This document shows, in pieces, positions 1 to 64,000 of a stretch of 64,000 nucleotides of DNA (position 1 is its first letter; each line of letters begins with the position of its first letter). The notes below the pieces were generated by a model that was not told the origin of the DNA, ran no database searches, and saw only the letters and a program-made list of their open reading frames with translations. The stretch spans positions 211,367 through 275,366 of IMG/VR virus record IMGVR_UViG_3300021959_006010. One strand, 5' to 3'. Made by a program: the position numbers and the translations under genes.

Positions 1-59
1 CTTGCAGCATTACTTCTCGTAAACGGATTACATTACGCAGGTGTATTATAAGTATTGCT

Positions 60-242
60 ATGGCAAAACCTAATACAAAATTTAATCTAAACGTAAGAGA
101 CTTAGAGCTGATTGAGTCAGCTCTATTCCTATTTCAAACAAATGCAGATGATGCGAGCAAACGTGAGATACAAGAACTTCGAGCAAAACTGCATCATCAA
201 AAAGTTTGGTATAGACCAAAAAAAGATTATGTTAGTGGTTGA
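60..242 (+). CDS. hypothetical protein
   Basis: 60-aa ORF; TAAGTA-N5-ATG late-promoter-like leader. Confidence 0.7.
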   Translation: MAKPNTKFNLNVRDLELIESALFLFQTNADDASKREIQELRAKLHHQKVWYRPKKDYVSG

Positions 243-267
243 CAAACACTAAATAATACGTTACATT
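239..267 (+). promoter_or_regulatory. sigma70-type promoter with a late-type TAAATA box in its spacer
   Basis: TTGACA 239-244, 17 nt, TACATT 262-267; TAAATA at 250. Confidence 0.6.
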
Positions 268-309
268 AATAATGTAGCCAACTACACACATACACAGAAG
301 GAGAATATT

Positions 310-624
310 ATGAGCGTAGAAACAAAGTACGGCGAAACTATCTTGAAACAAACACAAGAGATTGCAGATATGTTCAAGCAAGCAATGCCAAAAGTCACAA
401 CAAATAAAAATGGATACGAAATCCGCACCAAGGTGCTAGAAATGGCACAAAACAATGTATGGCAAGATTACCACGCCAAACTAGGTGCGTTTGAAACTGC
501 TGTTACTAAGGAAGGTGACGAAGTTGTAACTAAAGTGTCAATGCCAGAAGTACCAGGCGTTGATGCTGTAATGGAAGCAGCTGAGAAGTTTTACGATTTT
601 GTAAACGGCAAAACTAATAAATAA
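310..624 (+). CDS. hypothetical phage protein
   Basis: 104-aa ORF with AAGGAG RBS. Confidence 0.8.
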   Translation: MSVETKYGETILKQTQEIADMFKQAMPKVTTNKNGYEIRTKVLEMAQNNVWQDYHAKLGAFETAVTKEGDEVVTKVSMPEVPGVDAVMEAAEKFYDFVNGKTNK

Positions 625-688
625 AAGTACAATAATAACTATTACCTTTTTAGGGCATAGCCCTTTATTATAATAATTTACAACAAGC

Positions 689-721
689 AGCCCCTCGTTT
701 AGTTCTACTAGGCGGGGGGTT
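689..721. terminator. probable terminator between convergent genes
   Basis: GC-rich imperfect inverted repeat CCCCTCG...CGGGGG. Confidence 0.5.
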
Positions 722-727
722 AATCTT

Positions 728-1489
728 TTAAGGGCCGAGATTGTTAAGTTGGGTTTGATTGTCTTTTTCGTGTAGGATGCCTTCACAAAACACACCAATA
801 AACTGTGTGCCTGCTGATCCTTTTAGTTGGAACTCAATGTCTGTGCATTCATCATATACAAACGGTAACTGTCTGTCAATGATCATCTGCTCAAGGAACT
901 CTGTTTGAGCAACACGAAGGACAACACCAGTCTTTAGTCTAGCAACATTGCGGAAGGCCAGTGTTCTATTGTTGAGTGAGGCGCTGGCACAGAACGCTGA
1001 TATACGAAGCAGAGCAAACTGATAGCCTCTTGGCACGGTGTAGATACTTGCTTGATTCTTGCCTGTGCCTGCTAACATTTTAGCATAGGTAACAGTGTTG
1101 CCTGCGTTGGTTAATGTAATGTCATTGTTTGGATCACCAAACGCTCCTCCTGGTGTAGCAATCGTAACCAAGTCATTTATTCTCAAGTATTGATTAGTTG
1201 TTGTCTGTGTCACAGGAGTTGCTGTTAGTGTGATAGTTTCTTGTATCTCATCATAGTTCTCATCCAACCCTTTGATGAGGACGGTGTAGCCTGCGTCTGC
1301 TGTGTTCCAGCGTAGCGTCATTGTTTCAGCGGCTGTGGGATAGGTGTAGGCTGTTGCGTTCTCCCAGGCTGGGATAAAGGTTGTGCCTATAGAAGCATTG
1401 TAACCAAAGATGTTGCGTACTGAATTACCTTTGCTTTTGCCTAATGCAACAGCACTGTGCCAATCTATATAATTACGATTACTTGCCAA
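728..1489 (-). CDS. hypothetical, probably virion structural protein
   Basis: 253-aa Thr/Ala/Gly-rich, beta-rich ORF; TTG start. Confidence 0.6.
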   Translation of the reverse strand: MASNRNYIDWHSAVALGKSKGNSVRNIFGYNASIGTTFIPAWENATAYTYPTAAETMTLRWNTADAGYTVLIKGLDENYDEIQETITLTATPVTQTTTNQYLRINDLVTIATPGGAFGDPNNDITLTNAGNTVTYAKMLAGTGKNQASIYTVPRGYQFALLRISAFCASASLNNRTLAFRNVARLKTGVVLRVAQTEFLEQMIIDRQLPFVYDECTDIEFQLKGSAGTQFIGVFCEGILHEKDNQTQLNNLGP

Positions 1490-1492
1490 AGG

Positions 1493-2482
1493 TTATAGCC
1501 CCCATTTGTTTGATAGATAGTTTTCAACGTTAGCATATTCTGTTGCACCAAGTACCCTACTAAACATGATAACTTCACCTACAAATCCTGTTAAGTTGCT
1601 TGTGCTTGGATCTCTTGCACCAATATAATAAGTGTCTGCTGTTGCTTGAGTTGATCCGCCTGCTACTGCTGTTGCTTCTTGCGTTTTATCTAATCTATAA
1701 GTTAAACTAGTATTAGCACCGTCGTATACTAGAGTATGGATGTGCCAGTTAGTATCAATCGGTGTCGTACCTGTAGCAGTGCCACCTGATACGTTTGCTG
1801 CAAAGTTAGTACCATTAGAGTAAATGCTTAACCCGCCTTCGTTAGTTGATCCAAAGTATTGTGTTCCTGTGGTTGTTACAAGAGCGCCTACAATAAAGAT
1901 TGTAAATGCGTCAGCACTTGTTATTGCTGTAAATGGATTGATGCTTAGATTGTCGTTGCCGTCAAACTCTAAATAGCCGTAGCCATTTTGCAGTACTGTA
2001 TTTTCGTAACTAGGTTTGGCACTGCCGCCATTAGGATTGGCATTGTGGGCAAAGTTTGATTTATCAGTCCATTGTGTAATCTGTCCTTCGTCTGTAGCAT
2101 TAGGTATATAGGTACTTAGGTCAGCACCGTCATACCAAATCTGTAGGTCAGCAATACTTCCACCGTCAACTGATTCTTCAATACTTGTAGGCTCTGCAAT
2201 AGCACCAACTGCAATCCAAGGACGCTTAGGTAGTAGTCCGCCTGTGTTTGGATTGTCATCTGCACCTGGAACATTTACATTATAGATATCCGGTAAACTT
2301 GTTATATCATATGTATTGTTTGGACGATATGCAATAGCAGTATCATCATCAATTCCATTGTCACTCCAAGTGCCGCCACCTTCAGTAATAACTCTGCCTT
2401 TGCGTTTTGCCGCAGCAAGATCGAGTTTAGCAAGTTGTCTTGCATCTTTAGTTGGGATTGTTGATATACCGTTGGCTGCCAT
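1493..2482 (-). CDS. LamG/concanavalin-like domain virion protein
   Basis: IWYDGAD...WTDKS N-terminal motif, NWHIHTLVYDG, IGA...FVGEVIMFSRVL...VENYLSNKWG typical of phage LamG-like domains. Confidence 0.7.
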   Translation of the reverse strand: MAANGISTIPTKDARQLAKLDLAAAKRKGRVITEGGGTWSDNGIDDDTAIAYRPNNTYDITSLPDIYNVNVPGADDNPNTGGLLPKRPWIAVGAIAEPTSIEESVDGGSIADLQIWYDGADLSTYIPNATDEGQITQWTDKSNFAHNANPNGGSAKPSYENTVLQNGYGYLEFDGNDNLSINPFTAITSADAFTIFIVGALVTTTGTQYFGSTNEGGLSIYSNGTNFAANVSGGTATGTTPIDTNWHIHTLVYDGANTSLTYRLDKTQEATAVAGGSTQATADTYYIGARDPSTSNLTGFVGEVIMFSRVLGATEYANVENYLSNKWGL

Positions 2483-2557
2483 TGTCTATTCCTTAGCACT
2501 TGCAGTTTGAACCGCAGTTGCAATTTTCACATTTACAATTTGTGTTATTACATTTCA

Positions 2558-2839
2558 TTATTCATATCCTCTCGGGTCTTTAATTCTAATATCTGCAGGG
2601 TCCTTAGGACCGTTTACTCCGCCGCCTGCAAGTGTTGTAACTGCGTCAACTGGAGCAACAACCTCATTTGGTGTGTTTGAATACTCGCCAAAACTATTTG
2701 CATCTAGCATTGCTAAGATTTGACGGAATCTATCGTTTGGTTCGTCATTTTGATGTATATGGACATCTGCCTTTACCTTTTGCTCATCTTCAGCATCAAG
2801 TATATCTAGAACAGCTCTTAATAGGTCTCTTGCACTCAT
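2558..2839 (-). CDS. hypothetical protein (possible head-associated)
   Basis: 93-aa ORF; TAAATA box upstream; motif shared with 40403-41020. Confidence 0.65.
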   Translation of the reverse strand: MSARDLLRAVLDILDAEDEQKVKADVHIHQNDEPNDRFRQILAMLDANSFGEYSNTPNEVVAPVDAVTTLAGGGVNGPKDPADIRIKDPRGYE

Positions 2840-2879
2840 ATGTTAAACTCCATTGTTACGTATTTAGTTAAATAGGATT

Positions 2880-4079
2880 ATGATAGATAAAGAACCTTTT
2901 GAACAAGTAATAGAAACTCTAAAACAAGAAGGCAAATATCGAGTGTTTAACGATATACTTCGAGAAAGAGGAGATTTTCCAAAAAGTATATGGTATGGTC
3001 CGTATGCTATTAAAAATATTACTAATTGGTGTTCAAATGACTATCTCGGCATGGGTCAAAACAAAGTTGTTATTGATGCTATGCACACTGCACTTGACCA
3101 AACAGGAAGTGGGTCAGGTGGAACTAGAAACATTGGCGGCACATCACATTATCATGTAGCGTTGGAAAGAGAACTAGCGTCTTTGCATAGCAAGGATGGT
3201 GCGCTTTTATACTCGTCAGCGTATGTTGCCAATGAGTGGTCACTAATCGCTTTAAGCAAGATCATTCCCAACATTGTGTTCTTGAGTGATTCAAAAAATC
3301 ACGCAAGCCTCATACAGGGTATCCGGCACAGTGGTGCTGACAAGTTAATTTGGCAGCACAATGATATGAGCGATTTAGAGGAGAAATTGGTACAGGTTGC
3401 CGCCAGGAATCAAGTCCCCTGCATTGTATTCGAGTCCGTATATAGTATGGATGGCGATGTGAGTCCAATTTCTTCGATCTGCGATCTAGCAGACGCTTAT
3501 GGTGCTATAACCTATATTGACGAAGTCCACGCTGTAGGGTTGTATGGAACAGGTGGAGCAGGGTATCTAGAACATCTAGGTATTCAATCAAGAGTTGATA
3601 TAGTTAATGGTACATTAGGTAAGGCCTTTGGTGTTCAGGGCGGTTATATTGCAAGTAACGGGACCGTCGTAGACGCAATTCGCAGTATAGCAAGTGGATT
3701 TATTTTTACTACCAGTATGAGTCCTGTGATTTGTGCTGGCGCCCTAGCATCAATTAAATATTTACGAGACCATAACGAACTAAGAGAACAACACCAAGAA
3801 AGAGCAGCTACACTAACACGTATGTTAAAAGAAGCTGATATCGAAATACATGCAGATGCATGTACCCATATTGTTCCTGTTATGGTGCGTGATGCTGTAC
3901 GTTGTAAAGCCATGAGTGACTCGTTGCTTAACGACTATGGTATATACATACAACCGATCAACTATCCGACAGTTGCGGTTGGAGAAGAGCGTCTTCGCAT
4001 CGCGCCTACTCCGTTACATACTGATGCGATGATGAGCGACCTAGTTGTCGCACTAAGAAAGGTCTTTAATGCAAATTAA
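2880..4079 (+). CDS. hemA: 5-aminolevulinate synthase (PLP-dependent, class II)
   Basis: [57 protein letters not shown] (PLP Lys), [17 protein letters not shown]. Confidence 0.95.
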
Positions 4080-4485
4080 AAAATACGCTTACATTGCACT
4101 CGGTTTATTTTGTGTAGGGATGGCTTACGTAGGATTCGTAGTGCCTGGCATACCTTTTAGTATTTTCCTTGTTATTGCTGCTTGGGCATTTGCAAAGAGT
4201 TCTCCGAGACTACACGCATGGTTGTACAACCATCCTTGGTTTGGAGAGTTCCTTACAAACTGGACACACAAAAAAGTATTTCCTACCAAAGGAAAATACC
4301 TAATGCTGTTAGTAATGAGTAGCAGTTTAGCATTTCTTTGGTTCTCTACAGGCAACATCAAGGCTGTAGCATGGAGCGGCGGGTTTATGGTATTAGTTGC
4401 TATATGGGCTTGGCGTTACCCGGGTTCAGTTGAAGAACAAGAACGCAGAGTCAAAGAAGGTAAAAAAATTGCATGGCTCAAGTAA
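4069..4485 (+). CDS. ybaN: YbaN/DUF454-family inner membrane protein
   Basis: G.VVPGIP...F...[23 protein letters not shown] pattern; overlaps the hemA stop. Confidence 0.85.
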
Positions 4486-4990
4486 GCCATGTACTCCAAC
4501 TAGGATGTCTTATCTCAAATTCAATCTGCTTACGATTATTTGCTAATTCGTAATAGGTTGGACGATAAGGCATCATTTTTGGTCTTATGTTTGTTTTGTT
4601 ACCTTTTCGTGAGTTACAAGGGTTACAAGCACTGACAATATTTTCCCATGCAGTTTTTCCTCCCTTTGAAATAGGGTGTACATGATCAAGTGTTAGTTCT
4701 TTTTGGGAAAATTTAGAGTTGCAGTATTGGCAGACGAACATATCTCTTAGGTGGACGTTGTATTTGGAAAAACGTGGATTCCGTCGCCGCTTGTACATGT
4801 CTTTCAACATAATTACTGCGGGAACCCGTGTCTCCCAACTGCTACTTCGTACTATCCAATCATCGTACCATTCTAGTACGTGTACTTTCTCTAGCCAAAG
4901 ATATGTGATTGCTTCTTTCCACTGAATAGTGGAGGGTGGTAGTAGTGATACAGGCTGTCCGTCTGCATTGAGTACAAGTGTGTCTGCCAT
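4478..4990 (-). CDS. HNH endonuclease
   Basis: LVLNA...P, RD.F.CQYC, TLDHVHP..KGG...WENIVSAC.PCNSRK. Confidence 0.9.
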   Translation of the reverse strand: MADTLVLNADGQPVSLLPPSTIQWKEAITYLWLEKVHVLEWYDDWIVRSSSWETRVPAVIMLKDMYKRRRNPRFSKYNVHLRDMFVCQYCNSKFSQKELTLDHVHPISKGGKTAWENIVSACNPCNSRKGNKTNIRPKMMPYRPTYYELANNRKQIEFEIRHPSWSTWLT

Positions 4991-5019
4991 TGTGATCCTC
5001 TTGCGCTTTATACTATTAT

Positions 5020-5226
5020 TTATAAATCAATCGAATCGACTGGTATGCAAACGGCCTGTTGATTGGTGTGGAAGTATCCGTCGCCTCGTCCGACTTGTAA
5101 TGAAAGAGCTTCTCGTGCAGAAAAGCATTCGTACATATCTACAAAGGTAACTCCAGGACCCATAGCATTGATTGCTAGCGGTTCGTTTCCACTCACTATT
5201 ATATAAACCAACATCCATTTGATCAT
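5020..5226 (-). CDS. small hypothetical protein with hydrophobic N-terminus and Cys pair
   Basis: 68 aa, translationally coupled to the upstream ORF. Confidence 0.65.
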   Translation of the reverse strand: MIKWMLVYIIVSGNEPLAINAMGPGVTFVDMYECFSAREALSLQVGRGDGYFHTNQQAVCIPVDSIDL

Positions 5227-5477
5227 GTTTCTTGCGCTCCGTCATTGAGCAACAAGAAACGTTTGAGTTTGTCTTCTCTCATGCAGTACACACGGTCAAT
5301 GGACTTTCCGCCAAATTGCACCATCATGTCACGACGAATTCCACTTGCATTAGATTGTACCCACGACTGACAAGTTTCTAAACTTTCGTGTGAGGGTTCA
5401 GTGTAAAGATAAGTGTCTTGTGTTCCGTCTGCATACAAACCTATGAGCAGTACAAACACATACCAGCTGCCTGTCAT
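5223..5477 (-). CDS. small hypothetical membrane/secreted protein
   Basis: hydrophobic N-terminus WYVFVLLIGL; start re-assigned to MTGSW (coupled overlap). Confidence 0.6.
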   Translation of the reverse strand: MTGSWYVFVLLIGLYADGTQDTYLYTEPSHESLETCQSWVQSNASGIRRDMMVQFGGKSIDRVYCMREDKLKRFLLLNDGAQET

Positions 5478-5845
5478 CTTTCCGGCTCCCACAGCATTGG
5501 ACCTGAGTAGGGTTCAAAACGATTTCCTACTGCTTGCATGCATGCTGTTCCGTCTGGGTATAGCACAACAAAACTAAAAGTGCCTGTGTCCGGATTAACA
5601 AACATCATACCACGTCCTTGAAACCATTCTCCACTCACATGCTGACTTATTACTGTGCTTTCGAACAAAGGATTTTCTGTGTACTTTGCAATGTTAGTCA
5701 TCAGTTGTTGAACACTGTCACACTGCTGTTGTACATAAAACAATCTAGGACCAGTCAAGGGCTGTTGGGGTTGTGGTTCTTCTTGGGCTGAGGCGGGCGC
5801 AACAATGCTGAGCAACACCAGACCAAGTGCAAGTTGCTTCCACAT
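5474..5845 (-). CDS. hypothetical secreted protein
   Basis: signal peptide MWKQLALGLVLLSIVAPASA; AGGAG RBS; TAAATA box upstream. Confidence 0.7.
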   Translation of the reverse strand: MWKQLALGLVLLSIVAPASAQEEPQPQQPLTGPRLFYVQQQCDSVQQLMTNIAKYTENPLFESTVISQHVSGEWFQGRGMMFVNPDTGTFSFVVLYPDGTACMQAVGNRFEPYSGPMLWEPER

Positions 5846-5876
5846 TGTAATCTCCTGTTGTAACAAGTATTTATGT

Positions 5877-6434
5877 TTAGGCTAGATAATTGTCAAACAC
5901 TCTTGAGCTGTGAGTTTGTACTGCTGCGCTCCATTGACTGAGACTGTTGGTTTCAAACACTATACTGTCTGTGGCAGCTGTGGGCAACCAAAGTCCCATG
6001 TCTATTTCTTGTTCAAGTTGTCCTGGGCGCCAAGTTGCACAACCTATGATCATTTTCCAATACACAGGTTCTACTTGTGTGGCCATGCGTTCCAACATCC
6101 AACGATCCGAAGTTATCGAATAGTGTTCGCCAACTCGGCGTGTGTTTGCGCTTGACCATTCTGATGAGTGCAGTAGAAATGCTGCTCTAGGATTTGTTGG
6201 ACCTCCGCGATAGACCGATCGATTCTCCAGTAGATCAACAAACTCTCCTGGAAAGCCTTCGTGCAGTGTAGCATTAGGCAATGGTGCGTTTACTATGAGT
6301 CCTTGGGTGACATTTGGTGCGTGTTCGAATACGTATACACATGTTCTCGCAAACTCACTGCCGTCCAGTCGGGGTGTTGCAATAAGTGCAGTGTCAGCCC
6401 AGTCATTAACTCCAATCGGGAAGTGGTCCGCCAT
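5877..6434 (-). CDS. YqgE/AlgH (DUF179) family protein
   Basis: LIATP.L....FAR.CVY..EH....GLIVN.P, YRGGP, LLHS, G.ATW.PGQLEQEI..G.W. Confidence 0.85.
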   Translation of the reverse strand: MADHFPIGVNDWADTALIATPRLDGSEFARTCVYVFEHAPNVTQGLIVNAPLPNATLHEGFPGEFVDLLENRSVYRGGPTNPRAAFLLHSSEWSSANTRRVGEHYSITSDRWMLERMATQVEPVYWKMIIGCATWRPGQLEQEIDMGLWLPTAATDSIVFETNSLSQWSAAVQTHSSRVFDNYLA

Positions 6435-6651
6435 ACTTCTTTCCCTTGATTTTCTTACCACCTACTTTGACACGTTTTTTGCCCAGTTTGTGACTTTTGT
6501 TTCCGTCACGTCGACGATAGCCTTGCGATTTGCATGATGCGAGTGCGCTGGCACCCAGCGCCGAGTCCGGCTTTGATGATGTGCAAAGGCTGCGGCTAGC
6601 TTGCCAATCCTCTAGATCTTGTTCGCTTGTGAATACTTCTTCTACTCTCAT
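6406..6651 (-). CDS. hypothetical basic protein (possible internal head protein)
   Basis: TAAATA-N5-ATG; acidic N-terminus, Lys/Gly-rich C-terminus. Confidence 0.7.
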   Translation of the reverse strand: MRVEEVFTSEQDLEDWQASRSLCTSSKPDSALGASALASCKSQGYRRRDGNKSHKLGKKRVKVGGKKIKGKKYGGPLPDWS

Positions 6652-6665
6652 ACAGTTATTTAGTC

Positions 6666-6881
6666 TCAGCGATAGCGATCCGCAGGATTTTCCAACTGGT
6701 GATCATCATCCGAACTGAGACAGAATGTGAGTGCCTTTCTCGGACCCCTTGTGGTATTGATATTGATCTCCCCTGAACGCTCGTGAAATTCTATTTTGGT
6801 TATTTCTGCGGGCTCTCGATTCTTGCCTACAAGAATGGTTTGGCCTAGTTCTAGATTTAGGCTGATATTGCGTAATGTCAT
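6666..6881 (-). CDS. hypothetical protein
   Basis: 71 aa; AAGGAGA RBS. Confidence 0.65.
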   Translation of the reverse strand: MTLRNISLNLELGQTILVGKNREPAEITKIEFHERSGEININTTRGPRKALTFCLSSDDDHQLENPADRYR

Positions 6882-6939
6882 GGGAGTTCTCCTTGATCAG
6901 TTTTTGAAACGTGTACAAATATTTATACTAAGTATGAGT

Positions 6940-7251
6940 ATGAATATGAAAAGCGAACCCACTGTGGGCAAACTAGAAACAGTCAACAAATACACACCCG
7001 AAACCATCACCTCAGGGCAATCATACGCATGTCTCTACTCAACACGCATACAGTTAACTGAAGATGGTCGCATACCAGAACCAGGCGAAGCTGCACCAAG
7101 ATCAGAACCTCTAACTGGCTTTGCTGTGATACATCAGAGAGATTTAAACAATCGTCGTCTTACAGTAGTAGATGTTAACCTTGCTATTGAACTAGTGGTA
7201 GATTTTGATGATGTGTGGGACATTGACGAAGCTGTATTCCAAGACGCCTGA
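6940..7251 (+). CDS. hypothetical protein
   Basis: start re-assigned to the ATG 5 nt after TAAGTA (6929-6934). Confidence 0.6.
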   Translation: MNMKSEPTVGKLETVNKYTPETITSGQSYACLYSTRIQLTEDGRIPEPGEAAPRSEPLTGFAVIHQRDLNNRRLTVVDVNLAIELVVDFDDVWDIDEAVFQDA

Positions 7252-7300
7252 AAGGCTTTAGCCCAAAACAAAAGACCCCGCTGTACGTGTAAATACTAGT

Positions 7301-7507
7301 ATGAAACTACTACTACACAGAGAACTCACATGGCGAGAAGAATGCTTTGTACACGCTCTTACAGGCGGTGACTATGACATCACACCTAGAGTTACTCATG
7401 ACGAAATCTCACAGTACGAAATGCACATACCAAGTGATGCGCTTAATAGTAGAGACACTACACTACTGTTATTAGCACTAAGTGAATGTGTTACACGTGG
7501 CGAGTAG
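7301..7507 (+). CDS. hypothetical protein
   Basis: TAAATA-N5-ATG. Confidence 0.6.
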   Translation: MKLLLHRELTWREECFVHALTGGDYDITPRVTHDEISQYEMHIPSDALNSRDTTLLLLALSECVTRGE

Positions 7508-7823
7508 TAGAGGCCCCGCTGCTAATGCACGTATAAAGGAAGAAAGCTCAAACCAACCTGAGTCTTATAGTAGTAGTATAGCTATAGAGGCAGGTTGAAC
7601 ACTGTGTAGTAACCCGTTGATGTGTATAGAGAATATAGTAGAGAAATATGAAAAAGTATTTGAACTATGCCTCCATCGTCCTCAGCCAACGGTTTAGAAA
7701 TCCTATATAAATTCTTGAAAAAAGTGAAGAAAAACCATGAACTACCACAATAGGCCCCGCTGCTATGCGTGTGTAAGCGGTCTAAGACGCCATTTTACCA
7801 GGATGGGACTGATTCTGCCCAAA

Positions 7824-8032
7824 GATCAATGACTTATATAGAGAACCTCAACCAGCCCCGCAGGGGCCCCTACACTACTACTACGCATAGACTCTACTAC
7901 TACACTACTAACACTATAGATATCAATGACTTAGACTACTACACTACTATAGTAGTTCAACACTACACTATAAGTCATTGATATTACTACACTACTATAC
8001 ACTACACTACTACTATACAAATCAATCGCTTA
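7824..8032. promoter_or_regulatory. cluster of IHF-consensus sites in a low-complexity (ACT/ACTAC)n tract
   Basis: WATCAANNNNTTR matches at 7921, 7971 (minus), 8020 and a 1-mismatch copy at 7824. Confidence 0.55.
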
Positions 8033-8148
8033 GTGTAGGGTGTTCAAGTTCTGGCGTCTTTTGGTTTCTTTTAAAAAAATGGTTGACAGGTTGTGGTTTT
8101 GATCATATACTATAAAGACAGTTAGGGTAACACACAGAGGGAAATCAC

Positions 8149-8433
8149 ATGTTGAAATATCAGAATCTTGCACAGGTAGGCGACCGTATCAGAGCGTATG
8201 ACTTCCGCGGTGGTCGTGACTACTACATAGAAGGGGTCGTTACTGCCAAAGGTCGTATTGAAACTCCTCGAGGGGTGTTGATGTATACAGGCTACACCGT
8301 TGACATAGATGTGGACACAATGCCTGGTGCTGGCCGTGTGGGAGATGTTGGTTATGTGCCGTTTGAAACAAGCTTGGACTACGATGAGAGAATTGAACTG
8401 GTGGACACGGAGTTTGCATACTGGGGCAGCTGA
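8149..8433 (+). CDS. early hypothetical protein
   Basis: own promoter, GAGGGA leader. Confidence 0.8.
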   Translation: MLKYQNLAQVGDRIRAYDFRGGRDYYIEGVVTAKGRIETPRGVLMYTGYTVDIDVDTMPGAGRVGDVGYVPFETSLDYDERIELVDTEFAYWGS

Positions 8434-8530
8434 TGAAAAGAACACGCGAACACGAGAACAAAAAAACGGTTGACAGGCGTGTGTGTTGAGGCTATACTGT
8501 GTGTATAGTTAAAAACATAGAGGGCACACT

Positions 8531-8698
8531 ATGCAAACGAACACAAACGAATGGACAACACAGCAGAAGCGCAGGTTAGCGGATGCAGTATTTGAAGCAA
8601 TTGCACTAGCAGAAGCACTGCGTTTAGACTACAGGGTGGATGCTGTAGCAGAATTTGCAGAGGACTTGTATGCTGCTGTAGAAGAAGACGCAGTATAA
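8531..8698 (+). CDS. early hypothetical protein (55 aa, not in ORF track)
   Basis: promoter 8470, GAGGGC 8520, MQTNTNEW... Confidence 0.75.
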   Translation: MQTNTNEWTTQQKRRLADAVFEAIALAEALRLDYRVDAVAEFAEDLYAAVEEDAV

Positions 8699-8782
8699 AA
8701 AGTTTAAAAAAACACTTGACAGTGTGCGTGTACTGTGTTATAGTATACGCATACTAAACATTGCAACAAAAGTGAGGGCTTT

Positions 8783-9232
8783 ATGCAAACAATTAACTAC
8801 AGCACTACAGTAGCGGACTACTACGAGCACTTAACAAATGAGTGTGCGGATGAGACACGTTTTACTATGGATGAACAGTGCTTTGTGCTTGAGTTTTTAG
8901 CAGACACACTAAACGCACTTACACAGCTAAACAGTGAAACACTACGTGAGGAGGGCAACTTTGCACGTATGCAAGACTGTGCGGAAGTAGCGGACAACTA
9001 CGTAATGCTATTAAACAAGTGCAACAGTGAGTATGATGGCGAGGACTGCTATACGTTTACGCTAGAAGATGCGGGTGCTGCTATTTGCAGTTATGACACA
9101 GAGTACAGGGAGTGCATATGCGAGCAGTTTGAAGATGCGCTAAACGAGTACTTTGCACTTGTACAGCAAAACAAACTGCAAAAACTTGACATTGCAAACT
9201 GTTTAGCATGGCGTGTGTTTAACAGTTACTAG
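8783..9232 (+). CDS. early acidic hypothetical protein
   Basis: promoter 8716, GAGGGC 8774; no Pro. Confidence 0.8.
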   Translation: MQTINYSTTVADYYEHLTNECADETRFTMDEQCFVLEFLADTLNALTQLNSETLREEGNFARMQDCAEVADNYVMLLNKCNSEYDGEDCYTFTLEDAGAAICSYDTEYRECICEQFEDALNEYFALVQQNKLQKLDIANCLAWRVFNSY

Positions 9233-9306
9233 AAACAAAACACTTGACAAGTACTGTAGCACATGCTATAGTACTTGTACACATTAAATGCATTAGAGGG
9301 CAAACT

Positions 9307-9519
9307 ATGCAAGTACACATACTACAACTACAAGGCACTGGCGACGACGAGTACGCATGGGAAAACGCAAGCGTTTTTGCAAGCTGGGAAGAAGCACAGG
9401 AACGTGCTGCGCAAATGAGCAAAGAAGACATAGCGGAGTACGGCGAAGCGTTTTGGATAATGGGCGAGAACATGCGCATTGAAACGCACGACTTAGTAGA
9501 CAACAACTGGGGCTACTAA
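9307..9519 (+). CDS. early acidic hypothetical protein
   Basis: promoter 9244, GAGGGC 9296; start MQVH. Confidence 0.8.
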   Translation: MQVHILQLQGTGDDEYAWENASVFASWEEAQERAAQMSKEDIAEYGEAFWIMGENMRIETHDLVDNNWGY

Positions 9520-9643
9520 TACGCAGGCCCCGCTGCTATAAGGGCTGCTATACTACAGTATAGGCAAACTATACACAGTTGCACTTGCATTTTGGTGCAA
9601 CTGTGTTATATTGTTAGCATAACGCATATAGGAGGGCAAACAT

Positions 9644-9958
9644 ATGCAAGCAACTGTAATTAAAACACTAGACAGTGCAGTGCGTGTAACACTAGTAGAA
9701 GATGACGCGGAGTGGCGTGCAGAGTTTGAAGAATACGGATACGACACAGACATGTGGGCTGCATACGGAGACGGAGATGTGTGGCGAGACAACGTACAAG
9801 TTACGCATACACTAAACGATGAAGAGTACGGCTTTATTTGCGGCAATAGTAGTGACAGACGTGTGTACGGCTTTACAGTAGATGTACACAGAGCAGAAGA
9901 AGCAGATGGCAACTTTAGCTTTTGGGTAACAGAAGAACAATACGAACAAATAGGATAA
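9644..9958 (+). CDS. early acidic hypothetical protein
   Basis: GAGGGC 9632; no Pro. Confidence 0.8.
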   Translation: MQATVIKTLDSAVRVTLVEDDAEWRAEFEEYGYDTDMWAAYGDGDVWRDNVQVTHTLNDEEYGFICGNSSDRRVYGFTVDVHRAEEADGNFSFWVTEEQYEQIG

Positions 9959-10029
9959 AAAGAGGTTGACAACGTGTGTATGCTATGCTATAGTGTACAC
10001 ACACTAACACAGCATAGAGAGGGCTTTTT

Positions 10030-10299
10030 ATGCAAAACACAAATACAAAAACTGCACGTAGTATTGTACGCAACATCCTAAAGCAAAACAATGTTATGTA
10101 TTCCTCGCAAAGTTATACCGACAAATGTGCTAATCCTGCATTACGTAACTTGTGCTTCCTAACAAAAAACTTAACGCCTGCAGTTGTGCAACAAATTTCC
10201 TCTGCGCTTAACGTTACAAAAGTGCATGCAACAAAGCCTATGTTTTACAATGTGCATCCGGATGCACGTTATTTGCGCATAGTGCATTGCGCAAAATAA
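10030..10299 (+). CDS. early basic hypothetical protein
   Basis: promoter 9966, GAGGGC 10019; no Gly/Glu/Trp. Confidence 0.75.
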   Translation: MQNTNTKTARSIVRNILKQNNVMYSSQSYTDKCANPALRNLCFLTKNLTPAVVQQISSALNVTKVHATKPMFYNVHPDARYLRIVHCAK

Positions 10300-10307
10300 A
10301 ACTCAAT

Positions 10308-10349
10308 AAAAACAAGCACTTAGCAGAAAAATTATAAGTGCTTGTTTTT
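10308..10349 (+). terminator. inverted repeat / probable terminator
   Basis: AAAAACAAGCACTTA ... TAAGTGCTTGTTTTT. Confidence 0.55.
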
Positions 10350-10435
10350 AAACAAAACTTTTTGCTTTACAAATGCATAAACTTGTAGTATATTGTTTGT
10401 ATAAGTTAACAAGCATACATGCAGAGGAGCACATT

Positions 10436-10684
10436 ATGCAAAACACAAACTACGTATTTTTAAACGCACAAAACGCTGCAATTGTTGTAACAGTAAACAA
10501 TGTAGTTGTTGCTACAGACGTACAAACAGCAGACGCACTTGTACAAGTGTTTTTAACACACAACATTAATGTGCTTACAGACACTATTATGTGCAGCAGC
10601 AGCATAGATTTTGCTGAAGAGGAGGGCTTTGCTACAGACGCTTGTGCGCATAATATTATAGAGGACGCTTTAGCACAGTTGTAA
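10436..10684 (+). CDS. early hypothetical protein
   Basis: GAGGAG RBS; start MQNTNY. Confidence 0.8.
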   Translation: MQNTNYVFLNAQNAAIVVTVNNVVVATDVQTADALVQVFLTHNINVLTDTIMCSSSIDFAEEEGFATDACAHNIIEDALAQL

Positions 10685-10698
10685 TATACTAAAGTATT

Positions 10699-10732
10699 GC
10701 AAGCACTATACTACGTAGTGCTTGCTTTTTTT
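10699..10732 (+). terminator. rho-independent terminator
   Basis: GCAAGCACTA...TAGTGCTTGC followed by a T run. Confidence 0.7.
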
Positions 10733-10786
10733 GTAACTTGTGTTATATTGTTTGTATAACGTAACAGCAAATGCGAGGGCCGCAAC

Positions 10787-11137
10787 ATGCAAAACAACAT
10801 TAAGCGTAACAGCGTAGTAGTAGTAAACTATAAAAACACACAGCGTTTAGCACTTGTTAAAAGTGTACGTGCTAACAACATGCTAAACGTAACTATGTAT
10901 TTGTTTGCTAATGCAAGCATAGCTAGCGACTACTTAGTGCATGCAAGTACAGTAACGCTAACAAGTGTTAGTGCTAAACAGTTTACGCATTTAGCTAAAA
11001 GCTATCCCAACTATGCGTGTACTAGTGCTAACAGCAAACTATTGTTTAAGCTACAGCAACAAGCAGACGCAGCTTATCCGCAGTATGCAGCACTACGCAA
11101 CAACTATGCAAAGTATACTAGTGCGTTTGCTGCATAG
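10787..11137 (+). CDS. early hypothetical protein
   Basis: GAGGGC 10775; no Gly/Glu/Trp in 116 aa. Confidence 0.75.
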   Translation: MQNNIKRNSVVVVNYKNTQRLALVKSVRANNMLNVTMYLFANASIASDYLVHASTVTLTSVSAKQFTHLAKSYPNYACTSANSKLLFKLQQQADAAYPQYAALRNNYAKYTSAFAA

Positions 11138-11217
11138 TACGCTTAAAAAACACTTGACAACTGTGTGTATGTGTGCTACTATGTACACATACACTAAAGC
11201 ATAACGGAGGGCAGTTT

Positions 11218-11466
11218 ATGCAAAACACACAGTACGAAAACGCAGTTATTGCTGCAATTGAAAATTTTGCAAACAGCATTGCAAATTGTGCGCACGACAG
11301 CGTAGTAGAAAACAACGACTACGCAATTACAGACAGCATAGACAGCATTAACTTTTTGTTTAGCAACTACACAAAATACGACAGTGTACAAGCACTTGCA
11401 AACGCTGCACTAGACAGCACACTAGACACTGTAGTACGTGAAAGCATACATGCACAATTAACGTAA
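11218..11466 (+). CDS. early hypothetical protein
   Basis: promoter 11154, GAGGGC 11207; start MQNTQY. Confidence 0.8.
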   Translation: MQNTQYENAVIAAIENFANSIANCAHDSVVENNDYAITDSIDSINFLFSNYTKYDSVQALANAALDSTLDTVVRESIHAQLT

Positions 11467-11537
11467 AAAAGTAGTTGACAACTGCGTGTACATATGCTAT
11501 AGTGTATGTACACGTTAACAATGTAAGAGGGCATCTT

Positions 11538-11870
11538 ATGTATTACATTTACGAGAACAGCACAACCTACATTATTGGCAAGCCGGACCGCAATGGTGTA
11601 GCCCGTCCGGATCATCGCCAGTCGTATAAGACTATGGCCGCAGCGAAAGCAGCACTCACACGCATCTGCAAGGCAGAAGGCTTGTTGCCAACCGATCCCA
11701 ACTATGCACTGTATCGCTATTCGATTGCAGAGGCCAGCTACTTCCACAGCATGATTGAAAAGAAAGTACTGCGTAAAGTACTAGAAGGCTTTGGTGGCAA
11801 GGAGTATTACGAACCTGTTAACACTCCTGCCTATATGTCACCTGCAAGCGAAACCTACTGGAGCATGTAA
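11538..11870 (+). CDS. early hypothetical phage protein
   Basis: promoter 11475, GAGGGC 11527; C-terminal NTP.Y.SP.SE.YWSM. Confidence 0.8.
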   Translation: MYYIYENSTTYIIGKPDRNGVARPDHRQSYKTMAAAKAALTRICKAEGLLPTDPNYALYRYSIAEASYFHSMIEKKVLRKVLEGFGGKEYYEPVNTPAYMSPASETYWSM

Positions 11871-11998
11871 GATGGATCTACTCCAACGATACCCGAACGC
11901 ACTCGAGCAGCTAGAAATCCTCAAAAAAGATTATTTAGGGGTTGACAATTCTGTAGAGGAGTGCTATATTAGTAGTATAACAAATGGAGGGCAATCCA

Positions 11999-12163
11999 AT
12001 GCAAGTAGACCGCGAAAGACTGGAACGCATCGTCAAGATGGCAGAGAATCTCTACTCTGACGGTGAGTACCGCGATATGGTGTTCGATATACTGCGCACA
12101 GAACCTGAGCGTAGTGACAGCGACATTGCAAATGAATTAGCTATGCGTTGGTACGCTCCGTAA
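11999..12163 (+). CDS. early hypothetical protein (54 aa, not in ORF track)
   Basis: promoter 11942, GAGGGC 11987, MQVDRERLERIV... Confidence 0.75.
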   Translation: MQVDRERLERIVKMAENLYSDGEYRDMVFDILRTEPERSDSDIANELAMRWYAP

Positions 12164-12231
12164 AAAAGAGGTTGACACTGTAGCACTTCGGTGCTATAGT
12201 GTATGTATAAGTTAACAAAGAGGGCTACACA

Positions 12232-12444
12232 ATGACAGATTATTTGTACAACACTGCTTACAAGCTAGGCTGTTACCAAGCTATTGCAGATATGATGCGC
12301 CGCGAGATCCGCAACCTTGACGCTGCACAAGCAGCAGACGACGAGTTTATGGCTGACTGGGCTATGCGCAACCTGCGCTCGCTTGCTACACAGCTTGACG
12401 AAGCAGAAGAAAAAATGAAAAAAGAGGTTGACACTGTAGCATAG
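12232..12444 (+). CDS. early hypothetical protein
   Basis: promoter 12172, GAGGGC 12220. Confidence 0.8.
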   Translation: MTDYLYNTAYKLGCYQAIADMMRREIRNLDAAQAADDEFMADWAMRNLRSLATQLDEAEEKMKKEVDTVA

Positions 12445-12493
12445 TGGTGCTATAGTATATACATAACGTAACAAAAGCAAGAGGGCTTACAAA

Positions 12494-12937
12494 ATGGGTA
12501 CACGTTCAGCAATCGGTTACAAAACACCAGAAGGCAAAGTTCGCGCAAAATACAGCCACTACGATGGCTACCCTGCCTACACTGGCAAGATGCTGCAAGA
12601 GCACTACCAGGAGGCACGTAAGATTGCACAGATGGTAGAGCTAGGCGACCAGTCGTTTATCGCTCCAAACGTATTTCCAACAGACAAGTCGCACAGTTTT
12701 AACACGCCGCAAGAAGATGTGATTGTGTTTTACGGACGCGACAGAGGCGAGTCTAATGTAGACGCAAAAGACTTTGACACTGTGCAGGAGTTTGTAGACT
12801 ACTACGAAGGCGCAGGCTGCGAGTACTTCTACTTGCACACAGCAAACGGTTGGATCGTACACGACCGCTATGGCGTAGGCAACGATGCTAACGGCTATCC
12901 TGTGTTTGACATGCTAGAAAATAAATTGCCTGCATAG
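12494..12937 (+). CDS. conserved-looking phage early protein
   Basis: MGTRSAIG...YSHYDGYP...G..L motif; GAGGGC 12481. Confidence 0.85.
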   Translation: MGTRSAIGYKTPEGKVRAKYSHYDGYPAYTGKMLQEHYQEARKIAQMVELGDQSFIAPNVFPTDKSHSFNTPQEDVIVFYGRDRGESNVDAKDFDTVQEFVDYYEGAGCEYFYLHTANGWIVHDRYGVGNDANGYPVFDMLENKLPA

Positions 12938-13005
12938 GAAAAAAGATGTTGACAGTATGCGCTTTTGAGTGCATACTGTTTATATAAGTTAGCAAAGAGG
13001 GAACA

Positions 13006-13179
13006 ATGAACGAACTGCTAGAAATGATTGAGGACTTGGAAACAATCCAAACACTCACTATGCACCCGGCGCTAGACGAGACTGTTGAGCGCATCCTTGC
13101 AAAATACGAAGAGCGCCGCGAAGCATGGGAAGCAGAGCTTGAGCGCCAATACGAAATGTTCAAAGAGGAACTTGTATAA
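13006..13179 (+). CDS. early acidic hypothetical protein (57 aa, not in ORF track)
   Basis: promoter 12949, GAGGGA leader. Confidence 0.7.
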   Translation: MNELLEMIEDLETIQTLTMHPALDETVERILAKYEERREAWEAELERQYEMFKEELV

Positions 13180-13186
13180 ATGAATA

Positions 13187-13263
13187 GGGCCTTTAGCTCA
13201 ATCGGTTAGAGCACCGGACTCATAATCCGTAGGTTGCGAGTTCGAGTCTCGCAGGGCCCACCA
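13187..13263 (+). tRNA. tRNA with CAT anticodon, probably tRNA-Ile2 (lysidine type)
   Basis: GGGCCT acceptor stem, CT-CAT-AA loop, TTCGAG T-loop, encoded CCA; body resembles bacterial Ile2 tRNAs more than Met. Confidence 0.85.
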
Positions 13264-13268
13264 AGTAA

Positions 13269-13345
13269 CTGCCCTTAGCTCAGCTGGATAGAGCAACAGC
13301 CTTCTAAGCTGTGGGTCGTAGGTTCGAATCCTACAGGGCAGGCCA
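13269..13345 (+). tRNA. tRNA-Arg(TCT)
   Basis: CTGCCCT/AGGGCAG acceptor, ACAGC-CTTCTAA-GCTGT anticodon arm, CCA. Confidence 0.95.
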
Positions 13346-13349
13346 ATTA

Positions 13350-13433
13350 GCCCGCGTGGTGGAATAGGTAGACACAAGGGACTTAAAATCCCTCGCTTAT
13401 GGCGTGCCAGTTCGAGTCTGGCCGCGGGCACCA
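13350..13433 (+). tRNA. tRNA-Leu(TAA)
   Basis: GCCCGCG/CGCGGGC acceptor, AGGGA-CTTAAAA-TCCCT, long variable arm, CCA. Confidence 0.95.
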
Positions 13434-13452
13434 AACAAAGAGGAACAGGACA

Positions 13453-13608
13453 ATGATGTGTCCAGAATGTAACATGTCGAAACCTTGGACAAGCTCACGC
13501 TGTCCTAACTGCAACCAGAGTGTTGGCATTGTGTTCGGACTATGGTGGAACACACTTCGAGTGGTACTGACTCTTGCACTGTTCGTTTTTATTGTAAGTT
13601 TATTTTAA
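13453..13608 (+). CDS. small zinc-ribbon membrane protein
   Basis: CPEC...CPNC followed by a hydrophobic C-terminal helix. Confidence 0.65.
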   Translation: MMCPECNMSKPWTSSRCPNCNQSVGIVFGLWWNTLRVVLTLALFVFIVSLF

Positions 13609-13680
13609 AAAAGTGGTTGACAAAGGCAACAAAGGCTGTATACTGTACACAGTTAGATAGAAAACACAGAGGGCAACTAG

Positions 13681-14679
13681 ATGAATATCACTATCGTAGA
13701 AGGCACATATAAAATTCGAGGCAACGACACTTCAGTAGCAGGTCAAACGTTTCCTCTAGTAGAAGAGTTTAGAATGGGTAAGAATGGCGGGTACGTAACT
13801 GTTGATGGATCAGCAGTAGCAGGCTTCCCGGATCGTAATATCAAGATCAAGGTTGTAAGCGCCGACAGTTACGTACCCGCGGGGGAAGGCCCCGCTGATA
13901 GACAGCGCGAAGAAAGCGATGAAGAGATCATCGAACGAATTCGCACTCGCTTTGACATGCTAAAAGAAATGACCAAGGCTGTCAAGAAGCAAGATGTCAA
14001 AGCAATGATCGTAAGTGGCCCTCCAGGTGTTGGTAAGAGCCACGGCGTAGAAGAAGTACTTGATCGCTATAACACTATGCAGATGTTAGGCGGAGGCAAG
14101 CAGTTCGAAGTTATCAAAGGTGCTATGTCGCCCATTGGTTTGTACTGCAAGCTTTTCAAGATGGCAGACAAAGGTAAGGTTGTAGTGTTTGACGACTGTG
14201 ACTCGATCTTCCAGGACGAGCTAAGCCTTAACATCCTAAAGGCTGCTCTGGATTCAAAGAAAGATCGTTGGATCCACTGGAACACTGATTCGTTCAAGTT
14301 GCGCAACGAAGGTGTGCCAGACAAGTTCAAGTTCGAAGCAAGTGCGATCTTTATCACGAACCTAAAGTTTGACAAAGTCAAAGGTAAGATGCGTGAGCAC
14401 TTGGAAGCACTAGAGTCACGCTGTCACTACATGGACCTTACCATTGACACAGAACGAGACAAGATGCTCAGAATCAAGCAGGTCATTCGTGACGGTATGC
14501 TAGATAGCTATAAGCTGAGTGATGAGATCAAAGAAGAGATTGTAGACTTCTGCGATATTAATAAGAAGCGACTACGTGAATTGTCCCTAAGAACAGTTTT
14601 GAAAGTCGCCGATTTGGCACTTGCCTTTCCAGATCGTTGGGAAGCATTTGCCGAAAATACCGTGATGCGTCGAGCCTAG
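13681..14679 (+). CDS. P-loop (AAA+-like) ATPase
   Basis: Walker A GPPGVGKS, Walker B VVVFDDCD, sensor IFITN, Arg finger ALESR. Confidence 0.85.
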   Translation: MNITIVEGTYKIRGNDTSVAGQTFPLVEEFRMGKNGGYVTVDGSAVAGFPDRNIKIKVVSADSYVPAGEGPADRQREESDEEIIERIRTRFDMLKEMTKAVKKQDVKAMIVSGPPGVGKSHGVEEVLDRYNTMQMLGGGKQFEVIKGAMSPIGLYCKLFKMADKGKVVVFDDCDSIFQDELSLNILKAALDSKKDRWIHWNTDSFKLRNEGVPDKFKFEASAIFITNLKFDKVKGKMREHLEALESRCHYMDLTIDTERDKMLRIKQVIRDGMLDSYKLSDEIKEEIVDFCDINKKRLRELSLRTVLKVADLALAFPDRWEAFAENTVMRRA

Positions 14680-14697
14680 CTCCGCTGATTGGTAGAC

Positions 14698-14846
14698 ACT
14701 GTGAGCGGGTCCGCCCTCAACTTGCTCACAGTACATTGTGGTTGGACCGCCCTCATCCAACTACAGTAGAGTAGACGAACGCCCTCACGCTCTACTCTAA
14801 TAGTGCCCTCGCAGTGTATGCCCTCACACTGCGGGGGCTTTTTTTT
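14698..14846 (+). ncRNA. four-hairpin RNA presenting GCCCUC loops; the last hairpin is also a terminator
   Basis: stems 14698-14732, 14737-14765, 14767-14799, 14805-14838; loops CCGCCCTCA, CCGCCCTCA, AACGCCCTCA, ATGCCCTC; G-U pairs on + strand; T8 tail. Confidence 0.8.
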
Positions 14847-14923
14847 GAAAAAAATGGTTGACAAGCTATAGGTTCGGTGTTATATTATTAGTATAAGTTG
14901 AAACACTGTAAGAGGGCAAACAG

Positions 14924-15118
14924 ATGATTAAGGTACACAACAGAGGTTACGGAACTGGCGAAGCACGTTACATTCCGTTGAGCGAAGTAAACATCCACAC
15001 ACAAAAGATCTGTGAGTTTACAGGCGCTCCGTACATTATCTTCGAGCACAAAGACTATCCGTTGGGTTCTTTGAGTGCTACATTTGATGGCACCTACTGG
15101 GACTGTGATTTAGACTAA
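14924..15118 (+). CDS. early hypothetical protein
   Basis: promoter 14858, GAGGGC 14912. Confidence 0.75.
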   Translation: MIKVHNRGYGTGEARYIPLSEVNIHTQKICEFTGAPYIIFEHKDYPLGSLSATFDGTYWDCDLD

Positions 15119-15129
15119 GGGAGAATACG

Positions 15130-15300
15130 ATGTACGAAGATGAGAACGAAGATTTGATCATTGCTGTACTGGAGCAGATCCGCGAGGATGTCAGCAACGG
15201 AGACCTCACAGCAATCGAACAGTTGATTGAAATGCAGGCACCTTACGCACTGCTGAACTTCCTACCTGAAGAGAAACAGAAACAATTTATGGAAGATTAG
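15130..15300 (+). CDS. early acidic hypothetical protein (56 aa, not in ORF track)
   Basis: AAGGGAGA RBS, MYEDENEDLIIAVLEQI... Confidence 0.7.
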   Translation: MYEDENEDLIIAVLEQIREDVSNGDLTAIEQLIEMQAPYALLNFLPEEKQKQFMED

Positions 15301-15444
15301 GAGACTATTTTCCGGATGCGTCCGTGTAGAGGACCCGGCCGGCTAAAAGCACCATTGTTAGTTTCAGTCAAGCTAGAGCGGCAACGTCAATAAGGCCGTG
15401 CGGTGCGATTGGAGATACTAGGGGCGTATTCGGAAAATAGTTTC
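15301..15444 (+). ncRNA. structured ncRNA of unknown class
   Basis: 23-bp closing stem 15301-15323/15422-15444 with four G-U pairs; internal hairpins, GCAA tetraloop, possible pseudoknot. Confidence 0.7.
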
Positions 15445-15519
15445 AAATTAGGGGTTGACAAATCCCACAGTAGATCATATACTGTATATAACAGTTAGGA
15501 AATAGCAAGAGGGCAAATC

Positions 15520-15828
15520 ATGCAATTCGTAATTACTACACAGTTCCTGGAAAACTACGGCGCACACTGCGAGGACGGTAAGTTCAAGTCCGGCAATGCA
15601 TATTGGAAGATGAAGGGAGGCACAGACTACTGTGTGTCAGGTCTTGATCGCATCCAAGATGCGGTTGCGTTCGTGGCAGCCAAGGAGATGCATAATAGCA
15701 TCGGCGCTAAGGAGTTTCCAGTAGAGTGGAAGACCTATGCAGAGTGGGAGCGTGATCTTCCGGAAGACGAGGACTACAGAGAGTTCTTGCTCGAGCAACT
15801 GAAACACGTAGACCCGAGGGAGGTGTAA
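15520..15828 (+). CDS. early hypothetical phage protein
   Basis: promoter 15455, GAGGGC 15509; TQ..ENYGAH...YWK.KGG motif. Confidence 0.8.
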   Translation: MQFVITTQFLENYGAHCEDGKFKSGNAYWKMKGGTDYCVSGLDRIQDAVAFVAAKEMHNSIGAKEFPVEWKTYAEWERDLPEDEDYREFLLEQLKHVDPREV

Positions 15829-15829
15829 T

Positions 15830-15991
15830 ATGTTTCGTCAATATTTCGTATACTACGATGGTCGGTTCCAAGGAACTGTAATGGCACTTTCAGAACAGAG
15901 TGCGCTGGACAAAGGTTGCCAGATGGTAGGTGTGAGTGCTAGTGCCTACTCGGGTCGAGCACGCCGTTTGGTAGAAGTAATTCGCAAATAG
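15830..15991 (+). CDS. hypothetical protein (53 aa, not in ORF track)
   Basis: GGAGGT RBS. Confidence 0.65.
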   Translation: MFRQYFVYYDGRFQGTVMALSEQSALDKGCQMVGVSASAYSGRARRLVEVIRK

Positions 15992-16056
15992 AGGTTGACA
16001 AACCGTCAATCCTTTGTTATAGTGTATGTATAAGTTAAACAAACGAGGGCAAAGAT

Positions 16057-16284
16057 ATGTTTAATGCACGAGACGAAGCACTAGAATTGGTAGAGAACGG
16101 CGTAGTGTCAGCAGAGTATTTGCTAACAGCCTGCCTCAAGTATATGTCAACAGACGATGTTGCAGACATGCTAGATGCTAACGAACTTTCCGATCGCTTC
16201 CTAGAAGATGACGAGCCAGACGTAGACGAGGCTCAGGAGTGGGAAGACTTTGGCGAAGTTGGTTACGAACCGGAGTATATCTAA
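16057..16284 (+). CDS. early acidic hypothetical protein
   Basis: promoter 15995, GAGGGC 16045. Confidence 0.8.
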   Translation: MFNARDEALELVENGVVSAEYLLTACLKYMSTDDVADMLDANELSDRFLEDDEPDVDEAQEWEDFGEVGYEPEYI

Positions 16285-16445
16285 TGGCAGGAGCAGACAA
16301 CACTCGTCGCATTTACATCACAGTCGCGCTGGAGATACTGCGTGACGCAAACGAACAGGAAGTAATCGCAGAGTGCGATTACACCTTTGAACATCCCGAC
16401 ATTGTCGATACGGAAATTATGGGAGAGGACGAATACTATGCCTAA
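16284..16445 (+). CDS. hypothetical protein
   Basis: TAATG coupling to upstream ORF. Confidence 0.6.
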   Translation: MAGADNTRRIYITVALEILRDANEQEVIAECDYTFEHPDIVDTEIMGEDEYYA

Positions 16446-16989
16446 TTGGTGCAATAACTCATTTTCAATCACCGGCTCTACTGAGTCAATCAAAGAACTG
16501 TGGGACACAGCACAGACTGCCGACAACGGTGAATTCGGCTTGCTCAATGCTATTATGCCAATGCCCAAAGAGCTAGAAGGCACAACGGCTCCTAGCGAAG
16601 GTGGCGACAACTGGTATAACTGGCGAGTAGAGAACTGGGGCACCAAGTGGGAGGTCTCAGACGAAGGACTCGAGTATACGGATCACGGAGATGGCACTGC
16701 ATCAATCGATGGTTGGTTTGACAGTGCATGGGCTCCACCCATTGGTGTGTATGAGCAATTGGCTGCCGACTTTGACTCGTGTGTGATCGAGTGCTCTTAC
16801 TACGAGCCCGGCATGGACTTCGGAGGCTTTTGGTCAAGTGAGAAAGGAGACATCTACTTTGAAAGCCTAGACGATATGCTAAAAGAAGATCCGGACACTT
16901 GGAGCGACGAGTTCCGAGAATTTGAAGCAGAGTATGATCTGCTGTCAGAAGAGTGGCGCTTCGAAGACGAAGAAGTAGAATTAGATTAA
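16438..16989 (+). CDS. DUF1281/YubB-like protein
   Basis: MPNWCNN, WY.WRVENWGTKW, FDSAWAPP, YYEPGMDFGG. Confidence 0.75.
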   Translation: MPNWCNNSFSITGSTESIKELWDTAQTADNGEFGLLNAIMPMPKELEGTTAPSEGGDNWYNWRVENWGTKWEVSDEGLEYTDHGDGTASIDGWFDSAWAPPIGVYEQLAADFDSCVIECSYYEPGMDFGGFWSSEKGDIYFESLDDMLKEDPDTWSDEFREFEAEYDLLSEEWRFEDEEVELD

Positions 16990-17052
16990 AAAAAGAGGTT
17001 GACACAGTGAGCCATTGGTGCTATAGTATAGATAACAGTTAGGAGGGCACCT

Positions 17053-17313
17053 ATGGCTTACTGGACACACACCGTCAAACCAATTGGTTGTTTCGTAGAG
17101 AAAGAGGTAGGCAACTACTTCGAGTATAGCGTCAACGACGATCCACTCACAGGCTTCAACGAAGACTTCCCACACAAGATTTGGGTAGGAGACGGCTACC
17201 GTTATGGAAATGTCAAGAAGACGGTTGCTGTGATCTGTGTAGACGAAGACGAATACGGCTTGCCTGTAGTAGAGAAGTGGTTCTTGAAAAAGAATACAGC
17301 TTATGCAAATTAG
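17053..17313 (+). CDS. early hypothetical protein
   Basis: promoter 16999, GAGGGC 17043. Confidence 0.8.
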   Translation: MAYWTHTVKPIGCFVEKEVGNYFEYSVNDDPLTGFNEDFPHKIWVGDGYRYGNVKKTVAVICVDEDEYGLPVVEKWFLKKNTAYAN

Positions 17314-17379
17314 GGGTTGACAAAACACTAGACTGAGTGCATACTGTATATATAGTTAGAAATTAGGAGGGCTCCTACA

Positions 17380-17595
17380 ATGGCAACAGAATTAAAAAGC
17401 ACAACAGAAGATGTTAGCTTGACACGCTTTTGGGGCGGCGAAGCTCGCGGCACTTGTGTACAGGTTACAACAACCTACACAGCAGATCCAAAAGACTTCT
17501 TTAAGCATATAAGTTTGACACGCGAAGAGGCTGCAAGTGTAGCAGCCGACTTGATGAAGTTTGCACAAGGCACAGAAGAGGAGCACTGGGCATGA
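17380..17595 (+). CDS. early hypothetical protein
   Basis: promoter 17317, GAGGGC 17367. Confidence 0.8.
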   Translation: MATELKSTTEDVSLTRFWGGEARGTCVQVTTTYTADPKDFFKHISLTREEAASVAADLMKFAQGTEEEHWA

Positions 17596-17798
17596 TTAAG
17601 TCACTATTGGTTGGATTGTTTGTAGGCGGCGCATTGTTTGTTCTTGCAGACTATGCGCTTTCGATTCCAGACGTAAAGATGAGCTATGCTACAAACACCT
17701 GCGTAGAAGTTATCAATTATCCTAGTACGCTGTTTGGCACTACCAACTTCAGCTGTGAGTTGATGCCAACAAAATTTAATCACATTTGGGTAAAATAG
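17592..17798 (+). CDS. small membrane-anchored hypothetical protein
   Basis: ATGA coupling; hydrophobic N-terminus. Confidence 0.7.
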   Translation: MIKSLLVGLFVGGALFVLADYALSIPDVKMSYATNTCVEVINYPSTLFGTTNFSCELMPTKFNHIWVK

Positions 17799-17862
17799 GG
17801 GTTGACAAAACCCCTAGCTGGTGGTATACTGTATATAACAGTTAGGAAACGAGGGTTAGAAA

Positions 17863-18213
17863 ATGAAAAAATTCGCAATCAACACAGCAAGCAATCTAAT
17901 GTCAGCAGCCGTAATTGGCGGCGTATTGTTGTTCGCGGCGGCACCAGCACACGCTTGGGGCGAACGTGAGCAAGGCATTCTTACTGGAGTGATTGGCACA
18001 CTGATCATCCAAGACATCAATCGTGGCAACAACGGTCACACCACACACGGTCATCAGCATCCGCAACAGCCTGTAGTCATCCAGCACACCACTCGCAACT
18101 GCGGCGTTGAAGTTCGCACAGTATACACAGACGGTGGCACACGTTCGATTACCGATACTGTTGATGCGTGTACTGGTCGATTGATTCAACGTGTAGAACG
18201 CAAGAGCTGGTAA
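17863..18213 (+). CDS. early secreted/membrane hypothetical protein
   Basis: signal-like AAAPAHA; promoter 17802, GAGGGT leader. Confidence 0.75.
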   Translation: MKKFAINTASNLMSAAVIGGVLLFAAAPAHAWGEREQGILTGVIGTLIIQDINRGNNGHTTHGHQHPQQPVVIQHTTRNCGVEVRTVYTDGGTRSITDTVDACTGRLIQRVERKSW

Positions 18214-18333
18214 TATGTATATAGTCGAAGACAACGACGGTCGTACGATTGCAATATGCAGTCGGCTAGAAGATGCTCGTGCATACACGGCAACCAACCT
18301 TGATAATGTAACCTATACCATAAAGGAAAACAC

Positions 18334-18603
18334 ATGCAATTCTTCGAAGCAACAGAACAGCAACGAAAGCTCGCAGACATCGGCCGACAAATGATGGACT
18401 GGAGCGAGAACTACGGTCGCACCCAAGGCCTACGAGACGTAACGGACAACGGCCTGCGAACACTGAACGAAATGAGTCACGTGGGCAACATGCTCACTCA
18501 CTACGGTGCTCCTTATGGAACTAGTTCCAAAGACTTCTCAGAAGCAGACCGCAAATTAATTGCTCAGTTCCTACAGAAAGAGGTTGACATCGAGCGCAAG
18601 TGA
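18334..18603 (+). CDS. hypothetical protein
   Basis: AAGGA RBS. Confidence 0.7.
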   Translation: MQFFEATEQQRKLADIGRQMMDWSENYGRTQGLRDVTDNGLRTLNEMSHVGNMLTHYGAPYGTSSKDFSEADRKLIAQFLQKEVDIERK

Positions 18604-18645
18604 TGGTATACTGTATATAACAGTTAAGCAATAGAGGGCAAAACT

Positions 18646-18921
18646 ATGCGTAAACTACAGCAATTCGTCGACGATCAGAACGTGTGGAGATCACTCTTCA
18701 ACACTGCAGAGATCACTTTCCCACTAAGCCAAGCACATGTAAACGACTTAGGCAAGAGCATTGACTCAAAGCTTTCGCCAGAAAACCTACATCAAGACGG
18801 AGAGCGCGACTACAAAGAAGCGATCCGCATTGGCAACTACCTTAACGATGTACTGGACGAGCTGAATGCATACTGCAAACAGAACAGTCTAGTAGAACCA
18901 ACTGTATGGGAGGCATGGTAA
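18646..18921 (+). CDS. early hypothetical protein
   Basis: promoter 18584, GAGGGC 18634; LSPENLH.DGE motif. Confidence 0.8.
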   Translation: MRKLQQFVDDQNVWRSLFNTAEITFPLSQAHVNDLGKSIDSKLSPENLHQDGERDYKEAIRIGNYLNDVLDELNAYCKQNSLVEPTVWEAW

Positions 18922-19166
18922 TGAACCTAGCACAAACATTCTTCCAGGCTGTTAACAAACCTGAGAACTGGTACAAAGAAGACGGCATGAGCCGCATCAA
19001 TTGGAACTTCGTAGACGCTGACTGCTACATGGCATGCGGCAGAGAGTATCCAACAACAGATGCATTCTACGACGAGTGGAACGCATTGTGCGACATCTAT
19101 GTTGCAAGCTATAACAGCCACAGTCTACAAATGAACCAAATACTGGTTGACACAGTACCGGCTTGA
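18921..19166 (+). CDS. hypothetical protein
   Basis: TAATG coupling, GGAGG RBS; INWNFVDAD motif. Confidence 0.7.
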   Translation: MNLAQTFFQAVNKPENWYKEDGMSRINWNFVDADCYMACGREYPTTDAFYDEWNALCDIYVASYNSHSLQMNQILVDTVPA

Positions 19167-19211
19167 AGCTATACTGTAAGAGTAAGTTAAACAAAGCAAG
19201 AGGGCATTGCA

Positions 19212-19556
19212 ATGAACTACACTGTAAACGAAATCCAAAACATCCTAGCAGAAGCAACTGAAGCAGCCTACACTGCCGCGGACGCATTTGAACAGGAATA
19301 CTTTCCGGACAACGGCTGGGGAGCATGTGGCTTTGCTTGGGTAGACATATTCGGCATTAAAGGCAACACCAAGCTGGGCCGTGCGCTTAAGGCAGCAGGC
19401 ATTACTAAGAGCTACAACGGCGCACACCAAATATGGAACCCGTCAAAGTATCCTACACAGAATGTAGACACACTAGAAGCAGGTGCACGAGCGGCAGCAG
19501 ATGTGTTCCGCAAGTATGGCTTTGACAAAACATACGCAGGCAGTCGACTAGACTAA
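19212..19556 (+). CDS. early hypothetical phage protein
   Basis: promoter 19147, GAGGGC 19200; CGFAWV...SRLD. Confidence 0.8.
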   Translation: MNYTVNEIQNILAEATEAAYTAADAFEQEYFPDNGWGACGFAWVDIFGIKGNTKLGRALKAAGITKSYNGAHQIWNPSKYPTQNVDTLEAGARAAADVFRKYGFDKTYAGSRLD

Positions 19557-19580
19557 TACGATCAAACAGTAGAGAGACTA

Positions 19581-19613
19581 GGGGCAAGTTCTAACGCTTG
19601 CCTTTTTTCTTTT
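19581..19613 (+). terminator. terminator ending the early island
   Basis: GGCAAG...CTTGCC plus T run. Confidence 0.7.
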
Positions 19614-19614
19614 C

Positions 19615-20440
19615 AAAATAAAAAAATAAAAAAATTTTTTCTCGAGGGGGGCCGGGGCTTATATAAAAAGTCTTGTAAAAACAAGCACTTAGCTTAATGA
19701 GCAGTTTTAAAAATGGTGTGATGCAAAATCACCACCTCACTTCTATAAGTACTCCACCACAATTTTTTGCGCAGCAGATTTTTTTACCCTGTAGACCCAT
19801 TTCGGACAATGTATATAAAAGCCTCTACACAATAAGCGTATACTCGCGCAACACAATAAGCGTAGGGAGCTCTTGTGTAACAAAGCGAGCTCTGCGTAAC
19901 ACACACGTGAGTGCAAGAGTCGCTTCCTGAAAGGAAAGACTCTCCAACGAGCGTGTTAGTTGTCGCTTTGCGAAGCAAAAGACGACTTTGAGTTTGCTCA
20001 TATATAGCGTGTACTACAGAACCTCTACAGTGTGCGCTATACAGTGATAAGTAATATGGACATTATGTACGAAATAAAACTTATATATACTCCTGAGCCA
20101 TACTCGCTAACTCTAAAAGAGTCAATCACATACTGTGCTACAGTAGAGTTATTCTTGCGCGGCATACACACATCACAGTGCAGTGCCAGTAGAATAGCTT
20201 TTGAGTCAGATAGAGATCGCATGCTAGGTTTGCTTATACTATCAGAGAGTACAAGCTTTACTCCTGTAATTATATAGGTGTCTGTGCGCTAATATAAGCG
20301 TCATACAGCAGGTTTAGGATTGTTTGGCATCGTGTGCAACTAAACGCTGATTTTCTTGCGCAAAAGCGTTTACCGCTTCGCGGCTTGTAGGTTTACCGCA
20401 GCGGCTTCGCCGTTTTTTGGGCTTAAACGCTTCGCGCTTG
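19615..20440. other. structured, mostly non-coding box (A-tracts, direct repeats, GAA-triloop hairpins); possible origin or injection/packaging signal
   Basis: A/T tract 19615-19640; ACACAATAAGCGTA x2 (19827, 19851); GCGAAGC on + at 19970 and on - at 20375, 20404, 20429. Confidence 0.45.
20056..20277 (+). CDS. hypothetical protein
   Basis: TAAGTA box immediately upstream. Confidence 0.5.
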   Translation: MDIMYEIKLIYTPEPYSLTLKESITYCATVELFLRGIHTSQCSASRIAFESDRDRMLGLLILSESTSFTPVII

Positions 20441-20441
20441 T

Positions 20442-20879
20442 TTAGAACTTGTACTCGAAGTTTTGGCAGGTCTTGCCCTTGCGTAGCAACTGTGCTCCGT
20501 TGCGTGTGTGGAAACGTTCTGCCATTTCTGTTAGGGGACTCAGTGTGCAGTAGCGTTGTATGTGTGGATGATCACGCTGTATAACTTCTGCTGTAGAGAA
20601 TATGATGTCTCGTCCTGCGCCTCGCGCATAACTCCATACTGTATAGAACATTGCAGTGTCGGGCCGGGTGTTGTGCGCAAGTTCTTCTTCAGTTAGTGCC
20701 GTGCCCTGTGTATATGCTACACACAGTACAGCAGCTACCACACCGTCCCATTCCAGCGCATATACTTCTCTGCCGTCTCGAAGTCTCCATTCTAGATCAA
20801 TGTGTGGACGAACAGGATCGTCCAGTATATAACTCTTTTTCCAATCTCTAGTGTCAAACTGTACCAGTTGCGTTTCCAT
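20442..20879 (-). CDS. hypothetical protein, possibly GNAT-like fold
   Basis: FYTVWSY..GAGR...TLSP.T..A.RFH..NGA resembles acetyl-CoA-binding motifs. Confidence 0.6.
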   Translation of the reverse strand: METQLVQFDTRDWKKSYILDDPVRPHIDLEWRLRDGREVYALEWDGVVAAVLCVAYTQGTALTEEELAHNTRPDTAMFYTVWSYARGAGRDIIFSTAEVIQRDHPHIQRYCTLSPLTEMAERFHTRNGAQLLRKGKTCQNFEYKF

Positions 20880-22292
20880 TTATTCTCCTAGGTTATTAAG
20901 AAATGCTTTGAGTTTTGAACTGTCTGTTTCAGCTCGTATCTTTCCTACACTTGCGCCTTCGCTTGGATCTTCCTGCGGCTGTGCTTGTGTGCGTTTGATG
21001 TTTGCTACAATTGAACTTGCAGTTGTGTTGCCTGTGCTGGTAGCAGCTTCGTCATCTTCTCCAATGTCAAATATGCGCAGTGTGTCTACATCAAAACCTA
21101 GATCTACTTTTTGTCCTACGCCCGAACTTGATCGTGTCTTCATCAGCTGTATTTGATAGCGTCCACGCTCACGCATTGCTCTACTAGTAAAGATACCAAT
21201 TAGATTGTCTGCTGTGTTAATCTTTGAAATACCACCCGAGATGTGGCTGTGATCAAACTCAATCTCTTCAACACTAGAACGATTCAACTGACTTGCTGTT
21301 ACAAAGATACAGTTTAGTTCCATTGCCAAGTTGCGTAGTTCTTCTGACACATACTTGTCTTTAACAAACAAGTTCTCTGCTGAAATCTTTTGTCCAATTG
21401 GATGCATAAGATCTAGATAGTCTATGAGCAGTACATCCACTTTGCGTCCTGTCTTGATCTCATACTCCTTGAGGTACGCTCTAACATCGTTTGCGTTCTT
21501 GCCTGTGGGCATGTACTTGACTTGAAACGCACCACTCTTCTTGCCAATCATCTTGACTTTCATTTCAACATCATCAAGACTCTTAAAGATATCACGACTT
21601 GGAATCTCTGAAGTCATAGCATCAAGACGCATGCTCACTAGATTCTCTGAAAGCTCAAATGTCAAGTACATCACGTTCATGCCTGCAAGACACCAGTTAA
21701 CACCTAGGTTAGCCATAAACAAACTCTTGCCCGAACCCGAACCACCTGCAAAGATGTTAAGCTCGCCTCTGTTGAATCCGCCAAACAGTTTCTTGTCTAG
21801 TGCGGGCCAGCCTGTGCTTACTTGTCCGTTCTTGTCTTTGATTGCTTCTAGTCGACTGCGCGGATCAGCAAAGTAGTCTGTGCCTAGATCCTTTTGCAGT
21901 CCAATCTGTACTGCTCGCTTAACCAAATCCTCAACCGGGCCGTACTCGCCTTTCTCAAGCAAGTCTGCTGAGTCAAGTATTGCTTTCTCAAGTGCCTTGT
22001 GTCTACTGAACGTTTCGAACTCCTGTAGCAGCCAGTCATAGTGATTCTCCTGTAGGTCACCTGGATCTTTTAGTTGTGCGTCTGTAGCTGCATTGATCAT
22101 ATCAAATGTAGGCAATGCATTATGTTCTTCTACATAGTCCTTTAAAAACTTTGCTGGTTCTACCAAACGTCTGTCAAATGTCTTTGGATCAAACACACCC
22201 TGACAGCGTACAAAGCTCTCAGCGTCTGTCATAAACATTTCTAAATATACTTTTTGGATATCATATCCATAGTCGGTGTTTTGTCTTGTCAT
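20880..22292 (-). CDS. replicative helicase (T4 gp41/DnaB-like)
   Basis: AGGSGSGKS, LIDYLDLM, VTASQLNRS, LMKTR. Confidence 0.9.
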   Translation of the reverse strand: MTRQNTDYGYDIQKVYLEMFMTDAESFVRCQGVFDPKTFDRRLVEPAKFLKDYVEEHNALPTFDMINAATDAQLKDPGDLQENHYDWLLQEFETFSRHKALEKAILDSADLLEKGEYGPVEDLVKRAVQIGLQKDLGTDYFADPRSRLEAIKDKNGQVSTGWPALDKKLFGGFNRGELNIFAGGSGSGKSLFMANLGVNWCLAGMNVMYLTFELSENLVSMRLDAMTSEIPSRDIFKSLDDVEMKVKMIGKKSGAFQVKYMPTGKNANDVRAYLKEYEIKTGRKVDVLLIDYLDLMHPIGQKISAENLFVKDKYVSEELRNLAMELNCIFVTASQLNRSSVEEIEFDHSHISGGISKINTADNLIGIFTSRAMRERGRYQIQLMKTRSSSGVGQKVDLGFDVDTLRIFDIGEDDEAATSTGNTTASSIVANIKRTQAQPQEDPSEGASVGKIRAETDSSKLKAFLNNLGE

Positions 22293-22410
22293 TCTTTTGT
22301 GTGCCTTACGTTAGTTCTTGCTTTTACACTACCACAGTTTTTACAATAAACTATTGTAACATAAAATTTATGTTTGTCAACTTCAAGAGTCTGATTGTGT
22401 TCTGTTATTT

Positions 22411-23880
22411 CTACTTGTTTGCAGCAGCCGTCCAAACCTTAACTCCATATTGTTTTTCAAATGCTTGTGCATCTTCTACAGTGTTAACAATGGGTTTACC
22501 CTTGATGTTAAGTGAGGTATTTAGTAGCACAGGACAGCCTGTAGCTTCGTACCAACGTTCTAGCAGTTTTCTAAAGCCCACGCTTTGCGTTGAAGAAACT
22601 GTCTGTACCCGAGAGGTGCCGTCCCTGTGCGTGATTGCAGGTAGTCCAGGATCCTTGCAAGTTGCAGTGTATTGCATGTAGGGGTTTGCATATCCGTCGA
22701 AATAGGTAGACGCATGTTCCTCCAATACTGCTGGCGCAAAAGGTCTAAACTTCTGTCGTTGTTTGATTTCGTTAACTCTATCTTTAATGTCTGGCCTTCT
22801 GGGGTCTGCAAGGAGGGAGCGGTGTCCAAAAGCTCTGGGCCCGAACTCTGCCCTGCCGTTGGCCACGCCAACAATACCAGTAGTAAGCAACTCGTTAAGT
22901 ACTTCTTCAACAGGATAATCTCCTTCTATGTTATAACCTGTGTACACATGATCCATTTCCATGTGTTGTTTTTTATGGGCTAGTACACAACCTATTGCAC
23001 TGCCTGCATCACCCGGGTTAGGCATGATCCATACGTTATCGAAAAACTTGTATGCTAAATGGTTAGCACTGCAATTTAACGCACATCCTCCCATTAACAC
23101 AAGGTTTTTGCTAGGCGCCATTATGCGGGCTACATTCAAAATACCTTGAAAAATCTTTTCATACAGGTTCTGGGCTGCTGCCGCTATGTCAAAATAGTCT
23201 TGTTCAGTGGTCAAATCCTTGCGCCAGTCTAAGCACCCTCTATGTAAATTGCGTTTAAAAGTAATAGGGTGTCCATAAGGGTCAACAAAATCTTCAACCA
23301 TAGCTTGGTACAAACGATCTGGGTCACCGTATGCAGCCATACCCATAAGAATGTATTCGTCTTCTTGAGGTTTTAATCCAACCCTTTGCGTGATTGCCGA
23401 GTACCATAGTCCCACGGAATGTGGATATTTTTGGGAATAGACCTTTTTGAGTCTTCCTTCTTTACCATGCCAGATAGTAAGTGTATCAAACTCTCCAATG
23501 CTGTCGATACTAATAACGCAGGCTTCTGTAAAAGGACTAGTATAATAACCGGCAGCAGCATGGGAAAGATGATGATCAGTATACCTAATAGGAGCATGTA
23601 TCCCATAAGATCCAAGATACTTACGAATATTGTTTTCACCCAACCGTATTCCTTGCCCTGCTCTAAATTGTCTAACAGTTTTGACAAGGGGTCTTTCATA
23701 CCAAATAATTTCATCTGGTTCTCCCCATTTCCTTGCATATTCAATTAACTCGTTATTTAAGTCGGGGTCGTTTTTTATACCGCTAAAACGTTCGCTATGA
23801 CTCGCAAACTCTAGTCCGTCTTCTGAAAAAACAGCTAGAGCAGCATCATGACTGTTAGCACTTATACCCCATGTAATCAT
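22411..23880 (-). CDS. carbamoyltransferase (NodU/CmcH family)
   Basis: SHDAA, ERFS..KND, HHLSHAAAGYY, MGMAAYG, GGCALNC.AN, GDAGSAIG, EFGPRAFG.RSLLADP, FRPFAP, LLNTSLN. Confidence 0.92.
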   Translation of the reverse strand: MITWGISANSHDAALAVFSEDGLEFASHSERFSGIKNDPDLNNELIEYARKWGEPDEIIWYERPLVKTVRQFRAGQGIRLGENNIRKYLGSYGIHAPIRYTDHHLSHAAAGYYTSPFTEACVISIDSIGEFDTLTIWHGKEGRLKKVYSQKYPHSVGLWYSAITQRVGLKPQEDEYILMGMAAYGDPDRLYQAMVEDFVDPYGHPITFKRNLHRGCLDWRKDLTTEQDYFDIAAAAQNLYEKIFQGILNVARIMAPSKNLVLMGGCALNCSANHLAYKFFDNVWIMPNPGDAGSAIGCVLAHKKQHMEMDHVYTGYNIEGDYPVEEVLNELLTTGIVGVANGRAEFGPRAFGHRSLLADPRRPDIKDRVNEIKQRQKFRPFAPAVLEEHASTYFDGYANPYMQYTATCKDPGLPAITHRDGTSRVQTVSSTQSVGFRKLLERWYEATGCPVLLNTSLNIKGKPIVNTVEDAQAFEKQYGVKVWTAAANK

Positions 23881-24089
23881 ACAGTTATATCTACTTTACT
23901 TCCTTGCTGTACAGGATACACAACTTCTCCTTTTGCATTATAAGTTGTATAAACTACTTCGGATATTTTTGACGAGCCGCCGTCTTTTTGTGTATGTTGA
24001 ACGTGCGTTACAGTTTCAACAGGTCCAGATGTTTGAACTCTAGTATAAGCACTTATTACGTTAATTGGGCTAATAGGATCGATACTCAT
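23877..24089 (-). CDS. hypothetical protein
   Basis: 70 aa, coupled at both ends. Confidence 0.6.
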   Translation of the reverse strand: MSIDPISPINVISAYTRVQTSGPVETVTHVQHTQKDGGSSKISEVVYTTYNAKGEVVYPVQQGSKVDITV

Positions 24090-24208
24090 TTGTAAATAAA
24101 AGGGTCCTTTTCTCTAAGTTCTTTTAATCGTTTCCTTATTTTAATTTCTTCTTTAATTTTATCATATGGCCAGCGTATCCAAGACCAAATCGTTTTTAAC
24201 CAAACCAT
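24086..24208 (-). CDS. 40-aa peptide ending ...LKELREKDPFIYK (not in ORF track)
   Basis: MVWLKTIWSWIRWPYDKIKEEIKIRKRLKELREKDPFIYK; overlaps the primase stop and the next ATG. Confidence 0.7.
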   Translation of the reverse strand: MVWLKTIWSWIRWPYDKIKEEIKIRKRLKELREKDPFIYK

Positions 24209-25179
24209 TTTTTTGCTCCTAGTCTAATTTTAAGAGGTGACTCTTCTGCACTTGTTGCAATACTATGCAATGTGTATAGTCTACCGTACTTATCTACTGC
24301 ATCACCTATGTCATTAATGTCTTGTGTCCAGTTTGGCATACTAACGCTAAATCCTAGTTCAATTGCACGTTCAACAAGTTTGCTACCAGCCTTGTCTCTA
24401 TCTGGTACAACAATAATCTGCTTCTGCAATCTATTCAACAGCATTGCTTGTTGATCGCTTATTTCTGATCCGCCTAATGCACAACCTTCTACATGTATAG
24501 CATCAATCTGTCCTTCGCACACAATAGCAAATACTTTGTTATAACCTTGTTCGTCTAATCCGTATACAAAGCCAGGCTGTACTTCTGTAAGGTATTTTGG
24601 CTTTTTATCTGGTACAACACTTCGAGCAGTCCAGCCTACGATGCGTCCTTCAAAGTAGAAGGGAATAATAAGACGATCACGATAACCTAAACTAGGTGAC
24701 CAGTAGTAGTCTGTATCATCTACGTTTAGATTACGTGACGCCATATATTCAAGTACAGACATACTAAACTTGTTAAAATCTGTAATGTCTGTAATTTTAA
24801 CAGCATCATCTGGTAACGGAACAGTATTGAAGGTAGGCAACTCTGCTATGCGAGTTTTAGCCTCAACACCCTCGTTTTCTCTCATTACTTCTAGTGCTAC
24901 CTTGTTGATTATATCGTCAGGTGCTCCTGTCCACTGTAAGAGCTTACGCAGTTTATGAGAAAAGTTTCTGCCCGGTTGCCAGGATGCTTTGAAGCCGCAG
25001 TTAAAGCAATGATAACTTACGCCTCCATCGGGGTTGCTTATTAAGCCACCGCGTCCACGAGTGTCTGCCGTATGTCCATTATGATGGCAACACGGCGCAT
25101 TAAAGGATAGCCAGCCACTAGGAGTTTGTTTCCTTTTAGCAGGCAAGTATGTCAGAACTGTATCGTTAACTACACTCAT
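24196..25179 (-). CDS. DNA primase (gp61/DnaG-like)
   Basis: Zn finger CC..H...HCFNCG, RLIIPF, GWTAR, TOPRIM CEGQIDA...PDRD.AG, DIGD. Confidence 0.88.
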   Translation of the reverse strand: MSVVNDTVLTYLPAKRKQTPSGWLSFNAPCCHHNGHTADTRGRGGLISNPDGGVSYHCFNCGFKASWQPGRNFSHKLRKLLQWTGAPDDIINKVALEVMRENEGVEAKTRIAELPTFNTVPLPDDAVKITDITDFNKFSMSVLEYMASRNLNVDDTDYYWSPSLGYRDRLIIPFYFEGRIVGWTARSVVPDKKPKYLTEVQPGFVYGLDEQGYNKVFAIVCEGQIDAIHVEGCALGGSEISDQQAMLLNRLQKQIIVVPDRDKAGSKLVERAIELGFSVSMPNWTQDINDIGDAVDKYGRLYTLHSIATSAEESPLKIRLGAKKWFG

Positions 25180-25214
25180 ACTATTATTATAGCGTGGTTA
25201 GTTTAAAATGTCAA

Positions 25215-25991
25215 TCAGTTTCTAACTAAAATTTTCTCAATTGTGTTAACAGGAGTTACACTTGTTCTAAATCTCAAGTAACTAAAAACACCATTAAAGT
25301 TTACAGCAACTGGTTCAGTTTCTGCACCAGTAAATGTTACAGTACTAATGTCAGTCCAAATGTCTGTATTATTTCCTGTTATTTGATTTTGTAACGTTGC
25401 TTGTACTGTAACCGTTCCTGCGTAACCACTAGAATAAATGGCAGCAGTATGTAGTGCTTCGTTTCCATTAATACCGGGCTGTGCTTCAAGTGTTTCTGAA
25501 ATAAATTCAGGTTCGTTAATTGTTTCTCTTTGAAATTGCGATACTTGATATGTATCTCTAGGTCCAGGAAATGCTTCGCTGCTAACAAATATCGATCCTG
25601 AATTTCCATAATGTACATCTGTGTATGTTAACTTTTTATCATTGTTACTGTCAACTAGATAAATGTTATAACTAAGATACTGTTGTTTTACATTTAGTAA
25701 ATCATTATCTCCAACAATTACTTTACAAAGACCTTTATTAGAAATAAGAACTTCAGCGTCCTTTTCTAAAATAAGATTTTTATCTTCGTCGAACGCAATA
25801 AACTTAATTTCGTATCCACTAAGACTTACAGGTTTTTGATCTCTATTTAATATTTGAAATTCAAGGTCATTATCAATGCCTTTATAAACGGAAATTGTTC
25901 TTTTATACACAGGTCTATACTCCACGGCGAAACCAACATCATTAGCAATGATGGCAGTTCTGTTTGAGACTAAATATCTAGCAGTTAACAT
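25215..25991 (-). CDS. hypothetical, probably virion protein
   Basis: 258 aa beta-rich; TAAATA box upstream. Confidence 0.6.
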   Translation of the reverse strand: MLTARYLVSNRTAIIANDVGFAVEYRPVYKRTISVYKGIDNDLEFQILNRDQKPVSLSGYEIKFIAFDEDKNLILEKDAEVLISNKGLCKVIVGDNDLLNVKQQYLSYNIYLVDSNNDKKLTYTDVHYGNSGSIFVSSEAFPGPRDTYQVSQFQRETINEPEFISETLEAQPGINGNEALHTAAIYSSGYAGTVTVQATLQNQITGNNTDIWTDISTVTFTGAETEPVAVNFNGVFSYLRFRTSVTPVNTIEKILVRN

Positions 25992-26025
25992 AGTAATTGT
26001 ATTTATTGGATTTATTAAATAAAAA

Positions 26026-26397
26026 ATGTTATTAAAAGATATACAAGAGAACTTTCCTTTTATTAGTGTTATAAGTTACGGCGGCGCAGAGTATGTCGGG
26101 ATTATAATTAATCAAGACCAATGGGTAACTTCTATGTACATCTATACAGATTTGAGATCCGAAATCGATAAGATCGAATTTTTAGAACTAGGAGATGTAT
26201 GGTGGTGGGAGTCAAATAGGATGTTACCTATTAATATTTTTCTTAAAGAAGAAATGGAAAAATTTGTTTATGCAATTACAACAATGAACTCAAAAAACGT
26301 AGTTGTAAAAGCAGGGCCGTGTGTTAATTTAAACAATCTTAACATTAAGAGAGTTAAAAGAAAAAATGTACAACTTGTAAGAAAGCCTAAGGACTAA
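26026..26397 (+). CDS. hypothetical phage protein
   Basis: TAAATA-N4-ATG; WWWESNR..PINIFL. Confidence 0.75.
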   Translation: MLLKDIQENFPFISVISYGGAEYVGIIINQDQWVTSMYIYTDLRSEIDKIEFLELGDVWWWESNRMLPINIFLKEEMEKFVYAITTMNSKNVVVKAGPCVNLNNLNIKRVKRKNVQLVRKPKD

Positions 26398-26947
26398 ACT
26401 GTTCGCATAGTAAGTTTATATGTACTACTACTGCGAAAGCATAACTCATAGCATGTGCTTTTTTAAAGTAGTACTCATCACCTTCGGGTTTTAACCAAAC
26501 TTCTTTTTCTATCGTTTGCCAAGTTTCGTTGACAAGATGCCTCTTTGCAGGCCGTATTATCGCCAGTACTGCTGCTAACTGCTCCACTGACTTTGGCTGC
26601 AACTTCCGCAATATGTCTCCATGTCCGCTGACGTGGAATAGTAAGTTGCTGAAGTCTTCGTGCTCCAATAGTTCCCATTGTGGTTCCCTTTCCATTAGTT
26701 GTTGTAGGTGAGCTTCGTCTTTAACATCTTTATAGATACTTACATTAAGAAAATCTAATTTAAAATATCCTCTGTCTTCTGCTGTTTTGTGATCAATAGT
26801 AGATAGGTTATCTATTGGGTTATGAGGTATTTCAGTTGTGTAAACTCCAGTATTATGTTTTTTGCCCGTTTCGAGTTTAGCTACACGATGCCGTAACTTT
26901 GACAAAAGAATATCTCGATCTGCAAAATCTATATCAATATCAGGCAT
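26387..26947 (-). CDS. compact DNA polymerase III alpha (DnaE)-like catalytic fragment
   Basis: PDIDIDF, H.TGVY, KLDFL, LA.IRP, Y.FKKAHA.SY. Confidence 0.8.
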   Translation of the reverse strand: MPDIDIDFADRDILLSKLRHRVAKLETGKKHNTGVYTTEIPHNPIDNLSTIDHKTAEDRGYFKLDFLNVSIYKDVKDEAHLQQLMEREPQWELLEHEDFSNLLFHVSGHGDILRKLQPKSVEQLAAVLAIIRPAKRHLVNETWQTIEKEVWLKPEGDEYYFKKAHAMSYAFAVVVHINLLCEQFSP

Positions 26948-27345
26948 TACAGTTTACCTTCTTCTCTCATTTTTGCTCTAATCTTAGTTGCACTAATGTC
27001 GTGTACATCTTCGCCTAGGTCATGCTCAGTAAAAGTATACCCGACACCCCTACCATAACTAATGTCCACAATGTTAGGCACTTCCAAAATAATATATTTC
27101 TCGCCATATAAAAATCCCTCTCTAAACAGTGCTACTCTAATATTCTTCTTTACTTCGTATACATCAAACGGATTATCATTATTGCCCATGCCTGCGTCAA
27201 CACCCTGAACGTCACGTATCATTATACATACTTGTCCAGTTTCTGCAAGTGCCTTTTTAAATAATGCAGTGTGGCCATCATGCCACGGTTGCCACCGTCC
27301 TAGCATTTGTGCTGTAGGTTTTTTTGAATCAAACTTTATTTCCAT
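26947..27345 (-). CDS. HxGH nucleotidyltransferase (cytidyltransferase-like)
   Basis: GRWQPWHDGH, ISATKIR. Confidence 0.8.
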   Translation of the reverse strand: MEIKFDSKKPTAQMLGRWQPWHDGHTALFKKALAETGQVCIMIRDVQGVDAGMGNNDNPFDVYEVKKNIRVALFREGFLYGEKYIILEVPNIVDISYGRGVGYTFTEHDLGEDVHDISATKIRAKMREEGKL

Positions 27346-27602
27346 TATTCGAATCCTAATGATGATAAAAACAAAATAACTAATACTACTATTATTTTTG
27401 TTAATAACATTTTTCCTGCTTCTTTGCCAACTTCTTTAGGTGCAGGTTTCCAAGTTTCCCACTTACCTAGTTTGGCCCATTCTTCTTTACTTGTCCACAA
27501 ACTGCCAACATGTTTTAACCATTCTTTAAAAGATTTGTCACTATGACGTTTACGTTCTCTTCGCCATTCTGATAATATATCAAATATATCTTTAAACGTC
27601 AT
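27345..27602 (-). CDS. hypothetical protein with C-terminal TM helix
   Basis: start re-assigned to MTFKDIF; IIVVLVILFL. Confidence 0.55.
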   Translation of the reverse strand: MTFKDIFDILSEWRRERKRHSDKSFKEWLKHVGSLWTSKEEWAKLGKWETWKPAPKEVGKEAGKMLLTKIIVVLVILFLSSLGFE

Positions 27603-28026
27603 CTTTAAATTCCATATAGCGTTGTACAACTTTAAACAATTGCTGGTGTGTATCATCAAACCACTGTGCTACATGATAATTAACATATGCCTTATAAGGA
27701 CGTTCAAATATTTTATTTGTATCATCATACTCGCTTTTGTTAACAGTATCCATCCAGATAGCAAAATCAGCATCAAATACTTTGCGTATTTCGTCCGTTG
27801 GTGCTACAAAGTCTGCTATGGCAATTTTGCCTGCCATAGTAACACCGTCGGCTAAATGCCGCATTCGTTCTGCTTGACGCATTCGCCCGGACGGGCTAAA
27901 ATCCCAATCGTTATATTGTTCTCTTATATTGTCAGCATTAAGATGCACTCCGCCAAGTAACTCTGCAAACGGTTTAGCAAGAGTTGTTTTTCCTGATCCT
28001 GGCAATCCAAAAATTAATATTCTCAT
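27592..28026 (-). CDS. adenylylsulfate-kinase-like P-loop kinase
   Basis: GLPGSGKTT, NAD.IR, DFS..GR.RQ, ADFVAP, FERP. Confidence 0.8.
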   Translation of the reverse strand: MRILIFGLPGSGKTTLAKPFAELLGGVHLNADNIREQYNDWDFSPSGRMRQAERMRHLADGVTMAGKIAIADFVAPTDEIRKVFDADFAIWMDTVNKSEYDDTNKIFERPYKAYVNYHVAQWFDDTHQQLFKVVQRYMEFKDDV

Positions 28027-28721
28027 AGTTTAGATTCCTTTGCAACTTCTTTAACTAGTTGCACATCGCTCGTTTGTCTATTAAAACGCATTGCCCAGTG
28101 TTGAGGATTAATAACATGATACACCATACTCAACTGCTCGTCGTTAAACTTGCCTAACATTTCTTTACCAGACTTACAATTAAGAATGAGCCAAGGACTA
28201 ATCTTTCCATCTTTAATATCCCATACTGCTCGATTAAGACTTACATAAAGAAAGTAATGATTCCACGGAGCACTTTTATCTTCTGCCCAACTAACCATAT
28301 TATTAATACTACGTTCTAATGCTGTATGCACATCTTCTTTAAGAATTAATTCTAATGCATACTTTTCGTACAATTCTTCTTTGCACCAGTGGTCTAGTTT
28401 AACTCCGCTAGTAACTACATAGTCGATATATTTTTCTGGGTATAAAGGTTTAACATTGCTAAGAAAACTACCAAACTTTACAAAAGCATTATAATATTGA
28501 CTGTTACAAAAATCTTCGTAGGTCTTTTCCTTTTTAGTGCCTGCACTTAATTTGTAAAATCTTTGGAATGCATAAAAGCCATGCCGTACACGTTTTTCGT
28601 CTTTTTGTAATGCTCTACGTTTTTTCTCACACATATGAGCAGCAAGAGTTTTTTCTCTTACATAACCACTACCACAGTATTCGCAAACATATGGTTTATT
28701 AGAGTTTGACGTCGACGCCAT
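28023..28721 (-). CDS. hypothetical protein with N-terminal C2H2-like Zn finger
   Basis: Y.CEYCG..Y.RE.TL..H.C. Confidence 0.7.
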   Translation of the reverse strand: MASTSNSNKPYVCEYCGSGYVREKTLAAHMCEKKRRALQKDEKRVRHGFYAFQRFYKLSAGTKKEKTYEDFCNSQYYNAFVKFGSFLSNVKPLYPEKYIDYVVTSGVKLDHWCKEELYEKYALELILKEDVHTALERSINNMVSWAEDKSAPWNHYFLYVSLNRAVWDIKDGKISPWLILNCKSGKEMLGKFNDEQLSMVYHVINPQHWAMRFNRQTSDVQLVKEVAKESKL

Positions 28722-29163
28722 GTTCTTCAGCCAATTCTCTGAGTTCTTTTTTTGTAGATAATCTAGCAAGTAACTCTACCTCGTCTTGTTTCATATTCGG
28801 ATAAACTTCTTGTAAAAGCTTAATTGCTTTTGAATTAGAATCACCTTTTTTCTTAAATCCTATATATGGGTGGAATTCTATTTTACCTGTATTACTACTC
28901 ATACATAAAAGTTGCCACATCAGTTCTTGATGTCCGTTTTCTTTGCCGACACCAATAGTATTGAAATGTTTATTGTAATATTCGTTAGTTTTAAAAACAG
29001 CAAGTTCTTGTTTTTCTCTCGATCCTTGAACATTACTAACATACCTATTTAGTAACCAAAAGCCGACTTGCTTTTTTTGGTCAGAACTAAGTTCTTTCCA
29101 AACACTCTTTGCTCCCATATCTACAGCAGCTAATATATCTTTAAGTGGAATTTTATCTGTCAT
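28699..29163 (-). CDS. possible clamp-loader small subunit (gp62-like)
   Basis: F.LLNRYVS...N...H..L.WQL pattern and size; replication context. Confidence 0.45.
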   Translation of the reverse strand: MTDKIPLKDILAAVDMGAKSVWKELSSDQKKQVGFWLLNRYVSNVQGSREKQELAVFKTNEYYNKHFNTIGVGKENGHQELMWQLLCMSSNTGKIEFHPYIGFKKKGDSNSKAIKLLQEVYPNMKQDEVELLARLSTKKELRELAEEHGVDVKL

Positions 29164-29428
29164 CTTTAATAATATAATATGTTTGAACTAATCTGTCAAG
29201 TTGTTTTTTAAGAGTAGAGTTAACTTGTGCAAGTTCGCATAATGTCTTCCACTCTCCGTAATCGAGTAATTCGCCTTGTGCTCTTGCTACACTAGCCGGG
29301 TCCCCGCCTATTATCCATCTTGGTTTACTACTATGCGGAGGATCTCGATAACGAGCATAAACAACACCATCGCTACGTTCGTATATTAATGCTTCGCCTG
29401 GAATAAGTTTATCTTGCATCTGTTTCAT
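29153..29428 (-). CDS. hypothetical protein
   Basis: IYER.DGVVYAR. Confidence 0.7.
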   Translation of the reverse strand: MKQMQDKLIPGEALIYERSDGVVYARYRDPPHSSKPRWIIGGDPASVARAQGELLDYGEWKTLCELAQVNSTLKKQLDRLVQTYYIIKDDR

Positions 29429-30040
29429 TTAGATTACCTTTAAATTTCCTGATACCGACAAACGTGTAGTATCTGTTTTGAATGGATTAGTGTAATGATC
29501 TAAATTAGCTGGAAAAATTATAAAATCTCTATTAGACGGATAATATGCTAGATAATCTGTTGACTTAAAAATATCCTTGTGTTGGTCTGTACTAAAATAT
29601 CTAAACACAATATTTCCCGGACAATATTGCATGTCTACATCTTTTAAATTATTAATTTCTTTAGATAGATCAGGAATGTCAAGATAAAGTACAAACGAAG
29701 CATCGCAATCACTATGATAGTGGGGCGGTCTCCATTCGTTTTGTTTTTGTATATTAATCCATGCATTAACTAATGTTAATTTTTTGTTGCCGATATTATT
29801 AGAACTCCAGTTTCTTTCGTATACATTAACATACATATCAAAATAAGGCTGAAGTGCAGTTTTTAAAAAATTTACACTGTCGTCATCAAAATTATACTCT
29901 TCTTCAAGATTTGATAATCTATGATCTAACGGTTGATTAAGACCTTTAGATCTTTCTAATATATTCAATCTTAAATCTTCCGTTATTTCTGTTTTTAACA
30001 GCAACGGTCCCCATTGGGCAAGTGTATAATTTAAATTCAT
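29429..30040 (-). CDS. putative 2OG-Fe(II) oxygenase
   Basis: WIN.Q......PH.H, S.VLY, IIFPA.L.H...P, R.SVS.N. Confidence 0.75.
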   Translation of the reverse strand: MNLNYTLAQWGPLLLKTEITEDLRLNILERSKGLNQPLDHRLSNLEEEYNFDDDSVNFLKTALQPYFDMYVNVYERNWSSNNIGNKKLTLVNAWINIQKQNEWRPPHYHSDCDASFVLYLDIPDLSKEINNLKDVDMQYCPGNIVFRYFSTDQHKDIFKSTDYLAYYPSNRDFIIFPANLDHYTNPFKTDTTRLSVSGNLKVI

Positions 30041-30547
30041 TTACAACAACTTATCATATTCTATAACTTCGCATTGTCTGCTGATATCTTTTACAAAGTA
30101 AGCACACAACGGTTTTTCACCTTCTGTAATAGGAACACTTAACAACTGTCCGTTTTTCATTTTAGGAAAATACCATTTGACATCATTGTAAAAATTAACA
30201 ATCTCAATATCAGCAAATTCAGTCTTATAACTACTCAAAGGATTAAACAAAAATGCTTCGAAGCCTCTATTGTTTAAACTTGTAAGTGGAAGTATTTCTA
30301 AGTCGTTTCCGCTTTCAGAACAACCTACTGCAATACTCCAATCAACCGGCATTGTAATCTCATGCCCACCTATTCTTAAAACCATTGCCGGAGCACTAAA
30401 GGATTCTAAAAAAATTAAAGGTATAAAAAAGAAATCTGGTTCTTTTGGGTCACTATTGTCTAATACGCTAAATCGTATATCTTCGTCTATTTCTTCAGGC
30501 AATTTATCTAATAAAAAGCACTCATTATCTAATGTTAATATTCTCAT
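30041..30547 (-). CDS. hypothetical phage protein
   Basis: 168-aa ORF in operon. Confidence 0.7.
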   Translation of the reverse strand: MRILTLDNECFLLDKLPEEIDEDIRFSVLDNSDPKEPDFFFIPLIFLESFSAPAMVLRIGGHEITMPVDWSIAVGCSESGNDLEILPLTSLNNRGFEAFLFNPLSSYKTEFADIEIVNFYNDVKWYFPKMKNGQLLSVPITEGEKPLCAYFVKDISRQCEVIEYDKLL

Positions 30548-32011
30548 TTATTTCCAATCCACTTTTTCTATTGTAAAGGGATATTGGGCTTCCTTGTAAA
30601 ATTTCTTTCTTTGGGTAAGGTGCCGCTTCGCAAACTTACAAGTACTTGTAAGATCCCATATTTGAACGAAGTCTTTGTCCTTTGCCTTTCTTACGCCTCT
30701 ACCAATACTTTGAATAACCCTAACAAAAGACTTGCCAGGCTCAATAAGAACAAGATTAAAGATACGCGGTATATTAATCCCAACGGCTGCGACTCCATAG
30801 GTTGCGATAACAACATGATTAGTCCCTTCATTAATTTCATCGTAAGCTTCCTTCCTGTCTTTTAATTTAACATCGCCTTTGACAAAGGTCGATCCTGGTA
30901 TAAGTTCTTGTAGCATTTCGCCTGCACTAATACGGTCTACAAGTATTAGAGTATTGCCTGATTCTTTTACATTGTTTAATATTTTGCCTAAGTATTCTAC
31001 TCGTTCTTTATTTGTAACTAGATATTTTAATTCTTCTTGATAATTAGTATGTGCTACTGTATCCATTAACTGTACAATATTAACATGGCATTGAGATAAC
31101 ACACCTTTGTCTTGTAATTCCTTAGCACTAATCTGTCCTATAACAGGACCTAAACTAGCATGTATACTTTCAAATTCAAACTTTTCTTTAGGTACTGTGC
31201 CAGTTAGTCCCCAACGTATAGGAGCGTTGCGTAGGTTGCGTGTAAGCAGATTCTTTAGCACCTCTGCCTTTGCTTGGTGTACTTCGTCGACAATAATAGT
31301 GCTGACACCGTCTAAGAACTCTGCGAGACTTAGTACTGCACTGCCGTCTTTGAACTTCTTGTCTAGAATGTTCAAGCTCTGCCATGTACAGATAGTGTGA
31401 GTCTTACCTAACTCTTTTCTGTCTCCGAAGTACACCCCTACGTCTAACCCACAATTGATGTAGTCTTCTTCTGTTTGTGTAACAAGTGACTTGTTAGGCA
31501 CAATTACAAGACTACGTCCGTACGGCTCACTTATGTGTGACAGTGTGGCTGTGGTAATTGTTTTACCTGCACCTGTTGCAATCTCTTGCAAGCTCTGTGG
31601 GTTTTGTAAAAAGTTGTTGATTGCTGTAACTTGATAGTCACGCAACATGATCAGTTCACCCTCTGCCGGGTGTCCTTTGGGCCAACGCACATCCATGTCA
31701 GCCCAATAGCTTTCTGTAATAGGCTGAAAGTCTAATTTAATAGGATGTCGTCTGTCTTCAATGTCTACAATATTTACTTTGTTCTTTTCAAGAACATCAA
31801 CAATGACATCAAGATGATTAACGTAGCCTGTGCCGCCAATACCAAAGAAAGCAACTTTACCGTCCCATCTTCCCAATTTATACTGGGGCATGTATCGAGC
31901 ATAAGGCACTTCAAACTTAAGAGCATTGGAGAGTTTTCGTCTGACATCTACATCTAATCCTTCTAGTTTGATGTTTACTTCATCTTCGATTATTAGTTTG
32001 CAACTACTCAT
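30548..32011 (-). CDS. uvsW: UvsW-like SF2 helicase
   Basis: LRDYQ, ATGAGKT, DEVH, GLTGT, GINIP, QSIGRG.R. Confidence 0.88.
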   Translation of the reverse strand: MSSCKLIIEDEVNIKLEGLDVDVRRKLSNALKFEVPYARYMPQYKLGRWDGKVAFFGIGGTGYVNHLDVIVDVLEKNKVNIVDIEDRRHPIKLDFQPITESYWADMDVRWPKGHPAEGELIMLRDYQVTAINNFLQNPQSLQEIATGAGKTITTATLSHISEPYGRSLVIVPNKSLVTQTEEDYINCGLDVGVYFGDRKELGKTHTICTWQSLNILDKKFKDGSAVLSLAEFLDGVSTIIVDEVHQAKAEVLKNLLTRNLRNAPIRWGLTGTVPKEKFEFESIHASLGPVIGQISAKELQDKGVLSQCHVNIVQLMDTVAHTNYQEELKYLVTNKERVEYLGKILNNVKESGNTLILVDRISAGEMLQELIPGSTFVKGDVKLKDRKEAYDEINEGTNHVVIATYGVAAVGINIPRIFNLVLIEPGKSFVRVIQSIGRGVRKAKDKDFVQIWDLTSTCKFAKRHLTQRKKFYKEAQYPFTIEKVDWK

Positions 32012-33282
32012 ACAATTTTATCCATTGAATAATATGGCTTTCTTAAAAAAGAAAAATTTGATTCTTTTTCGTCGTGTATCAAAACTAAGTCAGTTCCTTC
32101 TAGCCAAGATTCAAATTTCGAACTAGTTCTATAACTCGAAAGTAATAATACAGACTTAAAATTCCAGTCTGCTTTTAAAAGAGGCTTTGACATTTTACTT
32201 TTACTAGTATAAACTACTTTAGTATTTTTGTCAACATAATTGTTTAATTGCTTGTCTTTAACATAATAATTAAAATCGGTTTCGCCGTCTAATCTAAACA
32301 TTACGCTTATTTCTTGAGACATTAGTCTATTACGTAATATCTCGTAAGTGTTTAATAATTGAGATTCTGCTTGATACTCATCGCATACTATTAAAAGAGG
32401 AAACCGTTCTAATTCAAAAAACGAATCTAATACTGATTGTAAATTTCTAGAATTACGATCAACAAACACAGAACCTGTTGATCTATTTGCGATTCTAACT
32501 GAAAGGTCACTAAACTTTTTAGAACTTTTGTTTAAGGCGTCTTCGTCAAAATATCGAAGTCCATACATTAAACTCCTGTCTTTATAAAGTAGTAAATTAT
32601 CTTCGTCTGGTTTTCCTAATTCAGAATTTAATGTGTTATTTGCATTTTCTGAAATGTTACATAAATTATAATTATAAACTCCGGGTATGTACGAATCTCT
32701 ATTATCGTTAAAAGTTTCTATTTCTTTGTAAATGTCTAATACTTCTTGAGAAATTACAAAGTTAGAATTAGAAAATAGTTTAACTAAATTATAAAGATTA
32801 TTTTCTTTTAATAAAAAGAAATGTTCATGAGATCCTTTTTCGTGATGATAGGACCTATCCATTCTTGCTTTATTCACTATGATTTGTAATTTAGATATAT
32901 CCTTTTTCGAGAACGGAAAACGAACTTTAATCCATTTCCAATTTTGCTTGTATGATTCGTATACGTTGTTAGGACCTACCATTTCTGCATGACTAACAAT
33001 TTTAATATATTTGCTACGATCTATTTCTCGCAATGGCTGTCTTAGATTATCGATTGCTGAATCAAAATCATAACCGTTTTCGATAAATTGATCGCGATAA
33101 TCTAAAAGCTTTGATTGCATTAACGCATGTTGTCTATCAGTTAATGCTGTGCCTCTAAACGATTGCCTTGCTATGCTTTGCATAATAGTTGCATCGTTTT
33201 GATTAAGTTTTAGATTGTTGCTTCTATGCAATCCAGCAATTAATTCTAAGAGATCTTCAATTGTAGTAATATCATTTTTCAT
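32008..33282 (-). CDS. hypothetical protein
   Basis: 424 aa; TTGACT-N17-TATAAT directly upstream. Confidence 0.75.
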   Translation of the reverse strand: MKNDITTIEDLLELIAGLHRSNNLKLNQNDATIMQSIARQSFRGTALTDRQHALMQSKLLDYRDQFIENGYDFDSAIDNLRQPLREIDRSKYIKIVSHAEMVGPNNVYESYKQNWKWIKVRFPFSKKDISKLQIIVNKARMDRSYHHEKGSHEHFFLLKENNLYNLVKLFSNSNFVISQEVLDIYKEIETFNDNRDSYIPGVYNYNLCNISENANNTLNSELGKPDEDNLLLYKDRSLMYGLRYFDEDALNKSSKKFSDLSVRIANRSTGSVFVDRNSRNLQSVLDSFFELERFPLLIVCDEYQAESQLLNTYEILRNRLMSQEISVMFRLDGETDFNYYVKDKQLNNYVDKNTKVVYTSKSKMSKPLLKADWNFKSVLLLSSYRTSSKFESWLEGTDLVLIHDEKESNFSFLRKPYYSMDKIV

Positions 33283-33313
33283 AAGTTAATTATAACTTAA
33301 GATTAAGAAAAAG

Positions 33314-34072
33314 TCAAGATCTTTCTATATCTTCTTCAGTGCAGTCAGTACCATATTGAATTTCTACTAACTTTAAAGGTTCAGAAGATTCGTTAGCAAG
33401 CTGATGCCATGTGTTTGCAGGAATATGCAAATTTTGGTGCTTTGTGTAAACGCCGTAAAGTTCTACATCAGTTGCAGTATTTAAAGTATAAACTGTTGCA
33501 GTTCCTTGATCAACAAACCAGTGCTCGCTTCGTTTTTGATGGCGTTGCATTGATAGATGTTGTCCTGGTTCTACTGTTAATTCTTTCACTTTTACTTCCT
33601 TTCCTGATCTATGCAAGACTCGATAATATCCCCACGGCCTTTCAGTCTTGTCAGTTTTCCAGTCTTCTAATAACCAACTGCTTGAATTCTTTTTATTTTC
33701 GCCGCCGACGCCAAACACAAACTCTACATCTGTAAATTTCATTTCCGGTATATTAGAGCGTGATCGATCACCGCCATTTGCGAATACAACTTTTGTCCGA
33801 CTGCCCTTTGTAGATAGTACTTGAAATATTGCATTATTAGCAGTATCATCTTCGTCTCGAAAACCAATAACTTCGTCTACACATGCAAGTTCTTTTATAA
33901 TTGCACAACGTTCTTCAAAGGGCATAAAAGGCCTGCCTTTTTTACGAGCAAGCCATTCGTCTGAATTAACACCTACCACAAGATGATCGCCTAATTCTTT
34001 TGCTGATTTAAAATATTCTATATGTCCACTATGCAGTGGATCAAAACCACCAGTAACTAAAACTACCTTCAT
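33314..34072 (-). CDS. cytidylyltransferase-like + mannose-6-phosphate-isomerase-type cupin fusion
   Basis: GGFDPLHSGH, GVNSD..L.RKKG, ANGGDR, NSSS; ERPWG.Y, LS.QRH..RSEHW, EIQYG....EEDIER. Confidence 0.85.
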   Translation of the reverse strand: MKVVLVTGGFDPLHSGHIEYFKSAKELGDHLVVGVNSDEWLARKKGRPFMPFEERCAIIKELACVDEVIGFRDEDDTANNAIFQVLSTKGSRTKVVFANGGDRSRSNIPEMKFTDVEFVFGVGGENKKNSSSWLLEDWKTDKTERPWGYYRVLHRSGKEVKVKELTVEPGQHLSMQRHQKRSEHWFVDQGTATVYTLNTATDVELYGVYTKHQNLHIPANTWHQLANESSEPLKLVEIQYGTDCTEEDIERS

Positions 34073-34527
34073 TATAGAGTTGCATCTTCCATTCCTGCTA
34101 CACGTAGTTTAACTACGTTAGTAATTTGCCATTGTTTTTGATCAAGTGCTTTGAGTACACCTAACCATTTGTTACGCATTAGTGCAAATTCGTTGATAAT
34201 CTTTTCATAGTCAACAACGTCTGCCTCACCGTCGACATATTTTTCAACGTCACGGCTTGACAGAGCTCGTTGATAATTTTCAAGATATTTTTTGAAATAC
34301 GAGCTACGCAATCTACGTAGCTCGATATTTAGATAATTTAGGATTGCTTCAATTTCTTGAAGCTGATTAAATCGATGTTCGACAATACCAGGCATAGCGG
34401 CTGCACTTTTTTCAACATTGCCCACAAGTTTGCATTCTGCTTTAGCTTGTGTAAGTTCAGTTTCGTAATATGCAACAGCTTGTGGTATTTTACTAACATC
34501 ACGAGAAATCTCGCTATACCAGCCCAT
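34072..34527 (-). CDS. uvsY: UvsY-like recombination mediator
   Basis: helical 151 aa, KYVDGE, K.WQ..N.VKLR..G; near UvsX. Confidence 0.65.
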   Translation of the reverse strand: MGWYSEISRDVSKIPQAVAYYETELTQAKAECKLVGNVEKSAAAMPGIVEHRFNQLQEIEAILNYLNIELRRLRSSYFKKYLENYQRALSSRDVEKYVDGEADVVDYEKIINEFALMRNKWLGVLKALDQKQWQITNVVKLRVAGMEDATL

Positions 34528-34769
34528 TACTCATCCCATTCGTTATAATCATCGTCGCTTTCGTCATCCATATAAGATCCAACATCTAGATAATAATTAA
34601 TTGCTACATCTAAAAATGCATCGTGACCGAGTAAACTTAAAAATGTTTCGTCGTCAACACCATAGTCAGCAAGCAAATCAATATATTTTTCAGTAATTAT
34701 ATCAATTTGCTTTTTATCTAAATATTCTTTAAAAAGACTCCATACATCCAGGATTTGTTCTTCATTCAT
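34527..34769 (-). CDS. acidic hypothetical protein
   Basis: 80 aa, coupled. Confidence 0.7.
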   Translation of the reverse strand: MNEEQILDVWSLFKEYLDKKQIDIITEKYIDLLADYGVDDETFLSLLGHDAFLDVAINYYLDVGSYMDDESDDDYNEWDE

Positions 34770-35853
34770 TAGTTAGTGCTTCCTCAACAAAGGTATCAGT
34801 TGCTTCTTCGTCAACTTCAGGGGTATTTACCACAGAAGCTTCTCTAATTAAGTAATCTGACATTACCTTGTCAAGTAAATCACCATTCCAATTTTTACGG
34901 TATTCAAGTAGTTCTTCGCCTTCTACAGTTTCATACTTTAGACGATTGCCTTGCTTAACAATAACGCCTTTTGCTTCAAACAGTTCGAGCAAGCCGCTAT
35001 ATGGATTCATACCTGTTTCATATGGAATCTTAACTTGTACACCTTCAAACGGTTTAGCATAACGTGTTTTCATAACCTTACAGGCTGCACGAATACCACG
35101 TACTTCACTAATCTTGTTACCGTCTTCATCTTCTTTTAGTTTCAACTTCTTCATTGCAACTACAATAGATGATGCATAGATAAAGCCTTGACCGCCGCTA
35201 ATCTTATCGTCTGGGTCAAACATATCTTGCGATGCATAAGTGTGGTTAGTTGCTACAAGTCCTACATTATGCGAACCAAACATATTAACAGTGTTACGAA
35301 CAAGTGATGTTAGTGCTTTAGGCTTACGACCCATATCACCTTTCATATCACCCTTGTTAAACTGGTCTACGTCTGTAGGTGTTAGTAACATACCTAGTGA
35401 GTCAACTACAAACAGTACCTTAGGGCGATCTTCTTCCGCCATTACTTTGTAGTCTGCCATAAACGTACTAATAGTCTTAGCAACATCATCAATCATTGAC
35501 ATATTAAGTTTTAGTAGTTTATCTTCTGATGTATCTACATCAAGTGCTTGTAGCCAAGCTTCGTCAAGTGCGTTCTCTGAGTCAATAAGAACTACAAAGA
35601 TACCTTGGTCTTGTGCTGACTTTACAATGTTACCAGAACAGATATATGATTTACCTGCACCTGATTCGCCAGCAAACACACTAACTTTACCTAGTGGAAT
35701 ACCTTTATTCCAATCACCTGAAATAAGATAGTTGAGTGCATAATTGCCTGTACTAATCCAATCAGTGGGATCATTAAATCCTGCACTCATACCTGAAATA
35801 GATTTAGTTAAAGAAGTTCGAAACTTAGTAGGATCGAATGCTTTATTAGCCAT
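34762..35853 (-). CDS. uvsX: UvsX/RecA-like recombinase
   Basis: STG...LN..ISG, AGESGAGKS, DSENAL, VVDSLG, TNHTY, SGG.G. Confidence 0.92.
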   Translation of the reverse strand: MANKAFDPTKFRTSLTKSISGMSAGFNDPTDWISTGNYALNYLISGDWNKGIPLGKVSVFAGESGAGKSYICSGNIVKSAQDQGIFVVLIDSENALDEAWLQALDVDTSEDKLLKLNMSMIDDVAKTISTFMADYKVMAEEDRPKVLFVVDSLGMLLTPTDVDQFNKGDMKGDMGRKPKALTSLVRNTVNMFGSHNVGLVATNHTYASQDMFDPDDKISGGQGFIYASSIVVAMKKLKLKEDEDGNKISEVRGIRAACKVMKTRYAKPFEGVQVKIPYETGMNPYSGLLELFEAKGVIVKQGNRLKYETVEGEELLEYRKNWNGDLLDKVMSDYLIREASVVNTPEVDEEATDTFVEEALTNE

Positions 35854-35879
35854 ATTAATCTCCTAATCTAAAAAGCAAA

Positions 35880-35911
35880 ATGGGTTGCAATCTTCAGACT
35901 GCAACCCTTTT
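35880..35911 (-). terminator. terminator after the ssb gene
   Basis: GGGTTGCA...TGCAACCC stem with a U run on the minus strand. Confidence 0.7.
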
Positions 35912-35915
35912 AGTA

Positions 35916-36893
35916 TTACTGTCCTTGACGAGCACGGATCATTGCAAGAATGTCTTGTGCGCCGCCTGCATCACCTGCTGGTGCAGATTCTTGCGCAGGC
36001 GCTGCTACTGGAGCAGGTTCTTGCGCAACTTCCTGCGCAGGTGCGCTCTGGCTAGTAGCAGTTGCTTGTGCGCTAGGTGCTGTGTTTGGATCACCTGTAC
36101 GTGCTTGCATACCTGCTGGACGGAAGTAATTACTCCAACGATCTGCATCATATGCTTCGCCGTCTACTGACGCTTCAAACATTTCCTGCATCACCTTAAC
36201 AGCCGTTTCGTCTGGCTTTTTAGGTAGGAAGTCATTTAGATTAAACAATCCATGTGTGTTGACTGCATTCATCTCTGCATCACCGAGTGGACGATCTCTA
36301 CGTGCCCAGTTAGATGTTGAATAGTCTGCATATCCGCCTTTTGAAGTTTTATTAAGACGGAAGTCTACACCTGCTGTGTAATCTGTTGGCAATTCTTCCA
36401 TATCGGGATCCATAAGAGCCTGTTTAATGATCTGGAAGATTTGAGGACCAATAATAAATCTACGGATTGGATTTTCCGGAGTAGTGTCCTCTGCTAGTGG
36501 ATTATCCACAACAAAGCCTTGGAAGATATACGAACGCTTTTTCCAATACTTACGACCCATATCTTCTAGACTTGGATCTTTAAACCAGCCACGTACTTCG
36601 TTAAGAATGTTACATGTCTCGCCGTACATTTCCATACACGGAATTTGTACTTGTACTGGACGTGAGTCAGTTTCACCTTTGATGCCAGCAAATGGAAGTT
36701 TAATAACAAGACGCTCTGTCCAGAAAAAAGTATTGTCTGGATTGCCGTCAGGAAGGAAACGAAGTGTTGCACTTTCGCCTTCTTTCATATTCCAAAATGG
36801 GTAAATTCCGTTATCGCCACCGCCGCTATTGTTGCCGCTTGTACGATTTTCTTGTTCTTTGAGCTTTGCTCGGATTTCTGCTAATGATGCCAT
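35916..36893 (-). CDS. single-stranded DNA-binding protein (gp32-like)
   Basis: LRFLPD, KYWKKRSY, G.DF.L.K..KGGYADY.TS; next to uvsX. Confidence 0.85.
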   Translation of the reverse strand: MASLAEIRAKLKEQENRTSGNNSGGGDNGIYPFWNMKEGESATLRFLPDGNPDNTFFWTERLVIKLPFAGIKGETDSRPVQVQIPCMEMYGETCNILNEVRGWFKDPSLEDMGRKYWKKRSYIFQGFVVDNPLAEDTTPENPIRRFIIGPQIFQIIKQALMDPDMEELPTDYTAGVDFRLNKTSKGGYADYSTSNWARRDRPLGDAEMNAVNTHGLFNLNDFLPKKPDETAVKVMQEMFEASVDGEAYDADRWSNYFRPAGMQARTGDPNTAPSAQATATSQSAPAQEVAQEPAPVAAPAQESAPAGDAGGAQDILAMIRARQGQ

Positions 36894-37020
36894 AGTTAGT
36901 GCCTCCTAAATGTTATGCCTATGTGCTTGTGCCTAATTCGTATAGCACAGTTAATACTATACGATAGTATTTATCAAAAGTCAACCACTTTTTAATAAAT
37001 TTTTTCAAAGAATTAGCGGA

Positions 37021-38751
37021 TTATCTTAAACCCGCTAACTCTCTCATTCTGTTGTATTCAAAGTCTTGTTCTGGTTCTTTATAACCAAATTTTTCTGAGA
37101 CTAGGTTATTAATTTGTTCAATAAACGCCTTAGCTGGTTCTATAAACTCTTCGCCATAATCTTTCTCTACCATGGTAAGAACTGCTGTTTCTCCCTTAGG
37201 GAATTGTCCGGTGTGCCTATCAAAGTAACTTAGTATAAACTCGCCTAATGGAGTCTTTTGATCCTTTTCTAGTGTAATTTCATCACCGTCTGGACCTTGT
37301 ACCTTGTCGCCTTTTTTCTTGCCATCCATTTTAGCCTTGCGTATTGCGTGTGCATATGCATTGCCTTCACCCATGCCGTAATCGTCTATAATGTGGTCGT
37401 GCATACGTTGTTCGATTTCGTCGTGATCATCATCTGGATGCCATCCATTATCAACGGCTACATCATCATACATATCTTGTAGATAGTTTTGTATGTCCGG
37501 ACCCATTTTGCCTCTTAATGCATCTGATAGAAGCTCTCCACTGTCATCAGCTGCAATCTTTTCCATTGCTTGGATAAGCTGATCTTTCATTGAGCCTTCA
37601 GCAAACTGTCCTAATGATTGATCAAATAGCTCTTCTAAATCATCTTCTTCTTTTACACATGAGCCTTTTTCGCCACGCTTTTTACCAGGAACTTTTTTGT
37701 ATCCATCCCAGCACTTGTCATACATTTTATCGTTACCGTGACGTTCGCCTTCGTCTACTAAATCCTCTGGACCTAGTTCTTTTGCTTTATTTGCTTCGCC
37801 TACTAGATTGTAAATGTATGGAAATACATCTTTTAATTCTTCGTTAAACTGACGAATTGTAAGTTGGTCAACCCAAGAATCTTGTATGTCTTGTGGTACG
37901 TCTTCAAATACTGGAGATTCAAAATTTGCAATAGCATCTTCATAAAAACTTTTCTTTTGGAGACTTTCAATAGTTTTCTTTACAGTGCTAATGCGTTCTT
38001 TAACTACATCCATATATTCGCTTAGACTTTCTGCCATTACAGCAGAACGACCCATATAAGTTTTAAACTTACGTAGTTTGCTCATTTCTTCTGACATGCT
38101 TACAATATGTTTGCCAAAATCATCGTAAGCATTTCCGCCTTCGCTTACATGACGAGCCATTGCTCTTGCACCACTTAAATGTTTAAACGGATATTTAAAA
38201 CGTTCACCTTCGGCACTTTCGATGTAAATAGCGCCTACTTTTTGTGTACGTCCAGTAGCACTTTCTTGGTTAATATTTTCTGTGTGCTTAATAATTAAAC
38301 GTGCATTGTCTATATCTTGATAACTTACACGGCCTGTTCCGTATAGCTTCGACTCGTTCATTTGTTCGTCTCCAAAAGTATTTTTTGCAAGGTATTGATA
38401 ATCTCTTTTTTCTAAATTTGATTTATTAATATTTCTTGTATTAAAATTTAACATACGTTTTTTACTAAATTTACGCAATTCTTTTAAGAAGTTATACCAA
38501 TCTTTTTTTGATAATTCAGTTTCTCCTTCAACAACGTCGGTGGAGTACATAACTGTAATACCATTTTTTTCATCTAAACTTACACTAATTTTTCCTAAGT
38601 CAGCATCTTTGCCTTTATAAGGAAATTCAAAAAAACGAGCTTCAGTTGGTTCTGTAGTTACGTTGCCTTGCTCGTTGCCGATTGTAACTTCAGGAAACCT
38701 TCCTCGTATTTTTGAAAATAATTCTTCTGCTATGTTATTTAGATCCATCAT
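37021..38751 (-). CDS. hypothetical head/core-associated protein
   Basis: TAAATA-N4-ATG; Glu-ending segments, KCWDGYKKVPGK..SCVK, C-terminal RMRELAGL. Confidence 0.65.
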   Translation of the reverse strand: MMDLNNIAEELFSKIRGRFPEVTIGNEQGNVTTEPTEARFFEFPYKGKDADLGKISVSLDEKNGITVMYSTDVVEGETELSKKDWYNFLKELRKFSKKRMLNFNTRNINKSNLEKRDYQYLAKNTFGDEQMNESKLYGTGRVSYQDIDNARLIIKHTENINQESATGRTQKVGAIYIESAEGERFKYPFKHLSGARAMARHVSEGGNAYDDFGKHIVSMSEEMSKLRKFKTYMGRSAVMAESLSEYMDVVKERISTVKKTIESLQKKSFYEDAIANFESPVFEDVPQDIQDSWVDQLTIRQFNEELKDVFPYIYNLVGEANKAKELGPEDLVDEGERHGNDKMYDKCWDGYKKVPGKKRGEKGSCVKEEDDLEELFDQSLGQFAEGSMKDQLIQAMEKIAADDSGELLSDALRGKMGPDIQNYLQDMYDDVAVDNGWHPDDDHDEIEQRMHDHIIDDYGMGEGNAYAHAIRKAKMDGKKKGDKVQGPDGDEITLEKDQKTPLGEFILSYFDRHTGQFPKGETAVLTMVEKDYGEEFIEPAKAFIEQINNLVSEKFGYKEPEQDFEYNRMRELAGLR

Positions 38752-38761
38752 AATGTATTTA

Positions 38762-40342
38762 TCAATAGTTGCTGCTAACGAAGATAGGCATAGGTGCCTC
38801 ATAATCTTCTAAATCTTCTGCTTGATTAAATGTATTATAAACTCTAGGATCCCAGTCCTTTAATACATCCATCATTCTAATTGCTAAAAGTGTTGCACTA
38901 ACTAAATCGTCAGTTAATCCAGGCTTTGCCTGATAACTAGATCCAGTTGCTACAAATCCTTTTAATTCTGATATAAAAGGTTTTGAGTGTATAACCATTT
39001 TATCGTTTTCTACCATAGTCTTTAATCGACTGCATGCTGTAACTTTAGTGCTATGCGTTGTATTAAATCCTTTACGGAACTTACGCACATGTCCTTTTCG
39101 AATAGGTTCAGACACAAATAGTCCTGGTATATTCTCTTCCCCAAAATCGTTTATAACGATTAAGCATGCTTCTCCTATGCCGTTATTTTCTACACTCCAA
39201 TATATGCCTGTAGGATTACGTGTTTCTTGTTCTATATATTTGCATATATCTGCAAGTACACGTATCTGTCCAGGTATAGCAGTTTGATTGTGTTGCCATT
39301 CTGCTACTTGTTCGTATGTAGGCAATTCAAATACTTGTATAGCAGCATAATCACCGCCTGTACCCATACTAGGATCTAAAGCAATAGCATATGTGTATTG
39401 GCTGGTAGGTTTTTTATACCAACGTGTTTGACCCATATTTAATGTAGGTGAGTCGCCTTCCATTGCTGCTAGTTTGATACTGTTAATAAGTGTTTCGTCG
39501 AATACTAGGAACTCGCATCCATATTCACGACGGAATTTTTCTTCACCAATACGTCCAATCTCTGCTGCTTTCCATTCTTCATCACGGTCTGGATGTTCGT
39601 CCCACTTTGATACAAACGATCTAAATCCATTGACACCTAGATCGTTTTCGTTTCCGTGATCATCAAAACGTTGTTCTGCTTGTTTCCAAATAGTAGCAAA
39701 TGTATCTTCGTCTGAGTTAGGTGTGCTAGTAATAATTGCTTGACCACCTGTTGCTAGTGTAGGTGATATTGAAGTCCAAAACTCTTCCGCAATGTTAGGC
39801 TGCACAAATGCAAACTCGTCACAGTATAGTAGCGAGATAGACAAACCACGTCCTGTGTTGCCTGTTGTTGTTTGACTTATAATACGCGAACCGTTTTCAA
39901 ACTCAATGCTGCCCTTGTTGTAACTTGTAACACCTGCTCTAATATGGTCTGGACAAGTTTCGTATACATAACGAATACGTGCCATAATCTCTTGCGCACC
40001 TGTGTATTTGTGTGCAGCAACAAGAATAGTCTGATCTGGATTAAACATTGCATACCAAGCAAGATAGATAGCAGCACAAGTAGTTTTACCTGTCTGTCTT
40101 GGCATCATATTAATATTAAATCGATATTTGTGATATGTTTCCATTAAACCTAACTGATACTCGTAAGGTTCAAAAAGTAATTTACCTTTTACTGGGTGTT
40201 GAATGTATGCAAAGTTTTTAGCAAAATACAAATAGCCGTCATTAGGATCCATGCAAGCAGCAAGTTCTTCAATTTGTGCATTTGTATATGTTTCTTTAGT
40301 ATTAGCTTTTTTAGTTAATACGCCATCTAATGATTTCGACAT
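38762..40342 (-). CDS. terminase large subunit (gp17-like)
   Basis: PRQTGKTT, LYCDEFAF, ITSTPN, FRREY.CEF, ALDPS.G.GGDY, ENN..G, DDLV. Confidence 0.95.
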   Translation of the reverse strand: MSKSLDGVLTKKANTKETYTNAQIEELAACMDPNDGYLYFAKNFAYIQHPVKGKLLFEPYEYQLGLMETYHKYRFNINMMPRQTGKTTCAAIYLAWYAMFNPDQTILVAAHKYTGAQEIMARIRYVYETCPDHIRAGVTSYNKGSIEFENGSRIISQTTTGNTGRGLSISLLYCDEFAFVQPNIAEEFWTSISPTLATGGQAIITSTPNSDEDTFATIWKQAEQRFDDHGNENDLGVNGFRSFVSKWDEHPDRDEEWKAAEIGRIGEEKFRREYGCEFLVFDETLINSIKLAAMEGDSPTLNMGQTRWYKKPTSQYTYAIALDPSMGTGGDYAAIQVFELPTYEQVAEWQHNQTAIPGQIRVLADICKYIEQETRNPTGIYWSVENNGIGEACLIVINDFGEENIPGLFVSEPIRKGHVRKFRKGFNTTHSTKVTACSRLKTMVENDKMVIHSKPFISELKGFVATGSSYQAKPGLTDDLVSATLLAIRMMDVLKDWDPRVYNTFNQAEDLEDYEAPMPIFVSSNY

Positions 40343-40354
40343 ATTGTATTTACT

Positions 40355-40382
40355 CAAAAAAATAGCGTCCGAAGACGCTATT
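40355..40382 (-). terminator. UUCG-loop terminator
   Basis: AATAGCGTC-TTCG-GACGCTATT then a T run on minus. Confidence 0.8.
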
Positions 40383-40402
40383 GAATCATCTGGGGGGATG
40401 TA

Positions 40403-41020
40403 TTATTTTTTAAACTGTGGAGGTACTTCACCTTTTTTAGGCTTGCTACCTTTTTTCTTACCTGCGTGATCGTCTTCGCCTGGCTTCTTGTCTGCCCAGT
40501 CTGGAACACCGTCACCGTCTGCATCTGGTTTTTTCTTTTCTGCTAGTGCAGCATAAAGCTCTTTTGCGATAGCTTCTACAGCCATTGCATTGTCGCCATC
40601 TTGTGCTTTTGCATATGCTTTCTTTTCTCTATTAAGGCCGCCACTTAGATCTTTTGTCATTAGTTTATGATCTGAATATTCTTCTTCTGGTTCGTTTTCG
40701 TATTCTTCAAGATCGTCTTCGGCTGCATCGGCATATACTTCGTCTGCTTCCATTTCTGGCTCGTCTACAATATCACGTAGTCTTTCCATGTCCATACGCA
40801 TTGGCATCATCTCAGCAGACGCAGGTTTTGCATCTCCTAATCCTGCTTGTTGCATCATACGCATTAGATCTGCAACGTGTTCTTTACCACTTGCGTTCAT
40901 GCTTACATTTACTGTTACAGGATTACCTTGATCCATTGGTGCCGGAGCAGCCATAGGACCTTCATCCATTCCGCACTCTTCAATGTAGTCCATTGATTCG
41001 ATTAGTTTCTTCATTTCCAT
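40403..41020 (-). CDS. acidic hypothetical protein (possible internal head protein)
   Basis: GGAGG RBS; Glu-rich; DADGDGVPDWAD motif. Confidence 0.7.
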   Translation of the reverse strand: MEMKKLIESMDYIEECGMDEGPMAAPAPMDQGNPVTVNVSMNASGKEHVADLMRMMQQAGLGDAKPASAEMMPMRMDMERLRDIVDEPEMEADEVYADAAEDDLEEYENEPEEEYSDHKLMTKDLSGGLNREKKAYAKAQDGDNAMAVEAIAKELYAALAEKKKPDADGDGVPDWADKKPGEDDHAGKKKGSKPKKGEVPPQFKK

Positions 41021-41024
41021 AGTA

Positions 41025-41582
41025 TTAACCTCCTACTACCGCTTTTGAGTTTTCGCTAGCGTCAATATCCTTGCTCTCACCAGTCGGTGCTGCGGCAGCG
41101 GGATCGTGCTCATTTTCTTTTCTAGCTTTTTCTAATTCTTTAAGAAGCTCCATAACTCTGTTACCAGCTACTGATTCTTGCGCACTCTCATCTTTTAACT
41201 CTTCAGTAGTTAGCATTGCTTCGTATGGTTGATCGTCTTTAGCTTCTTGATATTCTTCTTGTGGTTCGTTTGGACTTCTTACAATAATGTGTGACTGATC
41301 AACTAAACAACATTTACCTACATATTCTTGTAATACTTGAGTTGTTGTTGGATAGTTTAATTCAAACTCAAAATATGTTACTTCCATATTTTGTAACTGT
41401 GGAAAGTCTAACGGACGTTCTTGTATAGGAGTCTTTTTACCAGCAGTTATATTAGACACTTTATATTTTTCTAAGCATGTTTTAAGATGCTCTTGAAAAT
41501 TTTCTGGTAATTCTCCTGCTACACCTACTTTGAATGGGTAGGTTTTCTTTGATTCTGTTATGTATTCTTTTAAAGATTTCAT
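41025..41582 (-). CDS. hypothetical protein with CTS-like N-terminus
   Basis: MKSLKEYITE resembles the T4 internal-protein capsid targeting sequence. Confidence 0.7.
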   Translation of the reverse strand: MKSLKEYITESKKTYPFKVGVAGELPENFQEHLKTCLEKYKVSNITAGKKTPIQERPLDFPQLQNMEVTYFEFELNYPTTTQVLQEYVGKCCLVDQSHIIVRSPNEPQEEYQEAKDDQPYEAMLTTEELKDESAQESVAGNRVMELLKELEKARKENEHDPAAAAPTGESKDIDASENSKAVVGG

Positions 41583-41607
41583 TGCGCAATTATCCTGATC
41601 TTATATA

Positions 41608-42282
41608 CTATTTATCTTTATCAATAATGTTTTCTTTCAAATATTTATATATTATACGGTGTGCATCCCTGTTAGGATGATAACCGTCTTCTTTAAAATA
41701 GTCTGATGCTTGTATAGATTCCCATATTTTGTTTTGTTCCCACATCCAATTTACTGTTTCTTTGTCTATAGTTAAAGGATATTTATTTCCTAAATGGAAG
41801 AAAAACTCGTACTCTTTTGCTATATCCGGAAGTAGTAATTTTAAAATACTTGGTATTGCAACACATAAATTATCATAATTAATTACAGGAATGTTTGACA
41901 AGCCGCCTAATAGATATATTTTTTTATCAAGTGTATTAAGTTTAGTAAAAAAATTATTAAGAATATCGGTGTGTCTTTGTATAATGGTTTCTTTACAAAA
42001 AGGCGATAGGTTAAAAAAATTTTCTTGTTGTGTATATTTGTTAGTTACAGACCTATTAGTACAGGTTACAAATACAAAAATAAAATCGTAAAAATCTAAA
42101 TTTTCTTTTTTTATATTCTCTAATATTTCTTCTAAAGATCCGCCTGCTTTTGAAATGTTTTTTACATTACTTCCTGAATCGTCTAAATATTGTTCTAAGC
42201 CGTAATGTGTAACTTCTAGCTTTTTATTCCACTCTCCTCTTCCCCAACTATCGCCGGCAATAAGAATGTTATGAGCCATCAC
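41608..42282 (-). CDS. SGNH-hydrolase-like protein
   Basis: GDSW, N.S..G, D.YHPN..AH. Confidence 0.7.
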   Translation of the reverse strand: MMAHNILIAGDSWGRGEWNKKLEVTHYGLEQYLDDSGSNVKNISKAGGSLEEILENIKKENLDFYDFIFVFVTCTNRSVTNKYTQQENFFNLSPFCKETIIQRHTDILNNFFTKLNTLDKKIYLLGGLSNIPVINYDNLCVAIPSILKLLLPDIAKEYEFFFHLGNKYPLTIDKETVNWMWEQNKIWESIQASDYFKEDGYHPNRDAHRIIYKYLKENIIDKDK

Positions 42283-42772
42283 CTTTTAAACCTTTAAGTT
42301 TTTCTAAAAGGCTATTACGGTCAGTAACAACGTATCCTTCTCCGTTTACTATACCATTATCAGATGTAGCGTTGTCGTTGTCTAATTTTTCTTTTTTAAG
42401 TTGCAGTTCTACCATTTTAAGTTTTTTGTCTAGTTTAGCAACTTTGGCATCTAAGTTAGTTTTTAGCATATTGCCAGCTACTTCAAACACACGCCCGGAA
42501 TATCGACTTTCAACATTCATACCGAGGTCCATTAAATCTTCGTATGCTGCCATAGCTTTATCGGCAACCTCATTTAATTCTTTATCAGCTAATTCACCTA
42601 AGCCTTTTACTTGCGGAAGTGCAGCATTAATTTTATCTAACTCTGCAATATCTCGAAATGCTTCTGCACGTTCTAGATCATGTTTTTCTTGTTCAGCTTC
42701 TTGTGCTTCGGCTTGTTCTATAATTTCTTTAGAATCAGGTAGGTTTAATAAATCTTCTAATTTTTTAGTCAT
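42269..42772 (-). CDS. hypothetical coiled-coil protein (possible terminase small subunit)
   Basis: helical 167 aa; R.FEVAG.ML pattern; near gp4 and gp17. Confidence 0.5.
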   Translation of the reverse strand: MTKKLEDLLNLPDSKEIIEQAEAQEAEQEKHDLERAEAFRDIAELDKINAALPQVKGLGELADKELNEVADKAMAAYEDLMDLGMNVESRYSGRVFEVAGNMLKTNLDAKVAKLDKKLKMVELQLKKEKLDNDNATSDNGIVNGEGYVVTDRNSLLEKLKGLKGDGS

Positions 42773-42801
42773 AGTAGCTTTCCATTATATGCTACTATTA
42801 T

Positions 42802-43239
42802 TTATCTACGTTTACCTTGATGGAATATATCTCCTTCAGTTACGATACGAAAGAATATTCCTTTTTGTTTGCACCAGGCTCTTGCTGCTTCCCATTTTGC
42901 TTGGTTAACAACCCAGTGTGCTTGATTTGCTCTACTTCGGCCTAGTTTTTCTTTTACTGTTTGATTAGTTGGTTTAACTTCTATAAGTTCTACTCTCTGT
43001 TTTCCGTTTTTATCACTATATGCAATAAAAAAATCAGGAACATAAATTGTTTGCTTTCCGCTTAGTGGATTTCTATATGGTATTCGTATTGCTTCTGACG
43101 CCCACTGACTAACACTGGGATGCTCGTCACAAAAGCGCATAAAGGCAAATTCCCAACTAGATCGATAAGTCGGTGTTTTATTACCTATATATTTTTCTGG
43201 ATTTTTAAAATTAAATTTACCACTAGCAAATCTTGACAT
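42802..43239 (-). CDS. head completion nuclease (gp4-like, TnsA-like fold)
   Basis: NPEKY.G...YRSSWE..FM.FCD, W.SE...IPY, Y.PDF, IEVKP, NQAKW.AA. Confidence 0.9.
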   Translation of the reverse strand: MSRFASGKFNFKNPEKYIGNKTPTYRSSWEFAFMRFCDEHPSVSQWASEAIRIPYRNPLSGKQTIYVPDFFIAYSDKNGKQRVELIEVKPTNQTVKEKLGRSRANQAHWVVNQAKWEAARAWCKQKGIFFRIVTEGDIFHQGKRR

Positions 43240-43595
43240 TAAACTGCAATATTCCGTGCTTCGTAGACTGCTTGACTTTCGTCTACTCTATATCCTACTG
43301 CACTAATTTTTTCTCTGTTTACATTAAGTATTTCAGTAACTAATGCACTTAATTTTATTTCGTCTAAACCTTCTAAAGTATCCAACACTTCGAATACCTT
43401 TAATCCGTCTCGTTTTGCTTGTTCTAATATAATTGTGCTTACACTAGTTGATCCGCTTAAATCAAAACCTCTTTTTTCAAAAAATTGTAAGACTGCATCT
43501 ACTTCATTAGAAGTAAATTCTAGTTTTTTGTCGTAATAACTTTGAAAAAATTGTCTAGTGTTATTAGAACTATTTGATTTTGGTAAGTTTCCCAT
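43239..43595 (-). CDS. hypothetical virion protein
   Basis: 118 aa in tail operon. Confidence 0.65.
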   Translation of the reverse strand: MGNLPKSNSSNNTRQFFQSYYDKKLEFTSNEVDAVLQFFEKRGFDLSGSTSVSTIILEQAKRDGLKVFEVLDTLEGLDEIKLSALVTEILNVNREKISAVGYRVDESQAVYEARNIAV

Positions 43596-44635
43596 TATAC
43601 ATTGACTCCTGTTTGTGCAACAAATGCATCAACTAAAGCAGAAGGTACGTTTGCTCCTGATGCAATTGCCGTAGCAATTATGTCTGTATCTTGCTCTGAT
43701 AGAGAAACACCTGGTACAAGTTCTGGCAAATTCGCTGCTGCGGCTTGTGTTATATTCTGTACTGTTGACAGTTGTGGTCCGCCTGCTGCTGTTGCTGTTG
43801 TTACTAGTGTGTTTATTGTAGGAGTAAATGCTCCTGACGGAGAAGTGGTTAAGTTCGGATTAAATGCTGTTGGAGTATTATCTACCGGTGCACCAATAAC
43901 ATTCCATGCTTCTGATACGCTAAATCCGGAATATTCGTTGCCGCCTAGTGGGCTATCAACTACGTCATATCTTCTAGTAGCAAATGTTGCAGGATTATCT
44001 ACATCAATAGTGCCTCTTGAATAGAATACACTTTCGTAGTTAATTTCTAAGTTGTTTTCAACTATTCCAGTCCCGTCTGACTGATCCATAGTGTCATGTC
44101 CCCATCTTTCTATTACAGGATTAACTAATGTAAATTCTGTAAACTGTTGACGAGAAAGTTGAAATAACTTTATATTTTCAAAAAACGGTTCTTTAATAGG
44201 ACTTTCTAAACCATAAGTTTTTCCGTCATCGCCTTTATAAACGTTATCTTTTCTAAAAGCAGTTGGATCTCCAGCATGTAATCCGTCTCTAAAATAAAAT
44301 TTATAGTAAGATTCTAACAATAGTGTTGTTACTCCTAAATTATCATCGTGCATTGATATTTTTACTGGAGTATAAGTTATTTTTGTTTGTGTAATTTTCT
44401 TTCGATTGTATTGATTTTTAACCTGTAGTTCTGCATTATACTGCGGAAGATCTACAGTTTTACATAGCATGTTAATTTCTGCTTGATACTTATTAGCTAA
44501 TTCCGGAGCAAGTTGTCTTGCCGAATTTGAAAGATTAAAATTCACAAAATAGAGAAATTTATTCTTAGGAGCCAATGCATATGCATTGTCTATATAAAGT
44601 CGTGCAGCGTGTTGAAAATCTCTTAATACAGTCAT
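43595..44635 (-). CDS. tail-tube-like baseplate protein (gp48/gp54-like)
   Basis: K.VDLP...NQYNRK...Y.P...HDD gp19-like signature; downstream of tube. Confidence 0.6.
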   Translation of the reverse strand: MTVLRDFQHAARLYIDNAYALAPKNKFLYFVNFNLSNSARQLAPELANKYQAEINMLCKTVDLPQYNAELQVKNQYNRKKITQTKITYTPVKISMHDDNLGVTTLLLESYYKFYFRDGLHAGDPTAFRKDNVYKGDDGKTYGLESPIKEPFFENIKLFQLSRQQFTEFTLVNPVIERWGHDTMDQSDGTGIVENNLEINYESVFYSRGTIDVDNPATFATRRYDVVDSPLGGNEYSGFSVSEAWNVIGAPVDNTPTAFNPNLTTSPSGAFTPTINTLVTTATAAGGPQLSTVQNITQAAAANLPELVPGVSLSEQDTDIIATAIASGANVPSALVDAFVAQTGVNV

Positions 44636-44673
44636 ACTAATATTTATCTGTTACTATTAACTGCGTATATAAT

Positions 44674-44699
44674 TAAAAAGGCCGCAGAGCGACCTTTTT
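44674..44699 (-). terminator. terminator after tail tube
   Basis: AAAAGGTCGC-TCT-GCGGCCTTTT on minus. Confidence 0.6.
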
Positions 44700-44721
44700 A
44701 GTATCTTATAAATTAAGATTA

Positions 44722-45363
44722 TTAACCAGTTACCTGATCTGTATCTCTTAACTGTACTCCGTTAGGATCACCAACGCCTTCGTTGTTACCAATTCCGCCA
44801 TTGCCAAACTGGATGGCGTTATCGTAACGAATGCTTAGTGTAACTGTTGCTGGATCATTAGTTGCATATGCTAAACTGTTGTAGTTAGCATTTTCAACGT
44901 AGCAACCGTAAACTTCCCATGCTTCAAGTACAGTTGGTGCATTTGTTCCGTTACCGCCGTCTAGCATTTCGATAATTGTTCTAAACTTATAGTCTGCACC
45001 TGATGCTGCACTTGCTTGCTCCATAAAGTCGAATTGCTTTTGTAGCTGCTCGCCAACTTTACGTTGCACATTGTTGTTAACATCGTCGCGCATTGTTAGT
45101 GTAATTGGTTCCCAAGTATGTTTACCTGCTAGGTAACTTCTTGAGTTATAAACATCTAATGTAATTTGCTCAAAAGTTACATTAGGTCTAGTAACATCCA
45201 CTACCTGCTTAGTTAATTCAACAAGCTCAGTGCCCCCTGTTCCAAAACCGTCTAGTGTCACTCTAAAGCGATACTGTAGTTTTGGCATCAACAGACCCTG
45301 GCTAGAAGAACTTTGATCGCTAGCTAGTGGAACTGTGATTTTTGATAATGATGAGATTGACAT
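44722..45363 (-). CDS. tail tube protein (gp19-like)
   Basis: YRFRV, V.RP.V.F, YLAGK.TW.PITL..RDD, LSIRYD; follows sheath. Confidence 0.85.
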   Translation of the reverse strand: MSISSLSKITVPLASDQSSSSQGLLMPKLQYRFRVTLDGFGTGGTELVELTKQVVDVTRPNVTFEQITLDVYNSRSYLAGKHTWEPITLTMRDDVNNNVQRKVGEQLQKQFDFMEQASAASGADYKFRTIIEMLDGGNGTNAPTVLEAWEVYGCYVENANYNSLAYATNDPATVTLSIRYDNAIQFGNGGIGNNEGVGDPNGVQLRDTDQVTG

Positions 45364-45432
45364 TTAATTTTTCTCCTGCTCACTAGTATTTATCAATGTG
45401 TGGGCCTTCGAAAAGACCCACACTATAATACA

Positions 45433-48400
45433 TTATAAACTAGCTATTTCTCCTGTGTTTTTAATACGTAGTGGTATGTAGATAAATTCAATTGCCTTAA
45501 CTGGCTCAATCGCAATATCTAAATACAACTCGTTACGATCAATTCTAGCAGGTGTGTTGTTTGATTCGTCACATACTACTAAGAAATCGTATAAAGCACG
45601 TTGTCCAACAAGTTCTAAACATAGTGCTTCGGCTGCTGTTTTGATTTGATCACGTGTGATCTTATCATTTGGCTCAAATAGATATGGACGAGCTAGTGCA
45701 TCCAATCTACCACGCATGTACACAATCAAACGTGCAACATTTACACGATCTAGAGCACTTGCATTTCTAGCACGAGTTTTCTGTCCAAATACAACTAGCC
45801 CTGCTCCGTTTAGGAATGTAATTGGGTTAATTTTGTTTTCGTACAGTGTATCACGCTGTCCTTCGTTTAATGCTACTGCAACAAATTCGCCTTCGTTATT
45901 TACATAACCTGAGCTAGTTGCGTTTGTAACACCGCCACGTCTTGTACCTGCTGGTGCAAACCATGGGTAAGCAACTTGGTCATTTAGTGCAATAGTACGT
46001 AGCGCCATATGACTTGGTGGAACAACAACATTGTTTCCTGCGTTGTCGCTTGTAAAGCCCCATGGGTAATACATACCTACATATTCGTCAAAGCTTACTG
46101 CTCCAACATCGTTATCTTCTACTGCTCCACGGACGTTAGTTGCCCAATCGTTTAAGCTAGTTGCATCAGGTGTTAGTCTTGCAGGTGTATCTGCAACAAC
46201 AAATGCACTTAACTTACGATCGTAGTTCAAGCTAATCATTTCTCCAATTAGTTCTGGATAACCTGGTGTTGCCATTAAGTTAAACACTCTTGACTCATCA
46301 TCGCGGATTTCGTCATTGTTATTAACTGCTGCTTGAAGTTGCTTAACAACAACTGAACGCTGTGCTAGTCTACCAAAGCTGCCTTTACCGTCTGGCTGGT
46401 TCGGTGAGTCAGTAACCCAACGGTGTGGATAATATGCATCCATTGCTTCGTCGTTTTGACGAATATTATCACCATTTACGTCAATGTAGTTACGCTCAAA
46501 ACGCTTAACGTTAAATCCGCTTCTACGTAGGTTCCATAGTAGCATACCTTTTGGATATAGTGCTGGATCTGGAGCATCTGGATCTAAGTAATCGCTTTCA
46601 GCTAGTTCAGCAATGCTACCTGCTTCATCACTATTTGCGCCTGCTGTGTTGTAACGTGCATCTGCAAATAATACCCCGTTTGGTGTAGTTTGATCAGTTG
46701 CATCACGTAGTTTCCAACCAGCTGCTGCTGTACCTGCGTTTTCATAAACATATACAGTTGGATAGTTTTCAAGATCTGAAGTATCAATCCAAATGTCACC
46801 GTCTACAAGTGGTGTTCCATCTGTTTGTTGTGTAGGTGCACCGCTTGCAACCATTGGTCCTGCTGTGTTTGTATCAGGATTTACTACTCTATAGCCTTTC
46901 CAATCAGTACCGTTATGTACCATCATGTCTACTTCGTCAACGATTGAGTTGTACCATAGTTCGCCTTGTGCTGCTAGTGTACCTGGCTCATCGTCTGCTG
47001 CTGTATACTCTAGTGCTTTCCAAAGTGTAGCAACATATGTATTTGCTGCTGTTGGATGAGCATATAAGTTTACAGTTGAAGCTGCAATGTTTGGATCATA
47101 AGCTTGGAAACCAATTTGTGCTAAGATAGTGCTTGCACCGTCATCTACTAATTGGATTTCGCCGCCTTGGCTATGGCTAATAACAACTCTGTTTTGGCTG
47201 TCAACATCTGCTGTTACATTTTGTAGCCCTGCACTTGCAATTGCTCCTGCAATTGTTTCTGCATCATTAACACTTGAGTCAGTAGTAAATGTAACACTTA
47301 CTGGTGTGCTCATTGTGTCACTGCCGTTATCTGATTCAGATATTGTAATTGTATGACTACCGACTGTTGCTGTGTTTAGTATAATTTTAGCACTAGTTAC
47401 AGTAGTTGCTCCTGTAGTAACACGGCTGTAAAGTCTAAATCCTGCTGTTGCTGGACTATTACCTTCTGTATTCCATTGTACATATACTGAGTTAGTTGTT
47501 AAGTTTGCGCCGCCGCCTGCTCTATCTAAGTTGTACAATGCTTTTACATTGCTTTCGTATAGACTAATTTCTTTAGTATTCCAAAGTTTAGTTGAATCAT
47601 TCCACTGCTTTAGTCTATAATCAGCACCTGAGTTTGGTGTAGTTGTTTTGATCCAAATTGAGCCAGTTGGTGCATCTAAATCATCTGGACCAAACTCTGG
47701 AACTGCTGTATGTGGTGCAATTACTAGACTTGGTGCATTATATGTTCCTGGTACTATACCTAAACGTGCTGCAAAATCGCCGCCGCCTTCATTGATAGTT
47801 ACAACACCACCGTTTGAGTAAATTTCAACAATGCCATTAACTAGTGCTGCGCTTACGCCGTCTGCTGCTAATAATGTGTTAAATGCTGCAACTTGATCAG
47901 CTGCTGTTCCTACTACTTCTGCAACTGGTACTGCTGCGCCACCGTCAATTGAAACACTAAAGTCTTCGCCCGATGCAGTAAATGATGCATCTGGTCCTGA
48001 ACCTGTGTGTGCTGGCCAACTTGCTTTCCAGTTTTCAGAACCTACTTCTACCCACTGTCCTGCTGTTAAACCTGCTGCGTTTCCTGCTGATTTGTAGTAT
48101 AATCTAATTACATTAGAAACAGCAACAACTGCATAATCGCCTACTGATCCTACACTTGCTTTTGGTGTATATGGTGCAGAACCAATTGTTTTAGTTTCGT
48201 CTGTAATTACAATTGGGGCCTGTAATCCAAATGTTTGTCCGCCTGTAGTTGTTACAGGTGCTGCATTCCATTCAAATGCACCCCATTTTGTTACTTGTGT
48301 ATCTAACCAGTATGCTCCGTTTGCTGGATCATCTTGTGGAGCTTCTGATTGTGGATTTAACTTGCTTAGGTCAACATCAGCACGTACAACCCATGCTCGG

Positions 48401-48714
48401 TTGCTTACACCTAAGAATGAGTATGCTGCTTGAAGTCCGTATTCGTTAAGTTCGCCTGCGTTAATTGGGTTATTATTAGCATCAGTATAAAATACCGGAT
48501 CGCCAAATAAGTCTGCCAAATCACGCTGTGAGGTAAGTAGATATGGCTTACCTGCATTAGCTTTTATTGTACCTGCTGCGGTACCTGTTCCGCTACCGTT
48601 TGTTTTATTTTCGGCAGACGCAACAAAAATCATTGGTACGGTGCCTGGGGCCGCTGGTGTATAGAACGATTCGTCTATTACATTAACCTCAACACCTGGT
48701 GATACTAGTGCCAT
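45433..48714 (-). CDS. contractile tail sheath protein (gp18-like) with large insertions
   Basis: LVSPGVEV..IDES, PWFAPAG.RRG, RD.LY..KINPI, GQKT, ALDRVNVARL, FEPND, CDESNNTP, P.KAIEFI. Confidence 0.95.
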   Translation of the reverse strand: MALVSPGVEVNVIDESFYTPAAPGTVPMIFVASAENKTNGSGTGTAAGTIKANAGKPYLLTSQRDLADLFGDPVFYTDANNNPINAGELNEYGLQAAYSFLGVSNRAWVVRADVDLSKLNPQSEAPQDDPANGAYWLDTQVTKWGAFEWNAAPVTTTGGQTFGLQAPIVITDETKTIGSAPYTPKASVGSVGDYAVVAVSNVIRLYYKSAGNAAGLTAGQWVEVGSENWKASWPAHTGSGPDASFTASGEDFSVSIDGGAAVPVAEVVGTAADQVAAFNTLLAADGVSAALVNGIVEIYSNGGVVTINEGGGDFAARLGIVPGTYNAPSLVIAPHTAVPEFGPDDLDAPTGSIWIKTTTPNSGADYRLKQWNDSTKLWNTKEISLYESNVKALYNLDRAGGGANLTTNSVYVQWNTEGNSPATAGFRLYSRVTTGATTVTSAKIILNTATVGSHTITISESDNGSDTMSTPVSVTFTTDSSVNDAETIAGAIASAGLQNVTADVDSQNRVVISHSQGGEIQLVDDGASTILAQIGFQAYDPNIAASTVNLYAHPTAANTYVATLWKALEYTAADDEPGTLAAQGELWYNSIVDEVDMMVHNGTDWKGYRVVNPDTNTAGPMVASGAPTQQTDGTPLVDGDIWIDTSDLENYPTVYVYENAGTAAAGWKLRDATDQTTPNGVLFADARYNTAGANSDEAGSIAELAESDYLDPDAPDPALYPKGMLLWNLRRSGFNVKRFERNYIDVNGDNIRQNDEAMDAYYPHRWVTDSPNQPDGKGSFGRLAQRSVVVKQLQAAVNNNDEIRDDESRVFNLMATPGYPELIGEMISLNYDRKLSAFVVADTPARLTPDATSLNDWATNVRGAVEDNDVGAVSFDEYVGMYYPWGFTSDNAGNNVVVPPSHMALRTIALNDQVAYPWFAPAGTRRGGVTNATSSGYVNNEGEFVAVALNEGQRDTLYENKINPITFLNGAGLVVFGQKTRARNASALDRVNVARLIVYMRGRLDALARPYLFEPNDKITRDQIKTAAEALCLELVGQRALYDFLVVCDESNNTPARIDRNELYLDIAIEPVKAIEFIYIPLRIKNTGEIASL

Positions 48715-48827
48715 GTTTTCTTTCTCCTATCGAGTTGGTCTTTGTTAGTAGTATTTAGCGTATATAGATAAAAATGCATAGGTAAACAGCTATAAAAAGG
48801 GACCGAAAAGGGCAGCTAAATATAACT

Positions 48828-49169
48828 ATGAGACCACTATGTGTAAATTGCAGACAAAAACCAGCTGCTATAAATTATTATAAACAAGGCAAGCCTTATT
48901 ACCGAAAGAAATGCGAATCTTGCACTAGATACGGAGGCAAAGGAAAGCAGCCTCCTAAGTGGCATTTGTATGGTTACACAAAAAAATCACATTGCGAAAA
49001 GTGTGGATTTGATTCAAAACATCTTGAACAGTTTGATGTTTATCATGTAGACGGAGATTTAAATAATTGTCGTCCGAGCAATCTTAAAACTATTTGTGCT
49101 AATTGTCAAAGATTAATACAAAAAGAAGGTTATAAATGGAGACAAGGAAATTTAATTCCTGATATGTAA
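48828..49169 (+). CDS. HNH-like Zn-binding protein
   Basis: CEKCG...V.HVDGDLNN...NL..ICANC. Confidence 0.7.
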   Translation: MRPLCVNCRQKPAAINYYKQGKPYYRKKCESCTRYGGKGKQPPKWHLYGYTKKSHCEKCGFDSKHLEQFDVYHVDGDLNNCRPSNLKTICANCQRLIQKEGYKWRQGNLIPDM

Positions 49170-49685
49170 ACTTCTTTTTGCCATTGAATTTCTAAAAATA
49201 GTATGCATTAAAATGTCTACGTTTCTTCTTAATCTGTTTAAATCAGCATTATTATCAATAGTGTAATCACACATCCATTGTTCAATACTCATTGAGCTTG
49301 GATCTTCTGTAGGTAAATGATCTGAACGATCTACCCAAATAGCATAATCAAAGATTTCTTCGTTTTGCATTGCAAAAAACTCACGTTTATTTCGCAACCC
49401 ACAATATATATCATGCTCGGCAAATAAGTTACGGCCTAATTTTGCTAAATCATCTTTGCAATAATCGTGTATCATATTGTACCATTCGGTGCGATGATTA
49501 TGACGATCATTATAACATTCTTCTTCGTTAGTATAACCGTACTTGTCTTTTAATTCTTCGAAGATAAAAAGCTCTGAACAAAATTTAGAACTAGATTGGA
49601 ATTTGTAACCATAGTCTTGTAGTATTTCGCAAACAGTATCTTTGCCGTGACGGCCGTGTCCAACAACAAGTAACTTTGGTAACAT
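49152..49685 (-). CDS. deoxynucleoside monophosphate kinase-like protein
   Basis: G.GRHGKDT P-loop, D.TIDNN. Confidence 0.7.
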   Translation of the reverse strand: MLPKLLVVGHGRHGKDTVCEILQDYGYKFQSSSKFCSELFIFEELKDKYGYTNEEECYNDRHNHRTEWYNMIHDYCKDDLAKLGRNLFAEHDIYCGLRNKREFFAMQNEEIFDYAIWVDRSDHLPTEDPSSMSIEQWMCDYTIDNNADLNRLRRNVDILMHTIFRNSMAKRSLHIRN

Positions 49686-49744
49686 ATATTAATCTCCGTA
49701 AAATATTCTTATATTATACGAGAAAAATGTATTGTTGTCAACCG

Positions 49745-50014
49745 TTAATCGTAATGTCCGCCTAAAATAGCAACTTTTTCTATTTCTTCGTTAAACATTT
49801 CAGCTTCTCTAACTTTCCATGCTTGTTCGAAACCTTGCTCGTGCAAATAGTTTTCGTTATTGCCCCAAAGTCTTTTTATGTATGAGTTATAAGTTGCTTC
49901 GACATCTCTGTCGCTCCAGGATTTATCAATAAGTTTACCTTTGACAATCCAATTTAACCGATTGGCTTCTTTACGTACAAATGGGCTACACACTGTGAAC
50001 CTCCTATACTGCAA
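49745..50014 (-). CDS. hypothetical protein
   Basis: 89-aa ORF; start uncertain. Confidence 0.55.
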   Translation of the reverse strand: MQYRRFTVCSPFVRKEANRLNWIVKGKLIDKSWSDRDVEATYNSYIKRLWGNNENYLHEQGFEQAWKVREAEMFNEEIEKVAILGGHYD

Positions 50015-50057
50015 TTTGTAATTGTATTTACAGTATAGTTAATTTATAGCGTTAACA

Positions 50058-50840
50058 TTAACCTATTAGGAATCCGTAGCCTGTACCGCCTGCTACTGCC
50101 ATTGAAACATCTTGCTCAAGTTTTTCCATTTCAGATTGTGCTTCAGCTTTTAACGTGTCGCCATTTAAACTAGTACCACCTTGAGGGCCTGCAATAGTAG
50201 CAAACTTTGAACGTGCTTCGCCTAGCATATATTTACAACTTGCAAGTGTATAATCTTTAATCCACTGGCTTGCAAGATAATCATCAAGTAACTGCAATGT
50301 AGGACGATAGTTATAAGCAAAAATTAAAATTTCTTCGTCGCCTCGAGGTCTTTGCAAAATTGTTAATTTTTTGTTAGTGTTGTTCCAGGTAAATTCCATA
50401 AAGCTACCAAACATACGTCCTACAAGTTCTTGATATCCTGCAAACATATCATATGTTGCTAATCCGCCCATTTGTGTAGATCCTGCTAAAAGGTATGTAT
50501 TAGTAAATGCTAAATTGAATGGTTCAAAAAGAGATCCGCCACCGCCGTTGCCAGTACGAGATCCAATTGATCTTCTGTATAATTTTCTTACTTCGATAAC
50601 TTCGTTTGGAAGTATATATTCGTTTTGATCTTCTATCATAGATAAAAACAAATAACTTTCTTCAACAGAGTGATCTGATCTCTGTCGATATTTTGAAAGT
50701 GCTTTGTTAAGTGCAGTTTCGTAATGTACAGGGTCAAGTTCGACATCTATCATGCCGCCGCCTAGAAATGCATTAACATAATCATAGACTTCTTGTTTCT
50801 TAGTTATTAGCTGTTGTTTTTGTAGTTCAATATCTGACAT
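50058..50840 (-). CDS. neck protein (gp13-like)
   Basis: LG...IDVEL, W.KDY.LA..K..LG.ARSKF....GP.GG..LNG. Confidence 0.8.
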   Translation of the reverse strand: MSDIELQKQQLITKKQEVYDYVNAFLGGGMIDVELDPVHYETALNKALSKYRQRSDHSVEESYLFLSMIEDQNEYILPNEVIEVRKLYRRSIGSRTGNGGGGSLFEPFNLAFTNTYLLAGSTQMGGLATYDMFAGYQELVGRMFGSFMEFTWNNTNKKLTILQRPRGDEEILIFAYNYRPTLQLLDDYLASQWIKDYTLASCKYMLGEARSKFATIAGPQGGTSLNGDTLKAEAQSEMEKLEQDVSMAVAGGTGYGFLIG

Positions 50841-50881
50841 ATAGAAGTTCTCCGTATAGTATTTATCGAATAAATATGTAT

Positions 50882-52141
50882 ATGCCAAGACTTAGTTTAT
50901 ACAGACCAGAAAAAGGCAACGATTACGATTTTATAGATAAGCAAATCTATGAGATGTTTTCTGTTGGCGGAACAGATTTATACATCCACAAGTACATCGG
51001 TACTGACGACGGAACAACCGTCAAGGATGAGACACAAATTCAAGATCTAATGTTTCTTGAAAATAGAGACAGAAAATACGATCCTGACATTTATACAATA
51101 CGAGGTGTGTATAATGTACAAGACATTGATTTTGATCTAAGTCAATTTGGATTGTTTTTAAGCAATGACACACTTTTTCTTACTGTGCATATTAATAGCA
51201 GTGTAAAAAGTATCGGAAGAAAAATTATGTCAGGAGATGTAATTGAACTTCCTCATTTAAAAGACGAGTATGCATTAAATGATTTCGGAAGTGCATTAAA
51301 AAGATTTTATGTAGTTGAGGATATAAATCGTGCAGCAGAAGGTTTTAGTCCTACTTGGTATCCTCATTTGTATAGATTAAAACTTAAACAAATTGTTGAT
51401 AGTCAAGAATTTGCCGATATTTTAGAAAGACCAGAGAACGAAGATAATTTCGAAGGCGATTATGATCCTGCAACAACATATGCTGTTGGCCAAGTAGTTA
51501 AATATAAAGGCGATCTGTACGAAGTTACTAACGAAACTACTGGTAATTTACCTACAGATACTAACTTTTGGAAACCGTTTGAAGAAAACACATTAAGAGA
51601 TTTGTTAAGTACATACGAAAAAGAAATGCAAATAAACAATGCAGTTGTATCTGAGGCAGAAGCTGCGGCTTCTAAGTCAGGTTACGATGTTAGTCATTTT
51701 TACACTGTAGCAGTTGACGAAGACGGTCAAGTCGAATTACAAACAGTAGACGAGACAGAAATAGATGCTAGTGCAAGCACTTATTTTGCCGACGGCGTAT
51801 ATGGAAGACCGGATAGACACGGCTACGATGGCTATTTAATTGGTGATAATAATGCACCAAACGGAGAATTATTTGGCAGCGGAATACAATTTCCTATGGA
51901 CAATATGCCAGGAGATTATTTTTTAAGAACAGATTTTTTACCGAATAGATTATTTAAATTTGATGGGAATAGATGGGTGAAGGTACATGACGCAGTAAGA
52001 CACAATATGTCTAATACTGATACTAGACAAACGCAAAAAACATCGTTTATCAATAATACTAATACTAATACAATCGGCGGCGAAACTGTGGAAGAACGTC
52101 AGAGCTTGTCAAAAGCACTTAGACCAAAGGCGGATAATTAA
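50882..52141 (+). CDS. neck protein (gp14-like) with inserted carbohydrate-binding-like module
   Basis: LS.FGL...D.LF, G..GD.I.LP; insert YDPATTYAVGQVVKYKG..Y. Confidence 0.65.
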   Translation: MPRLSLYRPEKGNDYDFIDKQIYEMFSVGGTDLYIHKYIGTDDGTTVKDETQIQDLMFLENRDRKYDPDIYTIRGVYNVQDIDFDLSQFGLFLSNDTLFLTVHINSSVKSIGRKIMSGDVIELPHLKDEYALNDFGSALKRFYVVEDINRAAEGFSPTWYPHLYRLKLKQIVDSQEFADILERPENEDNFEGDYDPATTYAVGQVVKYKGDLYEVTNETTGNLPTDTNFWKPFEENTLRDLLSTYEKEMQINNAVVSEAEAAASKSGYDVSHFYTVAVDEDGQVELQTVDETEIDASASTYFADGVYGRPDRHGYDGYLIGDNNAPNGELFGSGIQFPMDNMPGDYFLRTDFLPNRLFKFDGNRWVKVHDAVRHNMSNTDTRQTQKTSFINNTNTNTIGGETVEERQSLSKALRPKADN

Positions 52142-53607
52142 TGCAACATTTTTATGACGCACAGATAAGAAGATATATCACTCAAATGATTCGCATGATG
52201 AGTGGTTTTAGTTATAAAGACGGACAAGGTCGGCTTAAAACTGTTCCAGTAATGTATGGAGATCTTACAAGACAGGCTGCAAATATTATTCGAGATAACT
52301 CTGAAAATAAAATTCCAAGTGCTCCTAGAATGAGCGTATACATTACAGGCCTTGAGATGGATAGAACTAGGACTGGTGACAGCACACTAGTTAGCAAAAT
52401 GCACATTAGAGAACGTGCATACGATGCTAACGGTCAAGAATATCTAAACGAAGAAGGAAAGAACTACACTGTAGAGCGTTTAATGCCTAGTCCTTATATA
52501 TTAAGAATGAATGTAGATATTTGGGCTTCAAATACTGACCAAAAACTTCAAATAGTGGAACAAATATTAACATTGTTTAATCCAAGTCTTGAAATACAAA
52601 CAACTGATAACTATATTGATTGGACAAGTTTAAGTGTAGTTGACCTTGACGGGATTACATGGAGTACTAGAAGTATTCCAGTAGGTGTTGATTCAGAAAT
52701 AGACGTAGCACAACTTCAGTTTAGTACTCCAATATACATTAGTCCTCCAGTAAAAGTAAAAAGACTTGGCGTAATTACAAATATTATTACTAGAGTGTTT
52801 GACGAACGCACAGGTGATATTAATTTAGGTCTAAGTGGTCCAGAAATGTTAGCATATAGCGAAAATCAATTACCTATGGATTTTGAAACAGAAACACAAG
52901 TAAATGAAAACGGAGAGATTGATATAGTTACTAAAAACACAATAGATTATACTTTTGCAAATCAATCTAACCTGTCGACTACATTCCGAGACTACGGTGT
53001 TTATGTGTTAGGAAACGAGGCGCAAATTATATACGACGGTAAAGTAGGCGAAGTTGACTGGGACAGAGTTATACTGGCTTATCCAGGAACATATCAAGCA
53101 GGATTAAGTAAAATAGTTCTTAAAAACAGTTCTGATCCTGATAGTAATATTATAGGATATATTACAGTTAATTCTTTAGATAACACGAAAGTCCTTGTTA
53201 GTTGGGATCAAGACACTCTACCAAGTGACACTATTATACAAGGTCCAATAAGAAATAACGGTAGCATTGATTATATCATTGATACTACTAGATTTGATCC
53301 ATCACAGGATAAAACAGCAGGTGTTAGATTACTTCTTATTACAAGCATAGGCGACACTGTTAATATAGACGGTCCAGATGCATGGAAAAATAACGACGTT
53401 ACTGACTTTGTTGCAGACGAAAATGATATAGTCGAATGGGATGGAGCAAATTGGAATATTATTTTTGATGCATCAGAAACTACTGATGTAACATATGTTA
53501 GTAATCTTAACACAGGAGTTCAATACAAATGGACTGGCTCTCTCTGGATACAATCTTACGAAGGTGAGTATTCAGAAGGTGCTTGGATGCTATATCTCGA
53601 AAGCTAA
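52141..53607 (+). CDS. tail sheath stabilizer/terminator (gp15-like)
   Basis: HFYD.QIRRY, VP.MYG, PRMS...G...D..R, P.PY, QIVEQIL..FNP. Confidence 0.8.
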   Translation: MQHFYDAQIRRYITQMIRMMSGFSYKDGQGRLKTVPVMYGDLTRQAANIIRDNSENKIPSAPRMSVYITGLEMDRTRTGDSTLVSKMHIRERAYDANGQEYLNEEGKNYTVERLMPSPYILRMNVDIWASNTDQKLQIVEQILTLFNPSLEIQTTDNYIDWTSLSVVDLDGITWSTRSIPVGVDSEIDVAQLQFSTPIYISPPVKVKRLGVITNIITRVFDERTGDINLGLSGPEMLAYSENQLPMDFETETQVNENGEIDIVTKNTIDYTFANQSNLSTTFRDYGVYVLGNEAQIIYDGKVGEVDWDRVILAYPGTYQAGLSKIVLKNSSDPDSNIIGYITVNSLDNTKVLVSWDQDTLPSDTIIQGPIRNNGSIDYIIDTTRFDPSQDKTAGVRLLLITSIGDTVNIDGPDAWKNNDVTDFVADENDIVEWDGANWNIIFDASETTDVTYVSNLNTGVQYKWTGSLWIQSYEGEYSEGAWMLYLES

Positions 53608-53615
53608 TTATTAGT

Positions 53616-54050
53616 ATGGAAGATGTAATAGTATGTAGTGGTGCTTTATTCTATTCTAGAAAATCTAATAGAATTTTGTTAATTCAGAAAGCAGAAGGAA
53701 AACACAAAAATACTTGGGGTCTTGTTGGCGGAACTACTGAAAACGGCGAAACTCCTTGGCAGGGGTTACAAAGAGAAATTAAAGAAGAAATAGGATTTTT
53801 GCCAACAATTATAAAAACACTTCCTTTAGAAAGTTTTGTAAGTAATGATCATAAGTTTAACTTTTACACATATCTTTGTGTTATTGAAGAAGAGTTTATT
53901 CCAAAATTAAGTAAAGAACATAAAGGTTGGGCATGGTGTGTTATAGAAAATTGTCCTAAACCTTTGCATCAAGGGTTGCGTAGTAGTTTTGGTAATCGAT
54001 CAATTAGAAATAAACTTAATACAGTATTCGAAATTATGGATTTATTATAA
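53616..54050 (+). CDS. NUDIX hydrolase
   Basis: GG..E.GET...L.RE..EE.G Nudix box. Confidence 0.9.
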   Translation: MEDVIVCSGALFYSRKSNRILLIQKAEGKHKNTWGLVGGTTENGETPWQGLQREIKEEIGFLPTIIKTLPLESFVSNDHKFNFYTYLCVIEEEFIPKLSKEHKGWAWCVIENCPKPLHQGLRSSFGNRSIRNKLNTVFEIMDLL

Positions 54051-54298
54051 TGGATGACTTAGTAATGTTAGGAAATAATCTAGACAGTAGTTTAGAAGAA
54101 GAAATTGTAAAAATTATATTTAAGGGTGATATTAAAAGAGAGTGTATATACACTCGTAGTAAAGATCTAACTCCTGAGATGGATATTGAAGAAGAAAATA
54201 TTCCCAACACAGTAATAGCTTACAACCTAATAAGGCAACGTTGGGAATATTTAAATTTAGCTAACATCGAAACCGCTGAAGCAATTATTAACGATTAG
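54050..54298 (+). CDS. hypothetical protein
   Basis: 82 aa, coupled. Confidence 0.6.
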   Translation: MDDLVMLGNNLDSSLEEEIVKIIFKGDIKRECIYTRSKDLTPEMDIEEENIPNTVIAYNLIRQRWEYLNLANIETAEAIIND

Positions 54299-54543
54299 CT
54301 ATTTTCAGAAATAATTGCTTCTATAGCAGCTTTAGTTTCAACAAAATTTTCTTGTATTTCAGTTAAATCAATACCACGTTCTTCTCTTCTAGCTGCTTTT
54401 AAAGACAAGTTGTGATATTCAGCTGCGTACTGCCTTAAATTACTAATATGTGTCCACATTTCTTCTGACCCAAGTTCGTCTGCTTTTGTCATAAAATCGT
54501 CTACCATAGTGTAAAATTCTTTTGTTTTGTACCATATTGCCAT
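54295..54543 (-). CDS. hypothetical protein
   Basis: AAGGA RBS; start MAIWY. Confidence 0.6.
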   Translation of the reverse strand: MAIWYKTKEFYTMVDDFMTKADELGSEEMWTHISNLRQYAAEYHNLSLKAARREERGIDLTEIQENFVETKAAIEAIISENS

Positions 54544-54553
54544 AATATTTTCC

Positions 54554-57500
54554 TTAACCCTGACTTTCTGTCCAGCTAATACGTGCAAGAACTTGTTCGT
54601 TTCTAGTACCTAGGTTACGTGCATTAATAGTTAGGATGTCTGGTCCATCTGGATAAACGTTTCCGCCACCTAAAATACTATTACCTAGTTCTCGAATCTG
54701 GGTAATGTTTTTCTCTGTAACGGAGAATTTACTATCACCCTGTTCAGTATAGAATGTAAGCACAGTATCACCTGCATCCGGTGCTGGTGATGTACCAACA
54801 ATTGAGTGATCTAGATATTGACTAATACTACCGTTACCTACTGGTTCCCAGTTAGCGTCGCTATTAAAAAGAGTCGTTTCTGAGTTAATTTTAACTGTAA
54901 TTTCAAAAATACCAGTTGTAACAACCCCGATTTCTTTCAAGATAATCGCTGATCTGTTAATTAGATTACGTACACCGAACGGACGTCCAATACCGTTGTC
55001 CACTGATGGTGCAAGTCTAATACTAACTAGAGGCGCACTTCCTGACTGCGAAACAGTTAACGATGAGTTATTTGAACCTGTAAATAGGTATGATTTGTCT
55101 TCGTCAAATCTACCATCCATAATAACCGAAACACCCCAGTGGCTAAGTGACGGACCACAGTTGTTATTAAAACTAAACACTGTATCACCAGCATCCGCTG
55201 TTGCATTCGAAGTTCTGCCGTATTCGTTTCTTTGGTCGATATCAAATGTTGTATTGCCGCCTGATTGAATACCTTTAGTATATTTTATAACTTCGTAGTT
55301 TATCATTACTCGACCCTTTGCTGGGAATTTTGCAGCATCTTCGTTTGTCATTTCAAAGGTAGTAGCTGTGCTACCCATGTTTGCTGTAAGAAGACCTTGC
55401 TTAGGAGTAGTTGCAATTTCAAATCTACCAGGTAAGTTACCTGAACGCATATACGCTTCGGTGTTTACGTTGTTGTTTGGCAGTTCGTGACAGTAAATAA
55501 TAGTACCATCTAATCCACGCATACCCCAACGAATTTTACCCGCACCATACCATGAGTAATCAATAAAGATCATCTGCATTCTATTAGGGTTAAACACAAA
55601 GCCGCTTGGGCCGCTGCCGTCCATAGGATCGATTAAGAAGTCGTCAATTGCTGTAATAGTATCTTCAACTTTGTTAAATTTAATATTTGTTTCAGTTTCT
55701 GTTCTAATGTCCGGTTGTACAGTCATACTAGTATTACTGTTAATGGCTGTGACTTTATACGTACAACCTTTAATAGATATATAGTTACCAACTGCAATTT
55801 GTGTTAAAAACTTAGTGTTTGTTCCAGTAACTGCCGAACTGTCTTGTGTTACGTTGATTGTACCTGTTAGCTGCTGTGTACTTGCACGTTTAACTGCATA
55901 CAATGTAGTGCCGTCATATTCATAAAAAATACCGTTTTGATCGTCAAACATACCATCTCGAACAACAGCATCTCTATAATTAATTACACCTACTTTTCCT
56001 AGGCCGCCTGGAGCAAAGTCTGTTATAGTAGGATCTATTTGGATTGCAAAGCCTTTAGGACCTACTACTTGTTTTACCCTGTAAATACCGTTGTATAAAT
56101 CAGGTCCTGATGCAGCAGATAATCCGCTAATTTCGATTAAGGCACCTTCTCTATATTCATCCGGTTGTGCAAAGCCGTGGTCAGTTTCACAAACTATGTT
56201 TAGATCATAGTAAGGATAGTTTACTGGGTCATACACGTTTGTTGTAACACTTAGACTTAAGATTTCGTAAGTCGGACTAAACAGAACACCAGTGGAGAAC
56301 TGGATACCTTTACCTGACTGATAACGGAAGTATTTACGTGTCTGTCTAATAATTTGTGTGTTAGGCGCTGTTGTACCTGGCCTAATTTGAACACCACCGT
56401 CTACATATCTATGTAGACCAACTGCTTCTGAACGAACAAAAACGTTTGTTGTAGCTGTACTCAATGTAGTAGTTGATGTATACAATGTATCGGCAGTTGT
56501 TCTGTACTCAACTGCTGTTTCTGATTGAATAGCAACAACCTCAAAAGAACCGATGTGATCTTGTCCGCTTTGGTTGTCATCAACTACATAAAGTCTTTGT
56601 CCTGGGAAGAAACTGTGTGGACTTGTAAAGTTAATTACAGCATTAGTTGTTCCATTTACTGACTGAATAGAGTTGATCGGAATAGCCGCGCCTGTAAAGA
56701 ATCCGCCTGTATATATTGTTGTATACTGCGTATTATACGATTGTCCTGTTTGTACTTCTTGACTTGCAGTAACAATAACAGTTTGCACGTCTTCTACTGT
56801 TTTTACAAGGAAAGAACCATCAACGATTGAGTTAAAGCTTTCTCTAATAACAACAGGTTGTCCAACATAAAATGGTACAAGCGGAGTTGAGCTAACAGCA
56901 ATTCTAATGTCTCTTGACGCACCAGTTGAAGTAATAACTCTAAATGCTTCTCCCGTCTGGGGATTAGATCCTTCTGAAGCAACATATGCATTGTTTGTAC
57001 CGTCACCTAGTACAGGTGCGCTACTTCCACTAACAGTACCTGTTACTTGTACATAGTGTATGTCGATAATATTACTGTTAGATCTAAAGTGTGCTTCTAC
57101 AATATGTTCTGTGATAGTTCTGTTTGCATATGTACTACCTTCCCAACGTATAATAAAAATGTTTCCTACTGTACCAGTATACAATCTTCTCAACATTCTG
57201 TCGCCTGGTAAAAAGTTAATGTGCGGGAACGGCGGGTTGTTACCGTCTAAACTAGAATACGTACTTGATCCGCCTCCAAATGTAAGATAACCGTTTGTAC
57301 CTACATATACACTAGAATAAAACTGTCCTAAGAATTCAATATTAAACGGCAAGTTAACAATATAGTTAGAGTCATCTGAGTTACTATTAAAATCTCTATC
57401 TAGTGTTAGACCACTTGTACCATTTGGGTTATATGTGAGTGTGCTAATACTACCTGTAGCTTGTCCTCCACTAACTGGAGTAATGTTACTAATTTCGTCT

Positions 57501-58456
57501 GCTGTAAATGCAGGTTCGTTTGCTTTAGAATACACACTTGGAATGTTGTTAATAAGTTCTACAGTTTCCCATTTAGTACCTTGTAACGAGTATTCAAAGT
57601 CAGTATCAATAAGTGCTTGTGGTTGCGATACACGCATTTTTTCAACTGGATCCTGATAAGTTGGATGCGGTTGTACGTAAATGTTATCATCTTCCCAGAA
57701 TATTTGAATCTTGTCAGTCGGGTTCATTCTGGTTGTATCGTAATCTAACTTAATTGTAGTTTTGTCTACTGGCTGCTGCTGATAGATAACTTTAATAGTT
57801 TTAGATGTATCAGCAAATGTATATAAAATCTCACCACGTGTTTGGTTTGTAATAACCAAAAGCTTTTTAGCATCATAGTTACCAGTAACTTCAAGTTTAC
57901 CTTTATAACCTTGTGGCGCAACTTCTGCTGGAAGTGCTGTTAACCCGCCGTCGATAACATCAGTTAAGTTTGTTAACAGTGCAGTAATACGAGAATCAGC
58001 GCCAGCTTCTGCTGCAAATCCTACAATTTTAACTTGTGCGATTTCAGTTTGATAAACCGGAGTAACTGTAGTATTAGTAAAAATATAATTGTTTATAAGA
58101 CTAGTAACATAGTTATAAACTGCTACTTCAGGCGCTCTATCGCCGTCAACTTGCGGTACGTTTCCTACCCAATAAAAACTAGAAATCTGTCTAATATTTG
58201 GATTTCCGCCATATCTTACATCGTCAATTAATGCATCTAAAACATAACCAGCATCTCTTTCACACTTGTTTGAATTATATGTATAGTTCTGGAATGGTGC
58301 AATGTTATTTGCAACTTGGTTTGCTATATAACCTACTATGTTTTTTCGAATATATTCTTTGTTTTGGAGTAATAATTCTACAGCATTTGGATATGCATTA
58401 TAATCTTGATTTACTCCTGGTGTAAATGTGTACTTAAATATCTGTTTCTTTGCCAT
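54554..58456 (-). CDS. large virion structural / fibre protein
   Basis: 1300 aa; KCERD.GY..DA...D..YGGN, RVS.PQ.LIDTDFEY, RQTR.YFRYQSGK, WYGAG motifs seen in large-phage structural proteins. Confidence 0.75.
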   Translation of the reverse strand: MAKKQIFKYTFTPGVNQDYNAYPNAVELLLQNKEYIRKNIVGYIANQVANNIAPFQNYTYNSNKCERDAGYVLDALIDDVRYGGNPNIRQISSFYWVGNVPQVDGDRAPEVAVYNYVTSLINNYIFTNTTVTPVYQTEIAQVKIVGFAAEAGADSRITALLTNLTDVIDGGLTALPAEVAPQGYKGKLEVTGNYDAKKLLVITNQTRGEILYTFADTSKTIKVIYQQQPVDKTTIKLDYDTTRMNPTDKIQIFWEDDNIYVQPHPTYQDPVEKMRVSQPQALIDTDFEYSLQGTKWETVELINNIPSVYSKANEPAFTADEISNITPVSGGQATGSISTLTYNPNGTSGLTLDRDFNSNSDDSNYIVNLPFNIEFLGQFYSSVYVGTNGYLTFGGGSSTYSSLDGNNPPFPHINFLPGDRMLRRLYTGTVGNIFIIRWEGSTYANRTITEHIVEAHFRSNSNIIDIHYVQVTGTVSGSSAPVLGDGTNNAYVASEGSNPQTGEAFRVITSTGASRDIRIAVSSTPLVPFYVGQPVVIRESFNSIVDGSFLVKTVEDVQTVIVTASQEVQTGQSYNTQYTTIYTGGFFTGAAIPINSIQSVNGTTNAVINFTSPHSFFPGQRLYVVDDNQSGQDHIGSFEVVAIQSETAVEYRTTADTLYTSTTTLSTATTNVFVRSEAVGLHRYVDGGVQIRPGTTAPNTQIIRQTRKYFRYQSGKGIQFSTGVLFSPTYEILSLSVTTNVYDPVNYPYYDLNIVCETDHGFAQPDEYREGALIEISGLSAASGPDLYNGIYRVKQVVGPKGFAIQIDPTITDFAPGGLGKVGVINYRDAVVRDGMFDDQNGIFYEYDGTTLYAVKRASTQQLTGTINVTQDSSAVTGTNTKFLTQIAVGNYISIKGCTYKVTAINSNTSMTVQPDIRTETETNIKFNKVEDTITAIDDFLIDPMDGSGPSGFVFNPNRMQMIFIDYSWYGAGKIRWGMRGLDGTIIYCHELPNNNVNTEAYMRSGNLPGRFEIATTPKQGLLTANMGSTATTFEMTNEDAAKFPAKGRVMINYEVIKYTKGIQSGGNTTFDIDQRNEYGRTSNATADAGDTVFSFNNNCGPSLSHWGVSVIMDGRFDEDKSYLFTGSNNSSLTVSQSGSAPLVSIRLAPSVDNGIGRPFGVRNLINRSAIILKEIGVVTTGIFEITVKINSETTLFNSDANWEPVGNGSISQYLDHSIVGTSPAPDAGDTVLTFYTEQGDSKFSVTEKNITQIRELGNSILGGGNVYPDGPDILTINARNLGTRNEQVLARISWTESQG

Positions 58457-58466
58457 TTATAATTCC

Positions 58467-58979
58467 TTACGCTCCAAATGCAACTGCAAATACTATAGCT
58501 GCATTTGTTGCGCCGCCTGCGCCTGCAACTAGCTCTCCGTTTGAGTATAGATCGCCAGCATAAACATCACCTGAGATACCTACGCCGCCTCTTACTACAA
58601 GTGTTCCTGATACTTGGCTTATTGCAGCAACATTACCGTTAACCTGTAGCGTACTTGATTCATTATCAACTCCGGCTCCCATGATAGCTCTACCACCGTA
58701 TTCTACAATTCTAACATTGCCGTCTGCATCAACTTCTAATTTTGGAATACCTGCAATATCGTTTACTGTAAAAATTGTATTCGATGTATCGTTAGTTACA
58801 CTTAACAATTGCCCTGACGATGCTTCAAAGCTTACAGTACCCGATTCAAAAGGATATGCACTAAGACTTACATCTCGGGCAGTAGTAGCTGAATCTGCTC
58901 CGCTAAAAACAATTTTAGGGTCGTCAGTTGAACTACCTACGTTAGGTGTGATAACAATATTTTTATCAGAATTAGCCAT
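58467..58979 (-). CDS. tail fibre-associated protein
   Basis: G.LVVRGGVGISGD.Y, C-terminal A.VFAVAFG. Confidence 0.7.
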   Translation of the reverse strand: MANSDKNIVITPNVGSSTDDPKIVFSGADSATTARDVSLSAYPFESGTVSFEASSGQLLSVTNDTSNTIFTVNDIAGIPKLEVDADGNVRIVEYGGRAIMGAGVDNESSTLQVNGNVAAISQVSGTLVVRGGVGISGDVYAGDLYSNGELVAGAGGATNAAIVFAVAFGA

Positions 58980-59012
58980 TATGATTTCCTATTATATACA
59001 TCTATTTATCAT

Positions 59013-62000
59013 TTATATGTTACGTATTCTAATATAGCCGAAATCGTTACTAATGTTCTGCGATAAGGTTACAGTTGCGTTAGCATCAGCATAACTGCCT
59101 CCGCCACCTCCGTGACCTCCGCAACCATTTGTATATCCGCCAGTTCCGCCGCCTGAGTATCCACCAGCGCCTCCGCCGTATCCGCAGTTGTTGGCACCAC
59201 CGCCACCGCCGCCAAAGCCTCCGGTACCAGTGCCGCCTTGATTAAGTCCTCCAGTTGCGCCGTTTACAAATCCTAAGCCGTTTGATCCTCCTGAACGAAT
59301 AGTAGTACCAAACTGACCATCACCAAAGAAGCCACCGCCGTTCCATGCAGCAATATTAACCCCGTCGTTAGGGTTAGCAATTCCACCAAATCCTACAGGC
59401 CAACCTGGATCTGCGTTGTAACCAGATCTATCGCCTGCTCTACCAGGTTGGTTAAGGTTTGCATATCCTCTAGCGTTGTCTTGTCCGTTGCGGTTTTGAC
59501 ACGATCCGCCGCCGCCACCTGCAATTACTAGTGGTTGAGCTGTAGCTACGCTAGAACCTGTAGCTACAAATGTTCCGCCTCCGCCGCCGGCACCATTGCT
59601 GTCGCTAGTTACAGTGTCAACAGATTGTCCTGCTAGTAATATTAAATCAGTTCCTTGTGCAAGTTCTAATTCTGCTACAATTTCTGCTCCAAAATTTTCC
59701 GGAGTAAAGTTATTACCGTTATCGTGTCCTCCACTACAACCTCTAACAGTTATTTCGTATAATGCAGTAGCAGGTACTGTTATTTTATAATACCCAGTAA
59801 AATCATGGTCTGCTACATAATTTGAACTAGTATATACATCTGTAACAGCAAATGTACCTGCGTTTTGTCCTTTTGATTGTGCTTCAAGTGTAAAATCTAA
59901 CGGCGAACCTTGTTGAGTTACACTTAGAGTAAACGTATTACTTGCAGTTGCATTTGTAATATCAGTTATAGTTACAGTATATTGCGCTATTGCTACTTCA
60001 ACCGCAGACGAACCAGTTATAAAGCCGGTGCTTGTATCAAAACTAAATCCTGCAGGTAAGCTAGGAGAAATACTATAAGTAACGCCGCCGAAGCCGCCTG
60101 TACGAGTTACTGGTTTAATATTAATAGCAGTGTTAGGCTCTACATCAATCGAAGGCTCAGATGTAACTGCACCTAAGGGCTGAATACTAACTTCTAGTGC
60201 AAATTGTCCTGTTTCTACTTGATTAGTTGGTGACAATTGATCTGTAACTGTTACAGTATGTTCTACAGGACCATATGGAATATTCGGTGTTCCTGTAATT
60301 TGTCCTGTACTAGTGTTAAATGTAAGACTATCCGGTACTGCTTGCACCGAAATTATACCTGACATATCTGGTTCAAATTCCGAAATATAATAATAAGTTC
60401 CTGGAGTAACACTAGAAGTATCCCATGTTATTGTTCCAAAATCTGTACCATTGTTTGTTATTCCAGTAGTTACAGCGTTACCAGTTCCGTCTACTCGTAC
60501 AGTCTTAATCCAAAACGGATGTCCTTGAGCTGAAGATGTTATATCTTGAGTATTAGTCGAAGGAAAGCTTCTTCCTGCTCCCCAGATAATACGGACGCCG
60601 CCATCAGCACCGTTTCCGCCGAATGAGCCACTACTAGTATCGTGGCCAGATCCGCCGCCACCGCCAGGCCAGCCTCCTACGCCGCCGCGCCCAGTTGTAG
60701 ATTCTTGTGCTAAGTTACCACGGCTTCCGCCTGAACCGCCGCCTCCAGCAACGTTTGTGCTAACCTGCGTTGTAGTTCCTGTACTAGTGTCATTAGTACC
60801 AGCAACACCATTACTACCTTCGCCTAATAATCCGGTGCCGCCGCCACCGGCGCCACCATAAGAGTTACCTGTTGTTACACCACGGCCGCCTGCGCCGCCG
60901 CCGGCACCGCCTGCGCCTGCTGTAGCATTGACAATTGTATTAAATCCGCCAGTTGATCCTGCTCCAGTGCCTCCATTGCCCGAATAACCGCCAGCACCAC
61001 CGCCGCCTGACGATAGATAAGGTTGGCCACCACTAGAATAGTTACCTACACAAGGTCCGCCATTTCCGCCGCCATCAAATGTGCCTGCTGGGGAACCACC
61101 TTGTTGGTTTTGGAATCCACCGCTATAACTTAATCCGCCGCCGTGTTGTCCGCCAGTAGCAGTAACAGTTATTGTTCCGTTACTAAAAGACGAGTCTCCG
61201 CCATTACAACTTGCAATAGTGCCGGGTGCAGCAGTATTTGCACTATTTGTTGTATAACCTGTTCCTACGCCGCCTGCGCCAACAGTTACGTTATAACTTT
61301 GTCCTGGTGTAACTGATATTGCGTTTTTATAAGCTAAGCCACCGCCTGCCCCTGCTTGTCCGAAATATGCTGCACCTGCTCCTCCAGCGCCTACACATAC
61401 AACACTTACCTCAGTTACACCGACAGGAGCAGTCCATTGATAAGATCCTGCGGTGTTATAAACTTGTTGACCACTTTGGAGACCTTGAGCATCTACATTA
61501 AATTCTAATGTAGTTCCTTGTATAACCGAAATATTAATATTATTTCCACTAGTAGGACCCGAAAATATATAACGTTGATCGTTATCGTCGATTACAGAAT
61601 AAGAAAACGTGTCGTTTGGTTGAGAGTTTGTTGGCAATGCAGGACTAATAGAATAAGATATAGTTCCAAATCCGCCGGAGCCGGCTACTGGTATTCCGCT
61701 AAATGGAGAATTTATCGGTCCTGTAAAGTTGGGTATATTAACGCTCGCCACTAACGGTTCTGCACTAATATTTAGAGTAAAGCTAGCCGAAGCTAATTGA
61801 TTTAACTGATCTCTTACTTCAATAGTATAATTGTTAGATCCTATAGAATTTACAATACCTGTTATTTCTCCTGTAGCATCGTTTATTGTGACGCCGGGCG
61901 GGGCTGATGTAAAGCTGTAAAAATACTCTCCATTGCCTCCTGATCCACTAACTGGAGTTGCTGTAATATTTCTGCCTACAATTCCTTCGACAAATGTATT

Positions 62001-62720
62001 GTTTAAAATAGCAGTTAGTGTTCTAGCAACTACAGGAGTATATGTTCGCTGTCTAAATGCTATATAGTTTGATCTTATTTCTTCGTCGCTTAGAGCATTA
62101 TCATAAACTCTTACAGCTCTAATTTTACACGGAGCATAATTACCACTACCTCCGTTGCGTATGTTTAATACATCATCACCAATAAAATTGTTTGTAAAGC
62201 CGGTTTTTGTTCCTACTAATAATCCATCTTTATATGCATAGAACACACTATTTAATCGTTTAAACGCAATACAATTCCATTGATTTAATGTTAAATCCCA
62301 ATTTGTAATGTCTGCTGCTGTATTAAATGATCCGGCATTTACTGATATTTCGCCACTTGTATTAGCACGTAAATCAAGTGTGCTTGAATCAGGAAAACTA
62401 GTCATATGTAATGTAGTACTAAAACTAGTAGGATAAACCCAAATTTCTACAGTAAAATCGCTAGTTAAAAATCCAGCATCGGGTCCAGTATTAGTATCAT
62501 AAATTCCCGGAACATTAACACTTTCAGCTTGTCCATTTGCAAAAGAAATATCACCGTCAACATTACTAATTGTAGGAGTACCTAACAAATAACCAGTATT
62601 TTCTCTGCCACTTAGGTCATACCATTCTTGGCGTCCGATATTCCAAGAATCATTTTTCATAATGTCTAAGTTAACTAATAAACCTGTTATCTTTAGTTTT
62701 GGTCCATTATATGCTGCCAT
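59013..62720 (-). CDS. glycine-rich fibre protein with LamG, putative Ig and ALK/LTK-like Gly-rich domains
   Basis: WYDLSG..N, VYDNALS.EEI..NY; LP.G.SF...TG.ITG Ig repeats; W.AP.GV..V.VVCVGAGG and poly-Gly tracts. Confidence 0.8.
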   Translation of the reverse strand: MAAYNGPKLKITGLLVNLDIMKNDSWNIGRQEWYDLSGRENTGYLLGTPTISNVDGDISFANGQAESVNVPGIYDTNTGPDAGFLTSDFTVEIWVYPTSFSTTLHMTSFPDSSTLDLRANTSGEISVNAGSFNTAADITNWDLTLNQWNCIAFKRLNSVFYAYKDGLLVGTKTGFTNNFIGDDVLNIRNGGSGNYAPCKIRAVRVYDNALSDEEIRSNYIAFRQRTYTPVVARTLTAILNNTFVEGIVGRNITATPVSGSGGNGEYFYSFTSAPPGVTINDATGEITGIVNSIGSNNYTIEVRDQLNQLASASFTLNISAEPLVASVNIPNFTGPINSPFSGIPVAGSGGFGTISYSISPALPTNSQPNDTFSYSVIDDNDQRYIFSGPTSGNNINISVIQGTTLEFNVDAQGLQSGQQVYNTAGSYQWTAPVGVTEVSVVCVGAGGAGAAYFGQAGAGGGLAYKNAISVTPGQSYNVTVGAGGVGTGYTTNSANTAAPGTIASCNGGDSSFSNGTITVTATGGQHGGGLSYSGGFQNQQGGSPAGTFDGGGNGGPCVGNYSSGGQPYLSSGGGGAGGYSGNGGTGAGSTGGFNTIVNATAGAGGAGGGAGGRGVTTGNSYGGAGGGGTGLLGEGSNGVAGTNDTSTGTTTQVSTNVAGGGGSGGSRGNLAQESTTGRGGVGGWPGGGGGSGHDTSSGSFGGNGADGGVRIIWGAGRSFPSTNTQDITSSAQGHPFWIKTVRVDGTGNAVTTGITNNGTDFGTITWDTSSVTPGTYYYISEFEPDMSGIISVQAVPDSLTFNTSTGQITGTPNIPYGPVEHTVTVTDQLSPTNQVETGQFALEVSIQPLGAVTSEPSIDVEPNTAINIKPVTRTGGFGGVTYSISPSLPAGFSFDTSTGFITGSSAVEVAIAQYTVTITDITNATASNTFTLSVTQQGSPLDFTLEAQSKGQNAGTFAVTDVYTSSNYVADHDFTGYYKITVPATALYEITVRGCSGGHDNGNNFTPENFGAEIVAELELAQGTDLILLAGQSVDTVTSDSNGAGGGGGTFVATGSSVATAQPLVIAGGGGGSCQNRNGQDNARGYANLNQPGRAGDRSGYNADPGWPVGFGGIANPNDGVNIAAWNGGGFFGDGQFGTTIRSGGSNGLGFVNGATGGLNQGGTGTGGFGGGGGGANNCGYGGGAGGYSGGGTGGYTNGCGGHGGGGGSYADANATVTLSQNISNDFGYIRIRNI

Positions 62721-62740
62721 TTATAACCCTTTTAATTTAT

Positions 62741-64000
62741 TTATAATTTCTCTATAAGTAGAGATCCATTTCGTGTATCTGCATAGTTAATACCACTTGC
62801 ACCTACTGTTATTGTAGTATTTTGAGCGCCAGTAGCTTGTACTATTGATCCGCCGCCTGCGCCTGCACCCCAAGAAGTACCTGTTCCAGGGTTTGTATAG
62901 CCGTCGCCAGCGCCACCACCAGTGTATCCGCCACCGCCACCAGCTGCGTTACCGTTACCACCAGCGCCGCCGCCACCGCCAAAGCCGCCTGCCATTGCAA
63001 CTCCGTCTTCTGATGATCCACCTACCCAACGTGTTCCACCTTGGCCGTTGCTTGGGTGGCTGTCTCCATCTGAGAACCAGCCTGCACCACCACCTGAACC
63101 GTTATATTGTTGTGTGTTACCACCTGTTGAAGTAGACTTACCACCTTGTCCTAAGCCGTTATTACCGCATGATCTGTTAGCTGCTCTAGTGTTTACTCCA
63201 AATGTTTCGCCTGCTGTTGCTTCGTTACTTGTAGCTTGATCACTACCGCCTTTGCCGTTGCCGCCTGTTGAGCTGTTACTTCCGTGGCCTGTTCCGCCAC
63301 CACCTCCGGCTACTAGTATTAATCCTGTTCCTCCTATAGTACCTTCGTATACCCAAGTACCTCCGCCACCACCAGCGCCATTACCGCTGCTAGATGTAAT
63401 AGAGCTTGGTTTTTGTCCGACTACAATATTTAGAACTTGTCCTGAAGTTAAAGGAATCTCAGATACAACAGTAGCACCTGCTCCAGGGAATGCAGGGTTA
63501 AAAGATCCACCATGGATGCCACCTGTTGCACCTAATGCAGTAAATCTATATGTTCCTGTTGCTGGAACAGTCCATTGCTGAACACCTTGTGTTACTACAT
63601 TAAAGTAGTTAGTGTCAAGTAACCAAGGATTGCTAGCAGTATCATAACTGTTTGTTAATTCAGTTAATGTTGGACCAGACGGACCGTTAATAGGAGAAGT
63701 AAATTCAAAACTATTAAATGCATATAGTGCTGGTGTACCACCGCCTCCACCGCCACCAGTAATTGAAGTTTGGGTGATTGTAACATAACCGTCAGCATTA
63801 CTGTTGTACGCACTTAGATTTTCAACAGTTCCTGTATATGCAGTGTGTGGTTCGGTGCCTGTTATAGTAAATGATCCGTCACTTGTTTTAGCAGTGCCTG
63901 CTTCAGCTGTGTCAGATATAAAGCCGCCGCCGCCACCTGAGTAGTTACCATTAGAACAGTTACCGCCACCCGAGTAGCCACCACCGCCTCCAGAGCCGCC
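62741..64000 (-). CDS. glycine-rich (ALK/LTK GRD-like) fibre protein, 5'-truncated by the window edge
   Basis: frame open from 64000: GVQQWTVPATGTY.F.A.GA.GG...L..GQ.L.IVVGQ, many GGGG tracts. Confidence 0.8.
   Translation of the reverse strand, partial: GGSGGGGGYSGGGNCSNGNYSGGGGGFISDTAEAGTAKTSDGSFTITGTEPHTAYTGTVENLSAYNSNADGYVTITQTSITGGGGGGGTPALYAFNSFEFTSPINGPSGPTLTELTNSYDTASNPWLLDTNYFNVVTQGVQQWTVPATGTYRFTALGATGGIHGGSFNPAFPGAGATVVSEIPLTSGQVLNIVVGQKPSSITSSSGNGAGGGGGTWVYEGTIGGTGLILVAGGGGGTGHGSNSSTGGNGKGGSDQATSNEATAGETFGVNTRAANRSCGNNGLGQGGKSTSTGGNTQQYNGSGGGAGWFSDGDSHPSNGQGGTRWVGGSSEDGVAMAGGFGGGGGAGGNGNAAGGGGGYTGGGAGDGYTNPGTGTSWGAGAGGGSIVQATGAQNTTITVGASGINYADTRNGSLLIEKL

What the first reader, a model, noticed from the sequence alone, without database searches (positions are those of the whole stretch)
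15301..15444. Second structured ncRNA with a 23-bp wobble-containing closing stem and possible pseudoknot
Seen: the element fills the whole gap between a stop codon (15300) and the next promoter (15455). 15301-15323 pairs without interruption with 15422-15444, and all four non-Watson-Crick positions are G-U on the + strand. Interior: CGGCC(15336-40)/GGCCG(15394-98) crosses GCACC(15349-53)/GGUGC(15402-06) in pseudoknot order. There is also AUUG/CAAU, a UUAGUUU/AAGCUAG hairpin and a GCG-GCAA-CGU GNRA hairpin. Inference: a functional RNA possibly excised by RNase III (ribozyme-like, aptamer, 6S-like polymerase decoy, or anti-defence RNA). I cannot assign it to a known family.
Basis: partly seen in the sequence, partly recalled or inferred. 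Interest (0 to 1): 0.75.

Follow-up and report, generated by a model that had tools for sequence, protein, structure and literature searches.

The report
New phage small-RNA family, function unknown

Summary
The 23-bp closing stem (15301-23 / 15422-44, four G-U, + strand only) is real. It is the longest uninterrupted stem in the 275-kb phage record. The fold is far better than shuffles (z -4.7; minus strand -0.7).

Exact-word scans plus nhmmer found homologues in more than 180 viral and metagenome loci (69 distinct sequences, 139-226 nt). None were found in 185,579 prokaryote species genomes, in cultured phages or in Rfam. Similarity begins and ends exactly at the stem ends.

Covariation supports a three-way junction:
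- P1, 21-25 bp.
- A short invariant "handle" arm, P2/P3.
- A long distal arm, P4-P6.

Of 46 pairs, 98.8% are canonical and 21 show compensatory changes.

Copies lie behind their own promoters, directly upstream of tRNAs (11 of 60 contexts), in front of small genes, or before the next promoter, as here. Metatranscriptome contigs carry the element.

Shorter and longer variants share P1 and the handle arm but have other distal arms.

Best reading (about 0.5): a stable small RNA cut or trimmed out of early transcripts at P1, acting in trans. Function is unproven.

The parts
14858..14886 (+). Sigma-70-type early promoter (TTGACA-17-TATATT) of the transcription unit whose last feature is the element
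   Evidence: 11 of 12 consensus matches. No other promoter or terminator lies between it and the element.
14924..15300 (+). Two small ORFs (64 aa, 14924-15118; 56 aa, 15130-15300) co-transcribed upstream. The TAG stop at 15298-15300 abuts the element.
   Evidence: No Pfam family.
15301..15323 (+). P1, 5' strand of the 23-bp closing helix. The outer half is AU-rich and carries the family-invariant A4-C5-U6.
   Evidence: Covariation at 13 of 22 pairs, 99.3% paired.
15324..15352 (+). 'Handle' arm: P2 15324-27/15349-52, internal loop AGA (15328-30) / AAAA (15345-48), P3 15331-32/15343-44, and a variable apical hairpin. G29 A30 G31, U44 and A47 are invariant.
   Evidence: The same arm is present in all size variants.
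15353..15357 (+). Junction J2/4. In relatives this is the insertion point of an extra hairpin of about 10, 50 or 80-90 nt.
   Evidence: Alignment A2; sequences.
15358..15421 (+). Distal arm: P4a 15358-62/15417-21, bulge GAU 15414-16, P4b 15363-69/15407-13, P5 15373-74/15402-03, P6 15378-81/15396-99.
   Evidence: RNAalifold. Pair counts. Formed in 58-64 of 69 single-sequence MFEs.
15382..15395 (+). Apical loop CAACGUCAAUAAGG, near-invariant in the main type. It was partly used as a search seed, so its invariance is inflated.
   Evidence: Seeds.
15422..15444 (+). P1, 3' strand. In relatives that precede an ORF, this strand carries the Shine-Dalgarno sequence AAGGAG.
15445..15483 (+). Next early promoter cassette (AAATTAGGGG + TTGACA-17-TATACT) for the 102-aa gene at 15520-15828. 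It is not part of the element. The same cassette occurs in relatives that lack the element.

Best explanation
The element is one copy of a previously uncurated family, and wider superfamily, of phage-encoded structured small RNAs.

In this phage it is transcribed from the early promoter at 14858 as the tail of a two-ORF transcript. It folds on its own into a three-way junction closed by a 23-bp helix.

Proposed mechanism:
- The closing helix marks the RNA off from the surrounding transcript. It lets the RNA be cut or trimmed out by host RNase III within P1 and/or by exonucleases stopping at P1. Where a tRNA follows, as in relatives, RNase P would make the 3' end.
- The GC-rich inner half of P1 then remains as a protective closing stem.
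- The released stable RNA acts in trans. It would use the invariant handle arm (P2/P3) and the conserved distal loop, most likely by binding a protein or RNA of host or phage.

Shown: the family, the fold, its strand, its modular placement and its presence in RNA libraries.
Inferred: excision, stability, trans action and the partner.
For: Fold and strand:
-.
- G-U pairs number 241, against a handful of A-C, in P1.

Gene-like behaviour:
- Similarity stops exactly at the P1 ends, in unrelated flanks.
- There is one copy per genome.

RNA-only transcription units:
- L183: promoter, element, tRNA-Trp, next promoter.
- L079: promoter, element, tRNA-Pro.
- L081: promoter, element, a second variant, tRNA-Pro.
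- A tRNA starts within 15 nt downstream in 11 of 60 distinct contexts, and never directly upstream.

P1 properties:
- Length held at 21-25 bp in 63 of 68 members.
- Outer 11 bp 28% GC, inner 57%.

RNA libraries:
- Metatranscriptome runs hold 33-50% of the element's words but only 4-6% of those of the 1-kb surroundings.
- Their contigs carry the element at word depths 636 and 303.

Modular build: the same P1 and handle arm carry different distal arms.
Against: - No read-end data show a discrete transcript. The metatranscriptome contigs run through the element into its flanks. Their depth is a contig mean, and DNA carry-over cannot be excluded.
- In the window itself no tRNA or own promoter adjoins the element.
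- No partner protein was found. Neighbourhoods hold only small unknown ORFs.
- No RNase III gene is in the record, which is 77% complete.
- In ORF-adjacent copies the Shine-Dalgarno sequence sits inside P1 (13 of 17), which also fits a purely cis role.
Confidence: 0.5

Rival explanations
1. It is a purely cis-acting intercistronic module. The self-contained fold acts as an RNase III processing and stability signal, like the T7 R-sites. It would protect the 3' end of the upstream message. Where an ORF follows, it would hide the Shine-Dalgarno sequence in P1 until cleavage or an upstream terminating ribosome opens the outer half of the helix. No trans function.
For: - It is always packed tightly between cistrons, with stops 0-5 nt before P1 and starts 2-15 nt after it.
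- An SD-like sequence sits in the P1 3' strand in 13 of 17 ORF-adjacent copies, against 19 of 42 others.
- L346/L347 keep only a 9-bp outer-P1 hairpin with the SD, between the same genes.
- P1 is about two helical turns long.
- In the window it sits at the 3' end of a unit that has no terminator.
Against: - A processing site does not need an invariant three-way junction, a conserved 14-nt loop and exchangeable arms.
- Units made only of the element plus tRNAs have no message to regulate.
- Close syntenic relatives do without it.
Confidence: 0.25
2. It is a riboswitch-like or protein-responsive leader that controls the downstream gene, as proposed for the orphan manA and wcaG motifs of marine T4-like phages.
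For: - The fold is complex and conserved.
- It often lies in 5' UTRs: the MRTVHYVG gene follows in 15 of 60 contexts, with the SD in P1.
- It sits next to a manA-like RNA in L170.
Against: - Downstream partners are unrelated: tRNAs, a promoter (as in the window), and varied ORFs.
- A 21-25-bp P1 is far too stable to be switched by a ligand.
- No terminator or alternative-pairing platform is conserved.
- The MRTVHYVG gene has the main element upstream in only 13 of 51 contexts and is absent from this genome.
Confidence: 0.07
3. It is a small non-autonomous mobile DNA element (MITE/REP-like), and its terminal inverted repeats are what looks like P1.
For: - The boundaries are sharp and its location varies among related phages.
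- Copies about 92% identical lie in unrelated flanks.
- Different variants occur in tandem.
- ATTAG lies on both sides in the window.
Against: - There is a single copy per genome.
- P1 mismatches are almost all G-T on one strand, which is an RNA signature: 241 G-U against 2-4 A-C.
- Compensatory changes keep pairing rather than a shared end sequence.
- The 3' ATTAG belongs to the promoter cassette, which is present in relatives without the element, and L092 has no such repeat.
- In every context that can be oriented by a tRNA, promoter or SD-ATG, it is co-oriented.
Confidence: 0.05
4. It is a self-cleaving ribozyme that processes polycistronic or tRNA-containing transcripts.
For: - Conserved junction nucleotides.
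- Phage location next to tRNAs, where hammerhead, twister and HDV-like ribozymes are often found (established knowledge).
Against: - No match to any ribozyme family in Rfam, even at E<=10.
- No pseudoknot is supported.
- The long, perfectly paired P1 is atypical.
Confidence: 0.05
5. It is a divergent member of a known closing-stem RNA class: retron msr-msd, Y RNA/YrlA or 6S RNA.
For: The closing stem is formed by the two ends, with a short arm and a long hairpin. This loosely resembles the retron layout a1/a2 + msr + msd, or the Y RNA layout of stem + module.
Against: - No RT gene and no TROVE/Rsr gene are in the record, nor among the neighbours.
- There is no T-arm-like module.
- There is no 6S central bubble.
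- Rfam gives no matches.
Confidence: 0.03

Closest known systems
T4 RNAC and RNAD (species 1 and 2 stable RNAs of the T4 tRNA cluster)
   Same: They are phage-encoded stable RNAs of about 120-140 nt, transcribed with tRNAs, and their function is still unknown (PMC3014915, PMC9697503). Members of this family also sit in promoter-RNA-tRNA units.
   Different: There is no sequence or fold similarity. RNAC has a tRNA-like T arm and no long closing helix. The T4 RNAs lie downstream of a tRNA, while this family lies upstream. The window copy is not next to a tRNA.
manA and wcaG orphan RNA motifs (Rfam RF01745, RF01761)
   Same: They are complex structured RNAs known almost only from marine metagenomes and T4-like phages, with diverse downstream genes and unknown function (PMC2864571). 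A manA-like RNA lies directly between one family member and a tRNA in L170.
   Different: The sequence and architecture differ. The element itself gives no manA match. manA has no 21-25-bp closing helix.
RNase III processing signals of T7 early mRNA and of rRNA precursors
   Same: About two turns of dsRNA lie between cistrons of a polycistronic early transcript. The rRNA stems likewise enclose a functional RNA between paired flanks (established knowledge).
   Different: T7 sites are simple hairpins of about 60 nt with an internal loop. Here the helix encloses a conserved three-way-junction RNA. Cleavage is untested.
Y RNA / YrlA
   Same: The ends pair into a long stem, and there is a constant part plus a variable module. 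They are found in some large myoviruses that have many tRNAs (established knowledge).
   Different: There is no Rsr gene, no tRNA-like domain and no Rfam YrlA match.
Bulk candidate structured RNAs of IMG/VR (Fremin et al. 2023, PMC10690425)
   Same: The data source and the kind of object are the same, so the family may be among their 10,006 unnamed candidates.
   Different: This could not be checked because no supplementary files are held. No description of this RNA was found.

Membership tests
Any Rfam 15 family | Covariance-model match at the gathering score or a meaningful E-value | tested here: not met
   No match to the element in the window, even at E<=10, nor in 11 family loci searched at E<=1 or E<=0.1, nor in L170 re-searched at E<=10.
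6S RNA | Rod of about 180 nt with a large central bubble that mimics an open promoter | tested here: not met
   The consensus is a three-way junction with two arms and no central bubble.
Y RNA / YrlA | Rsr(Ro)-binding stem plus a tRNA-like domain, with an rsr gene in the genome | tested here: not met
   No TROVE domain in the record; no T-arm; no Rfam match.
Retron msr-msd | Adjacent reverse transcriptase gene | tested here: not met
   No RVT_1 in the 275-kb record. Neighbours in 68 loci are small unknown ORFs.
Retron msr-msd | a1/a2 closing repeat enclosing short msr hairpin(s) and a long msd hairpin, with an invariant branching G after a1 | tested here: inconclusive
   The layout is loosely similar. 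G24 is G in 64 of 69 sequences, so it is not invariant.
MITE / REP-type DNA repeat | Many copies per genome, in both orientations | tested here: not met
   One copy in the record. It is co-oriented with adjacent tRNAs, promoters and SD-ATG wherever these allow orientation.
MITE / REP-type DNA repeat | Terminal inverted repeats with strand-symmetric mismatches, and target-site duplication | tested here: not met
   241 G-U pairs against 2-4 A-C. The flanking ATTAG belongs to the promoter cassette.
RNase III processing signal | About 20 bp or more of regular dsRNA within a polycistronic transcript | tested here: met
   23 bp here; 21-25 bp in 63 of 68 members; intercistronic position.
RNase III processing signal | Staggered cleavage by RNase III in vitro or in vivo | not testable with these tools
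   Only contigs of RNA runs could be laid, so there are no read ends.
Riboswitch / cis-regulatory leader | Consistently upstream of functionally related genes, with a switchable expression platform | tested here: not met
   Downstream features are tRNAs (11), the MRTVHYVG gene (15), promoters (5) and others (29) out of 60. P1 is too long to switch.
T4 RNAC/RNAD-type stable RNA | Homology to rnaC or rnaD | tested here: not met
   The folds differ, and rnaC carries a T arm. No BLAST match was found in cultured phages, which include T4.
manA RNA (RF01745) | Match to the manA model | tested here: not met
   In L170 the manA-like match is the neighbouring RNA (9163-9341), not the element (9012-9155).

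The most novel reading that the evidence does not exclude
The family is a modular phage RNA system. A constant 'handle' (the 21-25-bp P1 plus the GAGGG/CCURAA arm) would recruit one common host or phage protein. Exchangeable distal arms would give specificity. That would be a new class of early-expressed phage ribonucleoprotein or decoy RNA. It might, for example, act against host RNA- or tRNA-targeting defences, and it would be traded horizontally among marine jumbo and T4-like phages together with their tRNA islands.
Probability: 0.15. Interest if true: 0.85.

Novelty: new member of a known kind. Interest (0 to 1): 0.6.

Why it matters
Phage non-coding RNAs other than tRNAs are few and mostly unexplained. 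T4 RNAC/RNAD and the manA and wcaG motifs have stayed orphans for decades.

Here is a well-defined family:
- It has a covariation-backed fold.
- It has more than 180 environmental copies.
- There is evidence of RNA-level presence.
- It has a modular build: a constant closing helix and handle arm, with variable distal arms.
- It lives in the same 'RNA islands' as phage tRNAs, tmRNA and manA-like RNAs.

It gives a concrete object to add to Rfam and to test for processing, protein partners and a role in early infection. It would be one more handle on why large marine phages carry RNA islands at all.

Tried and rejected
- BLAST of the element and its surroundings against cultured phages, near and distant modes: nothing.
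- Looking for the element next to homologues of the flanking genes. 47 loci carry the downstream gene, 4 carry the AAA-ATPase gene and 1 carries the 56-aa gene. The element is absent from all of them.
- Whole-record searches of the five largest relatives: absent.
- Supplement look-up in Fremin et al.: no files are held.
- Partner search: RT, TROVE and RNase III are absent from the record. Neighbourhood clustering gave only small unknown ORFs. The frequent neighbour gene MRTVHYVG has no Pfam family, no atlas lead and only one weak cultured-phage match, and it is absent from this genome.
- A crude test of the coding strand of the flanks was too noisy to use.
- A motif scan for further handle arms in the record itself was unspecific.
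- The target-site-duplication idea (ATTAG) is rejected: it is part of the promoter cassette.
- The idea that the handle mimics a Shine-Dalgarno sequence was dropped, because position 32 covaries (GAGAG/ACUU variants).
- The apical loop is complementary to a gamma-proteobacterial 16S segment only by recollection. This was not tested and is not used.

Full report
**Observation**

The sequence is as described. 15301-15323 pairs base for base with 15422-15444. There are 19 Watson-Crick pairs and four G-U pairs, and every G-U is readable only on the + strand.

As RNA, the + strand folds to -56.7 kcal/mol (z -4.67; none of 200 dinucleotide shuffles is as good). The reverse complement folds to -33.9 (z -0.72). 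A scan of the whole 275,366-bp record for uninterrupted stems found nothing longer; the next best have 20 bp.

The element exactly fills the space between the TAG stop of a 56-aa ORF (15298-15300) and the next promoter cassette (AAATTAGGGG, -35 at 15455).

**Setting**

The window is the last 64 kb of an IMG/VR record of a large uncultured myovirus. CheckV puts it at 77% complete. It encodes tail sheath proteins and replicative helicases.

The stretch from about 10 to 19 kb of the window is an early-type region. About 15 near-consensus sigma-70 promoters, all on the + strand, drive small ORFs. The local order is:
- promoter
- three tRNAs (13187-13433)
- promoter
- AAA-ATPase ORF
- hairpin cluster with terminator (14805-14838)
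- promoter at 14858
- two ORFs
- the element
- promoter at 15455
- 102-aa gene

No terminator follows the element.

**Relatives**

Neighbour-gene searches brought 52 related loci. None of them holds the element. The five largest related records lack it altogether.

Exact-word scans with three conserved stretches of the element then found it elsewhere. An nhmmer profile confirmed 62 IMG/VR loci with 39 distinct sequences of 139-226 nt.

The same pattern found nothing in one genome each of 185,579 bacterial and archaeal species. In all, 182 loci hold a copy, and 69 distinct full-length sequences including the window's were aligned.

Similarity starts and stops exactly at the ends of P1, while the flanks are unrelated. 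The carrier contigs belong to the same broad phage lineage as the window. They share genes at 55-80% amino-acid identity. But in them the element sits beside genes whose homologues lie at 160-195 kb and 261 kb of this record, not at 226.7 kb. It is therefore an accessory, relocating module, with one copy per genome.

**Structure**

RNAalifold on 39 sequences returns the same fold as the single-sequence MFE of the window copy. In element numbering:
- P1: 1-23/122-144.
- P2: 24-27/49-52.
- Internal loop: AGA / RAAA.
- P3: 31-32/43-44, with a variable tip.
- A junction where relatives insert an extra hairpin of about 10, 50 or 80-90 nt.
- A long arm:
  - P4a: 58-62/117-121.
  - Bulge: GAU.
  - P4b: 63-69/107-113.
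  - P5: 73-74/102-103.
  - P6: 78-81/96-99.
  - A 14-nt loop, CAACGUCAAUAAGG.

On 69 sequences the 46 pairs are canonical in 98.8% of cells, and 21 pairs show changes on both sides. Sliding the 3' partners by 1-3 columns gives 40-49% paired and 4-11 such pairs. Column shuffles never exceed 92.3% and 16. The 24 interior pairs taken alone still beat every shuffle: 98.3% and 8, against 97.1% and 6.

Single-sequence MFEs reproduce P1, P4a, P4b and P6 completely in 58-64 of 69 members. P1 holds 241 G-U pairs against a handful of A-C, which fixes the strand and argues for RNA.

- 36-40/94-98 is paired in 60% of cells.
- The crossing 49-53/102-106 is paired in 51%.
- In both, one side is invariant while the other drifts.
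- His two small hairpins are compatible with the sequences but fail at the informative variants. C59 is compensated by G120, not by position 75. C74 pairs with G102 and breaks A60-U74.
- P6 and the GCAA hairpin cannot be told apart by covariation.

Caveat: the homologues were fished with seeds lying in 35-53, 77-101 and 110-124. Invariance there is inflated. The covariation in P1, P2, P4b (5' side) and P5 is independent of the seeds.

**Contexts across the family**

Among 60 distinct flank contexts with enough downstream sequence:
- A tRNA starts within 15 nt after the element in 11: Pro x6, Asn x3, Thr, Trp.
- A conserved 68-aa gene (MRTVHYVG...) follows in 15.
- Another small gene (MTWTVTTQF...) follows in 2.
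- A promoter follows in 5, as in the window (also L092, L165).
- A promoter lies within 80 nt upstream in 6.
- No copy lies directly downstream of a tRNA.

Some units hold nothing but RNA genes:
- L183: promoter 56-84, element 111-249, tRNA-Trp 253-326, next promoter 341.
- L079: promoter, element, tRNA-Pro four bases later.
- L081: promoter, element, a second 111-nt variant, tRNA-Pro.

In L170 the element is followed by a manA-like RNA (RF01745, 50.5 bits, just under the gathering score of 55.2) and then tRNA-Asn.

Where an ORF follows within 15 nt, the 3' strand of P1 usually carries the Shine-Dalgarno sequence AAGGAG, paired to CUCUUU. This holds in 13 of 17 such copies, against 19 of 42 others.

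L346/L347 have the same flanking genes as L073 but keep only a 9-bp hairpin made of the outer P1 with the SD. This is most simply a remnant.

P1 is 21-25 bp in 63 of 68 distinct members. Its outer 11 bp average 28% GC and its inner 11 bp 57%.

**RNA evidence**

Metatranscriptome runs from river, estuary and sea hold 33-50% of the element's sampled 31-mers. They hold only 4-6% of those of the surrounding 1 kb.

Laid on the window, their contigs match 15294/15302-15441 and differ beyond it. Two river runs hold a contig reading promoter, 555 nt, element, promoter. It has 7-12 differences over 209 nt and word depths of 636 and 303.

This shows presence in RNA libraries and a second phage with the same element-promoter junction. 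It does not show a discrete transcript. Contigs have no ends of molecules, depth is a contig mean, and DNA carry-over is possible.

**Superfamily**

Other RNAs share P1 (with the invariant ACU...AGU) and the P2/P3 'handle' arm (GAGGG-loop-CCURAA) but carry different distal parts:
- L168/L178: 165-174 nt.
- The second elements of L081 (111 nt) and L171 (92 nt).
- L360.
- A 96-98-nt 'mini' type.

The mini type dominated an unbiased scan seeded only in the handle, accounting for 14 of 16 loci. It is again followed by tRNAs or SD-ATG. The constant part is therefore the closing helix plus the handle arm, and the distal arm is exchangeable.

**What it is not**

- No Rfam 15 family matches, even at E<=10.
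- It lacks the 6S central bubble.
- It lacks the Y-RNA tRNA-like domain, and the record has no TROVE/Rsr gene.
- There is no reverse transcriptase for a retron.
- It does not behave as a MITE: single copy, strand-biased wobble pairs, no target-site duplication. The 3' ATTAG belongs to the promoter cassette found in relatives without the element.
- T4 rnaC and rnaD fold differently; rnaC has a T arm.
- A riboswitch reading fails on the unrelated downstream features and on a P1 that is too long to switch.

**Mechanism**

Best supported (about 0.5): a stable small-RNA gene module. It is transcribed as part of early units. The self-contained fold is delimited by P1.

Processing would be by RNase III within the two-turn helix and/or by exonuclease trimming to it, and by RNase P where a tRNA follows. 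After a mid-P1 cut, the AU-rich outer half would fall apart. This would free the SD of a following ORF where there is one. The GC-rich inner half would stay as the closing stem. The RNA then acts in trans through the handle arm and distal loop.

- Shown: the family, the fold, the strand, the modular placement, the RNA-only units and the presence in RNA libraries.
- Inferred: cleavage, stability, trans action and the partner.

The main rival (about 0.25) is a purely cis-acting intercistronic processing, stability and translational-coupling module. The remaining rivals are minor: a riboswitch-like leader, mobile DNA, a ribozyme, or a retron-, Y- or 6S-like RNA.

**Novelty and weight**

No description of this RNA was found. 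The closest in kind are the orphan phage RNAs:
- T4 RNAC and RNAD, whose roles are unknown (PMC3014915, PMC9697503).
- The manA and wcaG motifs of marine T4-like phages (PMC2864571).

It may be one of the 10,006 unnamed candidates of Fremin et al. (PMC10690425), which could not be checked.

I rate it a new member of a known kind. It is a solid, well-populated new RNA family with an unusual modular build, but its function is unknown.

Noticed in passing
window 14700-14846 (+): A series of four hairpins, the last being the terminator at 14805-14838, carry GCCCTC five times. This is the exact complement of GAGGGC, the ribosome-binding motif in front of about 21 early genes between 8.5 and 19.2 kb. 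There are 28 matches against 9.6 expected. The same hairpin series occurs in L004 and L007. There is a weak NsiR1 match at 26.5 bits, below the gathering score of 39.
   Followed up: partly
window 13787-13804 / 13863-13880: An 18-bp perfect inverted repeat with a 58-nt spacer lies inside the AAA-ATPase ORF (13681-14679).
   Followed up: no
G000:C1:190771-191164 (outside the window); also L139 6549-6943 and L146 6787-7181: ARAGORN calls a permuted tmRNA gene in this phage record and in two carrier contigs. The record also has 10 tRNA genes in two clusters.
   Followed up: no
L170 9163-9341: A manA-like RNA (RF01745, 50.5 bits, just under the gathering score of 55.2) sits between a family member and tRNA-Asn. 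In these phages, manA-type RNAs may be stable RNAs of tRNA islands rather than mRNA leaders.
   Followed up: partly
L108, L139, L354, L359, L360 (directly upstream of the elements); L166, L170, L179: Two further conserved blocks precede the elements. One is a hairpin, GGGGAGRGG..CUGCAGAAAG..CCYCUCCCACG. The other is CAGCCGGGGCGGGGGGCGUG..UAUCACCU. They are probably more unnamed RNAs of the same islands.
   Followed up: no
L354 1070-1188 and relatives (L355, L358, L370, L371): A 119-nt RNA is bounded by a similar AU-rich closing stem (ACUUCUUAAUACUG/CAGUAUUAAGAAGU) but has an unrelated interior. It lies upstream of the MRTVHYVG gene or of tRNA-Trp.
   Followed up: no
L346/L347 (about 40 nt upstream of the MRTVHYVG start): These loci have the same flanking genes as L073, but only a 9-bp hairpin made of the outer P1, with the Shine-Dalgarno sequence in its 3' strand. 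It is either a remnant or an empty form of the element site.
   Followed up: partly
window 15445-15519 and the other early promoters (e.g. 15995, 16999, 17802); L002, L004, L007, L008: The early promoters come as a long, nearly identical cassette: AAATTAGGGGTTGACA ... TATACTGTATATAACAGTTAGG ... AGAGGGCAAA-ATG. The cassette is repeated in front of many small genes and shared with related phages. It is reminiscent of the mobile promoter-stem-loop cassettes of T4-type phages.
   Followed up: no
window 15520-15828: The 102-aa downstream protein is widespread: 47 viral loci at 54-85% identity. Its N-terminus (MQFVITTQF) resembles that of the 66-aa MTWTVTTQF protein that follows the element in other phages.
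   Followed up: no
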